Source: a virus
Taxonomy: Duplodnaviria > Caudoviricetes
IMG/VR virus record: IMGVR_UViG_3300027977_000033
Coordinates: 1,821 to 65,820 of that record
Strand: one strand, 5' to 3'
DNA: 64,000 bases
Shown here: piece after piece, positions 1 to 64,000 of the stretch
How the letters are laid out: every line of letters starts with the position of its first letter
Position numbering within the stretch: position 1 is the stretch's first letter
Program-made: the position numbers and the translations under genes
The notes under the pieces: generated by a model
The model's input: only the letters and a program-made list of their open reading frames with translations
What the model was told of the DNA's origin: nothing
The model's database searches: none

Positions 1-1130
1 GCCCTCCTCTCCAACACAACTGGAGCCAACAACACAGCTAGTGGAGTGGAAGCCCTCCAATCCAACACAACTGGAGGAAGCAACACAGCTAGTGGACTTC
101 AAGCACTCTACTCCAACACAACTGGAAGCAACAACACAGCTAGTGGATTGGAAGCCCTCAGATTAAACACAACTGGAAACAATAACACAGCTACTGGCTT
201 TCAAGCCCTCGAAAACAACACAACTGGAATCAACAACACAGCTACTGGACTCAATGCCCTCCAATCCAACACAACTGGAGGAAGCAACACAGCTACTGGA
301 CTCAATGCCCTCCGAGCCAACACAACTGGAGGAAGCAACACAGCTAGTGGATTTCAAGCCCTATACTCCAACACAACTGGAAACAATAACACAGCTACTG
401 GACTCAATGCCCTCCTCTCCAACACAACTGGAATCAACAACACAGCTAGTGGATCTCGAGCCCTCGAAAACAACACAACTGGAAGTTTTAACACAGCTAG
501 TGGAGTGGAAGCCCTCAGATTAAACACAACTGGAGGAAGCAACACAGCTAGTGGACTTCAAGCACTCTACTCCAACACAACTGGAAGCAATAACACGGCC
601 TTTGGGTATAGAAGCCTTGACGCCAACACAACTGGAACCAATAACACAGCTAGTGGACTATCAGCCCTCCAATCCAACACAACTGGAGGAAGCAACACAG
701 CTAGTGGATTTCAAGCCCTATACTCCAACACAACTGCAAGCAATAACACGGCCTTTGGGTATAGAAGCCTTGACGCCAACACAACTGGAACCAATAACAC
801 GGCTATTGGGAGTGAGTCCCTTGGTGCCAACACAACTGGAAACAATAACACAGCTAATGGATATTTTACCCTCACCGCTAATACAACTGGAGCCTCTAAC
901 ACAGCTACAGGAGACAAAGCCCTACAAGGCAACACAACTGGAATTGTTAACACAGCTACTGGGGTCAATGCCCTCCGAGCCAACACAACTGGGGGCAATA
1001 ACACAGCTACGGGAGCAAACGCCATGCTCCTTAACACAACTGGGGACTTCAACACAGCGGATGGGGCCAATGCTCTTCGCCTTAATGTAACTGGGGATTA
1101 TAACACGGCCATTGGCAATACAGCACTTTA
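1..1130 (+). repeat. 42-bp coding tandem repeat (aacacaactgga...aacacagcta core)
   Basis: Visible 42-nt periodicity; a few more units follow at about 1310-1600. Confidence 0.95.
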
Positions 1131-2004
1131 CCACAACGGAATCGTTGCCACGGCTGGCAGTTTTGTTATCGGAGTTTCTTACACTATCCAGTCTATTGGC
1201 ACTACTGATTTTACATTAATAGGAGCAGCTTCAAATACTGTTGGAGTTGTTTTCACAGCTACTGGAGTTGGTACCGGTACTGGTACTGCTTCTAGTAATA
1301 CCAGCTATAACACAGCTAGTGGTCACGAAGCCCTTTACAACAATACAACTGGATCCAGTAACGTAGCTAGTGGCGCACTTGCTCTTAAAGACAATACAAC
1401 TGGAGGTTCTAATACTGCTACTGGAGTAAGTGTTCTCGAAAATAACACAACTGGATCCAGCAACACGGCTGATGGATATGGAGCCCTCTACTCAAATACA
1501 ACTGGAAGTTTTAACACAGCTATCGGACAGCAGGCTGGACAGGGAACTGGAACAAATTCCAATACAACTGGAACAAATAATACATTCGTTGGTTATCAGG
1601 CAGTAGGTGCAAGCTCAACTGCAAGCAACGTAATAACACTTGGGAATTCTGCTATCAACCTACTGCGCTGTTACGCTCCGCTCACAAACCTTTCGGACGG
1701 GCGGGACAAGAGTGATGTAAGAGACCTTTCTGCTGGGCTTGATTTTGTTGGCAAACTAAGGCCAGTAAGTTTTGTTTGGGATACCAGAGACAAGGCGAAG
1801 GTTAATATCCCTGATTCTGGTTTTATTGCACAAGAACTTCTTGAGGCTCAAAAAGAAACTGGGGTTGTTATTCCAAACTTGGTGAGTCAAGAGAATCCAG
1901 AAAAACTTGAGGCTGCATATGGGACATTGATCCCAGTGCTTGTACAGGCCATCAAGGAACTTTCTGCAAAAGTAACCAAATTAGAAAACCAGCTGAAAGG
2001 ATAA
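1..2004 (+). CDS. Tail fibre/spike with 14-aa NTTGxxNTAxGxxAL repeats and a C-terminal intramolecular chaperone (Peptidase_S74-like); 5' end lies outside the window
   Basis: Frame is open from base 1; about 30 beta-helix-type repeats; C-terminus has SDGRDKSDV...LRPVSFVW...GFIAQEL...LIPVLVQAIKEL typical of S74 chaperones. Confidence 0.9.
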   Translation, partial: ALLSNTTGANNTASGVEALQSNTTGGSNTASGLQALYSNTTGSNNTASGLEALRLNTTGNNNTATGFQALENNTTGINNTATGLNALQSNTTGGSNTATGLNALRANTTGGSNTASGFQALYSNTTGNNNTATGLNALLSNTTGINNTASGSRALENNTTGSFNTASGVEALRLNTTGGSNTASGLQALYSNTTGSNNTAFGYRSLDANTTGTNNTASGLSALQSNTTGGSNTASGFQALYSNTTASNNTAFGYRSLDANTTGTNNTAIGSESLGANTTGNNNTANGYFTLTANTTGASNTATGDKALQGNTTGIVNTATGVNALRANTTGGNNTATGANAMLLNTTGDFNTADGANALRLNVTGDYNTAIGNTALYHNGIVATAGSFVIGVSYTIQSIGTTDFTLIGAASNTVGVVFTATGVGTGTGTASSNTSYNTASGHEALYNNTTGSSNVASGALALKDNTTGGSNTATGVSVLENNTTGSSNTADGYGALYSNTTGSFNTAIGQQAGQGTGTNSNTTGTNNTFVGYQAVGASSTASNVITLGNSAINLLRCYAPLTNLSDGRDKSDVRDLSAGLDFVGKLRPVSFVWDTRDKAKVNIPDSGFIAQELLEAQKETGVVIPNLVSQENPEKLEAAYGTLIPVLVQAIKELSAKVTKLENQLKG

Positions 2005-2008
2005 ATAT

Positions 2009-2269
2009 ATGGAAACAGAAATATCAGAAGACAGTATTTCGCCAGCGCAACACTATAAGTCCGCGCTAGATTCGGCCGGTTTAATTAATCGCTACGTAAA
2101 CCAAGATCTTCTCGAGGGTCAAACCCTTGAAGAAAAAAGAGATGCCATTACGAGAAACGTGGGTCATCTTCGTATTATCCTTGAACGAGTTGATTGGACA
2201 GATGCCGAAGACATTAGCGTTCTTGAAGATGCTGTCGCGGCTGGTGACGAGTGGCTGGCCGACAATTAA
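2009..2269 (+). CDS. Small tail-fibre-associated protein
   Basis: Directly follows the fibre gene; AQHYKSALDS..LIN...RNVGHL motif resembles small proteins seen after S74 fibres. Confidence 0.55.
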   Translation: METEISEDSISPAQHYKSALDSAGLINRYVNQDLLEGQTLEEKRDAITRNVGHLRIILERVDWTDAEDISVLEDAVAAGDEWLADN

Positions 2270-2304
2270 TTAATAAAGACATCCCTTTATTGGTTTTTCG
2301 TACA

Positions 2305-2502
2305 ATGGCCCCTAAAGATAACGAAAGGCTGGCTCGTATCGAAACGAAGCTCGATACTGCTCTATCTCATTTAGGAGACCACGAAGGTCGTATTCGGTCG
2401 GTTGAGAAGGCTTGGTGGAAACAGTCAGCTATATTTGGTGCTCTTATTGCCTGCGTATCTTGGTTTGGTCCTGTTCTGAGGAAACATCTTTTTGGTTCGT
2501 AA
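2305..2502 (+). CDS. Holin-like/XhlA-like small membrane protein (start probably at ATG 2305)
   Basis: ERLARIETKLD coiled coil plus one C-terminal TM helix; first gene of the lysis cassette. Confidence 0.55.
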   Translation: MAPKDNERLARIETKLDTALSHLGDHEGRIRSVEKAWWKQSAIFGALIACVSWFGPVLRKHLFGS

Positions 2503-2530
2503 TTATTACGCATGGAGCTATATTAAGCCC

Positions 2531-2917
2531 ATGAAACTATTAATCCTCCCGTTACTGCTGTTGGCAGGTTGCTCGACAATTAAACCCAAGGGCTCGCCTG
2601 AGTTTGGTGGGGTTACTCGCAAGGTCGATGCCGTCGAACAGGCAGTCAACTCTGGGAATCTGCCCGCCATCAAGAAAGAGTTCGGCAGTCTAAAGTCTCA
2701 ACTCTCTTCCGCTCAAGCTGCCTGTGAAGCTCAAGCGGGGGACTACGAACGGATGACTAAAGAAGCCAACGACTGGAAAGCCAAGCAAAGAAAAGCCTTG
2801 AAGGAACTGTGGATATACCGAGGTGCCCTTATCGCTTTAGGGCTATGGATCTTTAGGGGCTTCATCTTCGGGGGTATCATGTTCGTGGCTAGGAAGTTTG
2901 TAGGGATTCCTTGGTGA
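2531..2917 (+). CDS. Lipoprotein with C-terminal TM segment, candidate unimolecular spanin
   Basis: MKLLILPLLLLAGC lipobox, coiled-coil middle, hydrophobic C-terminus; lysis cassette context. Confidence 0.6.
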   Translation: MKLLILPLLLLAGCSTIKPKGSPEFGGVTRKVDAVEQAVNSGNLPAIKKEFGSLKSQLSSAQAACEAQAGDYERMTKEANDWKAKQRKALKELWIYRGALIALGLWIFRGFIFGGIMFVARKFVGIPW

Positions 2918-3258
2918 ACTTCCTTAAGACCAACGTACAGGGCCTAATAGCCCTTTTGGGTGCTCTTGGTCTGTTCTTTGGGCTAGGACCCCTCCTTCGG
3001 CATATCGACCCCACAGCGGGGATTATAGACATCGGAGCCCTACATTTACTGGTGTTTGGGTCAGTCAAATTTCTACTAGGGGTATTCATGGTGTGGCTCG
3101 TCGTCGCTTTCGATTGGAAGCCCTTCGACAAGTATCTGGACACCGAGGCGTTTGCCGACGACTTCCGCATCCTACACCCCGAGACGAAAGCTAAGCTACT
3201 GGTCTATCTCTTCATCGGGCTTTTGATTACATTCGCTCTGTGTACCAGAGGCTCTTAA
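2911..3258 (+). CDS. Holin-like membrane protein (about 3 TM helices)
   Basis: Three hydrophobic segments; directly upstream of the endolysin. Confidence 0.55.
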   Translation: MVNFLKTNVQGLIALLGALGLFFGLGPLLRHIDPTAGIIDIGALHLLVFGSVKFLLGVFMVWLVVAFDWKPFDKYLDTEAFADDFRILHPETKAKLLVYLFIGLLITFALCTRGS

Positions 3259-3797
3259 ATGTTCTATTCCCTCAAGAGACTATTCTTGCGGTGCTTCTTT
3301 TCTTCGCAGGATCTGGAGTGGGAAATTCTAATCCGAAAGATCCTCGACCCGAAAAGATCATTGGATTCGCAAGAACCACTATTGGGATCAAAGAAGCCAC
3401 AGGCAAAAACGACGGGGAGGACGTCGAAGAAATCCTCAAAAGCGTCGGGCTCGGAGGGTCGGGCGCCCCGTGGTGCGCAGCCTACGTCGTCTGGGTTGGA
3501 GACTCTGCCCTCGGGAGAGATCGTAATCCCTACCCGAGAAGTGCGTGGTCGCCTGATTTCGTCAAAAAACCGAACTGGGATCGAGGGCGTGGTCGATTAC
3601 CCACCGAGGCAGATACCTTCGGGATCTATTTTCAAAGTCTTAAAAGAGTGGGGCACACGGGATTAATCGAGAGGGTATCCGGCGATTTTGCCATAACGAT
3701 TGAGGGCAACACCAATAACGGGGGCAGCAGAGACGGAGATGGCGTATATCGACGCCGGCGTCTCTTGGATTCCCTGTTAGCAAAGGATTGGTTATGA
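3240..3797 (+). CDS. CHAP-domain endolysin (cysteine peptidase/amidase)
   Basis: PWCAAYV catalytic Cys, GHTGLI His, TIEGNT motif; hydrophobic N-terminal segment. Confidence 0.85.
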   Translation: MYQRLLNVLFPQETILAVLLFFAGSGVGNSNPKDPRPEKIIGFARTTIGIKEATGKNDGEDVEEILKSVGLGGSGAPWCAAYVVWVGDSALGRDRNPYPRSAWSPDFVKKPNWDRGRGRLPTEADTFGIYFQSLKRVGHTGLIERVSGDFAITIEGNTNNGGSRDGDGVYRRRRLLDSLLAKDWL

Positions 3798-4204
3798 GTT
3801 TAAGAATCGGTGCCGTAGGAGTGCAACGAGTTTCGGCCAAGCTATTGGAACATGGTTTCCTAGTTAGCCTTCCGGTATTTGATTCTGGGTATGACTTGGT
3901 ATCGGATTGGGGTGGTAAACTCCACCGTATCCAAGTGAAGTCCACCATCGGGAACGAAGATCAACGTAGGAGGAAGATCAAGTTCTTAGCGGTTAAGGGT
4001 CCTGGGTATGGGTGGGCGTCCAAGATGCACGGGCATAGAGCTAAGAGTATCTATAGCCGAAGCGATTGTGATACCTTCATATTTTATCATATAGGCCAAG
4101 ACGCATTATTTGTAATGCCTCGGAGTAAGATGCCCAAGACCAAGTCTATCTATTTGGAACCCAATTCGAAATGGCGCGATAACTGGGCTGTTATCAAAGA
4201 CTAG
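3794..4204 (+). CDS. Free-standing PD-(D/E)XK endonuclease (PDDEXK_5 / group I intron-associated type)
   Basis: GF.VSLP...YDLV......RIQVKS motif; ATGA overlap with endolysin stop. Confidence 0.75.
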   Translation: MSLRIGAVGVQRVSAKLLEHGFLVSLPVFDSGYDLVSDWGGKLHRIQVKSTIGNEDQRRRKIKFLAVKGPGYGWASKMHGHRAKSIYSRSDCDTFIFYHIGQDALFVMPRSKMPKTKSIYLEPNSKWRDNWAVIKD

Positions 4205-4233
4205 TTGCCCAGCAAGGTCAAATCAGTTAGATA
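4205..4233 (+). promoter_or_regulatory. Sigma70-like promoter for a leaderless transcript
   Basis: TTGCCC-N17-TAGATA, 6 nt before ATG 4240. Confidence 0.55.
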
Positions 4234-4239
4234 TATTTT

Positions 4240-6729
4240 ATGCCCATCGCTGACTCTACGTTAATCCTTGAAGGTCAACAGGATTTTTCGGGTGGGATGG
4301 ATTCGAGCCTTTCCCCTACTCTGATCAACGGGAACTCTGTAGCTACAGCAGTTAACCTTACGTTCCGTGGTGGCCGCCCTAGCAGTCGTCCCGGTTTTCG
4401 CCAAGTTTCTTTGGTTAGCGGAACCAACTCAGGTTTAGATATTTTCACAACCCAATATTTCCAAGGTTCCGCCTTTTACCTAGAGCGTCGTCAGAATTTC
4501 AACTCCTGTATCCTCGGAGTCTTCGGTGGTAACGTTATTAAGATTGATCTCGGCAATTACCAAGTTAGTCGAGTATATCCTCTGGACGGCTCGGGAAATC
4601 CCGTGGTAGCGGCTGCCCTAGATCCTTTTGAGAAGTGCTATTTTGTTCAGGCAGAAAAGTACATGATCATCCAGAACGGAAAAAACGTAGCGTTGATTTG
4701 GGATGGAGATAATTTGTATCGCTCTGGAGTTGGCCCCGCTGGTTCCGCAGGAGCAGCCTCACAGCTTCACACCATCGACCCCGGAACCATCATGGCCTAC
4801 GGACAAGGTCGTCTTTTTGTGGCCTCCCCAGACAGAACTGAAATTACGGCAGGCGATCTCGTGTATGGTGGCAGTACTGAACAGGTTACTATAACTTCTG
4901 GAACAGCTACAACAGCGACTTCTGCTACTTACACTTTCACTACAGTAGGTAATCATGGTTTTGTTTTAGGGGACGTTATCTCGGTTTACGGTCATTCCTC
5001 TAGTAACGGAGCTAACGGAACTTGGACTTGTGCAACTGGGACAACTGGGTCGACCCTTGTGATTAACTTGGCGAATGCAACCGGAACAGTTGCGACTGGG
5101 ACAGGCGGTTATGCGGCTAAAGCAAATGTTGGAAAAGAATCGGATCTGCTTCGTTTTACCGAGACAACTTATTTAGCCGAAGGCGGTGCCCTCCAAGTTC
5201 CGTCTTTCAACGGCAGAATCAACGCCATGATCTTTATGCCCGTGCAAGACACTTCGACCGGTCAAGGAGATCTTCTTGTGTTCTGCGATCGCGGCATCGC
5301 ATCTTTCGCAGTTTCCACCCCTAGGGACCAATGGAAGTCAGTAGCTGCTTTCCAACGGGTTGTATTTCAATCGATCGGAGCTACTGGTCCTACTTGTTTA
5401 GCGACTGACAACGGAGACGTTTTCTTCCGCTCGTTCGACGGCTTGCGATCGTATCGTAATGCCAGAGCGGAAATCAACAGCTTCGGGCAAGTACCGATAT
5501 CTGCCGAAATGAATTCAGTTTTGAACTACGACACAAAGAGTCTTTTGACCGAAGTCAGCGCGATTACATTTGATAACCGTCTTTTATTTACCGCATCCCC
5601 AAGTATTGATTATTCTGGGCTTAACCCCACGGTCGCAACGAAACAGCCAGTCACATTTTCTAAGATTGTAGCTCTTGATTTCACTACTCTATCCACGGTT
5701 GGGGCCAAAAGATCGGCTAGCTACGACGGAATGTGGGGTGGCCTCAATGTGTTACAGCTTGTTTCAGGTTTGGTTAACGGCCGTCCAGAGGCTTTTGCGT
5801 TTGCCTACGATTTCACAAATGAGAGGTTAAATGTACTGTGGAAACTTACCACCGACGCCCCATTTGATCACCCCTTGTCCACAGGTGCCCAAAGAATTCA
5901 ATCAATCTTGGAGACGAGAGCGTATTCTTTTGGTACACCGTCCGAGCAGAAGAAAATGATTCGTGCCGACTTTTGGTTATCTGATATTCTCGATCGTGTA
6001 GATGTCAATGTCTATTGGAGACCAGACCAGTACCCTTGCTGGAGAAGCTGGCACTCTTTTTCCAGATGTGCCACTGTGGATACTTGCATCAATCCAGGAG
6101 TCTTATTTACAGTCAACAATAATGAAACCTCCACACTTTGTTTCTCCTCCTCCAGTCCGTCTTCTTTTTTCTACAAGCTCGGAAAAGACGGAGTCTTTAC
6201 TGGGCCAATCCAATACGCGATTTCGGATGACCCTGTTTCTCAAGCCAACGAGATCAAGAACGCCCTTATAGCCGCAGGTTTCACAGTTAACCTTGTCGTC
6301 CGTACCGGTACTTTTCCTAACTACTGTTTTACCATTGGTATCGGGGACCTGCCTAATTGGGAAGAGTACACGTTAGTTCCTCAAAATTGGTGGGAAAATG
6401 TGACAGTAGCGTGGGAAGCTCCTTATATCCCGAGTTCCCCCGCTGTCTTCGGCTTAGATTTGACTTTTCTCCCTGTCAAATTAGCTGGGGATTCTTCTTG
6501 TTTGAGTAACTTTACAGTCAAAAACTTACAACCCCAGTACCGACCTCAGATTCGCATGCCGACTCCTCCGGAGGTTACAGACCCAATTATTTCTCGTCCC
6601 TTTACCTACGGTAACGATTTTCAGCTAAGGCTAGAGTTTACTGGTCACTTCGAACTTAACCGAATCCTGATGCTGGGGCAAAGAATTTTGGAACAGTACC
6701 AAGGTACCGATACTTTGGAGGTCCTATAA
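4240..6729 (+). CDS. Tail nozzle / tail tubular protein B-like
   Basis: 829 aa, N-terminal DFSGGM motif, beta-rich, position in tail module; inserted HGF..GD.I small beta domain. Confidence 0.7.
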   Translation: MPIADSTLILEGQQDFSGGMDSSLSPTLINGNSVATAVNLTFRGGRPSSRPGFRQVSLVSGTNSGLDIFTTQYFQGSAFYLERRQNFNSCILGVFGGNVIKIDLGNYQVSRVYPLDGSGNPVVAAALDPFEKCYFVQAEKYMIIQNGKNVALIWDGDNLYRSGVGPAGSAGAASQLHTIDPGTIMAYGQGRLFVASPDRTEITAGDLVYGGSTEQVTITSGTATTATSATYTFTTVGNHGFVLGDVISVYGHSSSNGANGTWTCATGTTGSTLVINLANATGTVATGTGGYAAKANVGKESDLLRFTETTYLAEGGALQVPSFNGRINAMIFMPVQDTSTGQGDLLVFCDRGIASFAVSTPRDQWKSVAAFQRVVFQSIGATGPTCLATDNGDVFFRSFDGLRSYRNARAEINSFGQVPISAEMNSVLNYDTKSLLTEVSAITFDNRLLFTASPSIDYSGLNPTVATKQPVTFSKIVALDFTTLSTVGAKRSASYDGMWGGLNVLQLVSGLVNGRPEAFAFAYDFTNERLNVLWKLTTDAPFDHPLSTGAQRIQSILETRAYSFGTPSEQKKMIRADFWLSDILDRVDVNVYWRPDQYPCWRSWHSFSRCATVDTCINPGVLFTVNNNETSTLCFSSSSPSSFFYKLGKDGVFTGPIQYAISDDPVSQANEIKNALIAAGFTVNLVVRTGTFPNYCFTIGIGDLPNWEEYTLVPQNWWENVTVAWEAPYIPSSPAVFGLDLTFLPVKLAGDSSCLSNFTVKNLQPQYRPQIRMPTPPEVTDPIISRPFTYGNDFQLRLEFTGHFELNRILMLGQRILEQYQGTDTLEVL

Positions 6730-6872
6730 TGCCCGAAGATGTATCCTCATGTTTTGAGTTAGAGTGCTGCCCACCCGGGTATAATGTCCTCGACATCCCC
6801 ACCTCAGCAGCAATTTTGACAGAAAGCAATTTATCTATTTTAACGGAAGACGATATTGTCTTATTGACTTGA
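6729..6872 (+). CDS. Small acidic protein (47 aa, ILTE..ILTED motif), absent from the ORF track
   Basis: TAATG overlap with upstream stop; translates to MPEDVSSCFELECCPPGYNVLDIPTSAAILTESNLSILTEDDIVLLT. Confidence 0.55.
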   Translation: MPEDVSSCFELECCPPGYNVLDIPTSAAILTESNLSILTEDDIVLLT

Positions 6873-6904
6873 CTTGAAGCAACTTCTTTTGGATATAGAT
6901 TTCA

Positions 6905-8959
6905 ATGCCTAGGATTTCAGCCTTACCCGTCGCGACCTCGGCTCAGATTACAGACGAGATACCAATCGTACAAGGCGCTGTCACTAAGAGACTTTCTTTT
7001 GCGACCGCACAGTCTTCAGGTCTTTTCTTACCCGCTGACAATTCGATTTCCACGGCAAAACTGGTTGACGACGCTGTTACCGCTGACAAGTTGCAGGCTG
7101 ATATTTCCAATAACGCTAACCGTGCGGTAACATCCAACCATATCCAAGATTCGGCTGTTGTCACGGATAAGATTAATAACCTTGGGGTAACAACCCCCAA
7201 GCTTGCGGACGGGGCTGTGACAAACGTAAAGCTTGCCGCGAATTCTCTGACAATTTCTAAGTTTACTACGATCGATCAAATTTATCTACAAAATGCTGGG
7301 ACAGCTAGGCCTGGAACAGCCGTCATAACTAATGGTTCGGTGGAAAATATAGTTGTGTACCAACAGGGTTCCGGATATTTGTCGACCCCGAATGTCGTGA
7401 TTAGCCCTTCCCCGACTGGTAACACCGCAACTGCTGTTGCTACTTTGACTGGGGGTGCCGTAACTTCCATAGCTGTCTCGAACCCAGGGTCAGGCTATAT
7501 CACAGATCCAACTGTCACCATTGACGCCAGCCCTGGGACAACGGCTAAAGCTTTTGCTTATGCTATTACCAGCGGACTGGCGGCGCAAGACGATGGGAAC
7601 CTAGGTGTCGGCTCAGAGCAAGCTGGATTTTTTATCACGGCCGATAAAAAAGTGAAAGTGGTTGGCTATAACAACTACACCAAGAATGCAACCGGTGTCG
7701 GCAATTCTAGCAACCCTCTTCCTTCGGAGTGCGCTGTTGGCACGAGCTCTGGATCTTATGTAAAGCCTTACAAGATATACGGAGCATATAGCAACACTTA
7801 CATGATTGACACGCTTGGTCGAGTTTATAGTTGTGGGAGTGGGGCTAACAATGGAAACGGCCAAGCGGGAACAAGTGATCTCGCGGTGCTCTACCAAATC
7901 CCCTCCACGTTCTTCGGGAACAAGCCAGTAGTTCAACTTTCGTATACGGCGAACAGCACGGCCACAACCGTTATTGCTCGGACAGCGGACGGGAAAGCCT
8001 ACGGTTGGGGTTACCAGAATTACGTCCCCCTCGGGAATGGCTCAGCCGCTAATGTGGCAACCCCTATTGCTATTGCAAGCGGAAATACGCTGACCGATGT
8101 TAAACTCATTGGCGGTCAGACTTACGCTTCATCCTTGTTGATTGAAGCCGGCACCGGACAGGTTTTATGTTCGGGATACAACGGTTACGGGCAACTCAGC
8201 CAAGGCAATACAACGGATAGAACCACTTTTGGGTACTATCTAAAATCCGCCGGTACTCCATTGGGGGCCGGAGCGGAAGGAAAGGTGATTAAGGCACTCG
8301 GATCTGGTGATGGTTCTTATTGCTATACAGTTCTCTTAACCGATCAAGGTAAAGTATTTACATCTGGGTATAACGGGCACGGTCAACGGGGGACTGGGGG
8401 CACCACTGCCACAAACGCTGGGTATGCTAACGAAGTCATGTCCAGCGGGGCTGTTGATATCTATGTCCCCGTTGGAAATACTTCCTACAGTTACACGATG
8501 ATCCGAAAATCGGATGGTTCAGTATGGGCCGCCGGTTACAGCGGACATGGAAATTTCGGAAACGACGGGACAGCCGGTACCAATTCAACTTTTGTTCAAG
8601 TTTGGAATCCGGCCACACAGGGAACGACAGCAGTTAAATTAGTTTTAGCCGGAGCTAATAATTATTTCACCACATACTTATTAGGCGCGAACGGGGTTCT
8701 TTACGTCTGTGGCCGAAATGATTACGGACAGTTGGGAGACGGGTCAGCGACCCAAAGAAATTCTTGGGTACAGACGAATTTAAATCCTGGGGTAGCAACC
8801 ATTGTTGATTTCCGAGTTGACAGCTACGGACACGTCATCAACCCAAGAGTCTTGATGAGTGATGGGAAAGTTTATACCTGCGGCTATAACGGAAATTGGT
8901 CTTTAGGAAACGGTTATGCCTACAGTTATTACGCAACTTGGAACAACATCCTCTTTTAA
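6905..8959 (+). CDS. Tail fibre / receptor-binding protein with C-terminal RCC1-like beta-propeller
   Basis: RISALP N-terminus, AVTxxKLAD repeats, repeated VYxCGYNxxGQLGxG RCC1 motifs. Confidence 0.8.
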   Translation: MPRISALPVATSAQITDEIPIVQGAVTKRLSFATAQSSGLFLPADNSISTAKLVDDAVTADKLQADISNNANRAVTSNHIQDSAVVTDKINNLGVTTPKLADGAVTNVKLAANSLTISKFTTIDQIYLQNAGTARPGTAVITNGSVENIVVYQQGSGYLSTPNVVISPSPTGNTATAVATLTGGAVTSIAVSNPGSGYITDPTVTIDASPGTTAKAFAYAITSGLAAQDDGNLGVGSEQAGFFITADKKVKVVGYNNYTKNATGVGNSSNPLPSECAVGTSSGSYVKPYKIYGAYSNTYMIDTLGRVYSCGSGANNGNGQAGTSDLAVLYQIPSTFFGNKPVVQLSYTANSTATTVIARTADGKAYGWGYQNYVPLGNGSAANVATPIAIASGNTLTDVKLIGGQTYASSLLIEAGTGQVLCSGYNGYGQLSQGNTTDRTTFGYYLKSAGTPLGAGAEGKVIKALGSGDGSYCYTVLLTDQGKVFTSGYNGHGQRGTGGTTATNAGYANEVMSSGAVDIYVPVGNTSYSYTMIRKSDGSVWAAGYSGHGNFGNDGTAGTNSTFVQVWNPATQGTTAVKLVLAGANNYFTTYLLGANGVLYVCGRNDYGQLGDGSATQRNSWVQTNLNPGVATIVDFRVDSYGHVINPRVLMSDGKVYTCGYNGNWSLGNGYAYSYYATWNNILF

Positions 8960-8962
8960 TTT

Positions 8963-9703
8963 ATGTCTTTAATCCCCGGAACATTACCATCAGGAGCTTG
9001 CTACGGAACCCCGCAGGAACTACTGGATCTGTTTGCCCAGTATCTGGACATTCCAGCTTTCGCCGTTTCCAGTAAGGTTTTATACAGCGCGACAAGTCCT
9101 TCCCCGAATACCGATTTTGTTTGGATCAACACGGCCGGCGGAGATACCCCACTTTTAAATCTATACAACGACGCAACCGGTGGGTACGAACCTTTTCCTT
9201 TTGCGGGTGGTGTGAGTTCTAACGAGAGATTGATTTCGGATAAGACTGCGATAACAACTTTGGTTAACTCTGATTTATTTTTAGTTGGTACTCTTGGTGG
9301 TGGTTCTTATTCATCGTTGAAAAAGATTACGTGGGCTAATATGGCGGGGCAGATTCCGGCTGGGTCTGTCACCTTCCCAATGCTATCGACAAGTGCAACC
9401 GCAGCGAACAACGTGGCAAAACGAACTGCAAAGGCTTTTTGTGTTGCGGTAAACGGTGGAACGCTTCAAAGCGGAAGTTTTGGCTTTTCTTCCGTTACTG
9501 ACGGTGGATCAGGTTTGTTGCAATTGAATTTTAATTTTACCGCATCAACAAACGCTGTTGCCGTTGCCACAAATCATGCTGCGGGGGCGATGGGGGGGAT
9601 TGAAAGAACTGGCCTAACGGCAGCATCGGTTACTTATCAAAGCAGAAATATTGCTGGCAATGCACAAGATTGCAATATTAGCTGCGTTGTTTTCTCGGAG
9701 TAA
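8963..9703 (+). CDS. Minor tail/fibre protein
   Basis: Gly/Ser/Thr rich; AKAF...NG...SFGFSSVTD.G.G C-terminal module typical of fibre tips. Confidence 0.55.
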   Translation: MSLIPGTLPSGACYGTPQELLDLFAQYLDIPAFAVSSKVLYSATSPSPNTDFVWINTAGGDTPLLNLYNDATGGYEPFPFAGGVSSNERLISDKTAITTLVNSDLFLVGTLGGGSYSSLKKITWANMAGQIPAGSVTFPMLSTSATAANNVAKRTAKAFCVAVNGGTLQSGSFGFSSVTDGGSGLLQLNFNFTASTNAVAVATNHAAGAMGGIERTGLTAASVTYQSRNIAGNAQDCNISCVVFSE

Positions 9704-9704
9704 T

Positions 9705-10130
9705 ATGAAAAAAATAATTTACAGAACATTAAACGGCGTAGCAGTTGTAACACCAGCTTTGTCAACCGAATTGTATATTGAACAAATTTCAAAAAAAGAT
9801 GTTCCAGAAGGAAGCGAATTTTCAATTGTTGACGAATCAAAAGTACCAAAAGACAGGACTTTTCGGGAAGCTTGGGAGTATTCTGAAAAAGAGGTTTTAA
9901 TCAACTCACATAAAGCCAAAGCAATCTGGAAAGACAAGTGGCGTGAGGCTCGTAAGCCTTTGCTTGTTTCTCTCGACATTGAGTTTATGAAGGCAGTTGA
10001 AACTACTGACACCGAGAAGCAGGCTGAGATTGCATTAAAGAAACAAGAACTTCGTGACGTAACCGATACCCCAATTCCTGGAACTACCCCTGAGGAAATC
10101 AAAGCCGTCTGGCCTGAGATCCTCAACTAA
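9705..10130 (+). CDS. Tail fibre assembly chaperone-like protein
   Basis: PKDRTFREAWE and R.AR.PLL..LD..FMKA.E...KQELRDVT motifs; ATG at 9705. Confidence 0.65.
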   Translation: MKKIIYRTLNGVAVVTPALSTELYIEQISKKDVPEGSEFSIVDESKVPKDRTFREAWEYSEKEVLINSHKAKAIWKDKWREARKPLLVSLDIEFMKAVETTDTEKQAEIALKKQELRDVTDTPIPGTTPEEIKAVWPEILN

Positions 10131-10133
10131 GCC

Positions 10134-11471
10134 ATGGCCATCACCCTAGCAGAAGCCAAGGCTGCCCTTTCCACTTACGTCGATAACGGAGTCTACCCTA
10201 CCGACGACCGAGTGATCGCCCGTATTAACGAGGCGCAGAGACGCCTCTATGCGGTGCGTACTTGGTTGGGTGTATTGGCGAAATTCTCGGTTCCTGTAAA
10301 CCCCATCCCTCCCTATACATTTACTCTTCCTGATTATACCGGCGGTGCGCTTAATAGCTTTGCGGACTTTGGACTGGCCACGGCTCTTCGAGTAGCCACC
10401 TGCAACGTTACCGCTGGATTGTTGACCAACTCCGAGCAAGCTTTCCTAACTGACAATACTTCCTTGGTAAAGATAAATAGATTACCAAGTTCTTCAAACT
10501 ACCGCGAATACGAAGTATCGGGTGTTAACCCAATTCCATCTTTCGTAGAAGTAACTGGGAAGCTCCAGTTCCGACCAGCCACTTTAAGTACCGACCTCCT
10601 AATCATACAAGACTTGGATGCACTCCGTCTGATGCTTCTTGGTCTTTGGAGAGAACAAAACGGGCAACTAGATTTAGCACAAACATTCGAAGCGAAAGCT
10701 GTCGAACGTCTATCTATTATCCTAGATAAAACCCTAGAGGGTGCTAGAAGAGTTGCTTACCAATCCAAAGTCAGCGGATCACAACAAGGAACGATGGGCT
10801 TTACCCGAGCAAGAATGGCCTTGGATCTCAAAGATGGTCTCCACACGGACGACGCTGTACTGTTCCACGCGATAGACAGAGCCGAAGAACACTTGATGAC
10901 AAAAGGGAAGTGGTTCGGCACTATCCAGCAGTTTACCGTAGATGTTTCGGCTACTGGGGAAATTTATCTTCCTACCGAAATTGACTCTATTCTATTTGCT
11001 TCTTTCTATTCCGACAGGGTGAACCTCTTTGCTCGGGAGTATGACTTCCATGAGAACGGCCCTGGATATAGGACTTCGGCTAACAGCGAATACGAGAGAG
11101 CGGTTCTTGTCGACAGGGGCGAGGAGTTCGTATTCGATGCTCTTCTGGGTACAACCGTCCCGAAAAGAAAATATTTTGTGACTAAGCCGGAGGACAATGA
11201 ACCGACTTCCCCGCTAACGATTTTAGCAAAAGTACGATTCATCCCAAAACAAAATGATAATTCGTACATGACAATCAAGAACTACCCTGCCTTGGTAGAA
11301 ATGGTCACGGCCTTGATGCAAGCGGAAAAACCAGACTTTTTCACCTTCCATGAAAACAAAGCTGTCGAACTCCTTCGCGCTGAGCTTCTTGAGAAGCGGG
11401 GTGGTGCTAGACTCACCATGCAGGTTCAGGGTGTGGGCTTCGCTATGGGCGAAATTCCCAATATCCTGTAA
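10134..11471 (+). CDS. Head-tail adaptor / tail tubular protein A-like, internally duplicated
   Basis: Two homologous halves (INEAQRRL...WLG / IDRAEEHL...WFG); tail module context. Confidence 0.55.
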   Translation: MAITLAEAKAALSTYVDNGVYPTDDRVIARINEAQRRLYAVRTWLGVLAKFSVPVNPIPPYTFTLPDYTGGALNSFADFGLATALRVATCNVTAGLLTNSEQAFLTDNTSLVKINRLPSSSNYREYEVSGVNPIPSFVEVTGKLQFRPATLSTDLLIIQDLDALRLMLLGLWREQNGQLDLAQTFEAKAVERLSIILDKTLEGARRVAYQSKVSGSQQGTMGFTRARMALDLKDGLHTDDAVLFHAIDRAEEHLMTKGKWFGTIQQFTVDVSATGEIYLPTEIDSILFASFYSDRVNLFAREYDFHENGPGYRTSANSEYERAVLVDRGEEFVFDALLGTTVPKRKYFVTKPEDNEPTSPLTILAKVRFIPKQNDNSYMTIKNYPALVEMVTALMQAEKPDFFTFHENKAVELLRAELLEKRGGARLTMQVQGVGFAMGEIPNIL

Positions 11472-11500
11472 CGCAACCAATTATTGACGAACGGCTTAAA

Positions 11501-11893
11501 ATGAAAGATATCAATGGTCAAGTGACAACCTACGTCGAAAAGAAAATCCCCTTCTATCGGCATTGGAACCGTAAGGATTTAAAGGCAATGATCAAATTCT
11601 TTGCGGACTTGGGTCAGTTAATTGTACACCAGAACTCGAAGGGTAAAGTTGATGGGGTTTTGGCTTTGCAATTTGTGGACAAACCCTCAGATATCAAAGA
11701 GTGGAAGAATGATCTTAAATCCCAAGGTGTTGCAATTATTGTACTGGCTTCCGATGATAAGGCTATTCGGGGCGAACTTGTCCGGAATGCGATGGCTATC
11801 TCGGGTGTTCGTTCTTGGATCTGTTTTGAGAGGGGCAAATACGACGACCGTATGCGCACCTTGCCTTGGGCTTTAGCGGAGAGGATGGCTTAA
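11501..11893 (+). CDS. Hypothetical protein, possibly GNAT-like (T7 gp13-like position)
   Basis: 130 aa, located just before the three ejection proteins. Confidence 0.4.
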   Translation: MKDINGQVTTYVEKKIPFYRHWNRKDLKAMIKFFADLGQLIVHQNSKGKVDGVLALQFVDKPSDIKEWKNDLKSQGVAIIVLASDDKAIRGELVRNAMAISGVRSWICFERGKYDDRMRTLPWALAERMA

Positions 11894-11894
11894 T

Positions 11895-12890
11895 ATGGGA
11901 AGTCGACGCTCGGCACCAGCACCCCCACAATTGCAGGCACCAAGAGAAGTACCGCTCTCGGAGACGTTCGCAAAGTTTTTGGGGCAGGAAGCACAATTCC
12001 CAGCTCTTTCATCGTTCGCCTCTAACGTAAATAGACAGTTCCGTCAGGAACTTGAGACAGGTTTGCCAGGAACACTTGGAGCGACAACCCAGATAAGTAC
12101 ACTTGTCAACCAGTTGTTAGAAGGGGCTATACCCGCTGATGTTCAGGCCCAAGTGCAAAGGCAGGGAGCCGAACAAGCGATGGCACTCGGAGTTCCTGCA
12201 ACGAGCGGGATGGCTCGGAATTTACAAGCTCGCGATTTTGGGCTGACCTCAATGGAGCTGATGCAACAGGGAGCAGCGTATACTCCAGGACTTGTGGAGT
12301 TATCTAACTTCTTATCGCCCCAGCAGACCCAAAACTATTTGTTCTCGACTGGTCAGTTGCGTGGTGAAGATTTAAAACAAGCCCAAGACCAAGCCAACGT
12401 GGCTAACCAAAATGCTATGAACAAATACAACTATGATGTGGCTAAAGCCCGAAGCGGAGGCAATGGGGCATTATTTGGAACAATCGGTGGTCTTGTTGGA
12501 GCCGCCGCCGGATCATTCCTTATGCCGGGAGTTGGTACGGCTTTGGGCGGTATGCTCGGAAGCGGTCTAGGGAGTTTAGCTGGGGGTGGTGGTTTCTCTC
12601 TCGGGGCTGGGCAATCCGGCGGGGCGGTCAGTTCTCTGGGCGGGATGGGCGCCTCGTTATTTGGCGGAGGGTTACTGGGCGGAGGGGGTGGAAGCACAGG
12701 GCTTTCGGGACTGGGCGCGGGATCCACAGCATTTAATTCTATGGGTCAAGCCTTCTCAGTCCCAACAAATTCTTATTTCTCACCTTCGAGTCCTTCCGTA
12801 ATGAACCCACTTAATAATTTCCTTGTACCACAATCCAGAGGATCTTACGGCGGTCAATATCCAATATCCGTAGGAGGTATCCAGTTCTAA
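11895..12890 (+). CDS. Internal virion/ejection protein (Gln-rich, Gly-rich hydrophobic C-terminus)
   Basis: MGSRRSAPAPP N-terminus, GGLVGAAAG hydrophobic Gly-rich helices, synteny with podovirus core proteins. Confidence 0.65.
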   Translation: MGSRRSAPAPPQLQAPREVPLSETFAKFLGQEAQFPALSSFASNVNRQFRQELETGLPGTLGATTQISTLVNQLLEGAIPADVQAQVQRQGAEQAMALGVPATSGMARNLQARDFGLTSMELMQQGAAYTPGLVELSNFLSPQQTQNYLFSTGQLRGEDLKQAQDQANVANQNAMNKYNYDVAKARSGGNGALFGTIGGLVGAAAGSFLMPGVGTALGGMLGSGLGSLAGGGGFSLGAGQSGGAVSSLGGMGASLFGGGLLGGGGGSTGLSGLGAGSTAFNSMGQAFSVPTNSYFSPSSPSVMNPLNNFLVPQSRGSYGGQYPISVGGIQF

Positions 12891-12891
12891 T

Positions 12892-14493
12892 ATGGCAGAG
12901 CAATATCAATTACCAGCACAGTTCCAAGCCCCTAGCATGGCAGAGGTTTCCTATCGAGCCGGAGATAGTCAATCCGTGGACAACGCGAACTTTGCATTGT
13001 TCACGGATCAGATCAATAAGTACACCAATATCCAGAACGCTAACCGAGATATATCCCTCAGGGAAAAACAATTCCAAAATCTTGTTGTCCAGAATGATAG
13101 GGATTACGTCCTAAGGAGGGAGAGGCAGGATCAGGACATACGAAATGGTGATGTTACTTATGAGATTAATAAATTTAACTTTGACCGGAACAGAGAAAAT
13201 TATAACCAATTACAAGAGGCGTGGGGCCAGAGAGAAAAATGGGTCGAGGGGGTCGATAATTTGATGCCGAGTGGGGGAAATAGCCCGACCTATCTTAGGG
13301 ACAAAGCAAGAGCATTTAGACTGTTTGCCAAGAACCCCTCTTCTTACGCAGTTCTGAACGAACTATTTAAGCCCTACGATGACCAATACAGAGTATACCA
13401 AGCTAATAAGTCTTTAGAAGACGAGGCAGAAGTTCAGTCTGCTTTCGAGTCTGGTTTGCTGGATGGTGAAAAAATCGGAGACCAAGACGCGACTGCTTAT
13501 TTCCGAGACATTATCTTAAACCGAGAAGCGGATCCAGTCTCGTACGCCGCTGGGATGCGAAACCTAAAACGTATCGCGGGCATAGCGCAAGAAGATGTTG
13601 CTCGGCGTCGCCAAGCTTTGATCGAGGGGGAAACGAAAGGTAAGTTCGAGGCCGAAGCTTTTGGCGCAGGTGCTACCGATGTCGAATTGACGATGGAGGG
13701 TGGTAAGATTGTCCGTAAAGCCAAGACTCCGAGGGTGTATGGGGCGTCTAGAGCTGGCACGTCTGCTTCCGGCCCGAACGTTTCACAAATTTCTCAAGCT
13801 TCGAAAGACTATATTGACTCGGCTACAAAAATTGGGGAACAAATAACAGAACTTCAAGGGAGTATTGACGGAATGCCGGAAGGAATTGAAAAGACGGCAG
13901 CCGAAGCAAATCTTGCTGGATTGCAAAGGCAACAACAATTTTATTACAAAAAAGCCGAAGAGGTTTCTTCACAAGGGGGCTCAACGACTCCGAGTGGAAC
14001 ACCTGCCGGAACTGGCGCTCGAGGGGTTTTGGGTGCCCCGAGCCTAGAGGATGTGAAGAAATCAGCTCCGCAGGGAACGCCTCCAACGGTTCCCCCTGCA
14101 AAAACTTCAACTCCGACGCCGGCGCCCGGAGCTTCTCCCCTTGAGTCTACACTTTCTCCTGGAGCTAGAGCAGCACTCGGAGTTGGTGAGGGGGCAGTCG
14201 GAGTTGTAGGGGCCGCAGCAGAAACAGCGATGAAGAGTATTCCTGGTGTAGCACCCGCCCTTTTTGCAGCAAAAGCAGTTAAACCCAGCCTAGAGTTTGC
14301 AGAGTCTGCTGGGTCGGTAGCTCGAGAGCTGACTCAATACTCCAAGAATGTTAACCGAGCGGAGAAAGCAGCAAGGGAGAGAGCCAAAAAAGGTGAAAAT
14401 TTCCAAGCCGCATTGCTCGATGAACAGAGAAAAATTATAGAAGAATTAAGCCAAGCCGCAGACTCCAAGTCATCGGTAACTTCCAAACTCTAA
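12892..14493 (+). CDS. Internal virion/ejection protein
   Basis: 533 aa helical, low-complexity C-terminus; lies between the small and giant ejection proteins. Confidence 0.55.
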   Translation: MAEQYQLPAQFQAPSMAEVSYRAGDSQSVDNANFALFTDQINKYTNIQNANRDISLREKQFQNLVVQNDRDYVLRRERQDQDIRNGDVTYEINKFNFDRNRENYNQLQEAWGQREKWVEGVDNLMPSGGNSPTYLRDKARAFRLFAKNPSSYAVLNELFKPYDDQYRVYQANKSLEDEAEVQSAFESGLLDGEKIGDQDATAYFRDIILNREADPVSYAAGMRNLKRIAGIAQEDVARRRQALIEGETKGKFEAEAFGAGATDVELTMEGGKIVRKAKTPRVYGASRAGTSASGPNVSQISQASKDYIDSATKIGEQITELQGSIDGMPEGIEKTAAEANLAGLQRQQQFYYKKAEEVSSQGGSTTPSGTPAGTGARGVLGAPSLEDVKKSAPQGTPPTVPPAKTSTPTPAPGASPLESTLSPGARAALGVGEGAVGVVGAAAETAMKSIPGVAPALFAAKAVKPSLEFAESAGSVARELTQYSKNVNRAEKAARERAKKGENFQAALLDEQRKIIEELSQAADSKSSVTSKL

Positions 14494-14495
14494 CA

Positions 14496-14524
14496 TTGCC
14501 GGACTACAAAAGTTTTGGTATTTA
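14496..14524 (+). promoter_or_regulatory. Promoter for a leaderless transcript of the giant protein
   Basis: TTGCCG-N17-TATTTA, 7 nt before ATG 14532. Confidence 0.5.
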
Positions 14525-14531
14525 GATCTTT

Positions 14532-17500
14532 ATGGCCGTGATCAACGAGGAGGATCTGCAAGAGTACCTCGAAGAACAACGGGCACTTGCCGAAGCCCCC
14601 GAAGAATTTGAAGCTCCAGTAGCTCAAGTTCAAGAAGCTCCAGCCCAAGAGTTTACAAACTGGGATTCTTACACCTCGGATCCTGAATATCAGACCCTCG
14701 ATTCATCGGAAAAGCAGGAGTTGTACGACCGGTGGCGTCAATACGCCACAAATTACTTAGCATCAACGGGGAACCTGACCACCAAAGACGATCTAGAATT
14801 TACCAAAAGCTATTTTTCGGGCATTGCGGAACAAGAAGGGCTCAAAGGAGCAGACTACAAACCACCAAATTATGCCGAACAGTTGATTCAACAGGGTCAG
14901 TCTGGTTACAGGTCGCTGGAATCTGGTGTTGCGGGATACGGTGCATTGATTGGTGTAGCAGATACCGAGAGCGCAGCCAATGCGATCGCAGAAAGGAACA
15001 GACAAGAACAGGATAAATACATCAGCCCTGAATTCCAAGAGTACGGCAATAAACAACTTGGATTTTTTGGGGCGGTAAAAGAAATCGTAACGAACCCGTT
15101 TGATTTGGCGCTGCCGTTTCTAGCGCAAAGCATGGGATCGAATCTCCCAGCCTTGGCCAGTTCACTTGGCATTGCTGGAGTAGGTGGGGCGGTTGCTGGG
15201 CCAGCCGGTGCAGCAAGTGCTGGCTTGTATTCCAGCGCTATCTTGGGTGGGGCAACTGATGCTTTGGTAACCGTTGATCAGTTGATCAAGGAAGAAGTCC
15301 AAAAGCGTGGGCTTAACCCGACGGATCCGCAAGCGGTTGCTTCAGTATTAGCTGATCCAGAGTTTAAGACGTATGCCATCAAGTACGCCAATGCCCGTGG
15401 CTTGGCGATCGGAGCGACGGGGCTGGCTGCGTTTGGGCTCGGGACTATTTTAGCTACCCCTGCTCGAGAGATTGCCAAGGCCGGCGTACGGGGAATTGCC
15501 GGAGAGGTCGGGAAACAAATTGGAATTCAAGTTGTCTCAGAACCGGTTGGTGAAGTTGCAGCCCAAGCCGGAGCTCAAGTAGCGACTGGCCAACCGATTG
15601 ATATTAAGGGGCGAGAGGTAGCCGAAGAATTAGTTGTTGGCTTACCCATGTCCGGAGTTGAGGCTGGGGTCCTGACCTACAAAAACTTGGTCGAGAACAA
15701 TGCGCCGGCCACCGCCGACGAAGTTCTAGTTAATCAAGTCTCTGACTTTCGGAAGCAGGAGTTGGAACGGGCGTTGGCTAGAAATGAAGTGGATAAGTTT
15801 TATGGGGTTCTTTCGATAGGGGAGAAAGCAAAAACTCTTGGTCTTGCCCCTAACGCCGTGCTTACGGGCGAACAAAGTATTTTTGACACCCTAACCACGG
15901 AAGAAAAACAAGCGGTACAAGTTGCTTTCGAAGCCACGAAACAAAGAGTTCAACCTCCGGTGCTTGCTCGGGAAGAAGTCCCAGCGCAAGCAGGGGAACA
16001 ACCTCCGGTTTTAAAGGAACCTGTCGCAAAGGTTGCGGCTGAAGTGCCTCCGGTTTTAGAGCCTCAAGTTACGGCAGAAGAAGCCGAGGCAGAGGCGGCC
16101 AAAGCGTTTGAGCAGGCGTTGGAGACGACGCCTCCCGCTCCCGAAGTGGCGGTTACACCGCAAGAAGCCGTCAGAGAAGCCGGGGCAGAGGCTGGTGTTC
16201 CGGCTCCTGCGCCAGAGACGACGGCTCCGATCTCGGAAGCGGTTCAAGTTCCACTTGAGCAAGTAGCTCCGGCGTCAGCTCAGGCTGTTGCTGAGACCCC
16301 AGCTCCTGCCCCAGTACCTGAAACACCAGCAACCCAAGAAAAAGATTTGGAAGAAATAATTTCAGACGCAGCCGACAGTCAAAGGGGGAAGCCAGAATCA
16401 GTGATGATGGATGTGACTATGAAACTTAAAGACGAAACAGCGTCATCTCCATCATTAATAGATCTATTAGAACATGTTGGAGATCTCTCTAATAGAGCAC
16501 AAAAAAGAAATGCTATTACGAATGTCGAAGAAAAGATAAGAAAAGTTGAAAGGTACGGCCAAGACGGAAGAGACACATTAGAGAAAGAGATTGAACAGGG
16601 GTACCGAGACAATGCGGAGTACAGAGTACTAAAATCTATACCAGAACTGGCGGCGTTAAGGGACAGGGTTGGAGAGCCCGAAGGACCCACGTCTTTGTTT
16701 GAGGTTTACGAAAGAGTAAGGAAAGAGCACGGGTCTAAAATCGAGGCAGAGATAAAAAGATCAAAAGAGATTGCAAAGCAGGAGCTTAAAAAATACGTAG
16801 AGGCCCACGAAAAATTTAATAAACCAGTAACTAAACTGGGAAAACTCGGAAAAGACGCGGCTATTGCTTTAGGGAATCAAGACTTTAACAAATTGAGAAG
16901 TATTGTTTCCGAGATGAGAAAGTGGATAGACACTTATAATAAAGCCAATGAACAAAAGAGAGACACAATGTTCAATGAGCTAGCAGGAAAACCAACTACT
17001 GCCCCAGTAACTCAGAAACTTCCCCCTACCAAGAAACAAGTTACAGTTCTTTCTAAACTGGGGTATTTACCGGCGGACATCGAAGGGCTAGATAGGGTTC
17101 AAGCAAAAGAGATTATTGGTAATCAAACTCCGAAGACCCCAACCATTGAAGCACCGAAAGAAAAAGTCGAAGCCCCAGCCCAAGCAGGAACCCCTGCTCC
17201 CGCCGTCCCGCCAGCCCCTGTCGTCGGAGAAACCCCTGCCGCCTCGGCACAGCCACCGGCTGGAGAAGTTAGTCTACCTGTGGCACCTCCAGCGAGTGAA
17301 CCAACCACCCAGACGTCCCTCGAAGAGAGATTAGGCCAAGCGGATAAAAAACTTACAGCGCTTCTCGAAAAGCTGGGCGGGGTTCTCGGGTCGGATGTCA
17401 AACTAGACGCAGCTTCAGTTGCTGCTTTTTTCGGAGGAGTTCCAGATCAAGCCACTCAGGCTCGTATTGAATCCGTTTTAAAGCTCGTCAATCTAGGGCT

Positions 17501-20500
17501 ATCCAACGTCAAAGCGAGGTTGAAGAAAGCCAAGGCTGCCGGTCGTAATCTCGAAGAGACTTTTACTAACATTGATAAATTAGTTTTCACAAATAACTAT
17601 CAAGGGGGTGGGGGCATTTACGCCGATCCTCGTAATCCGTTTGAAGCTGGGACTCTCTACATTAACCCAGACCAATTAACGAGAGTACTCATGTCGGATC
17701 TCACGCTAAACCCAGCCGACTTTTTTGCGTCTATGCTGGAGGAAGAAGTCATTCACGCCAACCACGGTAAGGCGATGGTTCGGGCTTTTGTCCAGACTTT
17801 TCCGCCCGAGAAAAACAAAGAAGTGTACGCTTCCCCAGCGGCTACTCTGGAAGCATATATTAAATTTTACGACGCACAGAACGCAGAGATTGAGAATAGC
17901 CTGACAATCGATCAAATTAAAAATGTTGTTGGTAAGTATGCTCAGTCCTTGGGTATAGACCTAGCGGGAAAAACTAAAGAACAAATTGTTCAAGAGTTCA
18001 ACGTGGGTCGTCCGGGAAGACTAGCAGAAGAATACTTGCGGGCTTTAATTCAAGGCCGACAGCTTGGGTCTATAACAGAAGAGCAAGTTCGGGGTTACAC
18101 GACTCGGCCTATTTTAAGAATCTTGGGGGCGTTGCGTAATTGGTTTAGAGACTTGGTTGGCAAGGGAGTACAGAAAAGAAAAACTTTCGTAGATAGACAG
18201 CACGACGCTATTTTATCGGTTCTTCTTAGCTCATCCCCGACCGAACGTTTAGCGGCTCAGGGTGAGATTAACACCGCGATACCTGGGCGCATCCTTGCGT
18301 CTAGCATTGATCCGTTCGCCGAAGAACTCAACAGACTTAATAAAAACACAAACGCCAAGCTCGAAGCAGAGATTCAAAAAGAGTTTGGGCCTAGGAATAA
18401 AGAGACAGGCGAGGGAGGTCTTTGGAGAAGGACTATCATTGGGAGACTGAAGAGGTCATTCCCAGCAGTAGACCCAACTGAGGTAGAGAGCTTGGTATAC
18501 GCTTCTATTCCGGAAGCGATGGGTTCCTTTGACGAAGACAAGGGAGCTAAGTTTCCAACTTATTTATACGGAATTGCTCAGAAAAAAATCCTGAGAGAAA
18601 AATATAAAACCCTTAAAAGAAGAACTAGAGAAGTGGCGAGTTTTCAGGCTCCAGGTTTTTACAATATTCCGTTGAGTTTAAAGTCGGCGCAAGAAGCAGA
18701 TATTGAAGCGGAAGCAGAAGCTCCAATTGAATCCGAAGATCTAACTCCTGAGCAACGTGCCGAAAAACTCTTGGCTAGAGCGCCCAGCCTTGAAAAAGAA
18801 CTTGACGCACAAGAAAAAGTTTCTCCGGTTTTGGAAGAAAAAGCAGTTGCTGCGGCCTATGAGCCAGAAACTGGCAGAACAAATTTGGCGGAAGAAGGAC
18901 AGGAACTTGAAGAACTTACCCTAGCCGATGGCGAGGCGATAAGCTCTTTGGACGCAGTATCCGCTGAAAAACGCACAGCTTACCTTGAGGCCCAGCTAGG
19001 TGAAGCGGGCAAGTTGCTGGCCACCGCGGCCAAAGCACTGGGGTTAACTAAGATTGAAACAGAAGTCTTGGCGTACGCCGCGGACCCAGATGGTTCTATT
19101 CTAACGCGAAAAGAAATCACCGATAAATACGGATTAACCAACGACCAGTTTACGAACATGAGGGATGACGTTCTTACTCGCATGCGCGAACAGCTTGGCC
19201 GTGCCGGTGTGACAAGGACGGCTGATGTTCTGGCTTCCTCCATCGATCCAACCCGAAGTCAAGCGTTAGCTCGCGCCAAGACTACCCTGCCGGCGGACGT
19301 TGCTGCTGAGATCGATACTATCATTCAAGATCCTTTTACCGATGCGGGACTTACTAAATTAGCTAAAGACTTTGTTAAAGCCAACTCGCCTAACGGCGAT
19401 GTCATGCATGCCAAGCGTATTCTGGATGGGCGACCGAATATGAAAGAGAGAGAAAGGTTAGCCGTCTTAGGCGTAATTGGGGTTACTCTAAGAAAACGAG
19501 TATCTAAAGTAAACGAAGAAATTAAAAAGAAAGGCAGGAGCCCAGAAAGATTGGCGCTTAAAAACTACTTAGACACAAACCTCAGAGAAGTTTTTATTAA
19601 GAGCCAGCAAATCAGTTCAGAATTTGGTCAAAACTTAAGGTCAGCCCGCACAAACAACGCTCTGTACCTCCCTTACCATTGGGAGGGACTTTATACTGGG
19701 CCTATAGGTAGCCAACAAGAAGAACTTCTTCGAACCAAACAAGAAGTGATAAAGGCCAGAGCTGAAATAGAAAGACTTTTGGACATCATTAGTGGGGACG
19801 CTGTCGATGGGATTTACATTAAACCGCCCGAATCTCCAGATGACGATGCCAAAATTGGGGTCGGAGACAAACCAATTAAAACCCCTCTTCCAGAGGGAGA
19901 AAACTTTTACGAACTTTTATCTCTATTCGGAGACATGAGCCCTACAGAGGGGGAAACTTTTAGCGACTACCTGCAAAGGCTTGGGGTTAACTATGATGAT
20001 GTAGTTTCAAACTTAGAAGGCATGAAGGCAGCCTCGGTTTCGCCCGCAGCGGTTACAAAAATTCTACCGGAGGGTTTAAAAAACTTATCTGCTAAAGAGG
20101 CGATCCGCAAGTTGGTTGCTATCGATAAAAACTTTTTTGGTAAGCTGGTCGCACTCCGAATTAAATCAGGTGGCGGGACGACTGAAGCTCAGGTTGCGGA
20201 AGGGCTGGATCGCAAAAAGTTGGACGTGAAAGACAGGCCAGCAGAACTTCAGACCGTATTTGATTTCTTCGGTTCGACGGAGAGTACGAAACCAACCTCG
20301 GAAGCCCCAATTGAAAAAGACATCCTACCCCCGTTGGTTCGTTTGGCTAAATACGCAGCTGATACAATTACAGATCGGGTCATGCGCTCGCTCGGGGCAG
20401 ATAAAGCAAAGATGGAAAAGGGGTCCTTTGAAAAGTTGGAGCGTCAAGTTCGAGCTCTAGTTAATGCTCAATTCAGACAAGAGACCAACCCAATCCAAGC

Positions 20501-23243
20501 CAGCAAAGAAGACACGAGATCTGTTGAACAGCGATTGCTGGACATGGTACAACGAATCCAACTTGCCGAGACCGTCTTTAACGATGTAAAGGCTAAGTTG
20601 CAGGCGGAAATAATCGCAGATAATCGAGCTAAAGAACTAAAGGCTGAAACCCAACTGTCAACAAAAGAGAGGGCGGATCTAGAAGCAAGGGCCAATCGTT
20701 TGTTTAACCCGAACGCTATTAATAGCCTTGATAGTTTACTGCGTAAGACAATTGATTTTAAGGCGGAGGCTCGTAAACACATGAGCCAAAGGGGGGCGTC
20801 GGTCGAGTCTCTTACTGAAGTGATAAAGACTAAGTTTCCAGGTTTCACGCCGGCTCAAGCTGAATCTCTAGGAAAATTTTTAAGTTCTCGATACGCAAGA
20901 ATTCTTAAAGAAAGCGGAGAGAGACAGCTCTTGAATATTACCCGAAGGCTTGGGGAAAAGGCAACAGCTATGCCCAAGGGGAAAATGCAACAGCTTTTAG
21001 AACTTATAAATCTTGGGGCGTTTGACGAAGAAAAATTCTATAACGCTATTGCAGAACGCTATGATATCCCAGACTGGGACCCAGCAATAGCGGAAGAGAT
21101 TCGTCGACAAGCAGATGTTCTTCAAAACTTACCCTTGGGTTCCGATCAACAAGCCACGGCAACCTTTCAACTTCAAGCTTACATTGCACAAAAAGTAAAC
21201 AAACAAAAAAGGGGATGGGCTAGATTAGGTCGCAATCTTGATGTTGCCGCCTCTGTTTGGAAAGCTGGAGTTTTATCTGGGCCCCCCACTCAAATTGTTA
21301 ATTTAGGGGCCACTCACTTGAACGTATTGTTTGAACTTTTAGCTGAAGCGAATGCGTATAAAAAACTGGCGAAGACGAAAGGAAAAGATGCGAAGTTTGG
21401 TGATTTCTTTAAGACGGGTCTGATCGCTTACTGGGACACAGTAGGCCGAGTAGGGGTTGAGCAAGCTAGTGACGCTTTCTCTACCGGTTTGACCAGATTT
21501 CGAAACGAAAAACAGATTGAGCTTTCTCCTTTAGAAGTTTTTAAATTCGATACGGACAAAACTTGGACCTTCAATAATTATATTGCTGCTTGGAAGATTG
21601 TCGGGCGGGCTATGGCGGGAGCGGATACCTACAACTCGGTCATTGCGAATGAAGCCAAAGCCAGAATGGCGGCTAGATATGCTTTGCTGACAGAGGGTCT
21701 GACGGCCGAAGAAGCCACTAAAAGAACGCAAGAAATTTTTGATAGGAACAGTGCCACTTCAGTTGCCTTGCAAGAGCAAGTCAACCGAGAGGAAGCTGAC
21801 GAACAGTTTGGTTCTCTTGCTGGGCTAGATCCCAAAAGCTCTGCCTATCGGTCTACGAAAAGAAATATAGAGGCGGGCAAGCGTCGCAGATTTGAACAGT
21901 TGCGGGATGAAACAATCGCCAAGGAAAGTAAACTTGGAGAAACAGGAATGCAGGCAATTCGAGACTTCACACAGAAAGCAACTTTTAACAACCGACCAGA
22001 GGGGTTGATCGGATATATTGGCGGGGAAATTGTGGGAGCACTTGCGGGGAAAGTTCCGCTACTGACCCCATTTGCTGCGTTTCCTCGGACGATCGCGAAC
22101 ATTATTAATTCTGGACTCAACTATACTCCTTACGGATATGCTCGAGCTTACGGGTTCTCTATCGGAAACATGTTTGATATAATCCGTACGGGTAATTATG
22201 CTTTCAAGGCTCCCGAACAGGGAAGCGTTGAGTTCCATAAGCTACAGGCTCAAGCCTTTTGGGGTTCTATCGTAGCGTTTACTTTGATAGGTCTTGCACT
22301 CAGAGATATAGATGAAGATTGGGACGATGCTTTCTTCGCGGTAACTGGACGAGGCCCTGCAGACGCGGAACAAAGGGAACAACTCCGAGCATCTGGCTGG
22401 ACAGAGAACACCGTTAAGTTTGGCTCGTTGCGCTTTAAACATACAGATTTCCCAGGCCTTAATACTATCTTCGGAGCGATGGCTTTGGTGTCTGACATGT
22501 ATCGATATGGCAACCTGAAAGAAGAGGACCTTGCAACTATTGCCACAACGGCGGCAATGTCTATTGGAAACTCTATCTTTGACAAGCAATTATTGAGCGG
22601 GGCAAAAACTTTATTTGAAGCAGTATCTGACCGAGGCAATTCTTCGGATAAGGCAAAACGGCTCATTCAAAGCTACACCGGTGGGTTTTTGAATCCTGGG
22701 TTTGCGAGGTGGATGACGAAAACATTTAATATTGGAGCCGACGGTATGGTGGGGGTCGTCGACTATAAAGAGCTTAACTCTACGACAGCGGGGTGGTTGA
22801 TGGGGCTTACCCCAATGGCCGTTGTAGTCGGCAAACCAGAGCTCAATCGTCTGGGAGAACCCATTCGAGAATACCCCTACACAGCAACAATGAGACGGTT
22901 TGGATTTGTGCCAGAGGTAAAAGAACACCCGGTGTTCTCCCCATTAGTGAAAGCCGGCCTGTTCGTTCCTGGCGCTAGCATTGGGCTAAAGATAAAAGAT
23001 TTTGAAAAGGGCAAGGTTGTTCAGCGCAAGATGGACCGAGAAGAGTTTTACAACTACTCTAAATATAACGGAGAATACTTGCGACGCCGGTTAACCCCGC
23101 AGAAAGCTCAAGCCTTGGCCAGACTCGCCTCGCGTAGCCCAGAGGTAGCTCAAAAAGAATTGGAGAAACTCGCCGGGGACGCTAGGGAGTATGGTAAAAA
23201 TAGGATTGAGCAGGAAATCCGGATTAAACGCCGAAGAAAATAG
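14532..23243 (+). CDS. Giant internal virion / polyvalent protein (2903 aa) with zincin-like and sigma-70-like domains
   Basis: Size and synteny of podovirus large ejection proteins; LYIN...EEVIH...EEYL zincin-like segment; FDEDKGAKFPTY (sigma region 2) and LT..E.EVL...TRKEI...YGLT (region 4). Confidence 0.8.
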   Translation: MAVINEEDLQEYLEEQRALAEAPEEFEAPVAQVQEAPAQEFTNWDSYTSDPEYQTLDSSEKQELYDRWRQYATNYLASTGNLTTKDDLEFTKSYFSGIAEQEGLKGADYKPPNYAEQLIQQGQSGYRSLESGVAGYGALIGVADTESAANAIAERNRQEQDKYISPEFQEYGNKQLGFFGAVKEIVTNPFDLALPFLAQSMGSNLPALASSLGIAGVGGAVAGPAGAASAGLYSSAILGGATDALVTVDQLIKEEVQKRGLNPTDPQAVASVLADPEFKTYAIKYANARGLAIGATGLAAFGLGTILATPAREIAKAGVRGIAGEVGKQIGIQVVSEPVGEVAAQAGAQVATGQPIDIKGREVAEELVVGLPMSGVEAGVLTYKNLVENNAPATADEVLVNQVSDFRKQELERALARNEVDKFYGVLSIGEKAKTLGLAPNAVLTGEQSIFDTLTTEEKQAVQVAFEATKQRVQPPVLAREEVPAQAGEQPPVLKEPVAKVAAEVPPVLEPQVTAEEAEAEAAKAFEQALETTPPAPEVAVTPQEAVREAGAEAGVPAPAPETTAPISEAVQVPLEQVAPASAQAVAETPAPAPVPETPATQEKDLEEIISDAADSQRGKPESVMMDVTMKLKDETASSPSLIDLLEHVGDLSNRAQKRNAITNVEEKIRKVERYGQDGRDTLEKEIEQGYRDNAEYRVLKSIPELAALRDRVGEPEGPTSLFEVYERVRKEHGSKIEAEIKRSKEIAKQELKKYVEAHEKFNKPVTKLGKLGKDAAIALGNQDFNKLRSIVSEMRKWIDTYNKANEQKRDTMFNELAGKPTTAPVTQKLPPTKKQVTVLSKLGYLPADIEGLDRVQAKEIIGNQTPKTPTIEAPKEKVEAPAQAGTPAPAVPPAPVVGETPAASAQPPAGEVSLPVAPPASEPTTQTSLEERLGQADKKLTALLEKLGGVLGSDVKLDAASVAAFFGGVPDQATQARIESVLKLVNLGLSNVKARLKKAKAAGRNLEETFTNIDKLVFTNNYQGGGGIYADPRNPFEAGTLYINPDQLTRVLMSDLTLNPADFFASMLEEEVIHANHGKAMVRAFVQTFPPEKNKEVYASPAATLEAYIKFYDAQNAEIENSLTIDQIKNVVGKYAQSLGIDLAGKTKEQIVQEFNVGRPGRLAEEYLRALIQGRQLGSITEEQVRGYTTRPILRILGALRNWFRDLVGKGVQKRKTFVDRQHDAILSVLLSSSPTERLAAQGEINTAIPGRILASSIDPFAEELNRLNKNTNAKLEAEIQKEFGPRNKETGEGGLWRRTIIGRLKRSFPAVDPTEVESLVYASIPEAMGSFDEDKGAKFPTYLYGIAQKKILREKYKTLKRRTREVASFQAPGFYNIPLSLKSAQEADIEAEAEAPIESEDLTPEQRAEKLLARAPSLEKELDAQEKVSPVLEEKAVAAAYEPETGRTNLAEEGQELEELTLADGEAISSLDAVSAEKRTAYLEAQLGEAGKLLATAAKALGLTKIETEVLAYAADPDGSILTRKEITDKYGLTNDQFTNMRDDVLTRMREQLGRAGVTRTADVLASSIDPTRSQALARAKTTLPADVAAEIDTIIQDPFTDAGLTKLAKDFVKANSPNGDVMHAKRILDGRPNMKERERLAVLGVIGVTLRKRVSKVNEEIKKKGRSPERLALKNYLDTNLREVFIKSQQISSEFGQNLRSARTNNALYLPYHWEGLYTGPIGSQQEELLRTKQEVIKARAEIERLLDIISGDAVDGIYIKPPESPDDDAKIGVGDKPIKTPLPEGENFYELLSLFGDMSPTEGETFSDYLQRLGVNYDDVVSNLEGMKAASVSPAAVTKILPEGLKNLSAKEAIRKLVAIDKNFFGKLVALRIKSGGGTTEAQVAEGLDRKKLDVKDRPAELQTVFDFFGSTESTKPTSEAPIEKDILPPLVRLAKYAADTITDRVMRSLGADKAKMEKGSFEKLERQVRALVNAQFRQETNPIQASKEDTRSVEQRLLDMVQRIQLAETVFNDVKAKLQAEIIADNRAKELKAETQLSTKERADLEARANRLFNPNAINSLDSLLRKTIDFKAEARKHMSQRGASVESLTEVIKTKFPGFTPAQAESLGKFLSSRYARILKESGERQLLNITRRLGEKATAMPKGKMQQLLELINLGAFDEEKFYNAIAERYDIPDWDPAIAEEIRRQADVLQNLPLGSDQQATATFQLQAYIAQKVNKQKRGWARLGRNLDVAASVWKAGVLSGPPTQIVNLGATHLNVLFELLAEANAYKKLAKTKGKDAKFGDFFKTGLIAYWDTVGRVGVEQASDAFSTGLTRFRNEKQIELSPLEVFKFDTDKTWTFNNYIAAWKIVGRAMAGADTYNSVIANEAKARMAARYALLTEGLTAEEATKRTQEIFDRNSATSVALQEQVNREEADEQFGSLAGLDPKSSAYRSTKRNIEAGKRRRFEQLRDETIAKESKLGETGMQAIRDFTQKATFNNRPEGLIGYIGGEIVGALAGKVPLLTPFAAFPRTIANIINSGLNYTPYGYARAYGFSIGNMFDIIRTGNYAFKAPEQGSVEFHKLQAQAFWGSIVAFTLIGLALRDIDEDWDDAFFAVTGRGPADAEQREQLRASGWTENTVKFGSLRFKHTDFPGLNTIFGAMALVSDMYRYGNLKEEDLATIATTAAMSIGNSIFDKQLLSGAKTLFEAVSDRGNSSDKAKRLIQSYTGGFLNPGFARWMTKTFNIGADGMVGVVDYKELNSTTAGWLMGLTPMAVVVGKPELNRLGEPIREYPYTATMRRFGFVPEVKEHPVFSPLVKAGLFVPGASIGLKIKDFEKGKVVQRKMDREEFYNYSKYNGEYLRRRLTPQKAQALARLASRSPEVAQKELEKLAGDAREYGKNRIEQEIRIKRRRK

Positions 23244-23445
23244 TCCAAATTGAACGAGGCAATATACAAAAGAGTAGGGCAGTCCCCCAATAATAAGCAC
23301 AGGCAACCCCAATGAAACAGCAGAAGCACAACCAAAACTCCGGGCAACAAAGCTCCTTAAGTGCTTCCGGTAAGCCCCGAGCGGCGTTCGCCAAGGCGTC
23401 TGTCGGAAACACCACATCAGTTGGTTCTTTTCGTTTTCTTTTCAT
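23224..23445 (-). CDS. Small Cys-rich membrane protein on the antisense strand
   Basis: Strong RBS (AAGAAAGGAA) before ATG; hydrophobic C-terminal half; fills an otherwise empty gap. Confidence 0.5.
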   Translation of the reverse strand: MKRKRKEPTDVVFPTDALANAARGLPEALKELCCPEFWLCFCCFIGVACAYYWGTALLFCILPRSIWTIFFGV

Positions 23446-23474
23446 ACTAGTTCCTTTCTTGGTTAGGGGTTTGG

Positions 23475-23496
23475 GACTGGACTGTCCAGTCTTTTT
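23475..23496 (+). terminator. Probable intrinsic terminator (or operator palindrome)
   Basis: GACTGGAC-T-GTCCAGTC followed by TTTTT. Confidence 0.5.
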
Positions 23497-23513
23497 ATAG
23501 GAGATAAGAGAGT

Positions 23514-23660
23514 ATGCCTTTAGGTCGAAAAACTAAACCCAAAGACGCTTGTTATAACAAGGTCAAAGCTCGGTATAAGGTATGGCCTTCGGCCTATGCC
23601 AGCGGGGCATTGGTTAAATGTCGTAAGGTTGGGGCCAAGAACTGGGGAAATTCTAAATGA
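23514..23660 (+). CDS. Small basic protein, DUF5872-like (PSAYASG motif), absent from the ORF track
   Basis: MPLGRKTKPKDACYNKVKARYKVWPSAYASGALVKCRKVGAKNWGNSK; AGGAG RBS. Confidence 0.75.
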   Translation: MPLGRKTKPKDACYNKVKARYKVWPSAYASGALVKCRKVGAKNWGNSK

Positions 23661-23809
23661 AATGGTGGTGGTCGATCCTCATCCCGGCGATTGCTTTGGG
23701 TATGAGCGGGTGTTGGGAGTTTGAGGAAGAGGGTTGGTCAGATTGGAATTCGACTGAGCCAACACTACAGCATGCGCAAGATGCGATGAGGGATGACCAT
23801 GGGATTTGA
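23657..23809 (+). CDS. Small lipoprotein (50 aa), absent from the ORF track
   Basis: ATGA overlap; MKWWWSILIPAIALGMSGC lipobox followed by an acidic tail. Confidence 0.55.
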   Translation: MKWWWSILIPAIALGMSGCWEFEEEGWSDWNSTEPTLQHAQDAMRDDHGI

Positions 23810-24026
23810 GCTAGAGAAGAAATATGGATTACACGGCTGGTTCAAAAGAAACAAGGGCAGGGGGTGGGTTAACTGCAAGACCGGAGGACCTTGTGGTCGT
23901 TCCGATTCTAGCAAGGGGAGCTACCCAGCTTGCCGTCCCACAAAGTCGATGTGTACATCGGCTTCTAAAAAGAAGACGGGACCGGAGAGGATAAGTTGGA
24001 AGGGATTAGGGAGAGGAAAAAAATAA
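23793..24026 (+). CDS. Small basic Cys-containing protein, DUF5872-like (L..WF...WV...PCGR...YPACRP)
   Basis: Motif typical of small basic phage/giant-virus proteins. Confidence 0.7.
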   Translation: MTMGFELEKKYGLHGWFKRNKGRGWVNCKTGGPCGRSDSSKGSYPACRPTKSMCTSASKKKTGPERISWKGLGRGKK

Positions 24027-24027
24027 T

Positions 24028-24963
24028 ATGGCTGATACATTTACAGACGCAATCGAAGCGGGGGCATCAAATCGTCCCAGTTTCTCGCAAGAGGGTTTAG
24101 ATTTGGTCAGGACTTTCGAGGGGTTCAGACCGGAAGCTTACTATGATCTCGACAACAAAAAGAAAAAGGGAAAGCTAACGGTGGGTTATGGGTTTACCGA
24201 CTTCGATATCCCCGACTTAAAGCCAGGATACAAAATAGATAAAGCAAGGGCGGAGCAGATGCTTCCGGATTTGATTGAGAACAAATACGGTTCGGCGGTT
24301 TTGGAAAAGGTAAAAGCGCCTTTGAATAGCCAGCAGTACAGCGCCTTAGCTAGCTTTGTGTATAACGTTGGGCCTACTGCTTTCGATAATAGCACCATGC
24401 TAAAAAAATTAAACGCGGGTGACTTTTCCGGAGCTGCTTCCGAATTCAAGAAGTGGAACAAAGCTGGGGGAAAAACTCTTGAGGGTCTAACTAAACGGAG
24501 GAGAGCGGAAGAGGCATTGTTTAGGGGAGACACGGACTCCCTCGGATCTATACTAGAGTCTCAGAGATTCGGTTTACCGGAGACGGGGGCATCCAGAACG
24601 GAGATGTCTGAAGCTGTGACTCCCATGCCAGACGCACCCAGCGAATCTCCAGAAGAGGTTGGGGCTGGGGTTGCTAGAAGGATAGCCGCGGAAATGGAAA
24701 TGACTCCAGAAGAACGAGGCGTCAACGCGGCTAAGAGAGTTGCGGAGAGCATAGAAAACGCAGCTTCGAAACCAGTCGAAAGCTCGACGGGGGGTAAGTT
24801 CAATTTAGAATCTTTCACTAAACTTCTGAGTGGGCCCCAGAAGAAAGGTGACGAAGAGGAGGAAGAGTCTATTCCTTTTGCGGATAGTGTGAGCTTCAGC
24901 GGGAATCTACCGAGAGTTCCTTCCGGACTTCCGAGGAACTCGGGTCTCGGGAGAATGGGCTAA
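24028..24963 (+). CDS. GH24 lysozyme with a long acidic C-terminal tail, probably virion-associated
   Basis: FEG...AY.D...TVGYG, AL.SF.YNVG, W.KAGG..L.GL..RR..E motifs. Confidence 0.88.
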   Translation: MADTFTDAIEAGASNRPSFSQEGLDLVRTFEGFRPEAYYDLDNKKKKGKLTVGYGFTDFDIPDLKPGYKIDKARAEQMLPDLIENKYGSAVLEKVKAPLNSQQYSALASFVYNVGPTAFDNSTMLKKLNAGDFSGAASEFKKWNKAGGKTLEGLTKRRRAEEALFRGDTDSLGSILESQRFGLPETGASRTEMSEAVTPMPDAPSESPEEVGAGVARRIAAEMEMTPEERGVNAAKRVAESIENAASKPVESSTGGKFNLESFTKLLSGPQKKGDEEEEESIPFADSVSFSGNLPRVPSGLPRNSGLGRMG

Positions 24964-25265
24964 TGCCGATCGGGAGACCAAGCAAAGACAGCATGGCGTG
25001 CAACCGGCCACGGCCTTCGTGGATCGCAGGCAAGAAGCGTGTGGTTAAGGCTTGCGAGGGTGGTCGGGAGAAGATCGTACACTTTGGGGCTAAAGGCTAC
25101 GGCCATAACTATTCACCAGCCGCGAGGAAATCGTTCAGGGCTAGGCACAACTGCGCTAACCCGGGGACCAAGTTAAGTGCTAGATACTGGGCCTGTAAGA
25201 ACCTCTGGGCAGGGCCTGGGGGCTCCAAGCTGGCTAGCCCCTCAAGCCGTAAGGGCAAATACTAG
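24963..25265 (+). CDS. Small basic protein, DUF6321-like
   Basis: KIVHFG.KG......RKSFRARHNC......ARYWAC motif. Confidence 0.7.
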   Translation: MPIGRPSKDSMACNRPRPSWIAGKKRVVKACEGGREKIVHFGAKGYGHNYSPAARKSFRARHNCANPGTKLSARYWACKNLWAGPGGSKLASPSSRKGKY

Positions 25266-25266
25266 A

Positions 25267-25295
25267 TTGCCAAAGCAGGGTTAAACCTGTAGATA
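25267..25295 (+). promoter_or_regulatory. Promoter for a leaderless transcript
   Basis: TTGCCA-N17-TAGATA, 7 nt before ATG 25303. Confidence 0.55.
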
Positions 25296-25302
25296 CAAAT
25301 TT

Positions 25303-25515
25303 ATGTACGGAATGAAGTCAAGCAAGAAGCTCCCCCCAATGAAACCGGTAAGTGGTTCTGGACTGGGCAGACAGAGATACTCGACACCACTTCAAAAGAG
25401 ACCGAAGACTATGGGTGCTGAACCGATAAGGCCAGCAGCGTTGAAAATGAAAACAAGCAAAGCGTCGAGTAAGATATTTATGCCGAGGCAAGAAACAAAG
25501 AGTATTGGTTCTTGA
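25303..25515 (+). CDS. Small basic Lys/Met-rich protein
   Basis: ORF directly downstream of a promoter, in the small basic protein cluster. Confidence 0.5.
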   Translation: MYGMKSSKKLPPMKPVSGSGLGRQRYSTPLQKRPKTMGAEPIRPAALKMKTSKASSKIFMPRQETKSIGS

Positions 25516-25524
25516 GGAATACCT

Positions 25525-25680
25525 ATGCCCCTTGGCCGTAACGTTTCCAAAAACATTAGCGAGTTGTACGCCGATAATAAAAAGTCTGGCAAAGAGAAGG
25601 GCGATATGGGGAAGCCAAGGAGTCGCGCACAAATTGTAGCAATTGCTCTTAGGGCTGCCGGCAAATCGAAAAAGAAATGA
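25525..25680 (+). CDS. Small basic protein (RSRAQIVAIAL..AG motif, DUF6496-like), absent from the ORF track
   Basis: GAGG RBS; MPLGRNVSKNISELY...QIVAIALRAAGKSKKK. Confidence 0.65.
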   Translation: MPLGRNVSKNISELYADNKKSGKEKGDMGKPRSRAQIVAIALRAAGKSKKK

Positions 25681-26051
25681 GCGAACAGTATTACTTGCGG
25701 GACACGACTATCCACCCAGCTTCTGGGTTCGTCTACAAGGACGAAGACACCAAGCAAGTGATCACTGCTGGTAGTTTCGCTGATCTAATTGCCGCTGTTG
25801 TTCAGCACCGTAGGAATAACCATCTCGAAGTGGATGCGAAGATCGTTGACGCAATCCACGCTTATATTTGTGCGATGAATAACAACGGGCCGTGTGCCAA
25901 AGGAACCCGTGGCCTTGGGGATCTGGTTCATACCGTAGCTCAGCCGATTGCGTGGGTAATTGATAAAGCTTTCGGGACGAATGTTCAAGGTTGTTGGTCT
26001 TGCGGTGGTCGTCGTGATGCTTTGAATAAAGCAGTTCCATTCAATAAATAA
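25677..26051 (+). CDS. Hypothetical protein with GLGD.V...CxxC..R...LN motif
   Basis: ATGA overlap; recognisable phage motif, possibly Zn binding. Confidence 0.6.
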   Translation: MSEQYYLRDTTIHPASGFVYKDEDTKQVITAGSFADLIAAVVQHRRNNHLEVDAKIVDAIHAYICAMNNNGPCAKGTRGLGDLVHTVAQPIAWVIDKAFGTNVQGCWSCGGRRDALNKAVPFNK

Positions 26052-26087
26052 TTTGATAGTTGGCCACTAGCCAACTACGTTTTCTAT

Positions 26088-26375
26088 ATGAATATTGAGG
26101 GCGTGAAAAAACCCGTGAAGTATTCCCTTTGGTTTAAGAGGGAGGCCACCAAGGTATCCAAGCTACGCAAGGATATTGACGGGCTGAGAGTCGAACATCA
26201 AGCTGTGCTCCAAGACATCGAGGATGGAGAGGAGTACGCCAAGGATTTAGAAGAATCGATCTGTGAGTTAGACAAACAACTCGTCGCATCGAGGCGGGAG
26301 CTGGCTCGCAGGTTCGCAACCTACGACGCCAACTTCCGCCACGATGCCATGTTAGACCCTAGCCTTTTGGACTAG
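26088..26375 (+). CDS. Hypothetical coiled-coil protein
   Basis: Preceded by TTGATA-N17-TACGTT promoter (26053-26081); last + strand gene before the strand switch. Confidence 0.55.
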   Translation: MNIEGVKKPVKYSLWFKREATKVSKLRKDIDGLRVEHQAVLQDIEDGEEYAKDLEESICELDKQLVASRRELARRFATYDANFRHDAMLDPSLLD

Positions 26376-26559
26376 GATATCTGAATACTTGCTTCTTGCC
26401 GGGCTTGGCAGTTGCTTTCTTCTTACCCCAATCAATAGACTGATAGTTCTTATAGAACCGATCAGACATGTTGCGAGGCGAGTCGCCTTTACCATTTTGC
26501 ATATCTTCAAATGTAACATCGCCTCGTTGCCGAAGCGAGTCATAACTAATATCACTCAT
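26359..26559 (-). CDS. Small hypothetical protein (GKGD.PR...NY..IDW motif)
   Basis: Common small phage protein motif. Confidence 0.55.
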   Translation of the reverse strand: MSDISYDSLRQRGDVTFEDMQNGKGDSPRNMSDRFYKNYQSIDWGKKKATAKPGKKQVFRYPSPKG

Positions 26560-27005
26560 GGGTTGAATAGATCTTTCTCGATAAGGGCCTTAAGTTTTTC
26601 TGACTGGGAGTCGTAGATCTTGGGTCCCTCGGTTGAGAACCGACTGTTCATGCTTCCGATACAAGCCTCACATCTGTCTTCGTAAGGTACCTGTATGTAG
26701 ATAGTCTCATTGAACAATGAGTTGGTGGAACCCTCAAACGTGGATAGTTGACCTAGGATTTCTCCAGAGGTAGACACCACGACTGGCCCGTCGAGTTGCC
26801 AATCGGCATTCTCTCTGACAGAACTCAGCAGAGAGTCCGTTGAGAAGTCTCCCGTCAGCGTACCTGACTCATTACTAACCGAATCAATCAGGGTAGGATT
26901 GTTGTTAAGTATCCCGAGGTAACCCTCTTCATCTTGAGCCATAACGCACGGCGTTATAGCCAACGCAATACCCATCACGATTAATCTGCTTCCTGTATTG
27001 TCCAT
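26556..27005 (-). CDS. Exported acidic protein
   Basis: N-terminal signal peptide (IALAITPCVMA|Q); two YLG.L..N....S..N-like repeats. Confidence 0.55.
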   Translation of the reverse strand: MDNTGSRLIVMGIALAITPCVMAQDEEGYLGILNNNPTLIDSVSNESGTLTGDFSTDSLLSSVRENADWQLDGPVVVSTSGEILGQLSTFEGSTNSLFNETIYIQVPYEDRCEACIGSMNSRFSTEGPKIYDSQSEKLKALIEKDLFNP

Positions 27006-27286
27006 TCAGTCTCCTCTCCTATATCACTCTCAAACTCCTCGAATTTATTATAAGCGTATTCGAGTAGGTTGAGGGCTTGATTAAACTTAACATCGGGGCG
27101 TTCGTCTTCGAACAGAATTCCCCCAGCCGAATCAACTATCGAAGGAATGAGACAGAGTTCTTTCTCCATGTCTTGAATGACTGGGATGATGACCTCTTGG
27201 TTGAACTTCTCCTCCCTTTCGATTGCTTGTTTCTTCACCGCCTTGACACACATCAAGGCGAAAGCGAGAGCATCAGCAGTTGTCAC
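26981..27286 (-). CDS. Hypothetical protein
   Basis: GGAGG RBS, overlapping operon arrangement. Confidence 0.5.
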   Translation of the reverse strand: MTTADALAFALMCVKAVKKQAIEREEKFNQEVIIPVIQDMEKELCLIPSIVDSAGGILFEDERPDVKFNQALNLLEYAYNKFEEFESDIGEETEWTIQEAD

Positions 27287-27474
27287 GCCTTGGCCTCCCG
27301 CATGATTGCCTCGTGAACCTCGGTTGCCAACGGAGCCTGCATGGCTTCCATCAACGAGGTCGGAGCATCATACTCCATGTCGACCACCATATTGCCTCGA
27401 ACCGTTCCGGTATAGGGAACGATGTACGAGTCGTCGGCGTAGACAAACAGTAACTCACCTTTGATTTCTTTCAT
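27283..27474 (-). CDS. Hypothetical protein
   Basis: RBS and operon packing. Confidence 0.45.
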   Translation of the reverse strand: MKEIKGELLFVYADDSYIVPYTGTVRGNMVVDMEYDAPTSLMEAMQAPLATEVHEAIMREAKA

Positions 27475-27630
27475 TACCTTTTCTTCCTTTCTGGTTTAGT
27501 TCCGAGAGTAACCGGTCCGCTTGGATCACGGCATATCTCTCATCAGCACGAGACTCGGACGGAGCCGCATGCATCGCCGCAAATATAAGGGTGGCGACTA
27601 AGTCCCTCTTCGACATTTCTTCTTCCATTA

Positions 27631-27873
27631 TTATTCCCCTACCAAAGTTCCCCGAGGACCGAGCTCAACCCACATGGGGAACAACTCGCGTTGCTCGCCG
27701 GCGGGCCAAGGATGGGGAACGACAACAGCGTTGTGTTTGCTGGCGTCGGCTTGGGCTTGATCAAACTCCGTGTATCCACGAATGGTATCTGACTTCAAGC
27801 CATCGACTAAACCGACCCAAGTATCTTCGATGCTTAAGTAGTTCTTGTCTTCTGTCTTAACTGCGTATGTCAT
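27631..27873 (-). CDS. Hypothetical protein
   Basis: GGGAG RBS, operon packing. Confidence 0.45.
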   Translation of the reverse strand: MTYAVKTEDKNYLSIEDTWVGLVDGLKSDTIRGYTEFDQAQADASKHNAVVVPHPWPAGEQRELFPMWVELGPRGTLVGE

Positions 27874-27886
27874 AGGCTAACTCCCT

Positions 27887-28072
27887 TCAGATTGTTTTAA
27901 GTATCTGTTGTACGTTTTCGATATGATCAATTGCTTGATCAAAGGTATGGCAAGGGCAAAGGCCCTCGGCATTCTCATCGTCACAGGGATTGGCATCGCT
28001 ATCGCGCAAGTCCCGCAACTCGTCGGCCATAGCTTCTAGCTTGGCGATGAATGCTTTGATTGGTTTCTTCAT
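27887..28072 (-). CDS. Hypothetical protein
   Basis: AAAGGAAA RBS. Confidence 0.45.
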   Translation of the reverse strand: MKKPIKAFIAKLEAMADELRDLRDSDANPCDDENAEGLCPCHTFDQAIDHIENVQQILKTI

Positions 28073-28089
28073 TTAGTTTCCTTTCTTAT

Positions 28090-28365
28090 TTATAATACCG
28101 ACAGGTATTTCTTGAGAACCTTGAAGTCTGTCTCAGGAATTTCGTTCTCTTCTTCAGCTTGAATGGTGTTACCGTCTGACCAATAACCCATTACGCTTTC
28201 GTCTCTTACGTCGTTTACGCTTCCGCCCCTCCAAGTTCTTGCGACTAAATCATTGTATTCAATGGGACACTTAGCCGTTTTGAACAGGTACTTGGTGTCG
28301 TATTCCAAGCTCCCATTGGTTTCTCTGATTGTGGCGATGTAGTATTTTGCTTTTGGTTTCTTCAT
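28090..28365 (-). CDS. Hypothetical protein (start probably MKKPKAKYY)
   Basis: GAGGAGG RBS before ATG near 28365. Confidence 0.5.
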   Translation of the reverse strand: MKKPKAKYYIATIRETNGSLEYDTKYLFKTAKCPIEYNDLVARTWRGGSVNDVRDESVMGYWSDGNTIQAEEENEIPETDFKVLKKYLSVL

Positions 28366-28375
28366 TTTTGCCTCC

Positions 28376-28576
28376 TCATTTCTCCGTTTGTTTTGTATTC
28401 GTTGGGTTGAGGGCAAAGATGCTGTCGCGAACGTGGCTTAGACCAGCAATGTAGCCCTTGGCCCAACCCAGTTTTTCGCTTTGGTAGCAACTCCCCGCTC
28501 CCTCTGCGGCTTCTTGCAACCGAGTGAGGTCTTTCGCATATTTCTCAATGAGCGCTCTTCTTTCTTTTAAATTCAT
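28376..28576 (-). CDS. Hypothetical protein
   Basis: GGAG RBS. Confidence 0.45.
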   Translation of the reverse strand: MNLKERRALIEKYAKDLTRLQEAAEGAGSCYQSEKLGWAKGYIAGLSHVRDSIFALNPTNTKQTEK

Positions 28577-28695
28577 AGTGTTGCTCCCTTCTTTTCAAAG
28601 CAGTCGTCGCAGAAGATGTCGAAGTCGATACTATTAATATCGCGCATCGTGCCGTACTCCTGTGACTTTTCGCATTCGTAGCATATGTCTTTCAT
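28573..28695 (-). CDS. 40-aa zinc-ribbon-like peptide (CxxC...CxxC), absent from the ORF track
   Basis: MKDICYECEKSQEYGTMRDINSIDFDIFCDDCFEKKGATL; ATGA overlaps at both ends. Confidence 0.55.
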   Translation of the reverse strand: MKDICYECEKSQEYGTMRDINSIDFDIFCDDCFEKKGATL

Positions 28696-28910
28696 AGTGT
28701 TGCTCCTGTCTTATGGTCGTTGACCATACTGTTGAGTAAGCCAATCACCTTGGCCTCGAAGGTGTCGATGAATTCACCGCTCACCCTGGATGGTGGAGCT
28801 TTCAATGGGGCGATGCCCATCTCCATCCTCGTCTTGTTACGCTCCTTGAACTTAGCACTAGCCAAGTCCAACGCCGATCGTTTGACCGCCGCTTTGTTGA
28901 GAAGGCTCAT
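28692..28910 (-). CDS. Hypothetical protein (MSLLNKAAVK...)
   Basis: ATGA overlaps; SRVS.EFI..EA motif. Confidence 0.5.
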   Translation of the reverse strand: MSLLNKAAVKRSALDLASAKFKERNKTRMEMGIAPLKAPPSRVSGEFIDTFEAKVIGLLNSMVNDHKTGATL

Positions 28911-29164
28911 TTGGTTTTTGACCAAGTAAAGAACGGAGGAATCCTCTTGTCGAGGAACTCGCAATGTTCTTTTGGAGACATCTTCTTGTGTTTCTTTATG
29001 AACTCCTTATCGTTCTTGTTGTAGTCCAAGATGAAGGCCATCTTGTGTATCCGAAGGCAAGTGAAGAAGTTATCCAAGTCGTGCTTCTCCATCAGCTCGA
29101 AGACTTCTTTTCGGAACTCTCTGATCAGTTTATCTTTTCTGTCTAGTTTCTTTATCTGTTTCAT
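28907..29164 (-). CDS. Hypothetical basic protein
   Basis: GAAAGG RBS, ATGA overlap with MTase stop. Confidence 0.45.
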   Translation of the reverse strand: MKQIKKLDRKDKLIREFRKEVFELMEKHDLDNFFTCLRIHKMAFILDYNKNDKEFIKKHKKMSPKEHCEFLDKRIPPFFTWSKTK

Positions 29165-29766
29165 GCTGTTATCCTTTCTGTTTGTAAGGCTCCCCATTGG
29201 GAAGCCATTGCTTTTGCTATACCGTCGAAGGTCTTTGCTCTGTTCTTCTGTCTGTCCTTACCGCCCTTGTTGAACCAGTTGCCAGGAATCTTGCTACTCT
29301 GCGGGTTCTTAACAACCCGTGTCGATCTCAATGGTGGTAGACCCTTGAGCCATAGGCACGTTCGCTTCTGCACGGGATGCCCGAACTCGTAGGGTTGAAT
29401 AACTTGGGTGTTGGGTAGCAGGGCGAAGATTTTGGATGGCGTAGGATTCTCGATGGCAATCCTAGGAATGTCGGCATTCCATAGTGTCATAAAGAACGCA
29501 CGTCCTTCCATGCCCTGCTTAAATCTAGCCTTGTTCAGCTTGCCCTTTGGATACAGGAACCTAGCTCCTGCATTGGACAAGTAGGTGCAAGGGGGATGGG
29601 CAATCATTAAGTCCCATCCGTCGTCAAGCACATCTCTCACGTCCCCTTGGTAGTGGGGGCCGAGGGCATCCGTGGGTAAGATGTCACAGCTCATAGCCTC
29701 GTGGCCTTGAGCAATGAAAGCATCACGGACTGTGCCGGAGTACTCGCATGCTACTAATACTTTCAT
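29161..29766 (-). CDS. Short DNA cytosine-C5 methyltransferase-like protein, copy 1
   Basis: VLVACEYSG, DLMIAHPPCTYL (catalytic PC), IENP, KRTCLW motifs. Confidence 0.8.
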   Translation of the reverse strand: MKVLVACEYSGTVRDAFIAQGHEAMSCDILPTDALGPHYQGDVRDVLDDGWDLMIAHPPCTYLSNAGARFLYPKGKLNKARFKQGMEGRAFFMTLWNADIPRIAIENPTPSKIFALLPNTQVIQPYEFGHPVQKRTCLWLKGLPPLRSTRVVKNPQSSKIPGNWFNKGGKDRQKNRAKTFDGIAKAMASQWGALQTERITA

Positions 29767-29783
29767 ATGTTATCCTTTCTTTG

Positions 29784-30392
29784 TTAAGCTTCGACCAGTT
29801 CGAGAGAACCCCATTGTTTGGCCATAGCCTTGGCGATTCCCTTGAAGGTTGTACTGCGAACCTTCCAGCGATCTTTCCCCGGCGCTTGCCAATGAATCCG
29901 TTGCTGGACTGCGATGGGCAACGCATCAGTCTCGTCTTTGAGATCGGTAGTTGGCTTGAGCTTTGGCAATCCCTTGAGCCACAAGCCAGTACCTTTCTTC
30001 TCTTTGTGGCCGAACATCCAAGGCTGGATGATCTGGTCGGGGCCACGGCCAACGATATCCTTGGCGTACTTGTGCATGATAGGATTCTCGACGGCGATGT
30101 GGGGGATGTCGGCCTCAAGCAACTGCTTGAAGAACTCAGCACCAGCCCGCATCTTGTCGAACCTATCCTGCTGTTTGTATAGCCAGCACACACCCGAGTT
30201 ACACAGGTAGGTGCAGGGTGGATGGGCGACCATCAAGTCCCATCCATCATTGATGATATCGAACACACTACCTTGGTAGTGCGGTCCTTTCTTATCGGTC
30301 GGGAGAAGATCGCACGACATAGCGTCGTGTCCTCTTGCGATGAACGCATCCCGAACCGTACCAGAATACTCGCAAGCGATAAGTACTTTCAT
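29784..30392 (-). CDS. Short DNA cytosine-C5 methyltransferase-like protein, copy 2
   Basis: Same motif set; clear paralog of the neighbour. Confidence 0.8.
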   Translation of the reverse strand: MKVLIACEYSGTVRDAFIARGHDAMSCDLLPTDKKGPHYQGSVFDIINDGWDLMVAHPPCTYLCNSGVCWLYKQQDRFDKMRAGAEFFKQLLEADIPHIAVENPIMHKYAKDIVGRGPDQIIQPWMFGHKEKKGTGLWLKGLPKLKPTTDLKDETDALPIAVQQRIHWQAPGKDRWKVRSTTFKGIAKAMAKQWGSLELVEA

Positions 30393-30394
30393 TA

Positions 30395-31111
30395 TTAGCT
30401 TCCTTTCTTATTCTTTTTGTTGTAACCCGTCCAGCCTAATTTTCTTAGGGCTGACAAGGCTTTCGATGCATAGCTCCCTGCGGGTTGTACACCGTGGATG
30501 AGAAGACCGAACGACTTGCCAGACTTGTAAGCGTGGCTGTCATCGTGATCGATCTCGAGTCCCTTGGTCTTCGCTTCCTCGTGACTGAACACAACCTCGG
30601 CAGACTTGAGATTGTGGGCATCGATCAACCAGTCGTGGATACCACCACGGCTAGCGTTGAGGGCGAAGTTCTTGGGTATCTCACCCAGCTTACTCACCCA
30701 CAGATGCAGGCTCTTGGTGTAGGCATAGAAGGTACGCAACGGATTCTTCCGTGCGACTTCCATCCAAGCATCGAAGTAGGACTCGTTGAAAAAGTCCCCG
30801 CTGACGTGGACACGGATGAGGTTGGCCTTCTTGGGAAGGCTAGCCTCGATCAGTTGTGTCATCTGCTCGGTCGTCTTGCCCTTCAACAACTCGAAGTTGA
30901 ACCACCGTTGTTCACGGACGTTCTTGTATTGGACTTCGTCCGATGCGGCAAAGCATCTGAACTTGGTATCCAATCCATCTTGGATTCCGCTTCCGTGTCG
31001 ACCAGCTCGGGACAAACAATCCTTCGCACCGGGGCAGGAGTAACCTGCGGGCAGACTGAAGGTAAAGATGTTGTTGCCAAGCTTGGCGTTACCTCTATTG
31101 AACTTAAGCAT
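30395..31111 (-). CDS. Gp88-like phage protein (start MLKFNRGNAKL)
   Basis: NAKL...FSLPAG.SCPGA..C...C.A and IRVHVSGDF...FYAYTK motifs. Confidence 0.75.
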   Translation of the reverse strand: MLKFNRGNAKLGNNIFTFSLPAGYSCPGAKDCLSRAGRHGSGIQDGLDTKFRCFAASDEVQYKNVREQRWFNFELLKGKTTEQMTQLIEASLPKKANLIRVHVSGDFFNESYFDAWMEVARKNPLRTFYAYTKSLHLWVSKLGEIPKNFALNASRGGIHDWLIDAHNLKSAEVVFSHEEAKTKGLEIDHDDSHAYKSGKSFGLLIHGVQPAGSYASKALSALRKLGWTGYNKKNKKGS

Positions 31112-31529
31112 TGATGAGCCTTTCTTTCCATTGCTGGAATGTTGGGGGTGTGGTGTTCTCTGCGATACTTCGGATGACTTCCGCAACATACTGAACTGTA
31201 CCTACATAGTCAGAGTAGACATCAAACGCCAAGCTACCGTCGGATAAGGCGGATGCTATTCTCCAGCTATTATCTCGGAATGAGATGTCGGTGTGACACT
31301 TGCTTATCGCATCATAGGAGCCACCAGTATACTGGACTGGCTGCGAGGTCTTATATGTTAGACGAACAGATTTGGAGTCGTGTTGCCACCTTAACTGGCG
31401 GATAGTTATCTGTTTGTCTGGGAACTCATCGGTCACGGTTGAGGACGGGAGTACTTGGTCTAATACAATGTGATGGTTGAGGAGCTTCGCCAACGCTCCA
31501 GATTTAACGGCGATGGGTAATAGTTTCAT
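31104..31529 (-). CDS. Hypothetical protein
   Basis: AAAGGAA RBS, operon packing. Confidence 0.5.
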   Translation of the reverse strand: MKLLPIAVKSGALAKLLNHHIVLDQVLPSSTVTDEFPDKQITIRQLRWQHDSKSVRLTYKTSQPVQYTGGSYDAISKCHTDISFRDNSWRIASALSDGSLAFDVYSDYVGTVQYVAEVIRSIAENTTPPTFQQWKERLINA

Positions 31530-31552
31530 TGGTTATTCCTTTCAAGAATATG

Positions 31553-31584
31553 AACCCCGCCGTGGAGTTGCCACGACGGGGCTC
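31553..31584 (-). terminator. Hairpin after rIIB (terminator or processing site)
   Basis: CCCCG-CCGTGG-agttg-CCACG-ACGGGG stem. Confidence 0.5.
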
Positions 31585-31592
31585 GGGTTATG

Positions 31593-32438
31593 TTATCGGT
31601 TAGCGAGGCTGGACAAGATGTTGCGGATACCCTCAAGGGCTTCCTCGATCTTGTCGTTGTTACTTACGGAGACGGAATCACCGTCACCGTATTCATCTTC
31701 GTCATCGTACAGGTTTTCGTCGTTAGCAATGGTATTCCGAAGAGCACCATTGAATTCGTCGACCACCTCGTACTGACAGGTGCGAAGCTTCTGGCATTCG
31801 CAATCCGTCGGGACGCTGACGACATCGGCGGGGTTGATCTTGACGATCACGATCTTCTTGTCCCCACCACCGAAGTCTTGGGCATACTCCAACGAACCAG
31901 CGTGGAAGCCGTAAGAGCATCCATTGTTGGCGTCGTCGCATACCTTGCGTCGCTCCATCCGTAGGGTTGAGCCTACTCGGTTGGAGAACTTGCCCGTGTG
32001 ATGATCAGTGTAGTCAGCACGGACGGACTTGTATGCCAAGAAGCACCCGTCTGGGGTGACTGGCATACTGCCGTGGGCAAGGAATGTGTACAGCTCGGTG
32101 CGGGCACGACGGCTGTCGTTCCGCTCCAAGTTCTCGAAGAACCGCAGCAACGGGTCGAGTGGCAATCCGTTGCGATGGCATTCGAGGATACGCTGAACAA
32201 GTACGCCGTGTACTTCTTCGCCGTTGTACTTCACCGAGTTCTCGCCAACCTCAAACGCACCGCCAAGATACTTGGTCAATGCGACTCGAGGGTTAAGCAA
32301 GTCTACAATCTCCGCCTCGGAAGCACCATCTCGGATTGCGTCCAAGACTGCGTTGTAGTTTCCGTGGGTGGAGGAGAGGGTGTACGATTGGCCATTGCTG
32401 ACCACCGTGATACCCTCGGGTGTGATGATGTAGTTCAT
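31593..32438 (-). CDS. rIIB: rIIB-like protein
   Basis: LY.FL....VTPDGCFLAYKSV..DY.D.HTG...N.VG....M.R..V.DD....CS.GFH motif; follows rIIA. Confidence 0.85.
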   Translation of the reverse strand: MNYIITPEGITVVSNGQSYTLSSTHGNYNAVLDAIRDGASEAEIVDLLNPRVALTKYLGGAFEVGENSVKYNGEEVHGVLVQRILECHRNGLPLDPLLRFFENLERNDSRRARTELYTFLAHGSMPVTPDGCFLAYKSVRADYTDHHTGKFSNRVGSTLRMERRKVCDDANNGCSYGFHAGSLEYAQDFGGGDKKIVIVKINPADVVSVPTDCECQKLRTCQYEVVDEFNGALRNTIANDENLYDDEDEYGDGDSVSVSNNDKIEEALEGIRNILSSLANR

Positions 32439-32460
32439 TGTCTATCTTTCCTTTCTTTGT

Positions 32461-34713
32461 TTATGGTTTCTGAATGATCCCCAAATAGGAGACCAAATCT
32501 TTCGTGGATGAAGCCTTATATTTCTTGAGCCACTCTGAATCACTGTGCCATTTCTCTCGCTGGAGACGAGTCCAACGAACCATCGGCCAGCCTCGGAGCA
32601 AGACATCGGAGTGATGCTTGACTACGAGATCGTCGTCTGGTTTGAATGACTCGAGTGTCTTGCCAGTCATAAGCTCCTTCAAATCATAACTCTCGTGTTG
32701 CTGGATGAGATGAGCTAAGCTGATGACTTGGCTGGTGTACTTGAAGCCCAACAACTCAACCATTCTCTTGGCTGGGTGCTGGTCTGGAAGATTGGATTCT
32801 CGAATTGCTTTGGGCAAGTCGCCACTCTTCCAGTTGTCGGCGTCCAAGCAAGCATAAGCATCAAAGATGTTACGCTGTTCGGTATCGCACAAGTCAAACT
32901 CGAGCCGACGCCAGACCAGTTCGCCCAAGGCTTGATTGTCCTTGAACATGCGGGTCATAGCATCTCGGAGTCCAACCGCAAAGAGAACACCGTCCTCGGG
33001 TATCTCCTCGCCCTTCTTCTTGGCGAGTAGCCTGCCCTTGAACAACTTGGCTTGAGTCAACTCCTGCACCAGTTTCTTGAGGTTGCTGTTGCTGGTGCGA
33101 CTGACACCTACTGGTTCGAACTTCTCAATCTCAATCCACCAATCATCTTCGGTGTACTCCCCATCGATTAGCTTCCAATGATCAGACTGCTTGCTGGTAT
33201 GTCTAGCCAAGTCCATATCCAACTCGAACACCTTACCCTTGGTGTGCTTGGCGTTCTTGTCGTAGGACTGAGCACCGCCGACCGTATTGGAAGGAGGCTC
33301 GGGTAATGTGTTGTAATCCACATACTTGATCTTGGCTAGCTCCGTGTGGGTCTTGCACAGATCATCCCAATTCTTCTTGGTCGTGATGACATAGACAGTT
33401 GCGTTCTCCTTGATGTGATCGTTGGCATACGCATACTTGAGTCTGCCAGTACGGAAGTGTTTCTTGTCGGGGACAAGGAACACTTGCACATATCGATTGA
33501 CCATAATCGAGTGCGGCGATTCCTGGCGGAGTCTGTTCTTCCCCCAGTTACGCCACCCGCACATCGTCACGGACAGGTCGGGGTGTACAACATTCGACCC
33601 GTCGACTATGACCATCGGCAGTTGGATGACGCCGTCCACCTTCTGACCTTTCCATAGCACCTTGTTCTTGATCTTCTTGAGCAGGTTCTCCATTCCAGAA
33701 TTGGAAGTGTAGTGCCGACTCTTGAAGATGTTGGATTCGACGCAAGCATCCCACCAAGTCGGTGCGTTCTGAATGCGTTGCTCAACGACCTGTGCCAAGC
33801 TGTCGATCACCTTCTTAACCTCGGCGGTCAATCGCTTGACGGTCATTGGCGTGTACATCAGAGCCTCACGACTCGGAGCAACTTGCAGTCCCCCAACCTC
33901 GATCTCGAGGGTGATGCCCAGACTGCTGGCAACCGCCAGCTCATCGGGCAACTTGAAGGAGTTGAAGTTGATTGGATACTCGACATCGCCCATCACCACA
34001 AAAGAATTGGTATTCTCATTGGGGTCTGTAATCCGCCAGTTGTCCTCCATTAAGACGACAGCTTGCGGCACGTTGTTGATGCGGAGATGTTCGTCGGGTG
34101 TTGCATTGCTCACCGTGGGTTTAACACGGAAGACATTGAACACTTCGACTGCGGTGCTTCTGAATCGGTCGATGTCGTTGGCCTTGACGGGCAACTTGAC
34201 CTCGACGCCATTGGGTTCGTCCGTCTCGGACTCCTCCAAGATATCGAAGGCTGGCACACCGAACTCATCTTTGAAGCATACCAACACCCACTTCCTACCA
34301 CCCTTGATGCAGGTGATAGTCCATTGGTCGGTATAGGCTGCGGGTGCTTTGCACCCCAGCCCGAAGCCACCAGTATACTCATTGCTGGTAGATTTGTATT
34401 CACCAGACGAGCCGTAGCTTGCCATCAGCTTGCCGAACTCGTCGATGTTTAAGCCTAGTCCCTCATCCTTGATAATGAAGGTCGGCCCAGAAGTGCTTGG
34501 AAATGTCACCTTGATTGGCGACTTGTTTCCGCTTGCCTTGTGGGACTCGTTGGCGTTCACGGACAGCTCTCTTATAACCGCCTTGATTGGGTCTGCATAC
34601 AGACCCGACAAGATGCCCATTATGTGGGCTCGGTTTGCCAGATTGACTGTGAACTGTGCCCTCTTGCCCAGAGTCTTGGCCACAGGGTTGAACCTTGACT
34701 GCGTTGTGATCAT
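32461..34713 (-). CDS. rIIA: rIIA-like protein (N-terminal GHKL ATPase)
   Basis: LYADPIKAVIREL..NA, D.GLG, GGFGLGCK, SREAL motifs; paired with rIIB. Confidence 0.85.
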   Translation of the reverse strand: MITTQSRFNPVAKTLGKRAQFTVNLANRAHIMGILSGLYADPIKAVIRELSVNANESHKASGNKSPIKVTFPSTSGPTFIIKDEGLGLNIDEFGKLMASYGSSGEYKSTSNEYTGGFGLGCKAPAAYTDQWTITCIKGGRKWVLVCFKDEFGVPAFDILEESETDEPNGVEVKLPVKANDIDRFRSTAVEVFNVFRVKPTVSNATPDEHLRINNVPQAVVLMEDNWRITDPNENTNSFVVMGDVEYPINFNSFKLPDELAVASSLGITLEIEVGGLQVAPSREALMYTPMTVKRLTAEVKKVIDSLAQVVEQRIQNAPTWWDACVESNIFKSRHYTSNSGMENLLKKIKNKVLWKGQKVDGVIQLPMVIVDGSNVVHPDLSVTMCGWRNWGKNRLRQESPHSIMVNRYVQVFLVPDKKHFRTGRLKYAYANDHIKENATVYVITTKKNWDDLCKTHTELAKIKYVDYNTLPEPPSNTVGGAQSYDKNAKHTKGKVFELDMDLARHTSKQSDHWKLIDGEYTEDDWWIEIEKFEPVGVSRTSNSNLKKLVQELTQAKLFKGRLLAKKKGEEIPEDGVLFAVGLRDAMTRMFKDNQALGELVWRRLEFDLCDTEQRNIFDAYACLDADNWKSGDLPKAIRESNLPDQHPAKRMVELLGFKYTSQVISLAHLIQQHESYDLKELMTGKTLESFKPDDDLVVKHHSDVLLRGWPMVRWTRLQREKWHSDSEWLKKYKASSTKDLVSYLGIIQKP

Positions 34714-34911
34714 TCACTTTCTCCTTTCTTGTTAGGGTTACATTCCATATCGATACCGAGTCGGGGTCTCCGAACCCGATCAGATGATTCTTGAGGGGTT
34801 CAGCTTCTTCGATTCTCGTGAACAAATAGTTACACGCAAGCACATTGTCCTTATCGAACAAGGCATACGCATCCCATTTCCTCACGGCATCGTGTACTTT
34901 TACTCCCTTAC

Positions 34912-35232
34912 TCATCCGAGTGTCGGGATTAAGCTGGATAAGAACTTGGGGAAGGACTTCTCCACCTTGCACCCGCTCACCAAGGATTCTGCATCGTGGA
35001 TACCACGAGCCTTCAATTCCCCGATCAGCTTGGTCACGGAGATGTCAGACCTCGAGCCTTGGCTGGCCGTGATCTGCCACTTGAGACCTTGGAAGTGTGT
35101 CACTCCCTGCTTCTCGAGTGCCGTCTTGAACACGGGCATGATGCTCTCTCGGAGCTTGTCCGCATTCAACTTGGTCTGGTTGTACTCGCCGAACAAGTCC
35201 ACTTGTTCTGCTGTGTATATTAGTTTGCTCAT
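34912..35232 (-). CDS. Hypothetical protein
   Basis: AGGAGG RBS. Confidence 0.5.
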   Translation of the reverse strand: MSKLIYTAEQVDLFGEYNQTKLNADKLRESIMPVFKTALEKQGVTHFQGLKWQITASQGSRSDISVTKLIGELKARGIHDAESLVSGCKVEKSFPKFLSSLIPTLG

Positions 35233-35284
35233 ATGTTCCTCCTTTTATTGGTTGGTGTACCCCACCTAACGGCGGGGAAATCTG

Positions 35285-35554
35285 TTAGCCCATAGCTTCT
35301 TCAGCTCGACGAGACGCCACTTCACTAATGGCCTCCTCCGCGGCGAGTTTGATATCTTCGGGGATAACCCCGTCGAAGTCGCACACCATAAGGTTATTGA
35401 TCTCGACATCTTGGGTCACATACGACTCGTAGTGCTCGTGGTATCCGACTGGCCCGATGTCCTCCTTCTCAAGAGTGACGACGACATCAGCGGTTACACA
35501 ATACTCTTGGCCGTTATGTTTGAACTCTGTCTCTACATCGGTCTCCCAAGTCAT
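35285..35554 (-). CDS. Hypothetical acidic protein
   Basis: GGAG RBS, overlap with upstream stop. Confidence 0.5.
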   Translation of the reverse strand: MTWETDVETEFKHNGQEYCVTADVVVTLEKEDIGPVGYHEHYESYVTQDVEINNLMVCDFDGVIPEDIKLAAEEAISEVASRRAEEAMG

Positions 35555-35802
35555 ATTTCAAACTCCATTTGCTGGGCTACTGGTTCAATCTGATAGCCAT
35601 ATGCCCAGTTGCCAGACGCTAGGTCGAACACGCAACCACTCTTCTCGGCCACGGGTATGGACTCCACGGGGTCTCCATACTTGCCGCCGTCGGGGCACTT
35701 GTCGATGTTCACTACCTTGGTCTGCTTCCAGCCATCAGTTCCGAACGAACCCCGCCACCAGACGAGGTCACCTTTTTGGATTGTCATTGGTTTGAGTGTC
35801 AT
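35551..35802 (-). CDS. Hypothetical SH3-like protein (GDLVWWRGSFG...G.WAYGYQI)
   Basis: Common phage early-gene motif; start probably at MTLKP. Confidence 0.5.
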   Translation of the reverse strand: MTLKPMTIQKGDLVWWRGSFGTDGWKQTKVVNIDKCPDGGKYGDPVESIPVAEKSGCVFDLASGNWAYGYQIEPVAQQMEFEI

Positions 35803-35987
35803 TTCGCCTCCCCAAACTCGACAACCCCGCAACGGTTCCCGTTGAGGTCGACGAGTTTCTCGGGGACGAACCCAGAGGCCATCGAGTCGGATACTTCACC
35901 GAGGATTCTGGATATCTCGGCGAACATTCCGTTCTCCTCAAAGGCTTGGTTGCCCGTCTGAATTTCGATCTTGAACTTGTGTTTCAT
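35799..35987 (-). CDS. Small early protein (F.I.I...N.AF...EI.RIL...D.NGN..G family)
   Basis: AGGAGG RBS; paralog of 36078-36311. Confidence 0.6.
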   Translation of the reverse strand: MKHKFKIEIQTGNQAFEENGMFAEISRILGEVSDSMASGFVPEKLVDLNGNRCGVVEFGEAK

Positions 35988-36077
35988 TGTTATCCTCCTT
36001 TTGGTATTCGATCAGCACGGAGTATAGAATCTCCTGCCAGTCGTTGATTGCCTTGTCCATCTTGGATTTTGGATGCT

Positions 36078-36311
36078 TCACCGCTTGCCCTTCTTCTTGG
36101 GCACAGTCACGATGCGTTGTTCAATTCCAGCGTCGATAAAGTCGGTTGTCCCGACCTTATTCCCGTTGCTGTCTTTGAGATACACGCAGACAAACTCTTT
36201 ACGCATCTCATCGACGAGACCTTGGAATATCTTAGCCAATTCTGGCCAAGGTGTGGGCTGGAAAGCATCGCCTCCCACCTTCACCTCGACTTTGAATACT
36301 GCTTCGCTCAT
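36078..36311 (-). CDS. Small early protein, same family as 35799-35987
   Basis: AGGAGGAG RBS; FKVEV..DAF...ELAKIF...LKDSNGNKVG. Confidence 0.6.
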   Translation of the reverse strand: MSEAVFKVEVKVGGDAFQPTPWPELAKIFQGLVDEMRKEFVCVYLKDSNGNKVGTTDFIDAGIEQRIVTVPKKKGKR

Positions 36312-36429
36312 AGGTCAACTCCTCCTTTCTTTAATAGCCATACCGCGGCAAAACCCAGCAGGATGCAGGGTAATACCCATTGGCCGATCTTCCAGAACAC
36401 GAGTGCCAGGAATACCGCATTCTCAATGG

Positions 36430-37333
36430 TCATTTACGCCTACCTACTTGGATGTTGGAGTTGCGATTCTCGAACCGAGTCCGATGATATCGCTTCTCCA
36501 TGATTGCTTCGATGATGGGTTCGCTGGCTCGGTGGAATCGTTTGGACTTACGCCCAACATCTCCACTCCCTCGGATGCATCGCACATCCACGAGGTCTCG
36601 CCTGCCCGTTATCTTGTCCCACTCTTGGGGGCGTTCGATTGGATTCAATATGATGTCGTCTTGCATATACCTCCCATTTCCTCATAGGTCTCGCCTGCCA
36701 GAGCCAAGAAGTCATCCGACTCCTTTCTTGTTAGCTTGCAAGCCAGACCCAGAGCTTGTTGAGTAGCATCTGACTCGTCCTTGGCGTGGATACACACGGC
36801 CATACGGCCGAATGGATTCTCCCATGCCCAGACGAATACTCTGTATTCTTTTTGCATATAGGCTTTCTATACCGCCCGCCCGCCTGCGAAAAGAACATTC
36901 CGCAGGACAGACTGCTGGCCTTTGCGATTGGTTATCTTCTTGTGGCGTTCAAAATCCTCGGGGTTCTTGAACACTTGCAGAATCCCACCCGTCTTGTGGT
37001 GGAAGTAAAGTGCTCCCCGATAGCGTGGGACTTCCACACTACGGGGAACACTTACTTTCCTCCCTACTGGATAAGGCGGGGTTCGGGTTACGACCCCGGC
37101 GTCCACACGGGGAAGAGCTTGTCCAGCTCTGCCTGCGAGGGCATCTCGTATCGGATTTTGACTCCGAAGTCGGATGCTTTCGCATTCACCATCCGCAGGT
37201 CGGCGTTGTATTCACGCTGAGCCTGCTCGATGGCGAACTTGGGGTTGCGGTTGGCAGAACCTACATAGTCAACTCGGTTGAGCTTGGCTGAGTATGTTCC
37301 ATTGGAATTGCATATGATGGTATGCTCTTTCAT
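36430..37333 (-). other. Run of four small hypothetical early genes (36430-36666, 36645-36857, 36867-37106, 37088-37333)
   Basis: Tightly packed - strand ORFs, several with an RBS. Confidence 0.45.
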
Positions 37334-37599
37334 TGGTTACCTCTTTCTGTTTGGGTTTACCTTGTCTTACCTTCACCTAGCGATGAAGGGTGTAGAGTCC
37401 TCGGTTAAGGACTGTTCACCGTTCGCCTATCAAGGCGGATTATGTAGACATCGTCTCGGTCTTCGCTCCATCCTTTCTCTTTCAAGAAGGATTCGGCTCG
37501 CTCGAGATTCTCGAATCTCCCCGCGATGTATCCGTTGCGAATCACGAACCATTTATTTTTACGCATTGCATTCTCCTTTCATTTGGTTATATACTGCTT

Positions 37600-38115
37600 G
37601 TGCCCAAGAAGTTGGATATTGATTGGAAGGCCATAGAAGGTTTATACACTATGGGAATGAAACCCGATGCAATAGCCCACACATATAACCTTAACATTCA
37701 ATCACTTCGAACAAGGATTAAAAGGGGTCAATGGAAGGTTCAAAAGGATGCACTACGGGCTCAAAAAGAGGTCATAGTGACCCAAGATAGGGCTCAACTG
37801 GTTGCCAATGCTGGCACCGCCTATCAACAGAGGCTGATAAAGCATGTCGAAGCTGGGATGGGCGTCCTCGATGACAATCTCCCCACCACCCGCCCCGAAG
37901 TCTCCCAACACTTCGATGCGTTGGGTAAAGTGGATAAGATTGCGAGTCGGGCGTATGGATTAGAATCCACGGTGAACGGTGGACACTCCACAACCCTCAA
38001 TCTTAACCTTTTGCGGGTGGATGGTCAACTTGACCCCATTCACCTAAAACCTTGCACCGCAGAGACTTCCACCGAAAAGCCACAAGTGATTGATATTCAG
38101 TCAGTTGCTACTTGA
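37600..38115 (+). CDS. terS: Terminase small subunit-like HTH protein
   Basis: IDW.AI...Y..G.....IA..Y.L....LR.RIKRG.W N-terminal HTH; LDK..R.AYGL-like C-terminal motif; own promoter (TTGCAT...TATACT). Confidence 0.7.
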   Translation: MPKKLDIDWKAIEGLYTMGMKPDAIAHTYNLNIQSLRTRIKRGQWKVQKDALRAQKEVIVTQDRAQLVANAGTAYQQRLIKHVEAGMGVLDDNLPTTRPEVSQHFDALGKVDKIASRAYGLESTVNGGHSTTLNLNLLRVDGQLDPIHLKPCTAETSTEKPQVIDIQSVAT

Positions 38116-38147
38116 CTTGATACATTACCTATTGTGCGACATTTGGG

Positions 38148-38333
38148 TTAGCTCTTCTTTTCTATGTAAAGTCGGCCATCCTCCATCCAGAGGATATCGC
38201 CGTTCTCCAAAGTTTTTCCCCGCCGTATGATGACGGACTTCGGGCGGTAGGTGTAGGGTTTGCGAACCCGATACATACCGCACTGCCGTATGCCGTCCAT
38301 CGTGTTGCGTTTCATTCCAGTTGAATAGAACAT
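38148..38333 (-). CDS. Small hypothetical protein
   Basis: ORF with GCAGGT RBS-like sequence. Confidence 0.35.
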   Translation of the reverse strand: MFYSTGMKRNTMDGIRQCGMYRVRKPYTYRPKSVIIRRGKTLENGDILWMEDGRLYIEKKS

Positions 38334-38412
38334 ACTACCTGCTTTCTCCGCCTGTTAGCGGTGGCGAGGCAGGTGATGAGCCTGCCCCGCTGACCGATAA
38401 CCCTTGGTAGGA

Positions 38413-38853
38413 TTAGCTATTGAGTTCGATAGCGGGTGCCTGATTGGCCTTAATGATGGCCAGCACCTGATCGAGCTTGTCTTCAGGCAAGGATGCAAGG
38501 GCTTCCAGCATCTTGCTCTGATCGTTCTTCTTCTCCACCTTTTCCCTGGGGATTTTCGGAACGGAGAAGCGGATAACGCCCGACTTGAGCGAACCATCCG
38601 CCTTGCTTGTAGTCTCCACAATCTTCTCCAATACCAATCCGCTAGCGCGGAACTTCTCCAGCCCTGCAACTGCCTTTACATTCTCGGCGTTGCAATGGCG
38701 AGAGAACTCGGCACGATGCTCGGGTGAACCATAGACCAAGCCGTAGTGTTCAGAGTAACCTCTGAAATCCAATACCTTCTCGGTATTGGCGGTTGATGTT
38801 TTGTATTCACGGACGGACACCGCCCGATTGTTCTGTATGTTGATTAGTTTCAT
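38413..38853 (-). CDS. First gene of the early operon, hypothetical protein
   Basis: Strong TAAGGAG RBS; follows a long non-coding leader. Confidence 0.65.
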   Translation of the reverse strand: MKLINIQNNRAVSVREYKTSTANTEKVLDFRGYSEHYGLVYGSPEHRAEFSRHCNAENVKAVAGLEKFRASGLVLEKIVETTSKADGSLKSGVIRFSVPKIPREKVEKKNDQSKMLEALASLPEDKLDQVLAIIKANQAPAIELNS

Positions 38854-38869
38854 TTTCTATTCTCCTTAT

Positions 38870-39440
38870 TATGGGGTTGATTCTGCCCACCCTATCGGGC
38901 GAACAGATGACAACCCCCCACGAGTTAAGGCCTTCCCCGTTAGGGGTAAGAATCCTGCTCGCAAGGGGTTGTGGAGACTACCGAATCTTTGGAAGATATT
39001 ATGCTGGCCAAGCACCAAAGACTCTATTTGAATCGCATCCCGTTGGATGATCTTACTTGCCCACGCACCCTAGGTGACTTATGCACACGGACGCTCCTAC
39101 TCTCGACGAGGGAAAAGCCTAGGCCATCGCAAATGATGAGCGATGCCCTGCCCGCTTGATCGTGGGGCAATTTGGCCGTGGTAGCGGTTGCCCGCTTGAT
39201 TAGGCTCAAATCCTGAAGGCGTGAGAGCGAATTCTTGCAAGATGGGAGGGAGCACCCTTGTAGCATCTACTGAACCCTTGCGGGTAGCATCGGTGGCCGT
39301 TTGCTTTAGAGAGCGAGTTGCCTCGCCCATCCTATTCACCCATCGGAGGGAATCGCCTTGAAGGCACATTTCACCTAGTCACCTAGGTCATTCCTACTTC
39401 AAGCAGTCCAACCTCACGCTGATTTTCCAAAGAACTGAAA
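38870..39440 (-). ncRNA. Candidate large structured RNA or leader (~570 nt)
   Basis: No convincing ORF; on the - strand three GCAA-tetraloop hairpins, a CCCC-UAAC-GGGG hairpin and long-range complementary segments. Confidence 0.5.
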
Positions 39441-39487
39441 GATTGTGGGCAATAAGTTGAGGGAGATTCTTTGCCTAGTGTGCCTGG

Positions 39488-39980
39488 GTAAGTTGTTGAT
39501 TATTAAGGACTTACAAGGATAGTTAAGTGTAAGCCGTTGAAGGTCAAGGGGTTAGAGGGACTCCCTATCTCCACACCCCCGCTGGCGACCAGGAAGCTAT
39601 GATATATGGATGTGAAAAATTTAATTTATTTTTATCCCCTTTGGGCTAAAAACCCACCCTATTACACCCAAAACCGTAAAAACAAGCCCCAGGGTGGATT
39701 ATCTTGATCCACCCTAATATAATCAACCCACCCCCTAAGTCGTTGATTTTCTTCTGTAGTGGTGTATATGGTGGATTATATTTATAATATATAGTAGTGT
39801 ATAATAAAATATAAGTATGGGCACAGCCCCATTTGTTATATAGGTAGCTCTTTCAAAAAGGCCCTTTTAATCCACCATATACACCACGTCTCAAGTAAAT
39901 CAACGACTTACGTCGAAAAACCTAATCCACCCTCTTTTTCTTAATCCACCCCTTTTTGACCCTTGACTATCAAGGACTTA
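39488..39980. repeat. Cluster of TAAGTnnTTGA-N3-TCAAnnACTTA palindromic motifs
   Basis: Copies at 39488-39514, 39530-39554 and 39956-39980, half-sites at 39736-39749 and 39897-39910, one more copy at 38083-38107. Confidence 0.75.
39650..39955. other. Probable replication origin
   Basis: Perfect 20-bp inverted repeat (39759-39778 / 39868-39887) flanking a very AT-rich core; multiple ATCCACC iterons; downstream of the primase-helicase operon. Confidence 0.65.
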
Positions 39981-40186
39981 CGTTTTCGTCTTTTCGCCTT
40001 TGTAACTTCCTTAGGCTCAACAGCTTTCCAGATTTTGCAGTCTACATCCAGCTTTACGGACTCCTCCATGCAGAACCTATATATCTTCCATGACCAAGGA
40101 TCCCATCCGAACCATGGAGTCCTAGATGTAAGGTCTCCGATCCAATAGTATAGATATGACACTGCGAACTGGAATCTCTTGATCAC
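39941..40186 (-). CDS. Small hypothetical protein
   Basis: Motif LS..LYYWIGD..SR...W..Y...M..S..LD...IW seen in small phage proteins. Confidence 0.5.
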   Translation of the reverse strand: MIKRFQFAVSYLYYWIGDLTSRTPWFGWDPWSWKIYRFCMEESVKLDVDCKIWKAVEPKEVTKAKRRKRKSLIVKGQKGVD

Positions 40187-40239
40187 TTTTTCTTACATAC
40201 TCCTATCTGCATGCAATTCAAAGGCTTTAGCTTTGTTTT

Positions 40240-40519
40240 GCAAATTAGAAGGAAAACAGATGCTAGGTTTTTTACGCCTAGACCTAGGATTGAAGGGCAC
40301 AGACCGATTCATACTTGGTTAATAGCCTCCATTATCTGTCACTTTTTGACAGCTCCTCGCAAATTAGAAGGTGTTGTCACAAATTCTACATAGTTTTTGT
40401 GACGCTCGACATGCATACTTTTTCGCAAAAAGGCGACATATAACAGACCGATGTGCATAGATTGTCGGTTTACAGCGACATGACACAGACCGATTCATAC
40501 TTGGTTCACTGCCTCCATT
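40240..40519. repeat. Short direct and inverted repeat patch
   Basis: 36-bp repeat at 40298-40333 / 40484-40519 (33/36 identical); 13-bp repeat at 40240 / 40359. Confidence 0.7.
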
Positions 40520-40709
40520 CCAAACCGCTCGGTTCATATTGAAGGCTGGTTGAATAAGGAAGAGTTTCCAGTCCATATGTAAGTCTGGCTGGTATATGTT
40601 TTCATTTGCCCCGCACACTCCTGATCATTGACCCCTATATACCATTTTGGTACGAATCGTCTAGTGACATCCGCCCTCCCAGCCTTCCTAATTCTACTTG
40701 GCTGCTGGG

Positions 40710-41546
40710 TTATCGCTTTAGTAATGACCCGATCCAAGCCTTAACGCACTTGTCTATCTCACCGTACTTGCCCGGCTCAGTAAACCCCGAGCCTACCGAG
40801 TCGATCAGGTAGATCCCAAGGCAGTTCCTGATATCCCTGCTCTTGTGGATGAAGGAGCTGAGCTCCACCACCCTCCCCATTATGTCCTCCGTGCTATATG
40901 AAAAACTCGGAAGCAGACATTTTGTAATCGCAGCGAACACTCCGGGAGCCATCGTGTCGATATCGTTTTTGAACTCCTTCCACTCCACGAGAGTTTGGAT
41001 TGTAGAGCCCTTGGTGTAGAGCGTACCTATTGTCTGTGCCCCGATTGCTTTGATCAATTCGGCGAGGTCGTTGGCGTTGGGGTTCTGGCAAGAGAAGTAA
41101 TCGTAGTCTATGGATAGAATCCATTTGTTGTCGCTAAACACCGGCGTGGATAAATCCGTCACCACCGTCAGGGAAAGGTCCTTCGCATCCCCCAACGTAT
41201 TCCTCGGTGCATAATCTTCCTCTAAAAAGTAGAAGGGCACGGAGAGCGATGAGCCCAGTTTGATTCCCTGACCCGTCTTGCCAATCGAGAAGTTGTAAAC
41301 CCCGTCCATGAAATCCATCGAGCTACGATCCTTAATCCAAGTTACTCGGTCCACCAATCCTAGATCCACCATCTTCGATATAAAGTTGCCGATGTCTAGG
41401 TATCCGTTGAACATGGCCAAGTCGGAGTGGGCATCCACGTTCACAATCTCGAACGGGCCCTGAAGTCCGTCGTCCAGAACCTTCCAGAACAATTCGTCGT
41501 GTTCTTGGAGATGACACACCTTCGGGATAGAACCTGGGGTGGTCAC
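40710..41546 (-). CDS. UPF0489-family (arginase/deacetylase-like fold) protein
   Basis: EHDE..W, NVDAHSDL, IGNFI, ILSIDYDYFSCQNP motifs; GTG start at 41546 with GAGGAG RBS. Confidence 0.7.
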   Translation of the reverse strand: MTTPGSIPKVCHLQEHDELFWKVLDDGLQGPFEIVNVDAHSDLAMFNGYLDIGNFISKMVDLGLVDRVTWIKDRSSMDFMDGVYNFSIGKTGQGIKLGSSLSVPFYFLEEDYAPRNTLGDAKDLSLTVVTDLSTPVFSDNKWILSIDYDYFSCQNPNANDLAELIKAIGAQTIGTLYTKGSTIQTLVEWKEFKNDIDTMAPGVFAAITKCLLPSFSYSTEDIMGRVVELSSFIHKSRDIRNCLGIYLIDSVGSGFTEPGKYGEIDKCVKAWIGSLLKR

Positions 41547-41550
41547 GTGA

Positions 41551-43701
41551 CTAGTACTCCTCACGAGCCAGACTGATCTTCCAGATTGTAGTACCACGTA
41601 CAATCTTTCGTTTCAGCCTCTCGTCTGTTGATGAGAGGTTAGCCAACATTCTTCCAAGGGCTCGGGCCCCATGGATAAACATCTTCACGGAGTCGCGGAG
41701 ACTCGCGTCGTTCTGAAAACCCAACAGCAGTTCCGTCGCCGTGCCCGACCATTCGGTTTCGTCTGGGTGATCCTTGGCATACTGCTTTAGGTATAGGTCC
41801 AAGAATTCCGAGAACTCATGGGAGCCGGACGATGATCTGGATTCCTGTAATAGTATCGGATGATGGTAGGATTTCACACCGTACCGTTCCGATCCTTTTG
41901 TTTCCTGCGGAGCATTCCAGCTTACCAGCCATGCGGCGAAGTGGGGGATCTCTTTGTTGAGAGTAGCCCCCAAATCCGCATGACTTGGGAACTCGATGCC
42001 GTGATCTTTAAACTTAAACAAGCTGATCTTGTCGAGGATACTACCATCGGTGTGGGGAATCGCCTGAATGGATTCTGGATCGTCGTTGAGCGTATCGATG
42101 ATTCTCCCCATCCAATCCACGGTCTGCGCATCGTGGAACTTCCTGTGATACGCATGGCGAGTATTCGCTACACCCTTCTTGATCATCTGGCTGAACCGCT
42201 TGTGGGACTCCAGCGAGTTGGCGGAGGACGAGTCGTCGACGTTCCATACGGCTACTTCGAACAGCTCGGCGTTGAACGACGAACCATTGACGAGGTAATC
42301 CGATGCGTCGCTACCTCCCCCCATGAGGCTGGCGACAATGCGGGAACCGAAGAGAGTTTTACCTTTCCCGACAGGTCCCGCTATAAAGACCGCTTGTCCG
42401 GGTACGAGACGACCTTCAAGGGCAGAGCAGTAGAATCTCTTGAGCCACGCCATCAGGTAGATGAGGGAGTCATGCGGGTCTAGAGCCCTGTCTAGGAAGT
42501 TGGCTATCCATGGAAAGTTCTCTCCCCAAGCGTGGTTACCCTCCGCCGGCTGTACAAGCCGTAGGCGAGAGATGTTGAGCACCCTACGCCCATTCTGGAT
42601 CAGGACCTCTCTTGGGTCATAAAGACACGGTACAGGGGCATCTATGATGCGAGAATCGCGTATACGGCGCATTGCCTCATCCGCTTGGGATAGAGTACCC
42701 CGTAGATCGGGGGCTCCGGATAGCCCAAAAGAGCCTATGATATCCTGCTTGGCTACCCCAGACTCGGTAGACCTCCACTTACCTTCTAGGTCCCGACGCC
42801 AGTAATACTTGCCGTCAAACCAGAAACTGGAGATGGCACCACCGTACTGATCCTCTTGGAACTCCCGTACCCAGTTGGACCCGAATAGGTCTGCCCAGTT
42901 GTAGAAGCTACGCTCCTGCGAGAAGGCAACCATGCCCGTCTCGGTGACGATTGTCGCGGTTGGGTTTGAGTTGGCTGTAGCTTCGGGGCTCCAGAACGCT
43001 GGGCCGCGAGCTCCGACCTCAAACGGTCCCATCCACTTTCCTGGGTAGGTCGCTTGCAGTCTCTCGAATACTTTATCGAGTGGGATTGCCGCGTCACCTT
43101 CGCCACGATATTTGCGGGCTCGCTCTACTGCGATCCCCAAAAGATTATGGATTGCATTAACTTTGATCGGTGTTTCGCTGAAGGAGATCGCCGGTGGCAT
43201 CCAGCAGTAATATTGTTCGGGACGATTGATGTTGTCGTCGAGTCCGGGGAAAAGGTTTTTCGCATTGGTTTCTTTTATTAGTAGCCCGAGAAATTCTTTC
43301 ATCACCCCAGGGAGCAACGAGATTGGTTCCTCGAACATCCAGATGACGCGGCAGTTCCCGCTGACAGTGCGGTGCGCGAACATGGGTTTAAAACCCGTGC
43401 GTGTTCTACGTCCTAGCCCGTCGGTGATTTCTTCACGGGTCACGACTGCATCATAGTCGGCGATCAACCCGTGCATCTTCCACGGAGCATTTGTCTTGTT
43501 CACCCGACCGTGAGGATTGATTCCCTCGTAGGCGGAAACGAAGTGACCTTCGGTCGTGCTTAACGACACCCAGTCTTTGAATGCATCTTTGCCTTTTGGA
43601 AACTCTGGCCAAGTCTTGATCTCCCAAGGTTTGACTGGTGTGATGTTTCCGCTCGATAGGTTAGGGAGTGAGAAAAGAGTTGTTTTCATTTCTCGTAACA
43701 C
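41551..43701 (-). CDS. Primase-helicase (N-terminal primase-like, C-terminal DUF5906/SF3-like NTPase)
   Basis: ADYD...HRT.SG primase-like motifs; GPVGKGKT Walker A; follows the DNA polymerase. Confidence 0.8.
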   Translation of the reverse strand: MLREMKTTLFSLPNLSSGNITPVKPWEIKTWPEFPKGKDAFKDWVSLSTTEGHFVSAYEGINPHGRVNKTNAPWKMHGLIADYDAVVTREEITDGLGRRTRTGFKPMFAHRTVSGNCRVIWMFEEPISLLPGVMKEFLGLLIKETNAKNLFPGLDDNINRPEQYYCWMPPAISFSETPIKVNAIHNLLGIAVERARKYRGEGDAAIPLDKVFERLQATYPGKWMGPFEVGARGPAFWSPEATANSNPTATIVTETGMVAFSQERSFYNWADLFGSNWVREFQEDQYGGAISSFWFDGKYYWRRDLEGKWRSTESGVAKQDIIGSFGLSGAPDLRGTLSQADEAMRRIRDSRIIDAPVPCLYDPREVLIQNGRRVLNISRLRLVQPAEGNHAWGENFPWIANFLDRALDPHDSLIYLMAWLKRFYCSALEGRLVPGQAVFIAGPVGKGKTLFGSRIVASLMGGGSDASDYLVNGSSFNAELFEVAVWNVDDSSSANSLESHKRFSQMIKKGVANTRHAYHRKFHDAQTVDWMGRIIDTLNDDPESIQAIPHTDGSILDKISLFKFKDHGIEFPSHADLGATLNKEIPHFAAWLVSWNAPQETKGSERYGVKSYHHPILLQESRSSSGSHEFSEFLDLYLKQYAKDHPDETEWSGTATELLLGFQNDASLRDSVKMFIHGARALGRMLANLSSTDERLKRKIVRGTTIWKISLAREEY

Positions 43702-45449
43702 TCCGCTTCTTTGGATTCGCTACCAATGGGACAGCCCGGTAGCCATTCTGGTGTGGTACTCATAATGTGTTCTACGTCCTTACATTTCACGTCCTTATCG
43801 ACTTCAAGGATAACTTCGTCGTGGACGTGAAACAGAACACGAAGCCCTTGATTTTCGAGGCGCTGGACACATTCTGCGAATACATCCCTCGCCGTTGCCT
43901 GAACTAGATTCTCACACAGCCGTCCGCCGTAAAGAGGATATTTTGGTCCCCCCAATTCGAGCGAAGCTCTCCAGTCTGGTTTGCCATGTTTACCCATTTG
44001 GGGCGTGACATCCCAATACTTTTGTGCCCGACCCGATGGAAGTTCAACGTGATAGTCTTCGCCTTTGGATTCCCGAAGCCCTCGCTCCAGCTTGCTCCAT
44101 AGCTCCACCACTTTGAAATTTTTACGGCGGTAGTCATCTACCAAGTCCCTGCTCCTAGCCTCGGTGATTGTGAGGCCAGCCATGAGCTTGGCGATGAGAA
44201 CGAACTTCTTGGAACCGCAACCGTAGCCCAATCCCAAGACCTGTGCTTTGGCTAGGGCATAGAGATCCTTGGATTTCTTGAAGGTACCCTTCTCACCCTT
44301 CCACATCCCCGTCGAGATGGCGAAGGCTTCGTAGATGCCGTAGCCGTTCCTTACAGCCCCAAGGAGAGCCGTATTGCCAGCGAGCCATGCCAGTACCCTA
44401 GGTTCGATCTGGGACAGGTCTGAGATGATGAACTTCTTCCCCGCCCTAGGGATGAGACAAGCCCGTAGGTCTACCCCGAAGCATGGGTCCCTTGGTAGGT
44501 TCTGGAGGTTAAACTTGCTGTCCCCCGACCACCTACCGGTATGGGCACCAAAGTACTTTAGCCCGAAAGGCATAGTCCCGTCAGGACGCCGGCGACGATG
44601 GAGCATGTGCATTTTCTGCAATAGCATGTTGGCCTTACGCCAGTCCCGCATAGCCCCGACCCATGGGAACTTCTCGCCATAGGTTTCCTCCCATAGCTGA
44701 CAGCCAGGATCGTCTTCGGAAGTAGATGGTGGTACCTCGATGCCAGCCTCACGGCAAGCCTTGGCTAGCCCAGTCACGGATAGTACGTCGCTGGTGTAGT
44801 CCCCGTCGGTCTTCCATGGCATGTGCTCGATTGCCTTGATGCGAATCCAATCGAGGGCGTTCAGCCCCTTGTCGACCATCTCGGTGTTCACATTGATGCC
44901 ATGCCACCCAGCCTCGATGGTGTGCTTTGATAAAAATTTTTCCACAGCAGACATGCGATTACCGAAAGTCTCGTAGAGATCCAAGCAATGCTGAGCATCC
45001 TTCGCTGCGTAGAGCTTAAACTCCGTACCCTGCTCGGTATCCTTGACCTCGTTCCAAGTCTTGCCCTTCATAGCCGAGCGAGGATCTTTCGACATGTCTA
45101 CTCCGAGGAGTTGCTTAGAAGCCCCAGCTAAATTGCGAGGAGCGCCCATGTATGCAGATAAGTTGGCGGTGCAGAAGAATTCCCTTGGCCTAGCTTTGGT
45201 GATCCCCAGCTCGTGTAGACGCTCAACACAAGATCCGTCGAAAGCGTAGTTGTGCGCCACCCAGCGACCCCCCTCGATTTTGTCCCAAGGGGCCATTTTC
45301 GGGGGGCCTACAAAGTCCACCCCCGGCCCCTTGATTGCCACCATATAAATGTCCGCGTTTTGGTGGCGCAGGTAATGCCACGTCCCTAGCGTAGTGATAG
45401 ACGTTTCCTTATCGTAGTACGTTTCAAAATCTATTGCGTATGTGTTCAT
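43686..45449 (-). CDS. polA: Family A DNA polymerase with 3'-5' exonuclease
   Basis: IDFET ExoI, AHNYAFD ExoII, TGRWSG, DLSQIEPR motif A, KAQVLGLGYG motif B, HVHDE motif C; start MNTYAIDFET at 45449. Confidence 0.93.
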   Translation of the reverse strand: MNTYAIDFETYYDKETSITTLGTWHYLRHQNADIYMVAIKGPGVDFVGPPKMAPWDKIEGGRWVAHNYAFDGSCVERLHELGITKARPREFFCTANLSAYMGAPRNLAGASKQLLGVDMSKDPRSAMKGKTWNEVKDTEQGTEFKLYAAKDAQHCLDLYETFGNRMSAVEKFLSKHTIEAGWHGINVNTEMVDKGLNALDWIRIKAIEHMPWKTDGDYTSDVLSVTGLAKACREAGIEVPPSTSEDDPGCQLWEETYGEKFPWVGAMRDWRKANMLLQKMHMLHRRRRPDGTMPFGLKYFGAHTGRWSGDSKFNLQNLPRDPCFGVDLRACLIPRAGKKFIISDLSQIEPRVLAWLAGNTALLGAVRNGYGIYEAFAISTGMWKGEKGTFKKSKDLYALAKAQVLGLGYGCGSKKFVLIAKLMAGLTITEARSRDLVDDYRRKNFKVVELWSKLERGLRESKGEDYHVELPSGRAQKYWDVTPQMGKHGKPDWRASLELGGPKYPLYGGRLCENLVQATARDVFAECVQRLENQGLRVLFHVHDEVILEVDKDVKCKDVEHIMSTTPEWLPGCPIGSESKEAECYEK

Positions 45450-45736
45450 TTTATTTTGATGATCGTAATATGATCTTCTCCAATGATCGCTTTTGTCATC
45501 ACCTGTTCTATGAAGACCATGACTCCCAGACAAGCAGAAAGACCTTTCGTGTCTTCCCTGTCTGCTTTCTCTATTACTTTCCCTATCGCAACATGCGCCT
45601 TCACAAAATTGTCGATGCTCTCGATCGGGCCAAATTGCTGAACAATCTGCTTTGTGGCCTGAGCGGTCTCCTCGAGATTTGGGTCAGGGATTACTATGAG
45701 TTCTTTGGAGAGTTGGTCTGCTGATTTGTGGTACAT
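45446..45736 (-). CDS. Hypothetical protein
   Basis: Packed against the polA start. Confidence 0.5.
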   Translation of the reverse strand: MYHKSADQLSKELIVIPDPNLEETAQATKQIVQQFGPIESIDNFVKAHVAIGKVIEKADREDTKGLSACLGVMVFIEQVMTKAIIGEDHITIIKIK

Positions 45737-45744
45737 AAAATTTT

Positions 45745-45841
45745 GCCCGATTCATCTGTTCCGTCGTCGGGACCGCTACGGTAAAAGGTTGCCCCCTACT
45801 GATAGGGCTATGACTCCAGGGGGCACCGCAGATGATACGGC
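45745..45841 (-). ncRNA. Candidate ~97-nt multi-stem cis-regulatory RNA
   Basis: Closing stem TCATCTG/CAGATGA encloses GGTGCCCCCT/AGGGGGCAACC and two small hairpins; intergenic. Confidence 0.45.
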
Positions 45842-45867
45842 CACAATGAAGAGACATAACCCAAGTT

Positions 45868-46026
45868 TTATTTCTGCCAAAAAGTATTGCCTTGAGACAC
45901 GTGCCTCAATTCTTCTTCCTGCTTGATCTGTCGTATCCAACTATTTCTTTCAGCCTTTGTCCCTATGACGTAGCCGACGATTAAACCAATAGCTGTCGAA
46001 CCTAGACCAACCAAGATAAAAAGCAT
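45868..46026 (-). CDS. Small membrane protein (52 aa), absent from the ORF track
   Basis: MLFILVGLGSTAIGLIVGYVIGTKAERNSW...; starts right after the upstream stop. Confidence 0.5.
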   Translation of the reverse strand: MLFILVGLGSTAIGLIVGYVIGTKAERNSWIRQIKQEEELRHVSQGNTFWQK

Positions 46027-46027
46027 A

Positions 46028-46288
46028 CTAGTCCAGCGTTACGATGGCTGGGCCACCATCGAGAGAAGTTGCGATTTCGCTTTCGGCTGGCTTCTCGACA
46101 ATCGTACCGCCAAGTTTTTTGTTGGCGTCTTCCATGCCGAGTTCGAGAGCCTTCTGGACGTACGGCAACAAGAACATTGCCGCGGACTTCTCTTCGTTAC
46201 AAACGTTTTCGTCTTGGGACATGCGGATCTCAAAATCCATTCCCTTTCCCTCTTTGTCATACTTGCATTGAATCATTACTGATGTCAT
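46028..46288 (-). CDS. Hypothetical protein
   Basis: AAAGGT RBS, ATGA overlap. Confidence 0.5.
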   Translation of the reverse strand: MTSVMIQCKYDKEGKGMDFEIRMSQDENVCNEEKSAAMFLLPYVQKALELGMEDANKKLGGTIVEKPAESEIATSLDGGPAIVTLD

Positions 46289-46563
46289 TTGTTATTACCT
46301 TTCTTTTGTTTTACTGACTCCTTCAACCATTTTTCAAAATGTTTTTTATCCACGCCCTGCATACAGTGCAGAGCATAGAACCCCATGATAACTGCCATCA
46401 TGGTATGATCTTTTGATTTATTCAGATACTCTTGATCTGGATACATGAAGGTTACCGATTTGTCGGCGTTAAACCGCAAACCTGTCTCCTCCTGCGAGTC
46501 AATCGGCAAGACGTATAATCTCCCGCGTACGAGTAACTTTAATGTTTTAATTAGTTCCTTCAT
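46285..46563 (-). CDS. Hypothetical protein
   Basis: AAGGAG RBS, ATGA overlap. Confidence 0.5.
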   Translation of the reverse strand: MKELIKTLKLLVRGRLYVLPIDSQEETGLRFNADKSVTFMYPDQEYLNKSKDHTMMAVIMGFYALHCMQGVDKKHFEKWLKESVKQKKGNNK

Positions 46564-46841
46564 TTTTTTCTCTCCTTCTTTTTGGTTTTTGATGTTGGGC
46601 TTGGATTTTTTATTTGTCCAGCCTTTTCTTCTGCTGCCTGTCTTCGCTTCCTAGCGTGTTTTACTTCATTGCCGATAATGCCTCGGAAGCCGTCCCCGTA
46701 GTGCATACCTCGACGCTTGAAGAACTCATTCATACCTTTGTTAAATTTGGCTATCTCCACCATAGATAGTTCTCTGCTGTGACCAGATACACCCATTCTT
46801 ACGCTTTCACGTTTTTGAGAGGGCCCAAAGTCTTCGCTCAT
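46560..46841 (-). CDS. Hypothetical basic protein (start probably MSEDFG)
   Basis: ATGA overlaps. Confidence 0.45.
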   Translation of the reverse strand: MSEDFGPSQKRESVRMGVSGHSRELSMVEIAKFNKGMNEFFKRRGMHYGDGFRGIIGNEVKHARKRRQAAEEKAGQIKNPSPTSKTKKKERKK

Positions 46842-47182
46842 TGAACCTTTCCTCTCTTCATCTTGAACAGTAAGAATGCACAACGAACCAAGGCCCTTTC
46901 CATGTGGGCCAACCTATCCTCCCCGAAAGCATCCGGATTGGGTCGATTGCCGTCGAGTTGCATAAGTGCTTGACATATATGGGAAATTGCGCGGTCTGCG
47001 TTATAACGGATACTATCCTGATAGTACCATTGCCCAAAGGAGCTTTTGTTTGATCCAGTCTCCATTATTTTGCAGACTGTTGTAGAAGCCTCGCTTGCAA
47101 CCTCGAGAATGCTTGGGGCGAGAGCCTCTACTGCTTCCCCCTTATCGTTGGTATAAGTAAAAGCTTCATTGTTTTTCTTCAT
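46838..47182 (-). CDS. Divergent DUF5664 (dATP/dGTP diphosphohydrolase-like) protein
   Basis: ME.G..K...G.W......RAI.H.......D...E..LAH..RAL.R..F pattern. Confidence 0.45.
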   Translation of the reverse strand: MKKNNEAFTYTNDKGEAVEALAPSILEVASEASTTVCKIMETGSNKSSFGQWYYQDSIRYNADRAISHICQALMQLDGNRPNPDAFGEDRLAHMERALVRCAFLLFKMKRGKVQ

Positions 47183-47351
47183 TTTGCTTTTCTTTCGCGA
47201 TTGATTTTGCTATTAACTTTGCCGCGTCAATTTGGCAGATCGCTGCTCGAATTGTGTGACAACCGCCGGCAGGCGCTTCGTCTCGAAGCTTTGCCATAAT
47301 TTTTCTACCCCGCTCTAGCATGTCGATTAACCACTCTATGTCGTGTCTCAT
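47166..47351 (-). CDS. Hypothetical protein
   Basis: GGAGG RBS, ATGA overlap. Confidence 0.45.
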   Translation of the reverse strand: MRHDIEWLIDMLERGRKIMAKLRDEAPAGGCHTIRAAICQIDAAKLIAKSIAKEKQNEEKQ

Positions 47352-47980
47352 TTATCTTCCTCCCTTTTGTTAATATCGTAATAGAACGAATCAGTGTCCT
47401 CTGTGATCCACCTATCGGATTGGTTTTCCACAGACGGCAACTCGGTGTCTACACGAAATTGTTTTAAGTTTTCTGGCAACTTCTTCGTCACCCAATTAGA
47501 ATCCCGCCAGAAGATTCGGTTGTTAGGCATACACAGCAAGTACCCATCATCTGCAGCAAAGACGTGCCCACACTTGTAATCGGAAGGCTCATCGCTGTAG
47601 GGGTTATGAAACCAGTCTACGGTAAACATGTAGGTGCCCCACACTTTGGTTCCATCCCTCAATACGATCTGGGCTCGGTGATACCCTAGGAAACTATACT
47701 CGCTGACGGTCACGTTCTCCGAGAAGCAGTCCCACAATTGCTTGTAGTTGAAAGGTATATCGTTGGTAGGTTTATCCAGATAAATTTCCGATAGCGGAAC
47801 GCGGGATCGCACCATTCCAGTATCGGTCATAACGTGAAATGTTAGTATAGTTCCGGGGTAAGATTGCAGTGCAAAGACGTATACATTGTACAATTCATCT
47901 CGGTCGGCTTCATCTTTTGTGAAGAAAGACTTTCTTACTTTGGCTTTAAAGCTTGGGATATTTTCGTTTAGAGTTGCCAT
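47348..47980 (-). CDS. Conserved phage protein (LN.NIP...QLWDCFS...Y.FTVDW...HK/YK CGHV...PNNR.W.D family)
   Basis: Widespread aquatic phage motif; start probably at MATLNENIP. Confidence 0.65.
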   Translation of the reverse strand: MATLNENIPSFKAKVRKSFFTKDEADRDELYNVYVFALQSYPGTILTFHVMTDTGMVRSRVPLSEIYLDKPTNDIPFNYKQLWDCFSENVTVSEYSFLGYHRAQIVLRDGTKVWGTYMFTVDWFHNPYSDEPSDYKCGHVFAADDGYLLCMPNNRIFWRDSNWVTKKLPENLKQFRVDTELPSVENQSDRWITEDTDSFYYDINKREEDK

Positions 47981-47981
47981 A

Positions 47982-48281
47982 TTAGGATACCATTTCCTCA
48001 ACCGGAACATCTTCCTCAATTTCGGCCCAAGCAGGAGGCTCTATTTCTCGGAAGCGTTCTTGATTAAATCCTCGTTCTGGGTGGGGCGGGTGGTTTGAGG
48101 CTGGGTTAAGAAGTCCTTCTAAGTATATAACGACTTCTCCCGCTTCACCTTTCCAGTTCACCCCAATTCCCACGTCTCTGACTTGATAAACCTGATCTTT
48201 TACTGGTAAGAATTGGTAGAAACTTACGACCTCTTTGGGAAAGTTGTCGTCCGTACAAATAACTTTTGAACCCCGTCTCAT
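47982..48281 (-). CDS. Hypothetical SH3-like protein
   Basis: G.KVIC.DD...Y.VR...F..ERFR motif; AAGGAG RBS. Confidence 0.55.
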   Translation of the reverse strand: MRRGSKVICTDDNFPKEVVSFYQFLPVKDQVYQVRDVGIGVNWKGEAGEVVIYLEGLLNPASNHPPHPERGFNQERFREIEPPAWAEIEEDVPVEEMVS

Positions 48282-48413
48282 TACAGCTCCTTAATTCTTT
48301 TATAAATCCAAACGAGTAAACCGACTCCGCAAGCTACTAGGGATACACCCCAGCCGATTATGATTAGTAAAAGACAACATTTAGTAAAGATGTCGCTTAG
48401 CCAAAAAATAATA

Positions 48414-48716
48414 TCAAACAGTTGTGACATTACCAAACTCCTTTATTCCGCATTCTTTCGCCACCATCGCCTCCAGTATTGATCCCGCACTTCCGGCCCA
48501 GCCCGGAAGAAAATAGATATGGTCGGCTCGCAAAAGCATTTGCAGATCATGACGCATGTATTGAGGGCGGGGAAGATCTTGTCTCCCATCAAAGTTTTCC
48601 GCTGGATTTAATACGGTGTGGCCCAGCGCCCGCAGGACCGCGGCCTTCTCGTTAAAAGAGTCGAAGTTGTGGTTGTGGTAGCCCGTCATCGGGCCGGATA
48701 GATAGATGGTTTTCAT
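48414..48716 (-). CDS. DUF4406 (nucleoside deoxyribosyltransferase-like) protein
   Basis: IYLSGPMTG...N...F...A..LR..G..V.NPAE...L.GW..S.G..LE motif. Confidence 0.8.
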   Translation of the reverse strand: MKTIYLSGPMTGYHNHNFDSFNEKAAVLRALGHTVLNPAENFDGRQDLPRPQYMRHDLQMLLRADHIYFLPGWAGSAGSILEAMVAKECGIKEFGNVTTV

Positions 48717-48889
48717 GTTACTTTGGTTTCCTCCTTTATTTGCGCCATCACTGATTCAATGTTCAAGTCTTCAGTTGCAAAGGTAATGACTTTTGCTATC
48801 CCGCTTTCTGGATCCACCCCCGTAATGCGGTAGGTGTACCAGCGAAAAGACAGTCGAAGCCACAGTAAATAAATAAGATGATCGAACAT

Positions 48890-48933
48890 AAAATGAAAGG
48901 CACCACCACCGGTTAAGATGATGGTGCCCCTCG
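48890..48933 (-). terminator. Intrinsic terminator after the SSB-like gene
   Basis: GGGCACCA...TGGTGCCC stem followed by TTTCATTTT on the - strand. Confidence 0.65.
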
Positions 48934-48938
48934 AATGA

Positions 48939-49685
48939 TTAACCGAAGATTGCCTTCAGTTGTTCTGCCGCCTCGGGGGAATGTTTGCCCCCAATCTTTA
49001 GTTGGGGCACGAAGTACGAACCCGAAGGGCTAGTACGAATCTTGCTGGTCAGCTCATAGTAGGCTGTGTGGAGGCCGGACTTCAGGAACAATTGACTGTC
49101 CGTGAAGACCTGCTTTCCGGCAGAGCGGTAAGCGCTTTTCGCCATCAAGTACTGAGCCAGTCCAAACTGCTTGTCTCCCACGGGGAACGGGAACAAGGGA
49201 TTATCCTTCTCCGGTGCCTCGATCGCTACAATGCTTTGGAGTGCTTCTGTGTACTTGTCGGCATCCACTTCCGCCTCTGGATCATTCATCAAAGCCCCTC
49301 CTGCCGCCCGCACGTCCGCGAGTCGGTTAAAGGTCTTTGCGATTTGATCTGAACCGTACACCACATCCTGAATATAGATTTTCTGGATGCGGAGGAAGGT
49401 GATTTTCGCCGGCTTCTTGCCGTCTCCGATCACCACCTCACGGTTGTAAACGAATGCTCCAGGCTGGAACGTGTTAGACAGTTCGCCTGTTTTAGCCACG
49501 AGGTTGAGCCGAGGGACGGTAAAGTCCTTCGCCGAGAACTCTCCCTCGACTTGGCCAGCCAATGTGTTAACGGCTAGCGAAGCCATGGGCGCTTCGATAA
49601 TCGCTCCTTCTTCTTTTGGTTCGTCTACTGCGGGGTTTGATGCTTTGGTTGTTTTTGCGTTGGTAGGCGCGAATGATGTTTTCAT
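48939..49685 (-). CDS. Single-stranded DNA-binding-like protein
   Basis: D...PRL.LV...G...PG motif; synteny with DUF2800 and PolA. Confidence 0.5.
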   Translation of the reverse strand: MKTSFAPTNAKTTKASNPAVDEPKEEGAIIEAPMASLAVNTLAGQVEGEFSAKDFTVPRLNLVAKTGELSNTFQPGAFVYNREVVIGDGKKPAKITFLRIQKIYIQDVVYGSDQIAKTFNRLADVRAAGGALMNDPEAEVDADKYTEALQSIVAIEAPEKDNPLFPFPVGDKQFGLAQYLMAKSAYRSAGKQVFTDSQLFLKSGLHTAYYELTSKIRTSPSGSYFVPQLKIGGKHSPEAAEQLKAIFG

Positions 49686-49692
49686 ATTTTGT

Positions 49693-50784
49693 TTAGTTTG
49701 TTTCTTTGGTTTTTGCCAAGTAGGTCACCTCTCCTCCACCTTTCAATAGATTGGCTTCGTTGAGTTTATCCTCCAAGGCTTGTTTTGCTTGTTGTTTTTG
49801 GCCACGAGGAAATGATTCCGCGTAGGCTTTTTCTAGCTTGCTCCACGATATGGTGGCGCATGCCGAAAATTGTTCTGCTGTTAATTTGTCTTTGATGATG
49901 TCGTACGTTTGCGTGGCGTCAACGATTTCTTTTTTGCCGGCGCGAGATTTGAGCTCATAGCCTGGGATGTCGCCACCCGACATACGGAAGTCCATATTTG
50001 ATTTCTTGACGCTGTCGCACCACCTCTCCATGACGCGACGGATGGATTCAGCCTGCGATCTCTGGTCAGGAGTCGCAAGAGTAAGCGGGTCTGCGAGTAC
50101 CGGCAACTCTGCGTCTCGGAGCATGTCGTATCCTTTGCTGATGACGAGGGCTTTCGAATGTAGTGCTTTGCATGTTCCTTTGTTTCCACAGTAAAGACAT
50201 CCTTTCTCCGTCGGGTTCAGTTCCGGTTCTGGTTGCTGAGCCCGAGCAATGATTGTTTCTACGCGGAGTCTAAGCCGATCGTAATCTTTGTCACGACTAA
50301 AAGTATGTCTGCTGATCATGTTGATGCGAGGTTGTGCGAAGACCACTTCGACTTCGTCAATCTCTTTCCATTTCTCGAAAACCCCCACGGCGTACGCCCA
50401 GCCCTGAATGTTATCTTCCGCGTCATCCACGGCATGCCATCCGAACTTGGCGTCACCAATCTTGGCTTTGCCTTTCCCGATCAGTACGATGTCGGCAGTA
50501 CCGAATGTCTTACCTTCGGCAATCTGCAACTGCACTTCTGGGAGGTCGGCAATGATTTCGCCCAGCTCATTCTTCATTCCTTGGAAAACATCGGCAACCA
50601 TCAACACATTCTTCTTCTGCCATTCGTCTAGACCCTCGTAGTTCCCTGTCTCGAGAGCTTTGTGCATCATCGTTCCCTCTTGAGCGGCGATAGAACCCCC
50701 TTCCGTTGGCTGTGGTTCGTTGTCCCATCCGGGGCAAATCTCCCGCCATTTGAGTGAACTTGGTCCGTATTTGTGGTGGCTCAT
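49693..50784 (-). CDS. DUF2800 / Cas4-like PD-(D/E)XK exonuclease
   Basis: H..YGPSS...CPG, GT..H, GTAD, D.KFG, N.Q...YA.G, CLYC...C motifs. Confidence 0.8.
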   Translation of the reverse strand: MSHHKYGPSSLKWREICPGWDNEPQPTEGGSIAAQEGTMMHKALETGNYEGLDEWQKKNVLMVADVFQGMKNELGEIIADLPEVQLQIAEGKTFGTADIVLIGKGKAKIGDAKFGWHAVDDAEDNIQGWAYAVGVFEKWKEIDEVEVVFAQPRINMISRHTFSRDKDYDRLRLRVETIIARAQQPEPELNPTEKGCLYCGNKGTCKALHSKALVISKGYDMLRDAELPVLADPLTLATPDQRSQAESIRRVMERWCDSVKKSNMDFRMSGGDIPGYELKSRAGKKEIVDATQTYDIIKDKLTAEQFSACATISWSKLEKAYAESFPRGQKQQAKQALEDKLNEANLLKGGGEVTYLAKTKETN

Positions 50785-52055
50785 AGTATTGCTCCTAATG
50801 TGTCCCCGTCCGATAGTGTTTCAATGTTGTGGAGTTTTCGACGGAGGCTCCTAGCGATTTGTGTTTCAACGGTTCCGTTTGCGAAAAGCAAGTATTGCCT
50901 ACTGGGAGACAAAGCTCCCGCTCGATGAATTCTTCCGAGAGCCTGCTTGGTATCGATCGCCGAGTACGTTGGCGCGATAAGACTGATTCTTGGTACTCCT
51001 TGCAGGTCATGTAGGGACAATCCAACACCACCCGCCTGAATCATGCAAGCACATATTTTTACTTTGTTTGCTTGAAAGTCCGCGATATTCCGTACACGGT
51101 CATCATCTTTCTGATCGCCAATGATTTCTGTCGATTCCTCTCTGACAAGGTTTCGGTAGGCTTCAAGCGATTGTCGAAAATTGAAGAAAGCAACGACAGC
51201 GTTTCCTTCTGCAATCGCTTGTTCGGTAAGTTCGACAAAGACAGGTACACGCATCAACTCCGCTTCTTGCCTCGCACGGAGTTTGATCGTGAGCGGATTG
51301 TCGCTCCATCTTTTAGCTTTGAGTTCCGAGATTTGCGCTTGCATTTTTTCGTAGATGATGTCGACGTCCCCCATGTCGTAGCACTCTGCAAACACGGAGT
51401 TGCTTGGGAAAGCGTCCCCGAGGTCAGCGATTCGGATGCGGTGTCCTTTCTCCGGAAAAATAGATCTGTGAATTTCTTGTAGCATTTTCTTTCCGCCCAT
51501 GAAAGCCAGACCACGGCCCCATGGGGCAGGTCGACAACCCATCTTGTAATTCCACCGGTAGAAGTCGTGGTATTCATGGAGGCCCAACATGAAGCCTGTC
51601 GCTCGCATGTCCAGCGGATTCTCTGCAGCGGTCGCGGATAACATCAGTACTGGGTACTTCTTAGAGCCCGTAAGTATTTTAGCGTTAACGCTTGTTGGTC
51701 CTTTACACCGGTGAACTTCGTCAAAAATTAAAAGTTTCGCCCCTCGGAAAGTCCACTCCCAACTCTTGGCGTCGTTCCATTTTCCGAACCTTGTCTTCCC
51801 GGTCTTTAACTTCTCGTAGTTTATAACGTCATGCGTTATACCCCCTCGTTCTAGCCATTCTTTCCAAGATGGGATAACTGCTTTTGGGCAGACGACAATG
51901 ACGTCCGCTTGTAATTGTTGGGCAAGCCAGACGGCTTTGGCTGTTTTACCTGTGCCAGTATCGCTGGCGTCGAGGGCTACGTTATTTTTCTGAAGACTTT
52001 GTAATAGAGCTTCCGCTCCCGGTTTCTGCCACTCGAACAATGTGATGTCTGCCAT
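50781..52055 (-). CDS. Superfamily 2 (SNF2-like) helicase
   Basis: TGTGKT, DEVH, LSAT, GGVGLSL, QALGRIHR motifs. Confidence 0.88.
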   Translation of the reverse strand: MADITLFEWQKPGAEALLQSLQKNNVALDASDTGTGKTAKAVWLAQQLQADVIVVCPKAVIPSWKEWLERGGITHDVINYEKLKTGKTRFGKWNDAKSWEWTFRGAKLLIFDEVHRCKGPTSVNAKILTGSKKYPVLMLSATAAENPLDMRATGFMLGLHEYHDFYRWNYKMGCRPAPWGRGLAFMGGKKMLQEIHRSIFPEKGHRIRIADLGDAFPSNSVFAECYDMGDVDIIYEKMQAQISELKAKRWSDNPLTIKLRARQEAELMRVPVFVELTEQAIAEGNAVVAFFNFRQSLEAYRNLVREESTEIIGDQKDDDRVRNIADFQANKVKICACMIQAGGVGLSLHDLQGVPRISLIAPTYSAIDTKQALGRIHRAGALSPSRQYLLFANGTVETQIARSLRRKLHNIETLSDGDTLGAIL

Positions 52056-52491
52056 ATTCGAGAATCAATAGTGCATCCGCCGTCGACAATGTCACGCTCA
52101 AATTTGGAAATCTTCTTTGAGCTTCAGCTTTCAGTTTATTCTTCCATTCTGTTTTGCTGGCCATGCCTTTGCTGTTTCCCAAGCTCAGAGCTTTTTGCCA
52201 CGCTTGCGGACGAACCATTTCGATTCGGTACCCTAGCGTCATAGCCACTCCTAGGATAAACCCAAACCCTCGGCCAAAGTTAAACATTGCTGAACCCGGA
52301 CTGCCCGCCCCACCCACGTAACCACCCACTTGTTCGATTACGATCACGTCGTGGCACACTCGAAGACTTTTTAGCTTACCCAGCACATCTCCCTCGGTCT
52401 CAGGCATTTTTACAGCATCGGCCATACCGTTCACAGTAATGGACGCTATGCCCCCACTCGCTCCAGGATCAATAGCTACCATCCAGATCAT
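51982..52491 (-). CDS. RuvC-like Holliday junction resolvase
   Basis: AIDPGASGG, IEQV, FNFG, P..WQK, ADALLI motifs. Confidence 0.8.
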   Translation of the reverse strand: MIWMVAIDPGASGGIASITVNGMADAVKMPETEGDVLGKLKSLRVCHDVIVIEQVGGYVGGAGSPGSAMFNFGRGFGFILGVAMTLGYRIEMVRPQAWQKALSLGNSKGMASKTEWKNKLKAEAQRRFPNLSVTLSTADALLILEYGRHHIVRVAETGSGSSITKSSEK

Positions 52492-52537
52492 CTCTTATAA
52501 AAAGAGTGGATTGCCAAGCGGATTCTGATACTATCAA

Positions 52538-54238
52538 GTGATGCTCCAGATAGAGAAGTATGGCCGGTTGTGGCCGGAGGGGGCGACCCAGCTTACTATT
52601 GAACTACTTGCTTTTCGGGAGGGCATTAACCCCGAGCAGGGGGGATTGGGCAAAGAGCAACACTTCTGGAACGTCGTGGAGATGCTTTGGCCGTATCACC
52701 CAAAGAAAAATCCTACTGGGTTCCAACGCAATCCGTGGGCGGATGATCAGATCGCCGAGCTCTGCAAGTGGAATTATCTCGGCATCTCTGGCCCCAAGTC
52801 CTCCGCAAAGACGGAGGTGGTTGGGTTGTGGGGATTAGTTAATTGGTACTGCGCTCCTTTTGACACGTTGGTCTTGGTGACCACTACGTCGGTTCGCGAG
52901 GCCCGTAAGCGTATGTGGGGTCGAGTCCGTGAGCGTCACATGCAGGCCAAAGTCATGCCAGGCAAGCTAGTCGACTCGATGGGCAAGCTAGTGTTAGAGG
53001 AGGGTAGTAGCGACCGCTCAAGCATTACTCTCGTCCCCTCGGCAAAAGACAAAGAGAAAGAAGCGTCGGAGAAGTTGCTCGGCCTGAAGAACAAGAGAGT
53101 GTTTCTCCTGATTGACGAGGCCACGGACGTATCGCCCGCTATTTTTGAAGCGACCGCCAATCTTTCCGCCAATCCGTTTTTTCAATGTGTCGCCTGCGGT
53201 AACTTTAATTCTGCCTATGACCCGTTTGGCCAGTTCGTTACCCCCACGGCAGGCTGGCAGTCTATCACCGTAGACGAGGGAGGGTGGGAGACTAAAGACG
53301 GTTTCTGTCTGCATTTAGACGGAGAGAAAACTCCCAACCTAGAGCATGACGACAAGTGGCCTTTCTTGCTGACGGGTAAAAAACTAGACGAGGACCGGAA
53401 GCGTCTTGGGGAGAACTCTCTGTCTTATTGGAGGTTTATTCGCTCCTTCCCTGCTCCGGCAGGCTCGGAGGAGAACATATACAGCGAGGCGGATTTGCGT
53501 AAGTTCGAGGCGCACAAGACCGCTATGTGGGTGGGAGCTAAACAGCCCATTCCCGTGGCCGGTTTTGATCCTGGCTTCACCAACGGAGGGGATAGGTCGG
53601 TCTTGTTTCTCGGGAAGTACGGAGAGACAGATGCGGGTATGACAGTATTTTTTGACAAGTACGTCGAGCTTCGAGAGAACTCGTCTATTCGAGATAACCC
53701 CCGTAACTTTCAGATTGCTCAAGCATTGAAGTCCGAGTGCGAGAAGTATGGGGTGTTACCTAGATATCTGGCGGTCGACGCCACCGGAGCCGGAGATCCC
53801 CTTTGCGATATTATTGCCACGATTTGGAGCCCCTCTATTTTGAGGGTTAAGTTTTCTGAAAGGCCCAGCGGTATGGCCGTCAGCCGGTCGTCCCATATAA
53901 AGGCGGAGGAGTCTTACGGGAACCGAGTTTCCGAGCTTTGGTATGTCGGTAGAGAGTTCTTGAGGGCTAACCAAGTTCGGGGGGTTACCGTTGATTTGGC
54001 TAGGGAGTTGGTTGGGAGGCAGTACAGGACTGCCGAGCGGGGTAAGATATACATAGAAGCCAAGAGGGATATGAAGGCTAGGTTCGGGAGATCCCCCGAC
54101 ATAGCTGACGCAGCCTTCCTTATGCTAGATGTATGCCGTCAAAGGGCTAACGCTATAGCTGGGACTACTGTGGCTGGGGGTGGCAAATACCGAGACTTCT
54201 TAGACTTTACCAAAAAAGTTGATGCCTTATATTCTTGA
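52538..54238 (+). CDS. terL: Terminase large subunit
   Basis: SGPKSSAKT Walker A, LLIDEA Walker B, GFDPG...GD nuclease motif, SPDIADA. Confidence 0.88.
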   Translation: MMLQIEKYGRLWPEGATQLTIELLAFREGINPEQGGLGKEQHFWNVVEMLWPYHPKKNPTGFQRNPWADDQIAELCKWNYLGISGPKSSAKTEVVGLWGLVNWYCAPFDTLVLVTTTSVREARKRMWGRVRERHMQAKVMPGKLVDSMGKLVLEEGSSDRSSITLVPSAKDKEKEASEKLLGLKNKRVFLLIDEATDVSPAIFEATANLSANPFFQCVACGNFNSAYDPFGQFVTPTAGWQSITVDEGGWETKDGFCLHLDGEKTPNLEHDDKWPFLLTGKKLDEDRKRLGENSLSYWRFIRSFPAPAGSEENIYSEADLRKFEAHKTAMWVGAKQPIPVAGFDPGFTNGGDRSVLFLGKYGETDAGMTVFFDKYVELRENSSIRDNPRNFQIAQALKSECEKYGVLPRYLAVDATGAGDPLCDIIATIWSPSILRVKFSERPSGMAVSRSSHIKAEESYGNRVSELWYVGREFLRANQVRGVTVDLARELVGRQYRTAERGKIYIEAKRDMKARFGRSPDIADAAFLMLDVCRQRANAIAGTTVAGGGKYRDFLDFTKKVDALYS

Positions 54239-54263
54239 CCCAAGCCAAGTAATTGAGTACGTA
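54235..54263 (+). promoter_or_regulatory. Promoter upstream of the portal
   Basis: TTGACC-N17-TACGTA. Confidence 0.45.
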
Positions 54264-54273
54264 GGAGTTTAAC

Positions 54274-56565
54274 GTGGATCAGAACCTAGAGACAATCTCC
54301 CCAGAGGGTCGGCCACCCAAATCGAGGCTTAAAGATGCTAAATCTGCTTTTGCGATCTATACGAACCTTTTGGACGCAGATACTGATAGCGCTTCGCAAC
54401 GGGTGCGCGTCCAAGCAATGCTCGATGGTGAGCCACCGTACAATCCGACCACTCTGCGGAATCTCGGCCAGTCTTATCGTTCGAATCTAAATTTCTTAGA
54501 AGCTTCGGCGGATTTGGAATATGCCCTTTCGGCTTATTCTGATTTGGTTAACGGCGTCCCGATGTTGGCCCAAGTAAAGACCAAGTTTGGCGACGCAACC
54601 CAGCGGGGGAATTACAACCAGATTATTTCCGAAGAGTTCGACCGCGTTCTACGCAAAGACTGGGATGAGTTCTTTTACAACCAGCAACGACTAGCCCACG
54701 AGTTTGTTGCTTATGGCGTTGGCTTTGCTTTCTTCGACGACGATACCGATTGGCGCTGGAAGGTTGCTGGGCTCCGTGATTTTTATGTCCCGAGAGGCAT
54801 ACCCGCTACCGATAGTCGTATCGAATTTTGTTGCGCTCGCAGATCTTATTATGCCCACGAGTTGTACCAATATATTAAAGACCCGAAGGCGGCCAAGGCA
54901 GTTGGGTGGGATGTAGAGGAAGCCCGTAGGGCGATTATCAACGCAGTCCCTGCCGACGTGGCTGGCACGAAACTCGAATGGGAAGAGATTCAAGTAATGC
55001 TGAAAGACAACGATCTTTCTCTTTCTTTTGCTCGTTCTGCCGAGATTCAGACCATTCACTATTATATCTTGGAGTTCGATGGGCGGGTGACTCATGCGAT
55101 CGGTCTTCGTGACGGCTCCAATCAAAATTTCCTTTTCCGCAAAGACAACCGTTTCGCAAACATTAACGAAGCTTTGGTGATGTTCACCTACGGTATCGGC
55201 ACTAACGGTACCCTTCATTCTGTCCGAGGTCTCGCCTACAAGATTTACCCCCACATCCAAGTTAACAACCGTCTACGGAATGCCATTATCGATTCGACCT
55301 TGCTTTCGACTTCTGTGATGATCCAACCACAAACGATGGACGACTTGCAGAATCTGACCATTGCTTACAACGGACCGATGGCGATTCTCCCTCCGAATCT
55401 AAATATTGTTGAGCGGACTTCTCCAAATCTCGCAAATAACGCTTTACCGATCGCCCAAGAGCTTTCGACAATTCGCAGGAACAACACGGGGAGTTACGCC
55501 TCACAAGTTGTGAGCTCCGCCTCGCAAGAGCGTACCGCTACCGAAGTAAGTGCCCAGCTCGAGAAAGAAGCAGTACTTTCTACGCAAGCACAGAATTTCT
55601 ATTATGTTCCGTGGGGTAAGCTCCTTAAAGAACAATTTCGCCGGCTCGCTAAAGGTAATTGGAAGGACAGTCAGCCGGGAGGCGCTATCGCTATTGAGTT
55701 CCTTAAACGCCTCCGCGAACGCGGAGTTCCAATGCAAGCCCTTAAGGAGGTGTATGATGTAGCGCCCTTAAAAGCTGTCGGGTATGGGAGCGCTCAAGCT
55801 CGACTGCTGGCGTACAACGAATTTATGCAGATGTTGCCAATGCTCGACGAGACAGGTCGCGCGAATGTTATTCGCGATCGTATCGCTGTCCGTGTCGGAT
55901 ACGATCAGGTCGATCGTTATGCCTCTCCGAGTGCTGTGCCTCCGAGGTTACCGGTGGACGCGAAGATTGCTGAACTTGAGAATGACTCTATGCAGAGCGG
56001 GAGAAGCGTCACCGTCCAGCCCGGAGAGAACCACGCAGTCCATTTACAAATCCACGCTATGGATTCTGTTCGATTCCTACAAGCTCTCGACCAGAACGCA
56101 GTCCCGCCTGTTGAGGCATTCAAGTATCTCTCCCTTTCCGGACCCCATATGGCTTCTCATCTCCAACAGATTTCTTCCGATGTCAGTCGTCAGGCTGTTA
56201 TCGGCCAATACAAAGATATCATCAATAAAATTACTCAAGCCGTTCAAAGACTTGGGGAAAGTCTCGCTCGTGAACAACGGCAACAGCAGGAAGCTATGGC
56301 GAAGATGCAACAGAAACAATTGCAAGACGCTATGCAGATGCAGGTTGATGATGCTAAGGGTAAGTTGCAGGCTGAGTACGCTGTTAAGATTGCTAAGGTG
56401 CAGGCAGATGCCCAGATCGACAAAGCAGCCTCAGACGCCAAGATTGCGATCAAGAGTGAAGAGGCTCGCCAACGTATGGCGCTACGAGATGCTCAAACAG
56501 CTCAGCGTCTACGGGCCCAATCCGAAAAGAATCGTTTATCGGTCGAAAAGAAAAGACTTGCTTAA
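54274..56565 (+). CDS. Portal protein
   Basis: 763 aa after TerL; ERTATEV motif; Gln-rich C-terminal barrel coiled coil. Confidence 0.8.
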   Translation: MDQNLETISPEGRPPKSRLKDAKSAFAIYTNLLDADTDSASQRVRVQAMLDGEPPYNPTTLRNLGQSYRSNLNFLEASADLEYALSAYSDLVNGVPMLAQVKTKFGDATQRGNYNQIISEEFDRVLRKDWDEFFYNQQRLAHEFVAYGVGFAFFDDDTDWRWKVAGLRDFYVPRGIPATDSRIEFCCARRSYYAHELYQYIKDPKAAKAVGWDVEEARRAIINAVPADVAGTKLEWEEIQVMLKDNDLSLSFARSAEIQTIHYYILEFDGRVTHAIGLRDGSNQNFLFRKDNRFANINEALVMFTYGIGTNGTLHSVRGLAYKIYPHIQVNNRLRNAIIDSTLLSTSVMIQPQTMDDLQNLTIAYNGPMAILPPNLNIVERTSPNLANNALPIAQELSTIRRNNTGSYASQVVSSASQERTATEVSAQLEKEAVLSTQAQNFYYVPWGKLLKEQFRRLAKGNWKDSQPGGAIAIEFLKRLRERGVPMQALKEVYDVAPLKAVGYGSAQARLLAYNEFMQMLPMLDETGRANVIRDRIAVRVGYDQVDRYASPSAVPPRLPVDAKIAELENDSMQSGRSVTVQPGENHAVHLQIHAMDSVRFLQALDQNAVPPVEAFKYLSLSGPHMASHLQQISSDVSRQAVIGQYKDIINKITQAVQRLGESLAREQRQQQEAMAKMQQKQLQDAMQMQVDDAKGKLQAEYAVKIAKVQADAQIDKAASDAKIAIKSEEARQRMALRDAQTAQRLRAQSEKNRLSVEKKRLA

Positions 56566-56592
56566 TTTTCGGATTCTGCGACAAACATAAGA

Positions 56593-56880
56593 ATGACTTT
56601 CCAAGAGTGGAGCAAGCGCGACGACTACGTAAAGCTTTGGGAAAAGACTTGGCAAGAGCCACACATGCGGGCTGGTCTTACTGCTCTGATTCATCTTGGT
56701 ATCCCTCAAGTTAGTATTTTGACTCCGGCGACAACTAACGGCGAGAGCATCAACATTAGAGCCCTCGCGCACTCTAGAACCGAGGGTTGGTTTGCCGCTA
56801 TAAAAGCAATCGAACTTCTCAAGACACCCACCAACGAGCAACAAGAGTTGCCAGGTCCTTGGGAGGATGCAACCAGATAA
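56593..56880 (+). CDS. Small protein between portal and scaffold
   Basis: Synteny, 95 aa. Confidence 0.55.
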   Translation: MTFQEWSKRDDYVKLWEKTWQEPHMRAGLTALIHLGIPQVSILTPATTNGESINIRALAHSRTEGWFAAIKAIELLKTPTNEQQELPGPWEDATR

Positions 56881-56897
56881 AATAAGAAAACAAATAT

Positions 56898-58175
56898 ATG
56901 GCAACAAATTCTGATATTGGATCTCTCGGAGAAGCGCTGAATTCCGCCCTCGGGAACACAGAAGCTCCTTTGGCTTCCGCTACTCCACTTTCCCAGAACC
57001 CTGTGATTGAGCCGTCCACTACTCCTGCTACGGCTCCAGTCACCGAAACTAACACCGCTGTTACAGCTCCAGCAGAAGCTGTCAAAGAGACCGAGACTAA
57101 ACCTGCTGAAGTAGATCTGGCTAAAACTCCCGAGATCAAAACCCCCTCTAAACTTATCGATTCATTGTTGACTCCCGAGGCTGAAAAGACAAAGACTGTT
57201 GCCAAGGCTGAAGGCGAACTTACTGAAGAAGAAAAACTTCCAGGAAAGGCGACTAACTCTGCTAACTCTGCTTTTGCTGCCAAAGCTAGGGCGTTGAAAG
57301 CTGCTGAACAGGAGTTGGCTACCCTAAAGCAAGAACTTGAAAAGTCTCGCAACGCTGGTAATGCAGAAGCTTCGTCAGAAGTTCAGAGCATCAAATCTGA
57401 ACTCGAAGAGGCTCGTAAGTTAGTTTCTGATTACGAGAGCCAACTTTCTTTGGTCAGGGTTGAATCCACTCGCGAATACAAACGTACTATCAGCGAGCCG
57501 TTGGCTAAAGCCGAGAAAGGCTTGGCTGATTCCATAGCTGGTTACGAAGGGCTTAACGTGAAAGATGTCCTCAAAGTATTGGACATTAAAGACCCAGCCC
57601 AACGCAGAGCAGAGTTTAAGGATGTGATGAATGGCGTAGACGCGATGGATGCGTGGGCTGTTAAGACAAAGTTGGATGAGATCGAGCAACTTCGTTCTCG
57701 TAAGGAGGATATGCTTAAGTCCGCCAACGATACACTAGCCCAAATCGAAAGGCAGGAAACGGCCGCTGAACAGGAAGCTAGGCTTACTTTTGACAAGCAA
57801 GCCGACGTTGCCTTCGAAAACACTTGGGGCCAGTTCGAAGACTCTTTTCCAATTCTCAAACGAGGACAGACGCCCGAGTGGGATAACACGATCAAAGCTC
57901 TTCGTGAGCAGGCGGTTTATCTGGACAAGCAACCGCTCGATCACCAGCAACGTGCCACCCTCACGTATCAAGCCGTTTTGTTCCCTCTTGCTGTTCAGGT
58001 TGTTCGTGATCTGACAGAGAAGAGCAATGCGACTATTGCTGACCTTAAGGCTCAGTTACAGAAGTTGCAGGTAGCAACTCCTGGAGCTGGAGCTGGGGTT
58101 AATAATACTCCGTCCGCCGGATTGCCTTCTAACGTCGGATTCCTAGAAGCTCTCGAAAAATCGATGGGTCGCTAA
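56898..58175 (+). CDS. Capsid scaffolding protein
   Basis: Acidic Pro/Thr/Ala-rich N-terminus, long coiled coil, position between portal and capsid. Confidence 0.7.
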   Translation: MATNSDIGSLGEALNSALGNTEAPLASATPLSQNPVIEPSTTPATAPVTETNTAVTAPAEAVKETETKPAEVDLAKTPEIKTPSKLIDSLLTPEAEKTKTVAKAEGELTEEEKLPGKATNSANSAFAAKARALKAAEQELATLKQELEKSRNAGNAEASSEVQSIKSELEEARKLVSDYESQLSLVRVESTREYKRTISEPLAKAEKGLADSIAGYEGLNVKDVLKVLDIKDPAQRRAEFKDVMNGVDAMDAWAVKTKLDEIEQLRSRKEDMLKSANDTLAQIERQETAAEQEARLTFDKQADVAFENTWGQFEDSFPILKRGQTPEWDNTIKALREQAVYLDKQPLDHQQRATLTYQAVLFPLAVQVVRDLTEKSNATIADLKAQLQKLQVATPGAGAGVNNTPSAGLPSNVGFLEALEKSMGR

Positions 58176-58933
58176 TGCTAGTCGTACTGCCAGTCGGTCC
58201 TCAGGATCGGGAGCAGGCGATTCGCTGGGTTGATTGGGTTGAAGAACTCGGGGGAATCGGTAGTCATCGATTGATGGTTGCCTGTGCTCGTAGAGTGCCG
58301 AACCCAACTGAGATCAGTCGGCATTACGAACTGTATGTCCCTCACGACGAGGACGAGCGTGGCTGGCCTATGAGCCCTAACCATTTGTTCAAGCGTGTAA
58401 CTCAGCATATTACTTGGGGCCCGAATCCAGAGGCTTACTTTTGGTGCGAGCCAGACTGCATTCCCCTTATTTCTGGTTGGCACGATCTTCTCGATTCCGA
58501 GTACCGTGCCTGCGGTCAGTATTTTATGGGGGCTCAAGTTAAAGTGGAAGGTACTCCTGAGCATATGAGTGGGAATGCTATCTACCCCAAGAACGTAATG
58601 GAACGTGCTTTCAACTTAGTTCACGCTGATCTTGCAGCGTTTGACGTTGTCGGTGCTGAGCAGATTATTGGGCAAGCCTATTGGACTAAATCGATTCAGC
58701 ATGTTTGGCGTAAGGACGAGGGTCGTAACTTTACCTTCCCGGATCAGGCCAGCGTCGATGCTATGGTCAGTAAGGAAGCCGTTATGTTCCATCAAAATAA
58801 AGACGGGACTCTAATCGAAAGGCTTCGTGAGCGTCGGTCTCCGAAGAAAGTAGAGGTGCCCAAAACTCCCGAAGTAAAACCGAAAAAGCGTCGGATGCGT
58901 AGGAAAACTGGAAGTGAAGATCCTACCAAATAA
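58175..58933 (+). CDS. Glycosyltransferase-like (GT-A) protein
   Basis: YFWCEPDCIP (ExD), HMSGNAIY and AFDV motifs; basic C-terminal tail. Confidence 0.55.
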   Translation: MLVVLPVGPQDREQAIRWVDWVEELGGIGSHRLMVACARRVPNPTEISRHYELYVPHDEDERGWPMSPNHLFKRVTQHITWGPNPEAYFWCEPDCIPLISGWHDLLDSEYRACGQYFMGAQVKVEGTPEHMSGNAIYPKNVMERAFNLVHADLAAFDVVGAEQIIGQAYWTKSIQHVWRKDEGRNFTFPDQASVDAMVSKEAVMFHQNKDGTLIERLRERRSPKKVEVPKTPEVKPKKRRMRRKTGSEDPTK

Positions 58934-59567
58934 CATTGCTGTACTAGAAAACGATTCGCATATCTCCCGCTGGGTCGAAGAGACCGGGAAGTTAGATCAC
59001 GATGAGTATTCTCTCCCGATTATTCTAAAGCATATCAAGGATGGCGATTACGTTGTCGACGCCGGGGCTTTCATTGGTGACCACACCGTAGCCTATGTTA
59101 GGGCTGTCGGGTCTACCGGAAGAGTCTATGCCTTTGAGCCAAACATATCAGCGTACGAATGTTTAGTTTATAATTGTCCATCCGCCATAACTGTTAAGGC
59201 TGGGCTTAGTGATAAACCCAGTAGCCAGTTCTTCTCTGTAGCGGATAACGCTGGGTCGAGTCGTATAACTGATTCTGGTGACAGAGTTGTTTTTGTTGTG
59301 ACCTTGGATTCTTACGATTTACCTAGGCTAGATTTCTTTAAATTGGATGTAGAGGGATTTGAGGTATCAGCTTTGAAGGGGGCCAAGAAAACTATAAATA
59401 AGCACCGCCCAGTCATGTGGATCGAGGTTAACGAACATGCCTTACAACAACGTGGAGAATCCCCTATCTCATTAATCACTTATCTCAGGTCTGAACTCGG
59501 GTACGGATTGGAATCGTTCCCTCCTGAGGAAGGACCCCAATACGATCTTTTATGCAAGCCTCTGTAG
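58914..59567 (+). CDS. FkbM-family methyltransferase
   Basis: VVDAGAFIG, VYAFEP, TLD, FKLDVEGFE...L.GA motifs. Confidence 0.9.
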   Translation: MKILPNNIAVLENDSHISRWVEETGKLDHDEYSLPIILKHIKDGDYVVDAGAFIGDHTVAYVRAVGSTGRVYAFEPNISAYECLVYNCPSAITVKAGLSDKPSSQFFSVADNAGSSRITDSGDRVVFVVTLDSYDLPRLDFFKLDVEGFEVSALKGAKKTINKHRPVMWIEVNEHALQQRGESPISLITYLRSELGYGLESFPPEEGPQYDLLCKPL

Positions 59568-60247
59568 ACCTATTCATACGTAGCTATAAGAAAGACTTCG
59601 AGTGGCTTTCTTATTGCCTGAAGTCCTGTGCCAAGTCAGCCAAAGGTTTTCGTCAGATTCATATTGTTGTACCGCATGGTGACCAGCACGAGTTGAACCA
59701 CCTGACTTTGGAGAAAGTACATATCTGCCCTAGGTACGCAGAGGATTACTTAGGCCAGCAGGTAACCAAGCTAAACGCTGATTTGTACTCTGACGCCGAT
59801 TTCATCTGTCACATTGATTCGGATACTGTTTGGTTGCACGACGTGTCCCCCAAGGATTTCATCCACAAAGGCAAAGCGATTGTATACTATGAGCCTTACG
59901 ACAAAATCGGGGAATGCCCTTGGCAACCAATCGTACAGGAAGCAATAGGTTGGAAACCAGAGTTTGAGTTCATGCGTAGGCCACCGCATACGTTCCCTAG
60001 GTGGCTGTACAAAGAGATGAGGAATTTCCTTCAGGCTACCCATAAAGTGCCTTTTGACACTTTCGTTGCTACTCGCCCAGAGCGTAGGTTTAGCGAATAT
60101 AATACCCTAGGAGCATATGCTTGGAAACACCACAGAGATAAGTTTGAATGGAGAGATCCTAAACAGGATAAAGACACAGTTAGACAGTTTTGGTCTTGGG
60201 GTGGGATCGATGCCCACCGAGAAGAACTTTCCAATCTTTTAGGCTAG
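59552..60247 (+). CDS. DUF6492-like glycosyltransferase-fold protein
   Basis: FIRSY.KD, QQV.KL.AD, HIDSD (DxD), FSEYN.LG motifs. Confidence 0.65.
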   Translation: MQASVDLFIRSYKKDFEWLSYCLKSCAKSAKGFRQIHIVVPHGDQHELNHLTLEKVHICPRYAEDYLGQQVTKLNADLYSDADFICHIDSDTVWLHDVSPKDFIHKGKAIVYYEPYDKIGECPWQPIVQEAIGWKPEFEFMRRPPHTFPRWLYKEMRNFLQATHKVPFDTFVATRPERRFSEYNTLGAYAWKHHRDKFEWRDPKQDKDTVRQFWSWGGIDAHREELSNLLG

Positions 60248-60251
60248 GGTC

Positions 60252-60279
60252 TTGACACCCCGCATCAACTAGTTACATC
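60252..60279 (+). promoter_or_regulatory. Capsid operon promoter
   Basis: TTGACA-N16-TACATC. Confidence 0.6.
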
Positions 60280-60284
60280 GTATC

Positions 60285-60497
60285 TCAGTTCTTTGGCAGA
60301 GGTGTCGATGCGATAGGGCTAACTCGCCTGCGCCCTACAGGCTACGCTTAAATGACACCGACGCGGTATCCGACGGCTAACGGGTATCCAACTAACCTCT
60401 AGGGCTTGCCGGCTCTTAAAATAAGAAACGACAAAGAGACACGCTCATCGTGTGATGAGAAGTCTTCAGTCATTACTTTAACAAAGGAGATACTAAT
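60285..60497 (+). ncRNA. Structured 5' leader of the major capsid gene
   Basis: GGTGTC/GACACC, TAGGGC/GCCCTA, GTATCCG/CGGGTAT and CTCATC-GTGT-GATGAG stems; AAGGAG RBS at the end. Confidence 0.5.
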
Positions 60498-61721
60498 ATG
60501 CCTTGTACGAATATTGAGAATCTTCTGATTACTGAGTCCGGCCGTATCGGTGCGGATATCTATCGGAAGACTTTGAACACGTCCCCGTGGACGACTCTGG
60601 TTAAGCAAGAAGCTTGGCCGGATGAGATGGGCACAACTGTTAACGTTCTGATCTATGAGCGGACCCTGCCGGCTTCCGGCGCTGGGATTACGTTCTCTGA
60701 CGTAGCGTATAACGGTGTCGGCACCCAAGTCATCGGCGCTACCCCGACTGGTTCTAACACCGGACCCGGAACCTGCGCTGTTGCCGGTAACGACCTCGGC
60801 TTCGCCCAGACCCTCCGTACCTATAACCTCCAACAGGCTGCAATCAACTCCCCTGATATCTGCTTGAACGACCTTCGCTTCCCCGTGAAGCGGCAGGAAC
60901 AGCTCCGCAACATCATGGCAGTTCTGACTGAGAACACGCAGTATGCTTGGGAAAACCGTTACCGCGACGAATACGTTCGTCTCGCTAACTACAACGTAAA
61001 CGCTAACCAAGGTGAACTTTTGGCGGCTTCTGGCCAGACCAAGGGTTCCTTCAGCACCTCCGCTCTCCCGACGAGCCGATTGACTCAGGGCATCCTGCGT
61101 TACTTCTACTCTCGGTTGATCCGTGACGGCGCTGCTCAGAATGCATACGGCAAAGAAAACGGTGCTCCCGTGTTCTTGCTCGTCACCTCCCCCGAGGCTT
61201 CTGACGACCTGATCAAGCTCAACGCGGACATCCGTCAGGATCTCCGTTATGCGAAACCCAGCGAACTAATCCAGCCCCTCGGCGTAGAACGTAGCTATGC
61301 TGGTTTCTACCATTTGGTAGACACCATGACTCCTCGCTACGACTTCGTTGGTGGCGCTTGGGTTCGTCGCTATCCGTATGCCACAGATGCTAACGCATCG
61401 AAGGGCACTCGGTTCATCCCGAATCCCGCGTACTTCACGGCGGAATACGAAGATTCTATTATCTTCCATCCCGACGTGTTCACCTCGCTGGTCGCGAAGC
61501 CCATCAGCTCCACCGGAGCTATGGCATTCGACCCGCAGAGCTACCGCGGTGACTTCCGCTGGCGGAATATCCCCAGCCGGGATTGTAACCCTGACGGCAC
61601 GATCGGATTCTTCCGGGCTATCTTTAGCTCCGGTTCGAAACCCGTTCGTCCCGAGCTCGGTGTGGTTATCCGCCACAAGCGCTGCGCGGCCGACTTCGGC
61701 CTCGTTGGTTGCTACTCGTAA
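60498..61721 (+). CDS. Major capsid protein
   Basis: 407 aa after the scaffold; strong promoter, RBS and terminator; strongly biased C/T-ending codons. Confidence 0.8.
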   Translation: MPCTNIENLLITESGRIGADIYRKTLNTSPWTTLVKQEAWPDEMGTTVNVLIYERTLPASGAGITFSDVAYNGVGTQVIGATPTGSNTGPGTCAVAGNDLGFAQTLRTYNLQQAAINSPDICLNDLRFPVKRQEQLRNIMAVLTENTQYAWENRYRDEYVRLANYNVNANQGELLAASGQTKGSFSTSALPTSRLTQGILRYFYSRLIRDGAAQNAYGKENGAPVFLLVTSPEASDDLIKLNADIRQDLRYAKPSELIQPLGVERSYAGFYHLVDTMTPRYDFVGGAWVRRYPYATDANASKGTRFIPNPAYFTAEYEDSIIFHPDVFTSLVAKPISSTGAMAFDPQSYRGDFRWRNIPSRDCNPDGTIGFFRAIFSSGSKPVRPELGVVIRHKRCAADFGLVGCYS

Positions 61722-61737
61722 TCTGAGTAACTGAATT

Positions 61738-61779
61738 GAAGGGGGGCGTAGGTCACATCCCTGCGCCTCCCTTCTTTTT
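61738..61779 (+). terminator. Intrinsic terminator after the capsid gene
   Basis: GAAGGGGGGCGTAGG...CCTGCGCCTCCCTTC-TTTTT. Confidence 0.8.
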
Positions 61780-61785
61780 ATAAAC

Positions 61786-62124
61786 ATGAATTGCGGATGT
61801 CCCGAGTGTGCAGCGAAAAAAGGTCGTGGCCCCGCCGTGATCGTTATTGCTGTCACTCCTAAAAGAGGAGATAAAAATATGAAGATTGCTACGTTTGCAG
61901 TCCCGAAGGGTTTCACTCCGCCCGAAGGCGTCGTCGAGGGAGACACGTTCGAAGCTATGGCCACGTTTAAACACGGTGGCAAGTCTTTGGACTTGGTTTC
62001 TATCGAAGGAGCCGAAGCGGAAATGCCTGAGATGGAAATGGAAGAAACCAGCAAAGCTCCCGCTGAAGCTGGATTTGCCGAAGCCATCGAGATGGCCGCA
62101 GCCCCAGAAGGAAAGATGGCGTAA
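61786..62124 (+). CDS. Acidic hypothetical protein (alternative start 61879 with GAGGAG RBS)
   Basis: ORF after the capsid; two in-frame starts. Confidence 0.55.
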   Translation: MNCGCPECAAKKGRGPAVIVIAVTPKRGDKNMKIATFAVPKGFTPPEGVVEGDTFEAMATFKHGGKSLDLVSIEGAEAEMPEMEMEETSKAPAEAGFAEAIEMAAAPEGKMA

Positions 62125-62439
62125 GTGAAGCGTGAGGTTAAGGGCGAAGGCTGGAAAGAATTTGTCTGCGCGATTGTTGAGCAGGGGATTCACGATCTAG
62201 ACTTCGCCCTTACCGCACCCATTGGTCGCAAGCTGGACCCGAAGAATTATTTTACCCCCTTACATTTTGAATTGTTTTTTGATCAAGTCCCAAATCTTTG
62301 CGAGGCTGCTGGTATAAGAATATCTGCCCAAGCAATCGAGAAAAAAGTAAGGGAAAAGATTGACAAGCTAAGGATTATCAGGAATAGAAGGAGGGAGAAA
62401 CTATGTCAGAACCAACCCAAGCAAATATTGAATTCGTAA
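62125..62439 (+). CDS. Hypothetical protein
   Basis: AIVEQ.I.D...LCEAAGI motif; starts right after the upstream stop. Confidence 0.5.
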   Translation: MKREVKGEGWKEFVCAIVEQGIHDLDFALTAPIGRKLDPKNYFTPLHFELFFDQVPNLCEAAGIRISAQAIEKKVREKIDKLRIIRNRRREKLCQNQPKQILNS

Positions 62440-62717
62440 GCCAACTCCGAAGGGCTTTACTGTTCGGTCAGATTACCCGCGCTCAATTGCGTGGTACTTC
62501 CGGAGAAAATCTCCAAGGCAGTAGCGCCTACCCAGCTTCCGATGAATTTATCCGTAACTTCCAACGGGCAGTTGGTTCCGGCCAAGTTACCAATGCTCAA
62601 ATCTTGAACCCGAGTTTGATCGGGAACACAGATACTTACGCTCGTGCTAGCAATGCTTTTGTTTTGGAGTGTAATAGGGCAGGTGCTTTCGGCCAGCTCG
62701 TAACGACCGTAACCTAA
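62403..62717 (+). CDS. Small virion-like protein with three internal repeats
   Basis: F.....RA...GQ repeated three times; GGAGGGAG RBS. Confidence 0.55.
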   Translation: MSEPTQANIEFVSQLRRALLFGQITRAQLRGTSGENLQGSSAYPASDEFIRNFQRAVGSGQVTNAQILNPSLIGNTDTYARASNAFVLECNRAGAFGQLVTTVT

Positions 62718-62727
62718 GGAATAAATT

Positions 62728-63045
62728 ATGGCCCTATATCCCGAAGGCACAGCACCGCTACCCTTGGACGACGTCCAGAGGGCAGCAAACAAAGCGAATG
62801 AACTCAGCCGTCAGACCCTTGGTCTTAACGGTTCTACCGTTCTCTCCGCAACTGGAACTGCTTCTGATGGTCCTTTCGTTGCTATCCAAATTTTGAAAGA
62901 TACCGCTATCAGCGCTATTACAGCTCCCGGTGTTACTGGAGCAGCCTCTTTAGTTACGACCTTGACCGCCGGTACTATTGTCTACGGTGATATTCGTTCG
63001 GTAACGATCACCAGCGGTCTTCTTATCGCCTACAAGGCAGGATAA
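62728..63045 (+). CDS. Small structural/decoration protein
   Basis: F.AIQ...D......G..VYG....VT.TSG..IAY beta-rich motif. Confidence 0.55.
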   Translation: MALYPEGTAPLPLDDVQRAANKANELSRQTLGLNGSTVLSATGTASDGPFVAIQILKDTAISAITAPGVTGAASLVTTLTAGTIVYGDIRSVTITSGLLIAYKAG

Positions 63046-63051
63046 ATCGCC

Positions 63052-64000
63052 ATGCCGAAACTCGGCTTAGGCTTATCGTTACCGCAGACTAGAGTTGCAT
63101 CTGGTCCACCTCCGCTCATCATTACCTCCAAAGCCTTTAACTCTTCTGGTGTCCAAGTAGGCTCAACAAATACTGGGGACATCCCCAATGATTGGGTTGC
63201 GAACGAAGCTACTGTCGCCTCTGTTATTTTTGCAAACAACAACAGCGTAACAAATATCGGTGGTAGTGCATTCCAAGGCAATCAACTCACATCTGTGACC
63301 ATACCCAATTCTGTGACCAGCATTGGAAATGGTGCATTCTATAATAACCAACTCACATCTGTGACCATACCCAATTCTGTGACCAGCATTGGTGATTTTG
63401 CATTTTATGGCAACCAGCTTGCTGCATTGACCATACCTAGCAGTGTGACCAGCATTGGTGCATATGCATTTGCTAGCAACGCACTTACCACAGTGACCAT
63501 ACCTGATAGTGTGACCAGCATTGGTGATTATACATTTGCTGGCAACGCACTTACCACAGTGACCATACCTGATAGTGTTACCGGCATTGGTACTAGTGCA
63601 TTTGCTAGCAACGCACTTACCACAGTGACCATACCCAACAGTGTCACAACCATTGGTAACTATGCATTTGCTAGTAACCAGCTTGCTGCATTGACCATAC
63701 CCAATTCTGTGACCAGCATTGGAGATGGTGCATTTGCTAGCAACGCACTTACCACAGTGACCATACCCAATTCTGTGACCAGCATTGGTAACTATGCATT
63801 TCAAAGCAATGCACTTACCACAGTGACCATACCCAACAGTGTGACCAGCATTGGTTATTATGCATTTTCTAACAATACTTCTCTTGCTTCAGTTAGTTGT
63901 TTTGCTCCTGCAACAGCTTTTGTTGGATCACAGGCATTTTATTACACCGCTTCTCCATTAACTATCCGAGCCAGAAGCTCCGATGCTTCTTGGACGGCTG
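63052..64000 (+). CDS. BspA-like leucine-rich-repeat (LRR_5) protein; 3' end lies outside the window; absent from the ORF track
   Basis: [11 protein letters not shown]-terminus, then about 9-10 copies of [21 protein letters not shown] (66-bp repeats). Confidence 0.88.

Follow-up and report, generated by a model that had tools for sequence, protein, structure and literature searches.

A multi-domain structured RNA outside the Rfam families, conserved at the head of a small-gene operon in lake phages

We describe a new, non-coding, multi-domain structured RNA that falls outside the families of Rfam and is encoded ahead of a small-gene operon in the genome of a phage (Caudoviricetes). Its core module is shown to be shared by lake phages of one small lineage, a narrow range as known so far, with eight distinct sequences. 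From its build and distribution we infer, with confidence that is evenly balanced, that the module is a stable RNA, complete in itself, which is produced at the operon's head and works independently.

A conserved block in a non-coding region

The window, by which we mean the whole 64,000-nt stretch of DNA that was analysed, comprises bases 1821-65820 of a 65.8-kb virus record that has no end repeats and an estimated completeness of 92%; the DNA runs that contain this stretch are lake or freshwater metagenomes. Within a long run of minus-strand genes lies 1.09 kb without credible open reading frames (38854-39940), where no ORF of 100 aa or more occurs on either strand and the longest minus-strand ORFs measure 90, 80, and 49 aa. 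The genes upstream on that strand code for a helicase, an exonuclease, DNA polymerase A, a DUF5906 primase-helicase, and a UPF0489 protein; those downstream comprise numerous small ORFs, an rIIA-like gene, and one of the GP88 family. Given these replication genes upstream on the same strand, the name of early operon that the first-pass annotation had given to the downstream genes is unproven. No tRNA genes were found in the window, a blastn search with the window at a distant setting gave no match in the GenBank phage collection, and no phage RNA polymerase family was found among the window ORFs scanned. One 2903-aa ORF (14532-23243, plus strand) has a weak "internal virion protein" match, limited to residues 2505-2714, and no Pfam family; the idea that this protein is an N4-type virion RNA polymerase was rejected for want of a PDB relative or family support.

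An exact-word scan of a metagenome collection returned ten stretches, eight of which hold the full module at 85-97% identity over 457-469 nt, while the remaining two (L079 and L084) have only a 22-mer in common with the window. The window and the eight metagenomic loci make up alignment A4, nine sequences of which eight are distinct, one locus being the contig of L046; over one stretch of 65 nt the window and L046 do not differ. Four exact patterns run against viral contigs recovered as their sole related record one that was already known, the other stretches being chance matches. Among genome contigs, one pattern had no matches and another had 34, none of them a family member by R1, a covariance model of domain 2 (best E = 0.42). 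At E<=10, R1 itself matched 9 of 24 sources, all of them already-known members. The range of the family given here is a lower bound, because the scans require exact words.

Consensus fold and covariation

Folded as a single sequence, the minus strand of 38854-39480 reaches -236.9 kcal/mol and does better than its shuffles (z = -3.83, 0 of 20 as good), a comparison by which the first-pass annotation had proposed to judge the candidate; the plus strand of the same region has z = -2.16, with 1 of 20 shuffles as good. The single-sequence fold alone is suggestive and short of decisive, and the comparative support is much stronger. RNAalifold applied to A4 gave a consensus of 139 pairs in 22 helices (Table 1). 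In the eight distinct sequences, 1109 of 1112 paired cells hold a pair (99.7%, a figure that is flattered because the consensus and the count share one alignment), a share that drops to 37-45% once the 3' partners are slid along by 1-3 columns. Both sides have changed in 16 of the 139 pairs, compared with 0-2 in six slid controls, and this excess is less affected by the shared alignment, though not immune to it. On four of five measures, pairing, compensatory counts, and the covariation score included, none of 500 shuffles reached the observed values.

Table 1 Features of the RNA locus and its surroundings, in window coordinates
Feature	Position	Strand	Remarks
Core structured RNA module, ~450-460 nt	38975..39438	-	Block conserved in all 9 sequences
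Helix 1, UCUUUGG/CCAAAGA, 7 bp	39433-39427 with 38992-38986	-	May close the module; invariant
Domain 1	39219..39419	-	Closed by helix 2, GCGUGAGG/UCUCACGC; helices 3-11
Domain 2	39059..39212	-	Helices 12-19; most conserved part, mean column identity 92%
Three short 3' hairpins, helices 20-22	39004..39049	-	One-sided changes only
Hairpin A, long and imperfect	38910..38972	-	ACAACCCC ... GGGGUUGU, apex CCCC-UAAC-GGGG
Hairpin B, 12-bp stem	38881..38908	-	Loop GAUA/GCUA/GCGU; ~20 nt 5' of the Shine-Dalgarno site
Shine-Dalgarno AAGGAG and ATG of first downstream gene	38851..38867	-	Gene of 146 aa, 38853-38413
Upstream non-coding zone, presumed promoter	39439..39679	-	Conserved A/T-rich block and palindrome TAGGGAGTCCC
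Repeat array GGTGGATTA/TAATCCACC	39680..39960		Context for the RNA, outside the RNA itself

At least one compensatory pair occurs in 10 of the 22 helices, for example CUUGAAG/CUUCAAG replaced by CUGGUCAG/CUGACUAG, CAUCGC/GCGAUG by CGUUGU/ACAACG, and GUAG/CUAC by GUGG/CCAC. The remaining 12, among them the closing helix 1 and most of domain 2, are invariant or show one-sided changes only and so are neither supported nor refuted by the alignment. In domain 1, compensatory changes affect 1-4 pairs in each of helices 3, 4, 5, 6, 7, 8, and 10, and the loops change sequence but stay GNRA (GUGA/GCGA, GCAA/GAAA/GUAA, and GCAA/GAAA), with a few non-GNRA variants (AAAG, GAAG, and UCAC). Domain 2 contains an invariant GCAA hairpin and both copies of a repeated 12-mer, AUCAAGCGGGCA; its compensatory pairs are three in helix 16 and one in helix 19. 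For the three short hairpins at the 3' side, an alternative can be formed in the shape of a 10-bp local hairpin, GAGUCUUUGG/CCAAAGAUUC, in competition with helix 1, and the one-sided nature of the changes there leaves the alternatives indistinguishable. A scan for additional covarying helices or pseudoknots was too noisy, because most columns are invariant.

Much of what had been seen in the single sequence is recovered by this comparison. The tetraloop hairpins of the first-pass annotation are in place on the minus strand (GCGAG-GCAA-CTCGC, 39326-39313; ACCC-GCAA-GGGT, 39285-39274; AGCGG-GCAA-CCGCT, 39196-39183; CCCC-TAAC-GGGG, 38946-38935), and the three with GCAA loops are kept across the homologs. 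The proposed CATCGC/GCGATG pairing gains three compensatory pairs in the homolog alignment, and the ACAACCCC/GGGGTTGT arms, which exist in the sequence, are likewise kept in the comparison. A long-range pairing between 11-nt arms, CCTAGGTGACT/AGTCACCTAGG (~39070 and ~39378), fared differently: the arms exist, and the pairing was rejected, with 7 of 88 cells broken over 5 of its 11 pairs, no compensatory pair, and uncompensated changes in both arms in L087 and L081. Its 5' arm belongs to a local GNRA hairpin (helix 4) with two compensatory pairs. The 12-mer reported as duplicated, ATCAAGCGGGCA, has exactly two copies (39149-39160 and 39189-39200), both invariant in 9 of 9 sequences. On paper, each copy can pair with CCGCU or GUCCGU, so that two mutually exclusive folds can be drawn.

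The term "unclassified" has also stood, as Rfam 15 holds no matching family. Across the whole window there was no match at gathering scores in a test that took in GOLLD, ROOL, OLE, raiA, group I and II introns, RNase P, tmRNA, 6S, and riboswitches. Relaxing the threshold to E<=10 gave seven weak matches over 38400-40000 and three over 38850-39460, none to a plausible family, at 12.7-26.7 bits against gathering scores of 39-230.

Strand and coding potential

G-U pairs account for 120 of the 1112 paired cells (10.8%); on the other strand these would be A-C, and just 990 of the 1112 cells would pair there. On these grounds the aligned sequences indicate that the RNA strand is the minus strand. 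Each of the six frames carries 3-10 stops in every one of the nine sequences, in keeping with the earlier judgement, made on the window sequence, that no credible ORF is present. By codon position, the 105 variable columns number 37/38/30, with no 3-base periodicity, and the ten gap columns represent seven separate indels, five of them of one base. Conservation among the homologs is thus of the RNA type instead of the codon type, and the comparison shows a module that is, by these signs, non-coding.

These counts also bear on the suggestion that the locus is not an RNA gene at all, and either encodes a small protein or works at the DNA level through its inverted repeats. What could be cited for it is the 90-aa ORF at 39369-39097 in the window, together with the fact that RNA libraries can contain DNA. 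This ORF was rejected as a gene, since stops and single-base indels interrupt its frame in the homologs; none of the sequences has an open frame, codon periodicity is missing, and the G-U cells, 10.8% of those paired, would be A-C on the other strand. We regard the suggestion as scarcely credible.

Presence in RNA libraries

On the absence of transcription, which the first-pass annotation had counted as fatal to a structured RNA, the data do not refute the proposal: the sequence is present in RNA libraries in the form of assembled contigs, which are no proof of transcription and cannot show strand, ends, or level. Six RNA libraries contain a small share of the stretch's words, and contigs lie on 38981-39423 in all four of the metatranscriptome runs compared, where DNA in the libraries is a possible source. 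These four runs carry four study codes, three of which share year and habitat and may be one campaign. One RNA contig, of 444 nt, is essentially equal to the module; another, of 496 nt, runs 53 nt beyond the module's 3' border into a hairpin A of the L082 type. In two study codes the contigs break off at 39423 without a loose end. This hints weakly at a 5' end there, and an assembly break at the polymorphic position 39426 (A in the window, T in the eight others) would account for it just as well. No contigs from the RNA runs lie on 38000-38980, save for 53 nt unlike the window, or on 39424-40500; given that these are contigs and that strains diverge, this is not evidence of absence.

A low-depth RNA contig (run X19, record 1) has several substitutions and small indels across 39182-39198. 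Such variation in the otherwise invariant AGCGG-GCAA-CCGCU could come from a remoter member of the family or from a mistake in assembly.

The module among its relatives

The module is the sole segment that aligns full-length in all eight loci. Similarity to the homologs starts and stops at ~39438 and ~38975, and in five of the eight loci both flanks are different or much less alike with the module still shared. Nor is it tied to the gene that follows: in L088 the first downstream gene differs and the module still stands in front of it, and L049 is without the module yet keeps that gene. The neighbouring primase is encoded on 16 viral contigs, of which just one, L046, has the RNA. Unrelated sequence takes the module's place in L044 and L045, whose primase is 97% identical to that of the window, and in L049, whose contig is also L002 and whose primase is 93% identical. 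In such module-less close relatives, unrelated inserts of ~370 and ~550 nt sit between the same flanks; in L045 the common 5' flank continues to 4 bases before the module and then gives way to unrelated sequence.

The possibility that the leaders of L045, L049, and L051 are diverged copies of the module was rejected: nhmmer found no match to the module in these three relatives, BLAST over whole records found it in none of four related records (three close, one at 62%), and model R1 was likewise negative. Because all three methods fail to find the module in close relatives, it is best described, from its distribution among the sequences, as an exchangeable unit and not a fixed part of the operon.

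The replacing inserts (L045 11821-12185 and L049 11560-12100) are non-coding and contain GNRA-type hairpins. They fold weakly better than their shuffles (z = -2.46 and -1.93), part of which is contributed by hairpins A and B, and they may be other leader RNAs.

Sharp borders and patchy presence among close relatives are also what a self-splicing intron, or another mobile ribozyme within a non-coding transcript, would display, and by eye a pairing GUAGUU/GGACUAC with a terminal U-G can be drawn, the 5' flank ending in U and the module in G. This pairing fails in 2 of the 9 sequences and would cross helix 2. An empty site was not seen, the relatives having other sequence in place of a clean join; the joint was not found in the RNA contigs, the flanks are non-coding, and Rfam 15 gave no group I, group II, or ribozyme match even at E<=10. 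We therefore consider an intron very unlikely.

Elements on either side of the module

Two hairpins separate the module from the first gene. The counterparts of hairpin A in other loci have a like shape in other sequence (CUCUCCUAC/GUAGGGGAG and CUCUCCCGUC/GGCGGGGGAG, compared by eye and uncounted). Hairpin B is kept in every leader type, including those of the core-less relatives L045 and L049, and in its own alignment (A5) 5 of 15 pairs have changed on both sides. A scan with a hairpin-B pattern returned 35 stretches, of which the sole related one was L015, a relative's contig already known. Hairpin B looks to us like an element in its own right, which might cap the 5' end of the mRNA once processing has taken place. 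Homologs of the first downstream gene, with motifs REYKxST and EHRxEFSRxC, occupy this place in eight of nine loci, the exception being L088, which has another gene; searches gave no family, structure, or atlas lead for it, and a pattern search for relatives was also empty. The stretch from the module to the ATG that opens the small-gene operon revealed no site resembling a terminator.

On the other side, the presumed promoter zone is conserved among the window, L002, and L046. A single sigma-70-like match (39526-39499) is not above chance for the region. The promoter zones of the window, L002/L049, L045, and L081 share the conserved palindrome TAGGGAGTCCC (39557-39567); it was rejected as a recurring phage promoter, being single-copy in the window, where near matches number 8 against 15 expected.

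Beyond this zone, GGTGGATTA/TAATCCACC occurs in at least six copies in both orientations and the region includes a 43-nt inverted repeat (39736-39778 / 39868-39910, 88% complementary); together they make up an iteron or operator array. At the same place in a relative whose primase is 62% identical lie AGTGGATTA/TAATCCACT copies (L051 11100-11310), and the contig of one relative terminates inside the array. Two of the repeat copies form a terminator-like 11-bp hairpin with a T run (39717-39680, minus strand), which would end the transcript of the replication genes just before the promoter zone of the RNA.

With the module directly downstream of this array and adjoining the genes for DNA polymerase A, primase-helicase, helicase, and exonuclease, one could picture a replication-linked RNA, that is, a transcript leaving an iteron-bearing origin that primes or activates DNA replication in the style of a plasmid pre-primer. 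Close relatives keep the array at 88-97% identity, yet two of them (G003 and G001) replace the module with unrelated sequence, which is hard to square with an essential origin RNA. An RNA-DNA hybrid motif was not seen, and the array may equally be an operator array. A role of this kind seems unlikely to us, if less so than an intron.

A free RNA or a leader

The reading that we prefer is that of a free RNA. The module would be transcribed as the first part of the small-gene operon's transcript and would live on as a stable RNA in its own right, probably set free by a processing step close to hairpin A, after which hairpin B would cap the rest of the mRNA. Rather than adjusting the next gene, the freed RNA would engage a partner from host or phage by means of its tertiary structure, and would in this resemble the ornate large phage RNAs GOLLD and ROOL. 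We favour such a molecule because the module greatly exceeds its surroundings in complexity and conservation, because it is bounded by a helix of its own, and because it moves as a unit and is indifferent to the gene that follows.

The main rival is a cis-acting 5' leader: the whole structure, of ~570 nt, would remain part of the mRNA and govern how stable the operon's message is, how it is translated, or whether it is read through, antitermination included. Its position fits, and other long inserts occur at the same place. The module does lie where a 5' leader would, on the same strand, ~120 nt before the ribosome-binding site and its ATG, with no terminator-like site in between, and the 496-nt RNA contig crosses its 3' border and continues into hairpin A; both points speak against a free RNA. 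The other long non-coding inserts that relatives carry at this exact place would fit a set of interchangeable leaders, as would the conservation of hairpin B before the ribosome-binding site across all leader types. Against this, 22 helices and a domain at 92% identity far exceed the needs of known leaders, the module is independent of the gene behind it (L088) and optional among relatives, and no resemblance to it could be detected in the replacing inserts. Nor does the operon downstream have more terminator-like sites than expected (12 against 13.5 +/- 3.7 in shuffles). Of the first-pass proposal of a large non-coding RNA or an antitermination leader, the first half holds, and the second finds no support in this last count. 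A cis-acting leader remains a tenable explanation, to which we give a minority share of our belief.

Should the module be a free RNA, one can go further, tentatively and with more doubt than belief, to a new class of ornate RNA, namely an exchangeable, gene-like module that is cut from an operon leader and works as an RNA machine in trans. Such a machine could be a ribozyme, an RNA-only assembly of the ROOL/GOLLD type, or a decoy for a host protein, and the duplicated 12-mer could let the RNA switch between two folds.

To our knowledge, few RNA classes longer than 400 nt with complex conserved folds are known, and each so far is a ribozyme, a ribonucleoprotein core, an RNA-only assembly, or an open puzzle. 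The module comes with a ready alignment, a covariation-supported fold, and signs of expression in nature, and sister phages with other sequence at the same place amount to a natural experiment; it would offer a manageable new example in which to study the role of large phage RNAs. Its present weight is limited by the narrow known range, a single lake-phage lineage.

Comparison with known systems

In the literature surveyed, mainly titles and listings, no description of such an RNA was found. The early leader of T7 is a long non-coding stretch after the promoters, with RNase III processing hairpins before the first early gene, and the module likewise belongs to a long non-coding stretch with hairpins ahead of a first gene. 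As far as we know, the T7 leader is not a conserved multi-domain fold; moreover, RNase III-type processing is known there, while at hairpin A processing is only presumed.

The put element of HK022 is a cis-acting antiterminator RNA of two stem-loops and ~70 nt. It resembles the module as a phage RNA element on the coding strand between a promoter zone and an operon. The module differs in being ~450 nt long with 22 helices, ahead of an operon where terminator-like sites are not enriched. Measured against put, as we know its architecture, it has neither the compact two-stem-loop build nor signs of terminator read-through.

GOLLD and ROOL are ornate large RNAs of phages and prophages, represented in Rfam and located near tRNAs. 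The module resembles them in its length of several hundred nucleotides, its many covarying helices and GNRA-type loops, and in being non-coding, phage-borne, and first seen in environmental sequence; it differs in having no Rfam match, no tRNA genes nearby, and a position directly before a ribosome-binding site. GOLLD, ROOL, and OLE are reported to form homo-oligomeric complexes (PMC12286853). A 2023 survey of IMG/VR (the DNAVirus_X set) worked on the same kind of data, the intergenic regions of IMG/VR contigs, and reports covariation-predicted intergenic RNA candidates of 29-151 bases (PMC10690425). At those lengths, at most a fragment of the far longer module could be among them.
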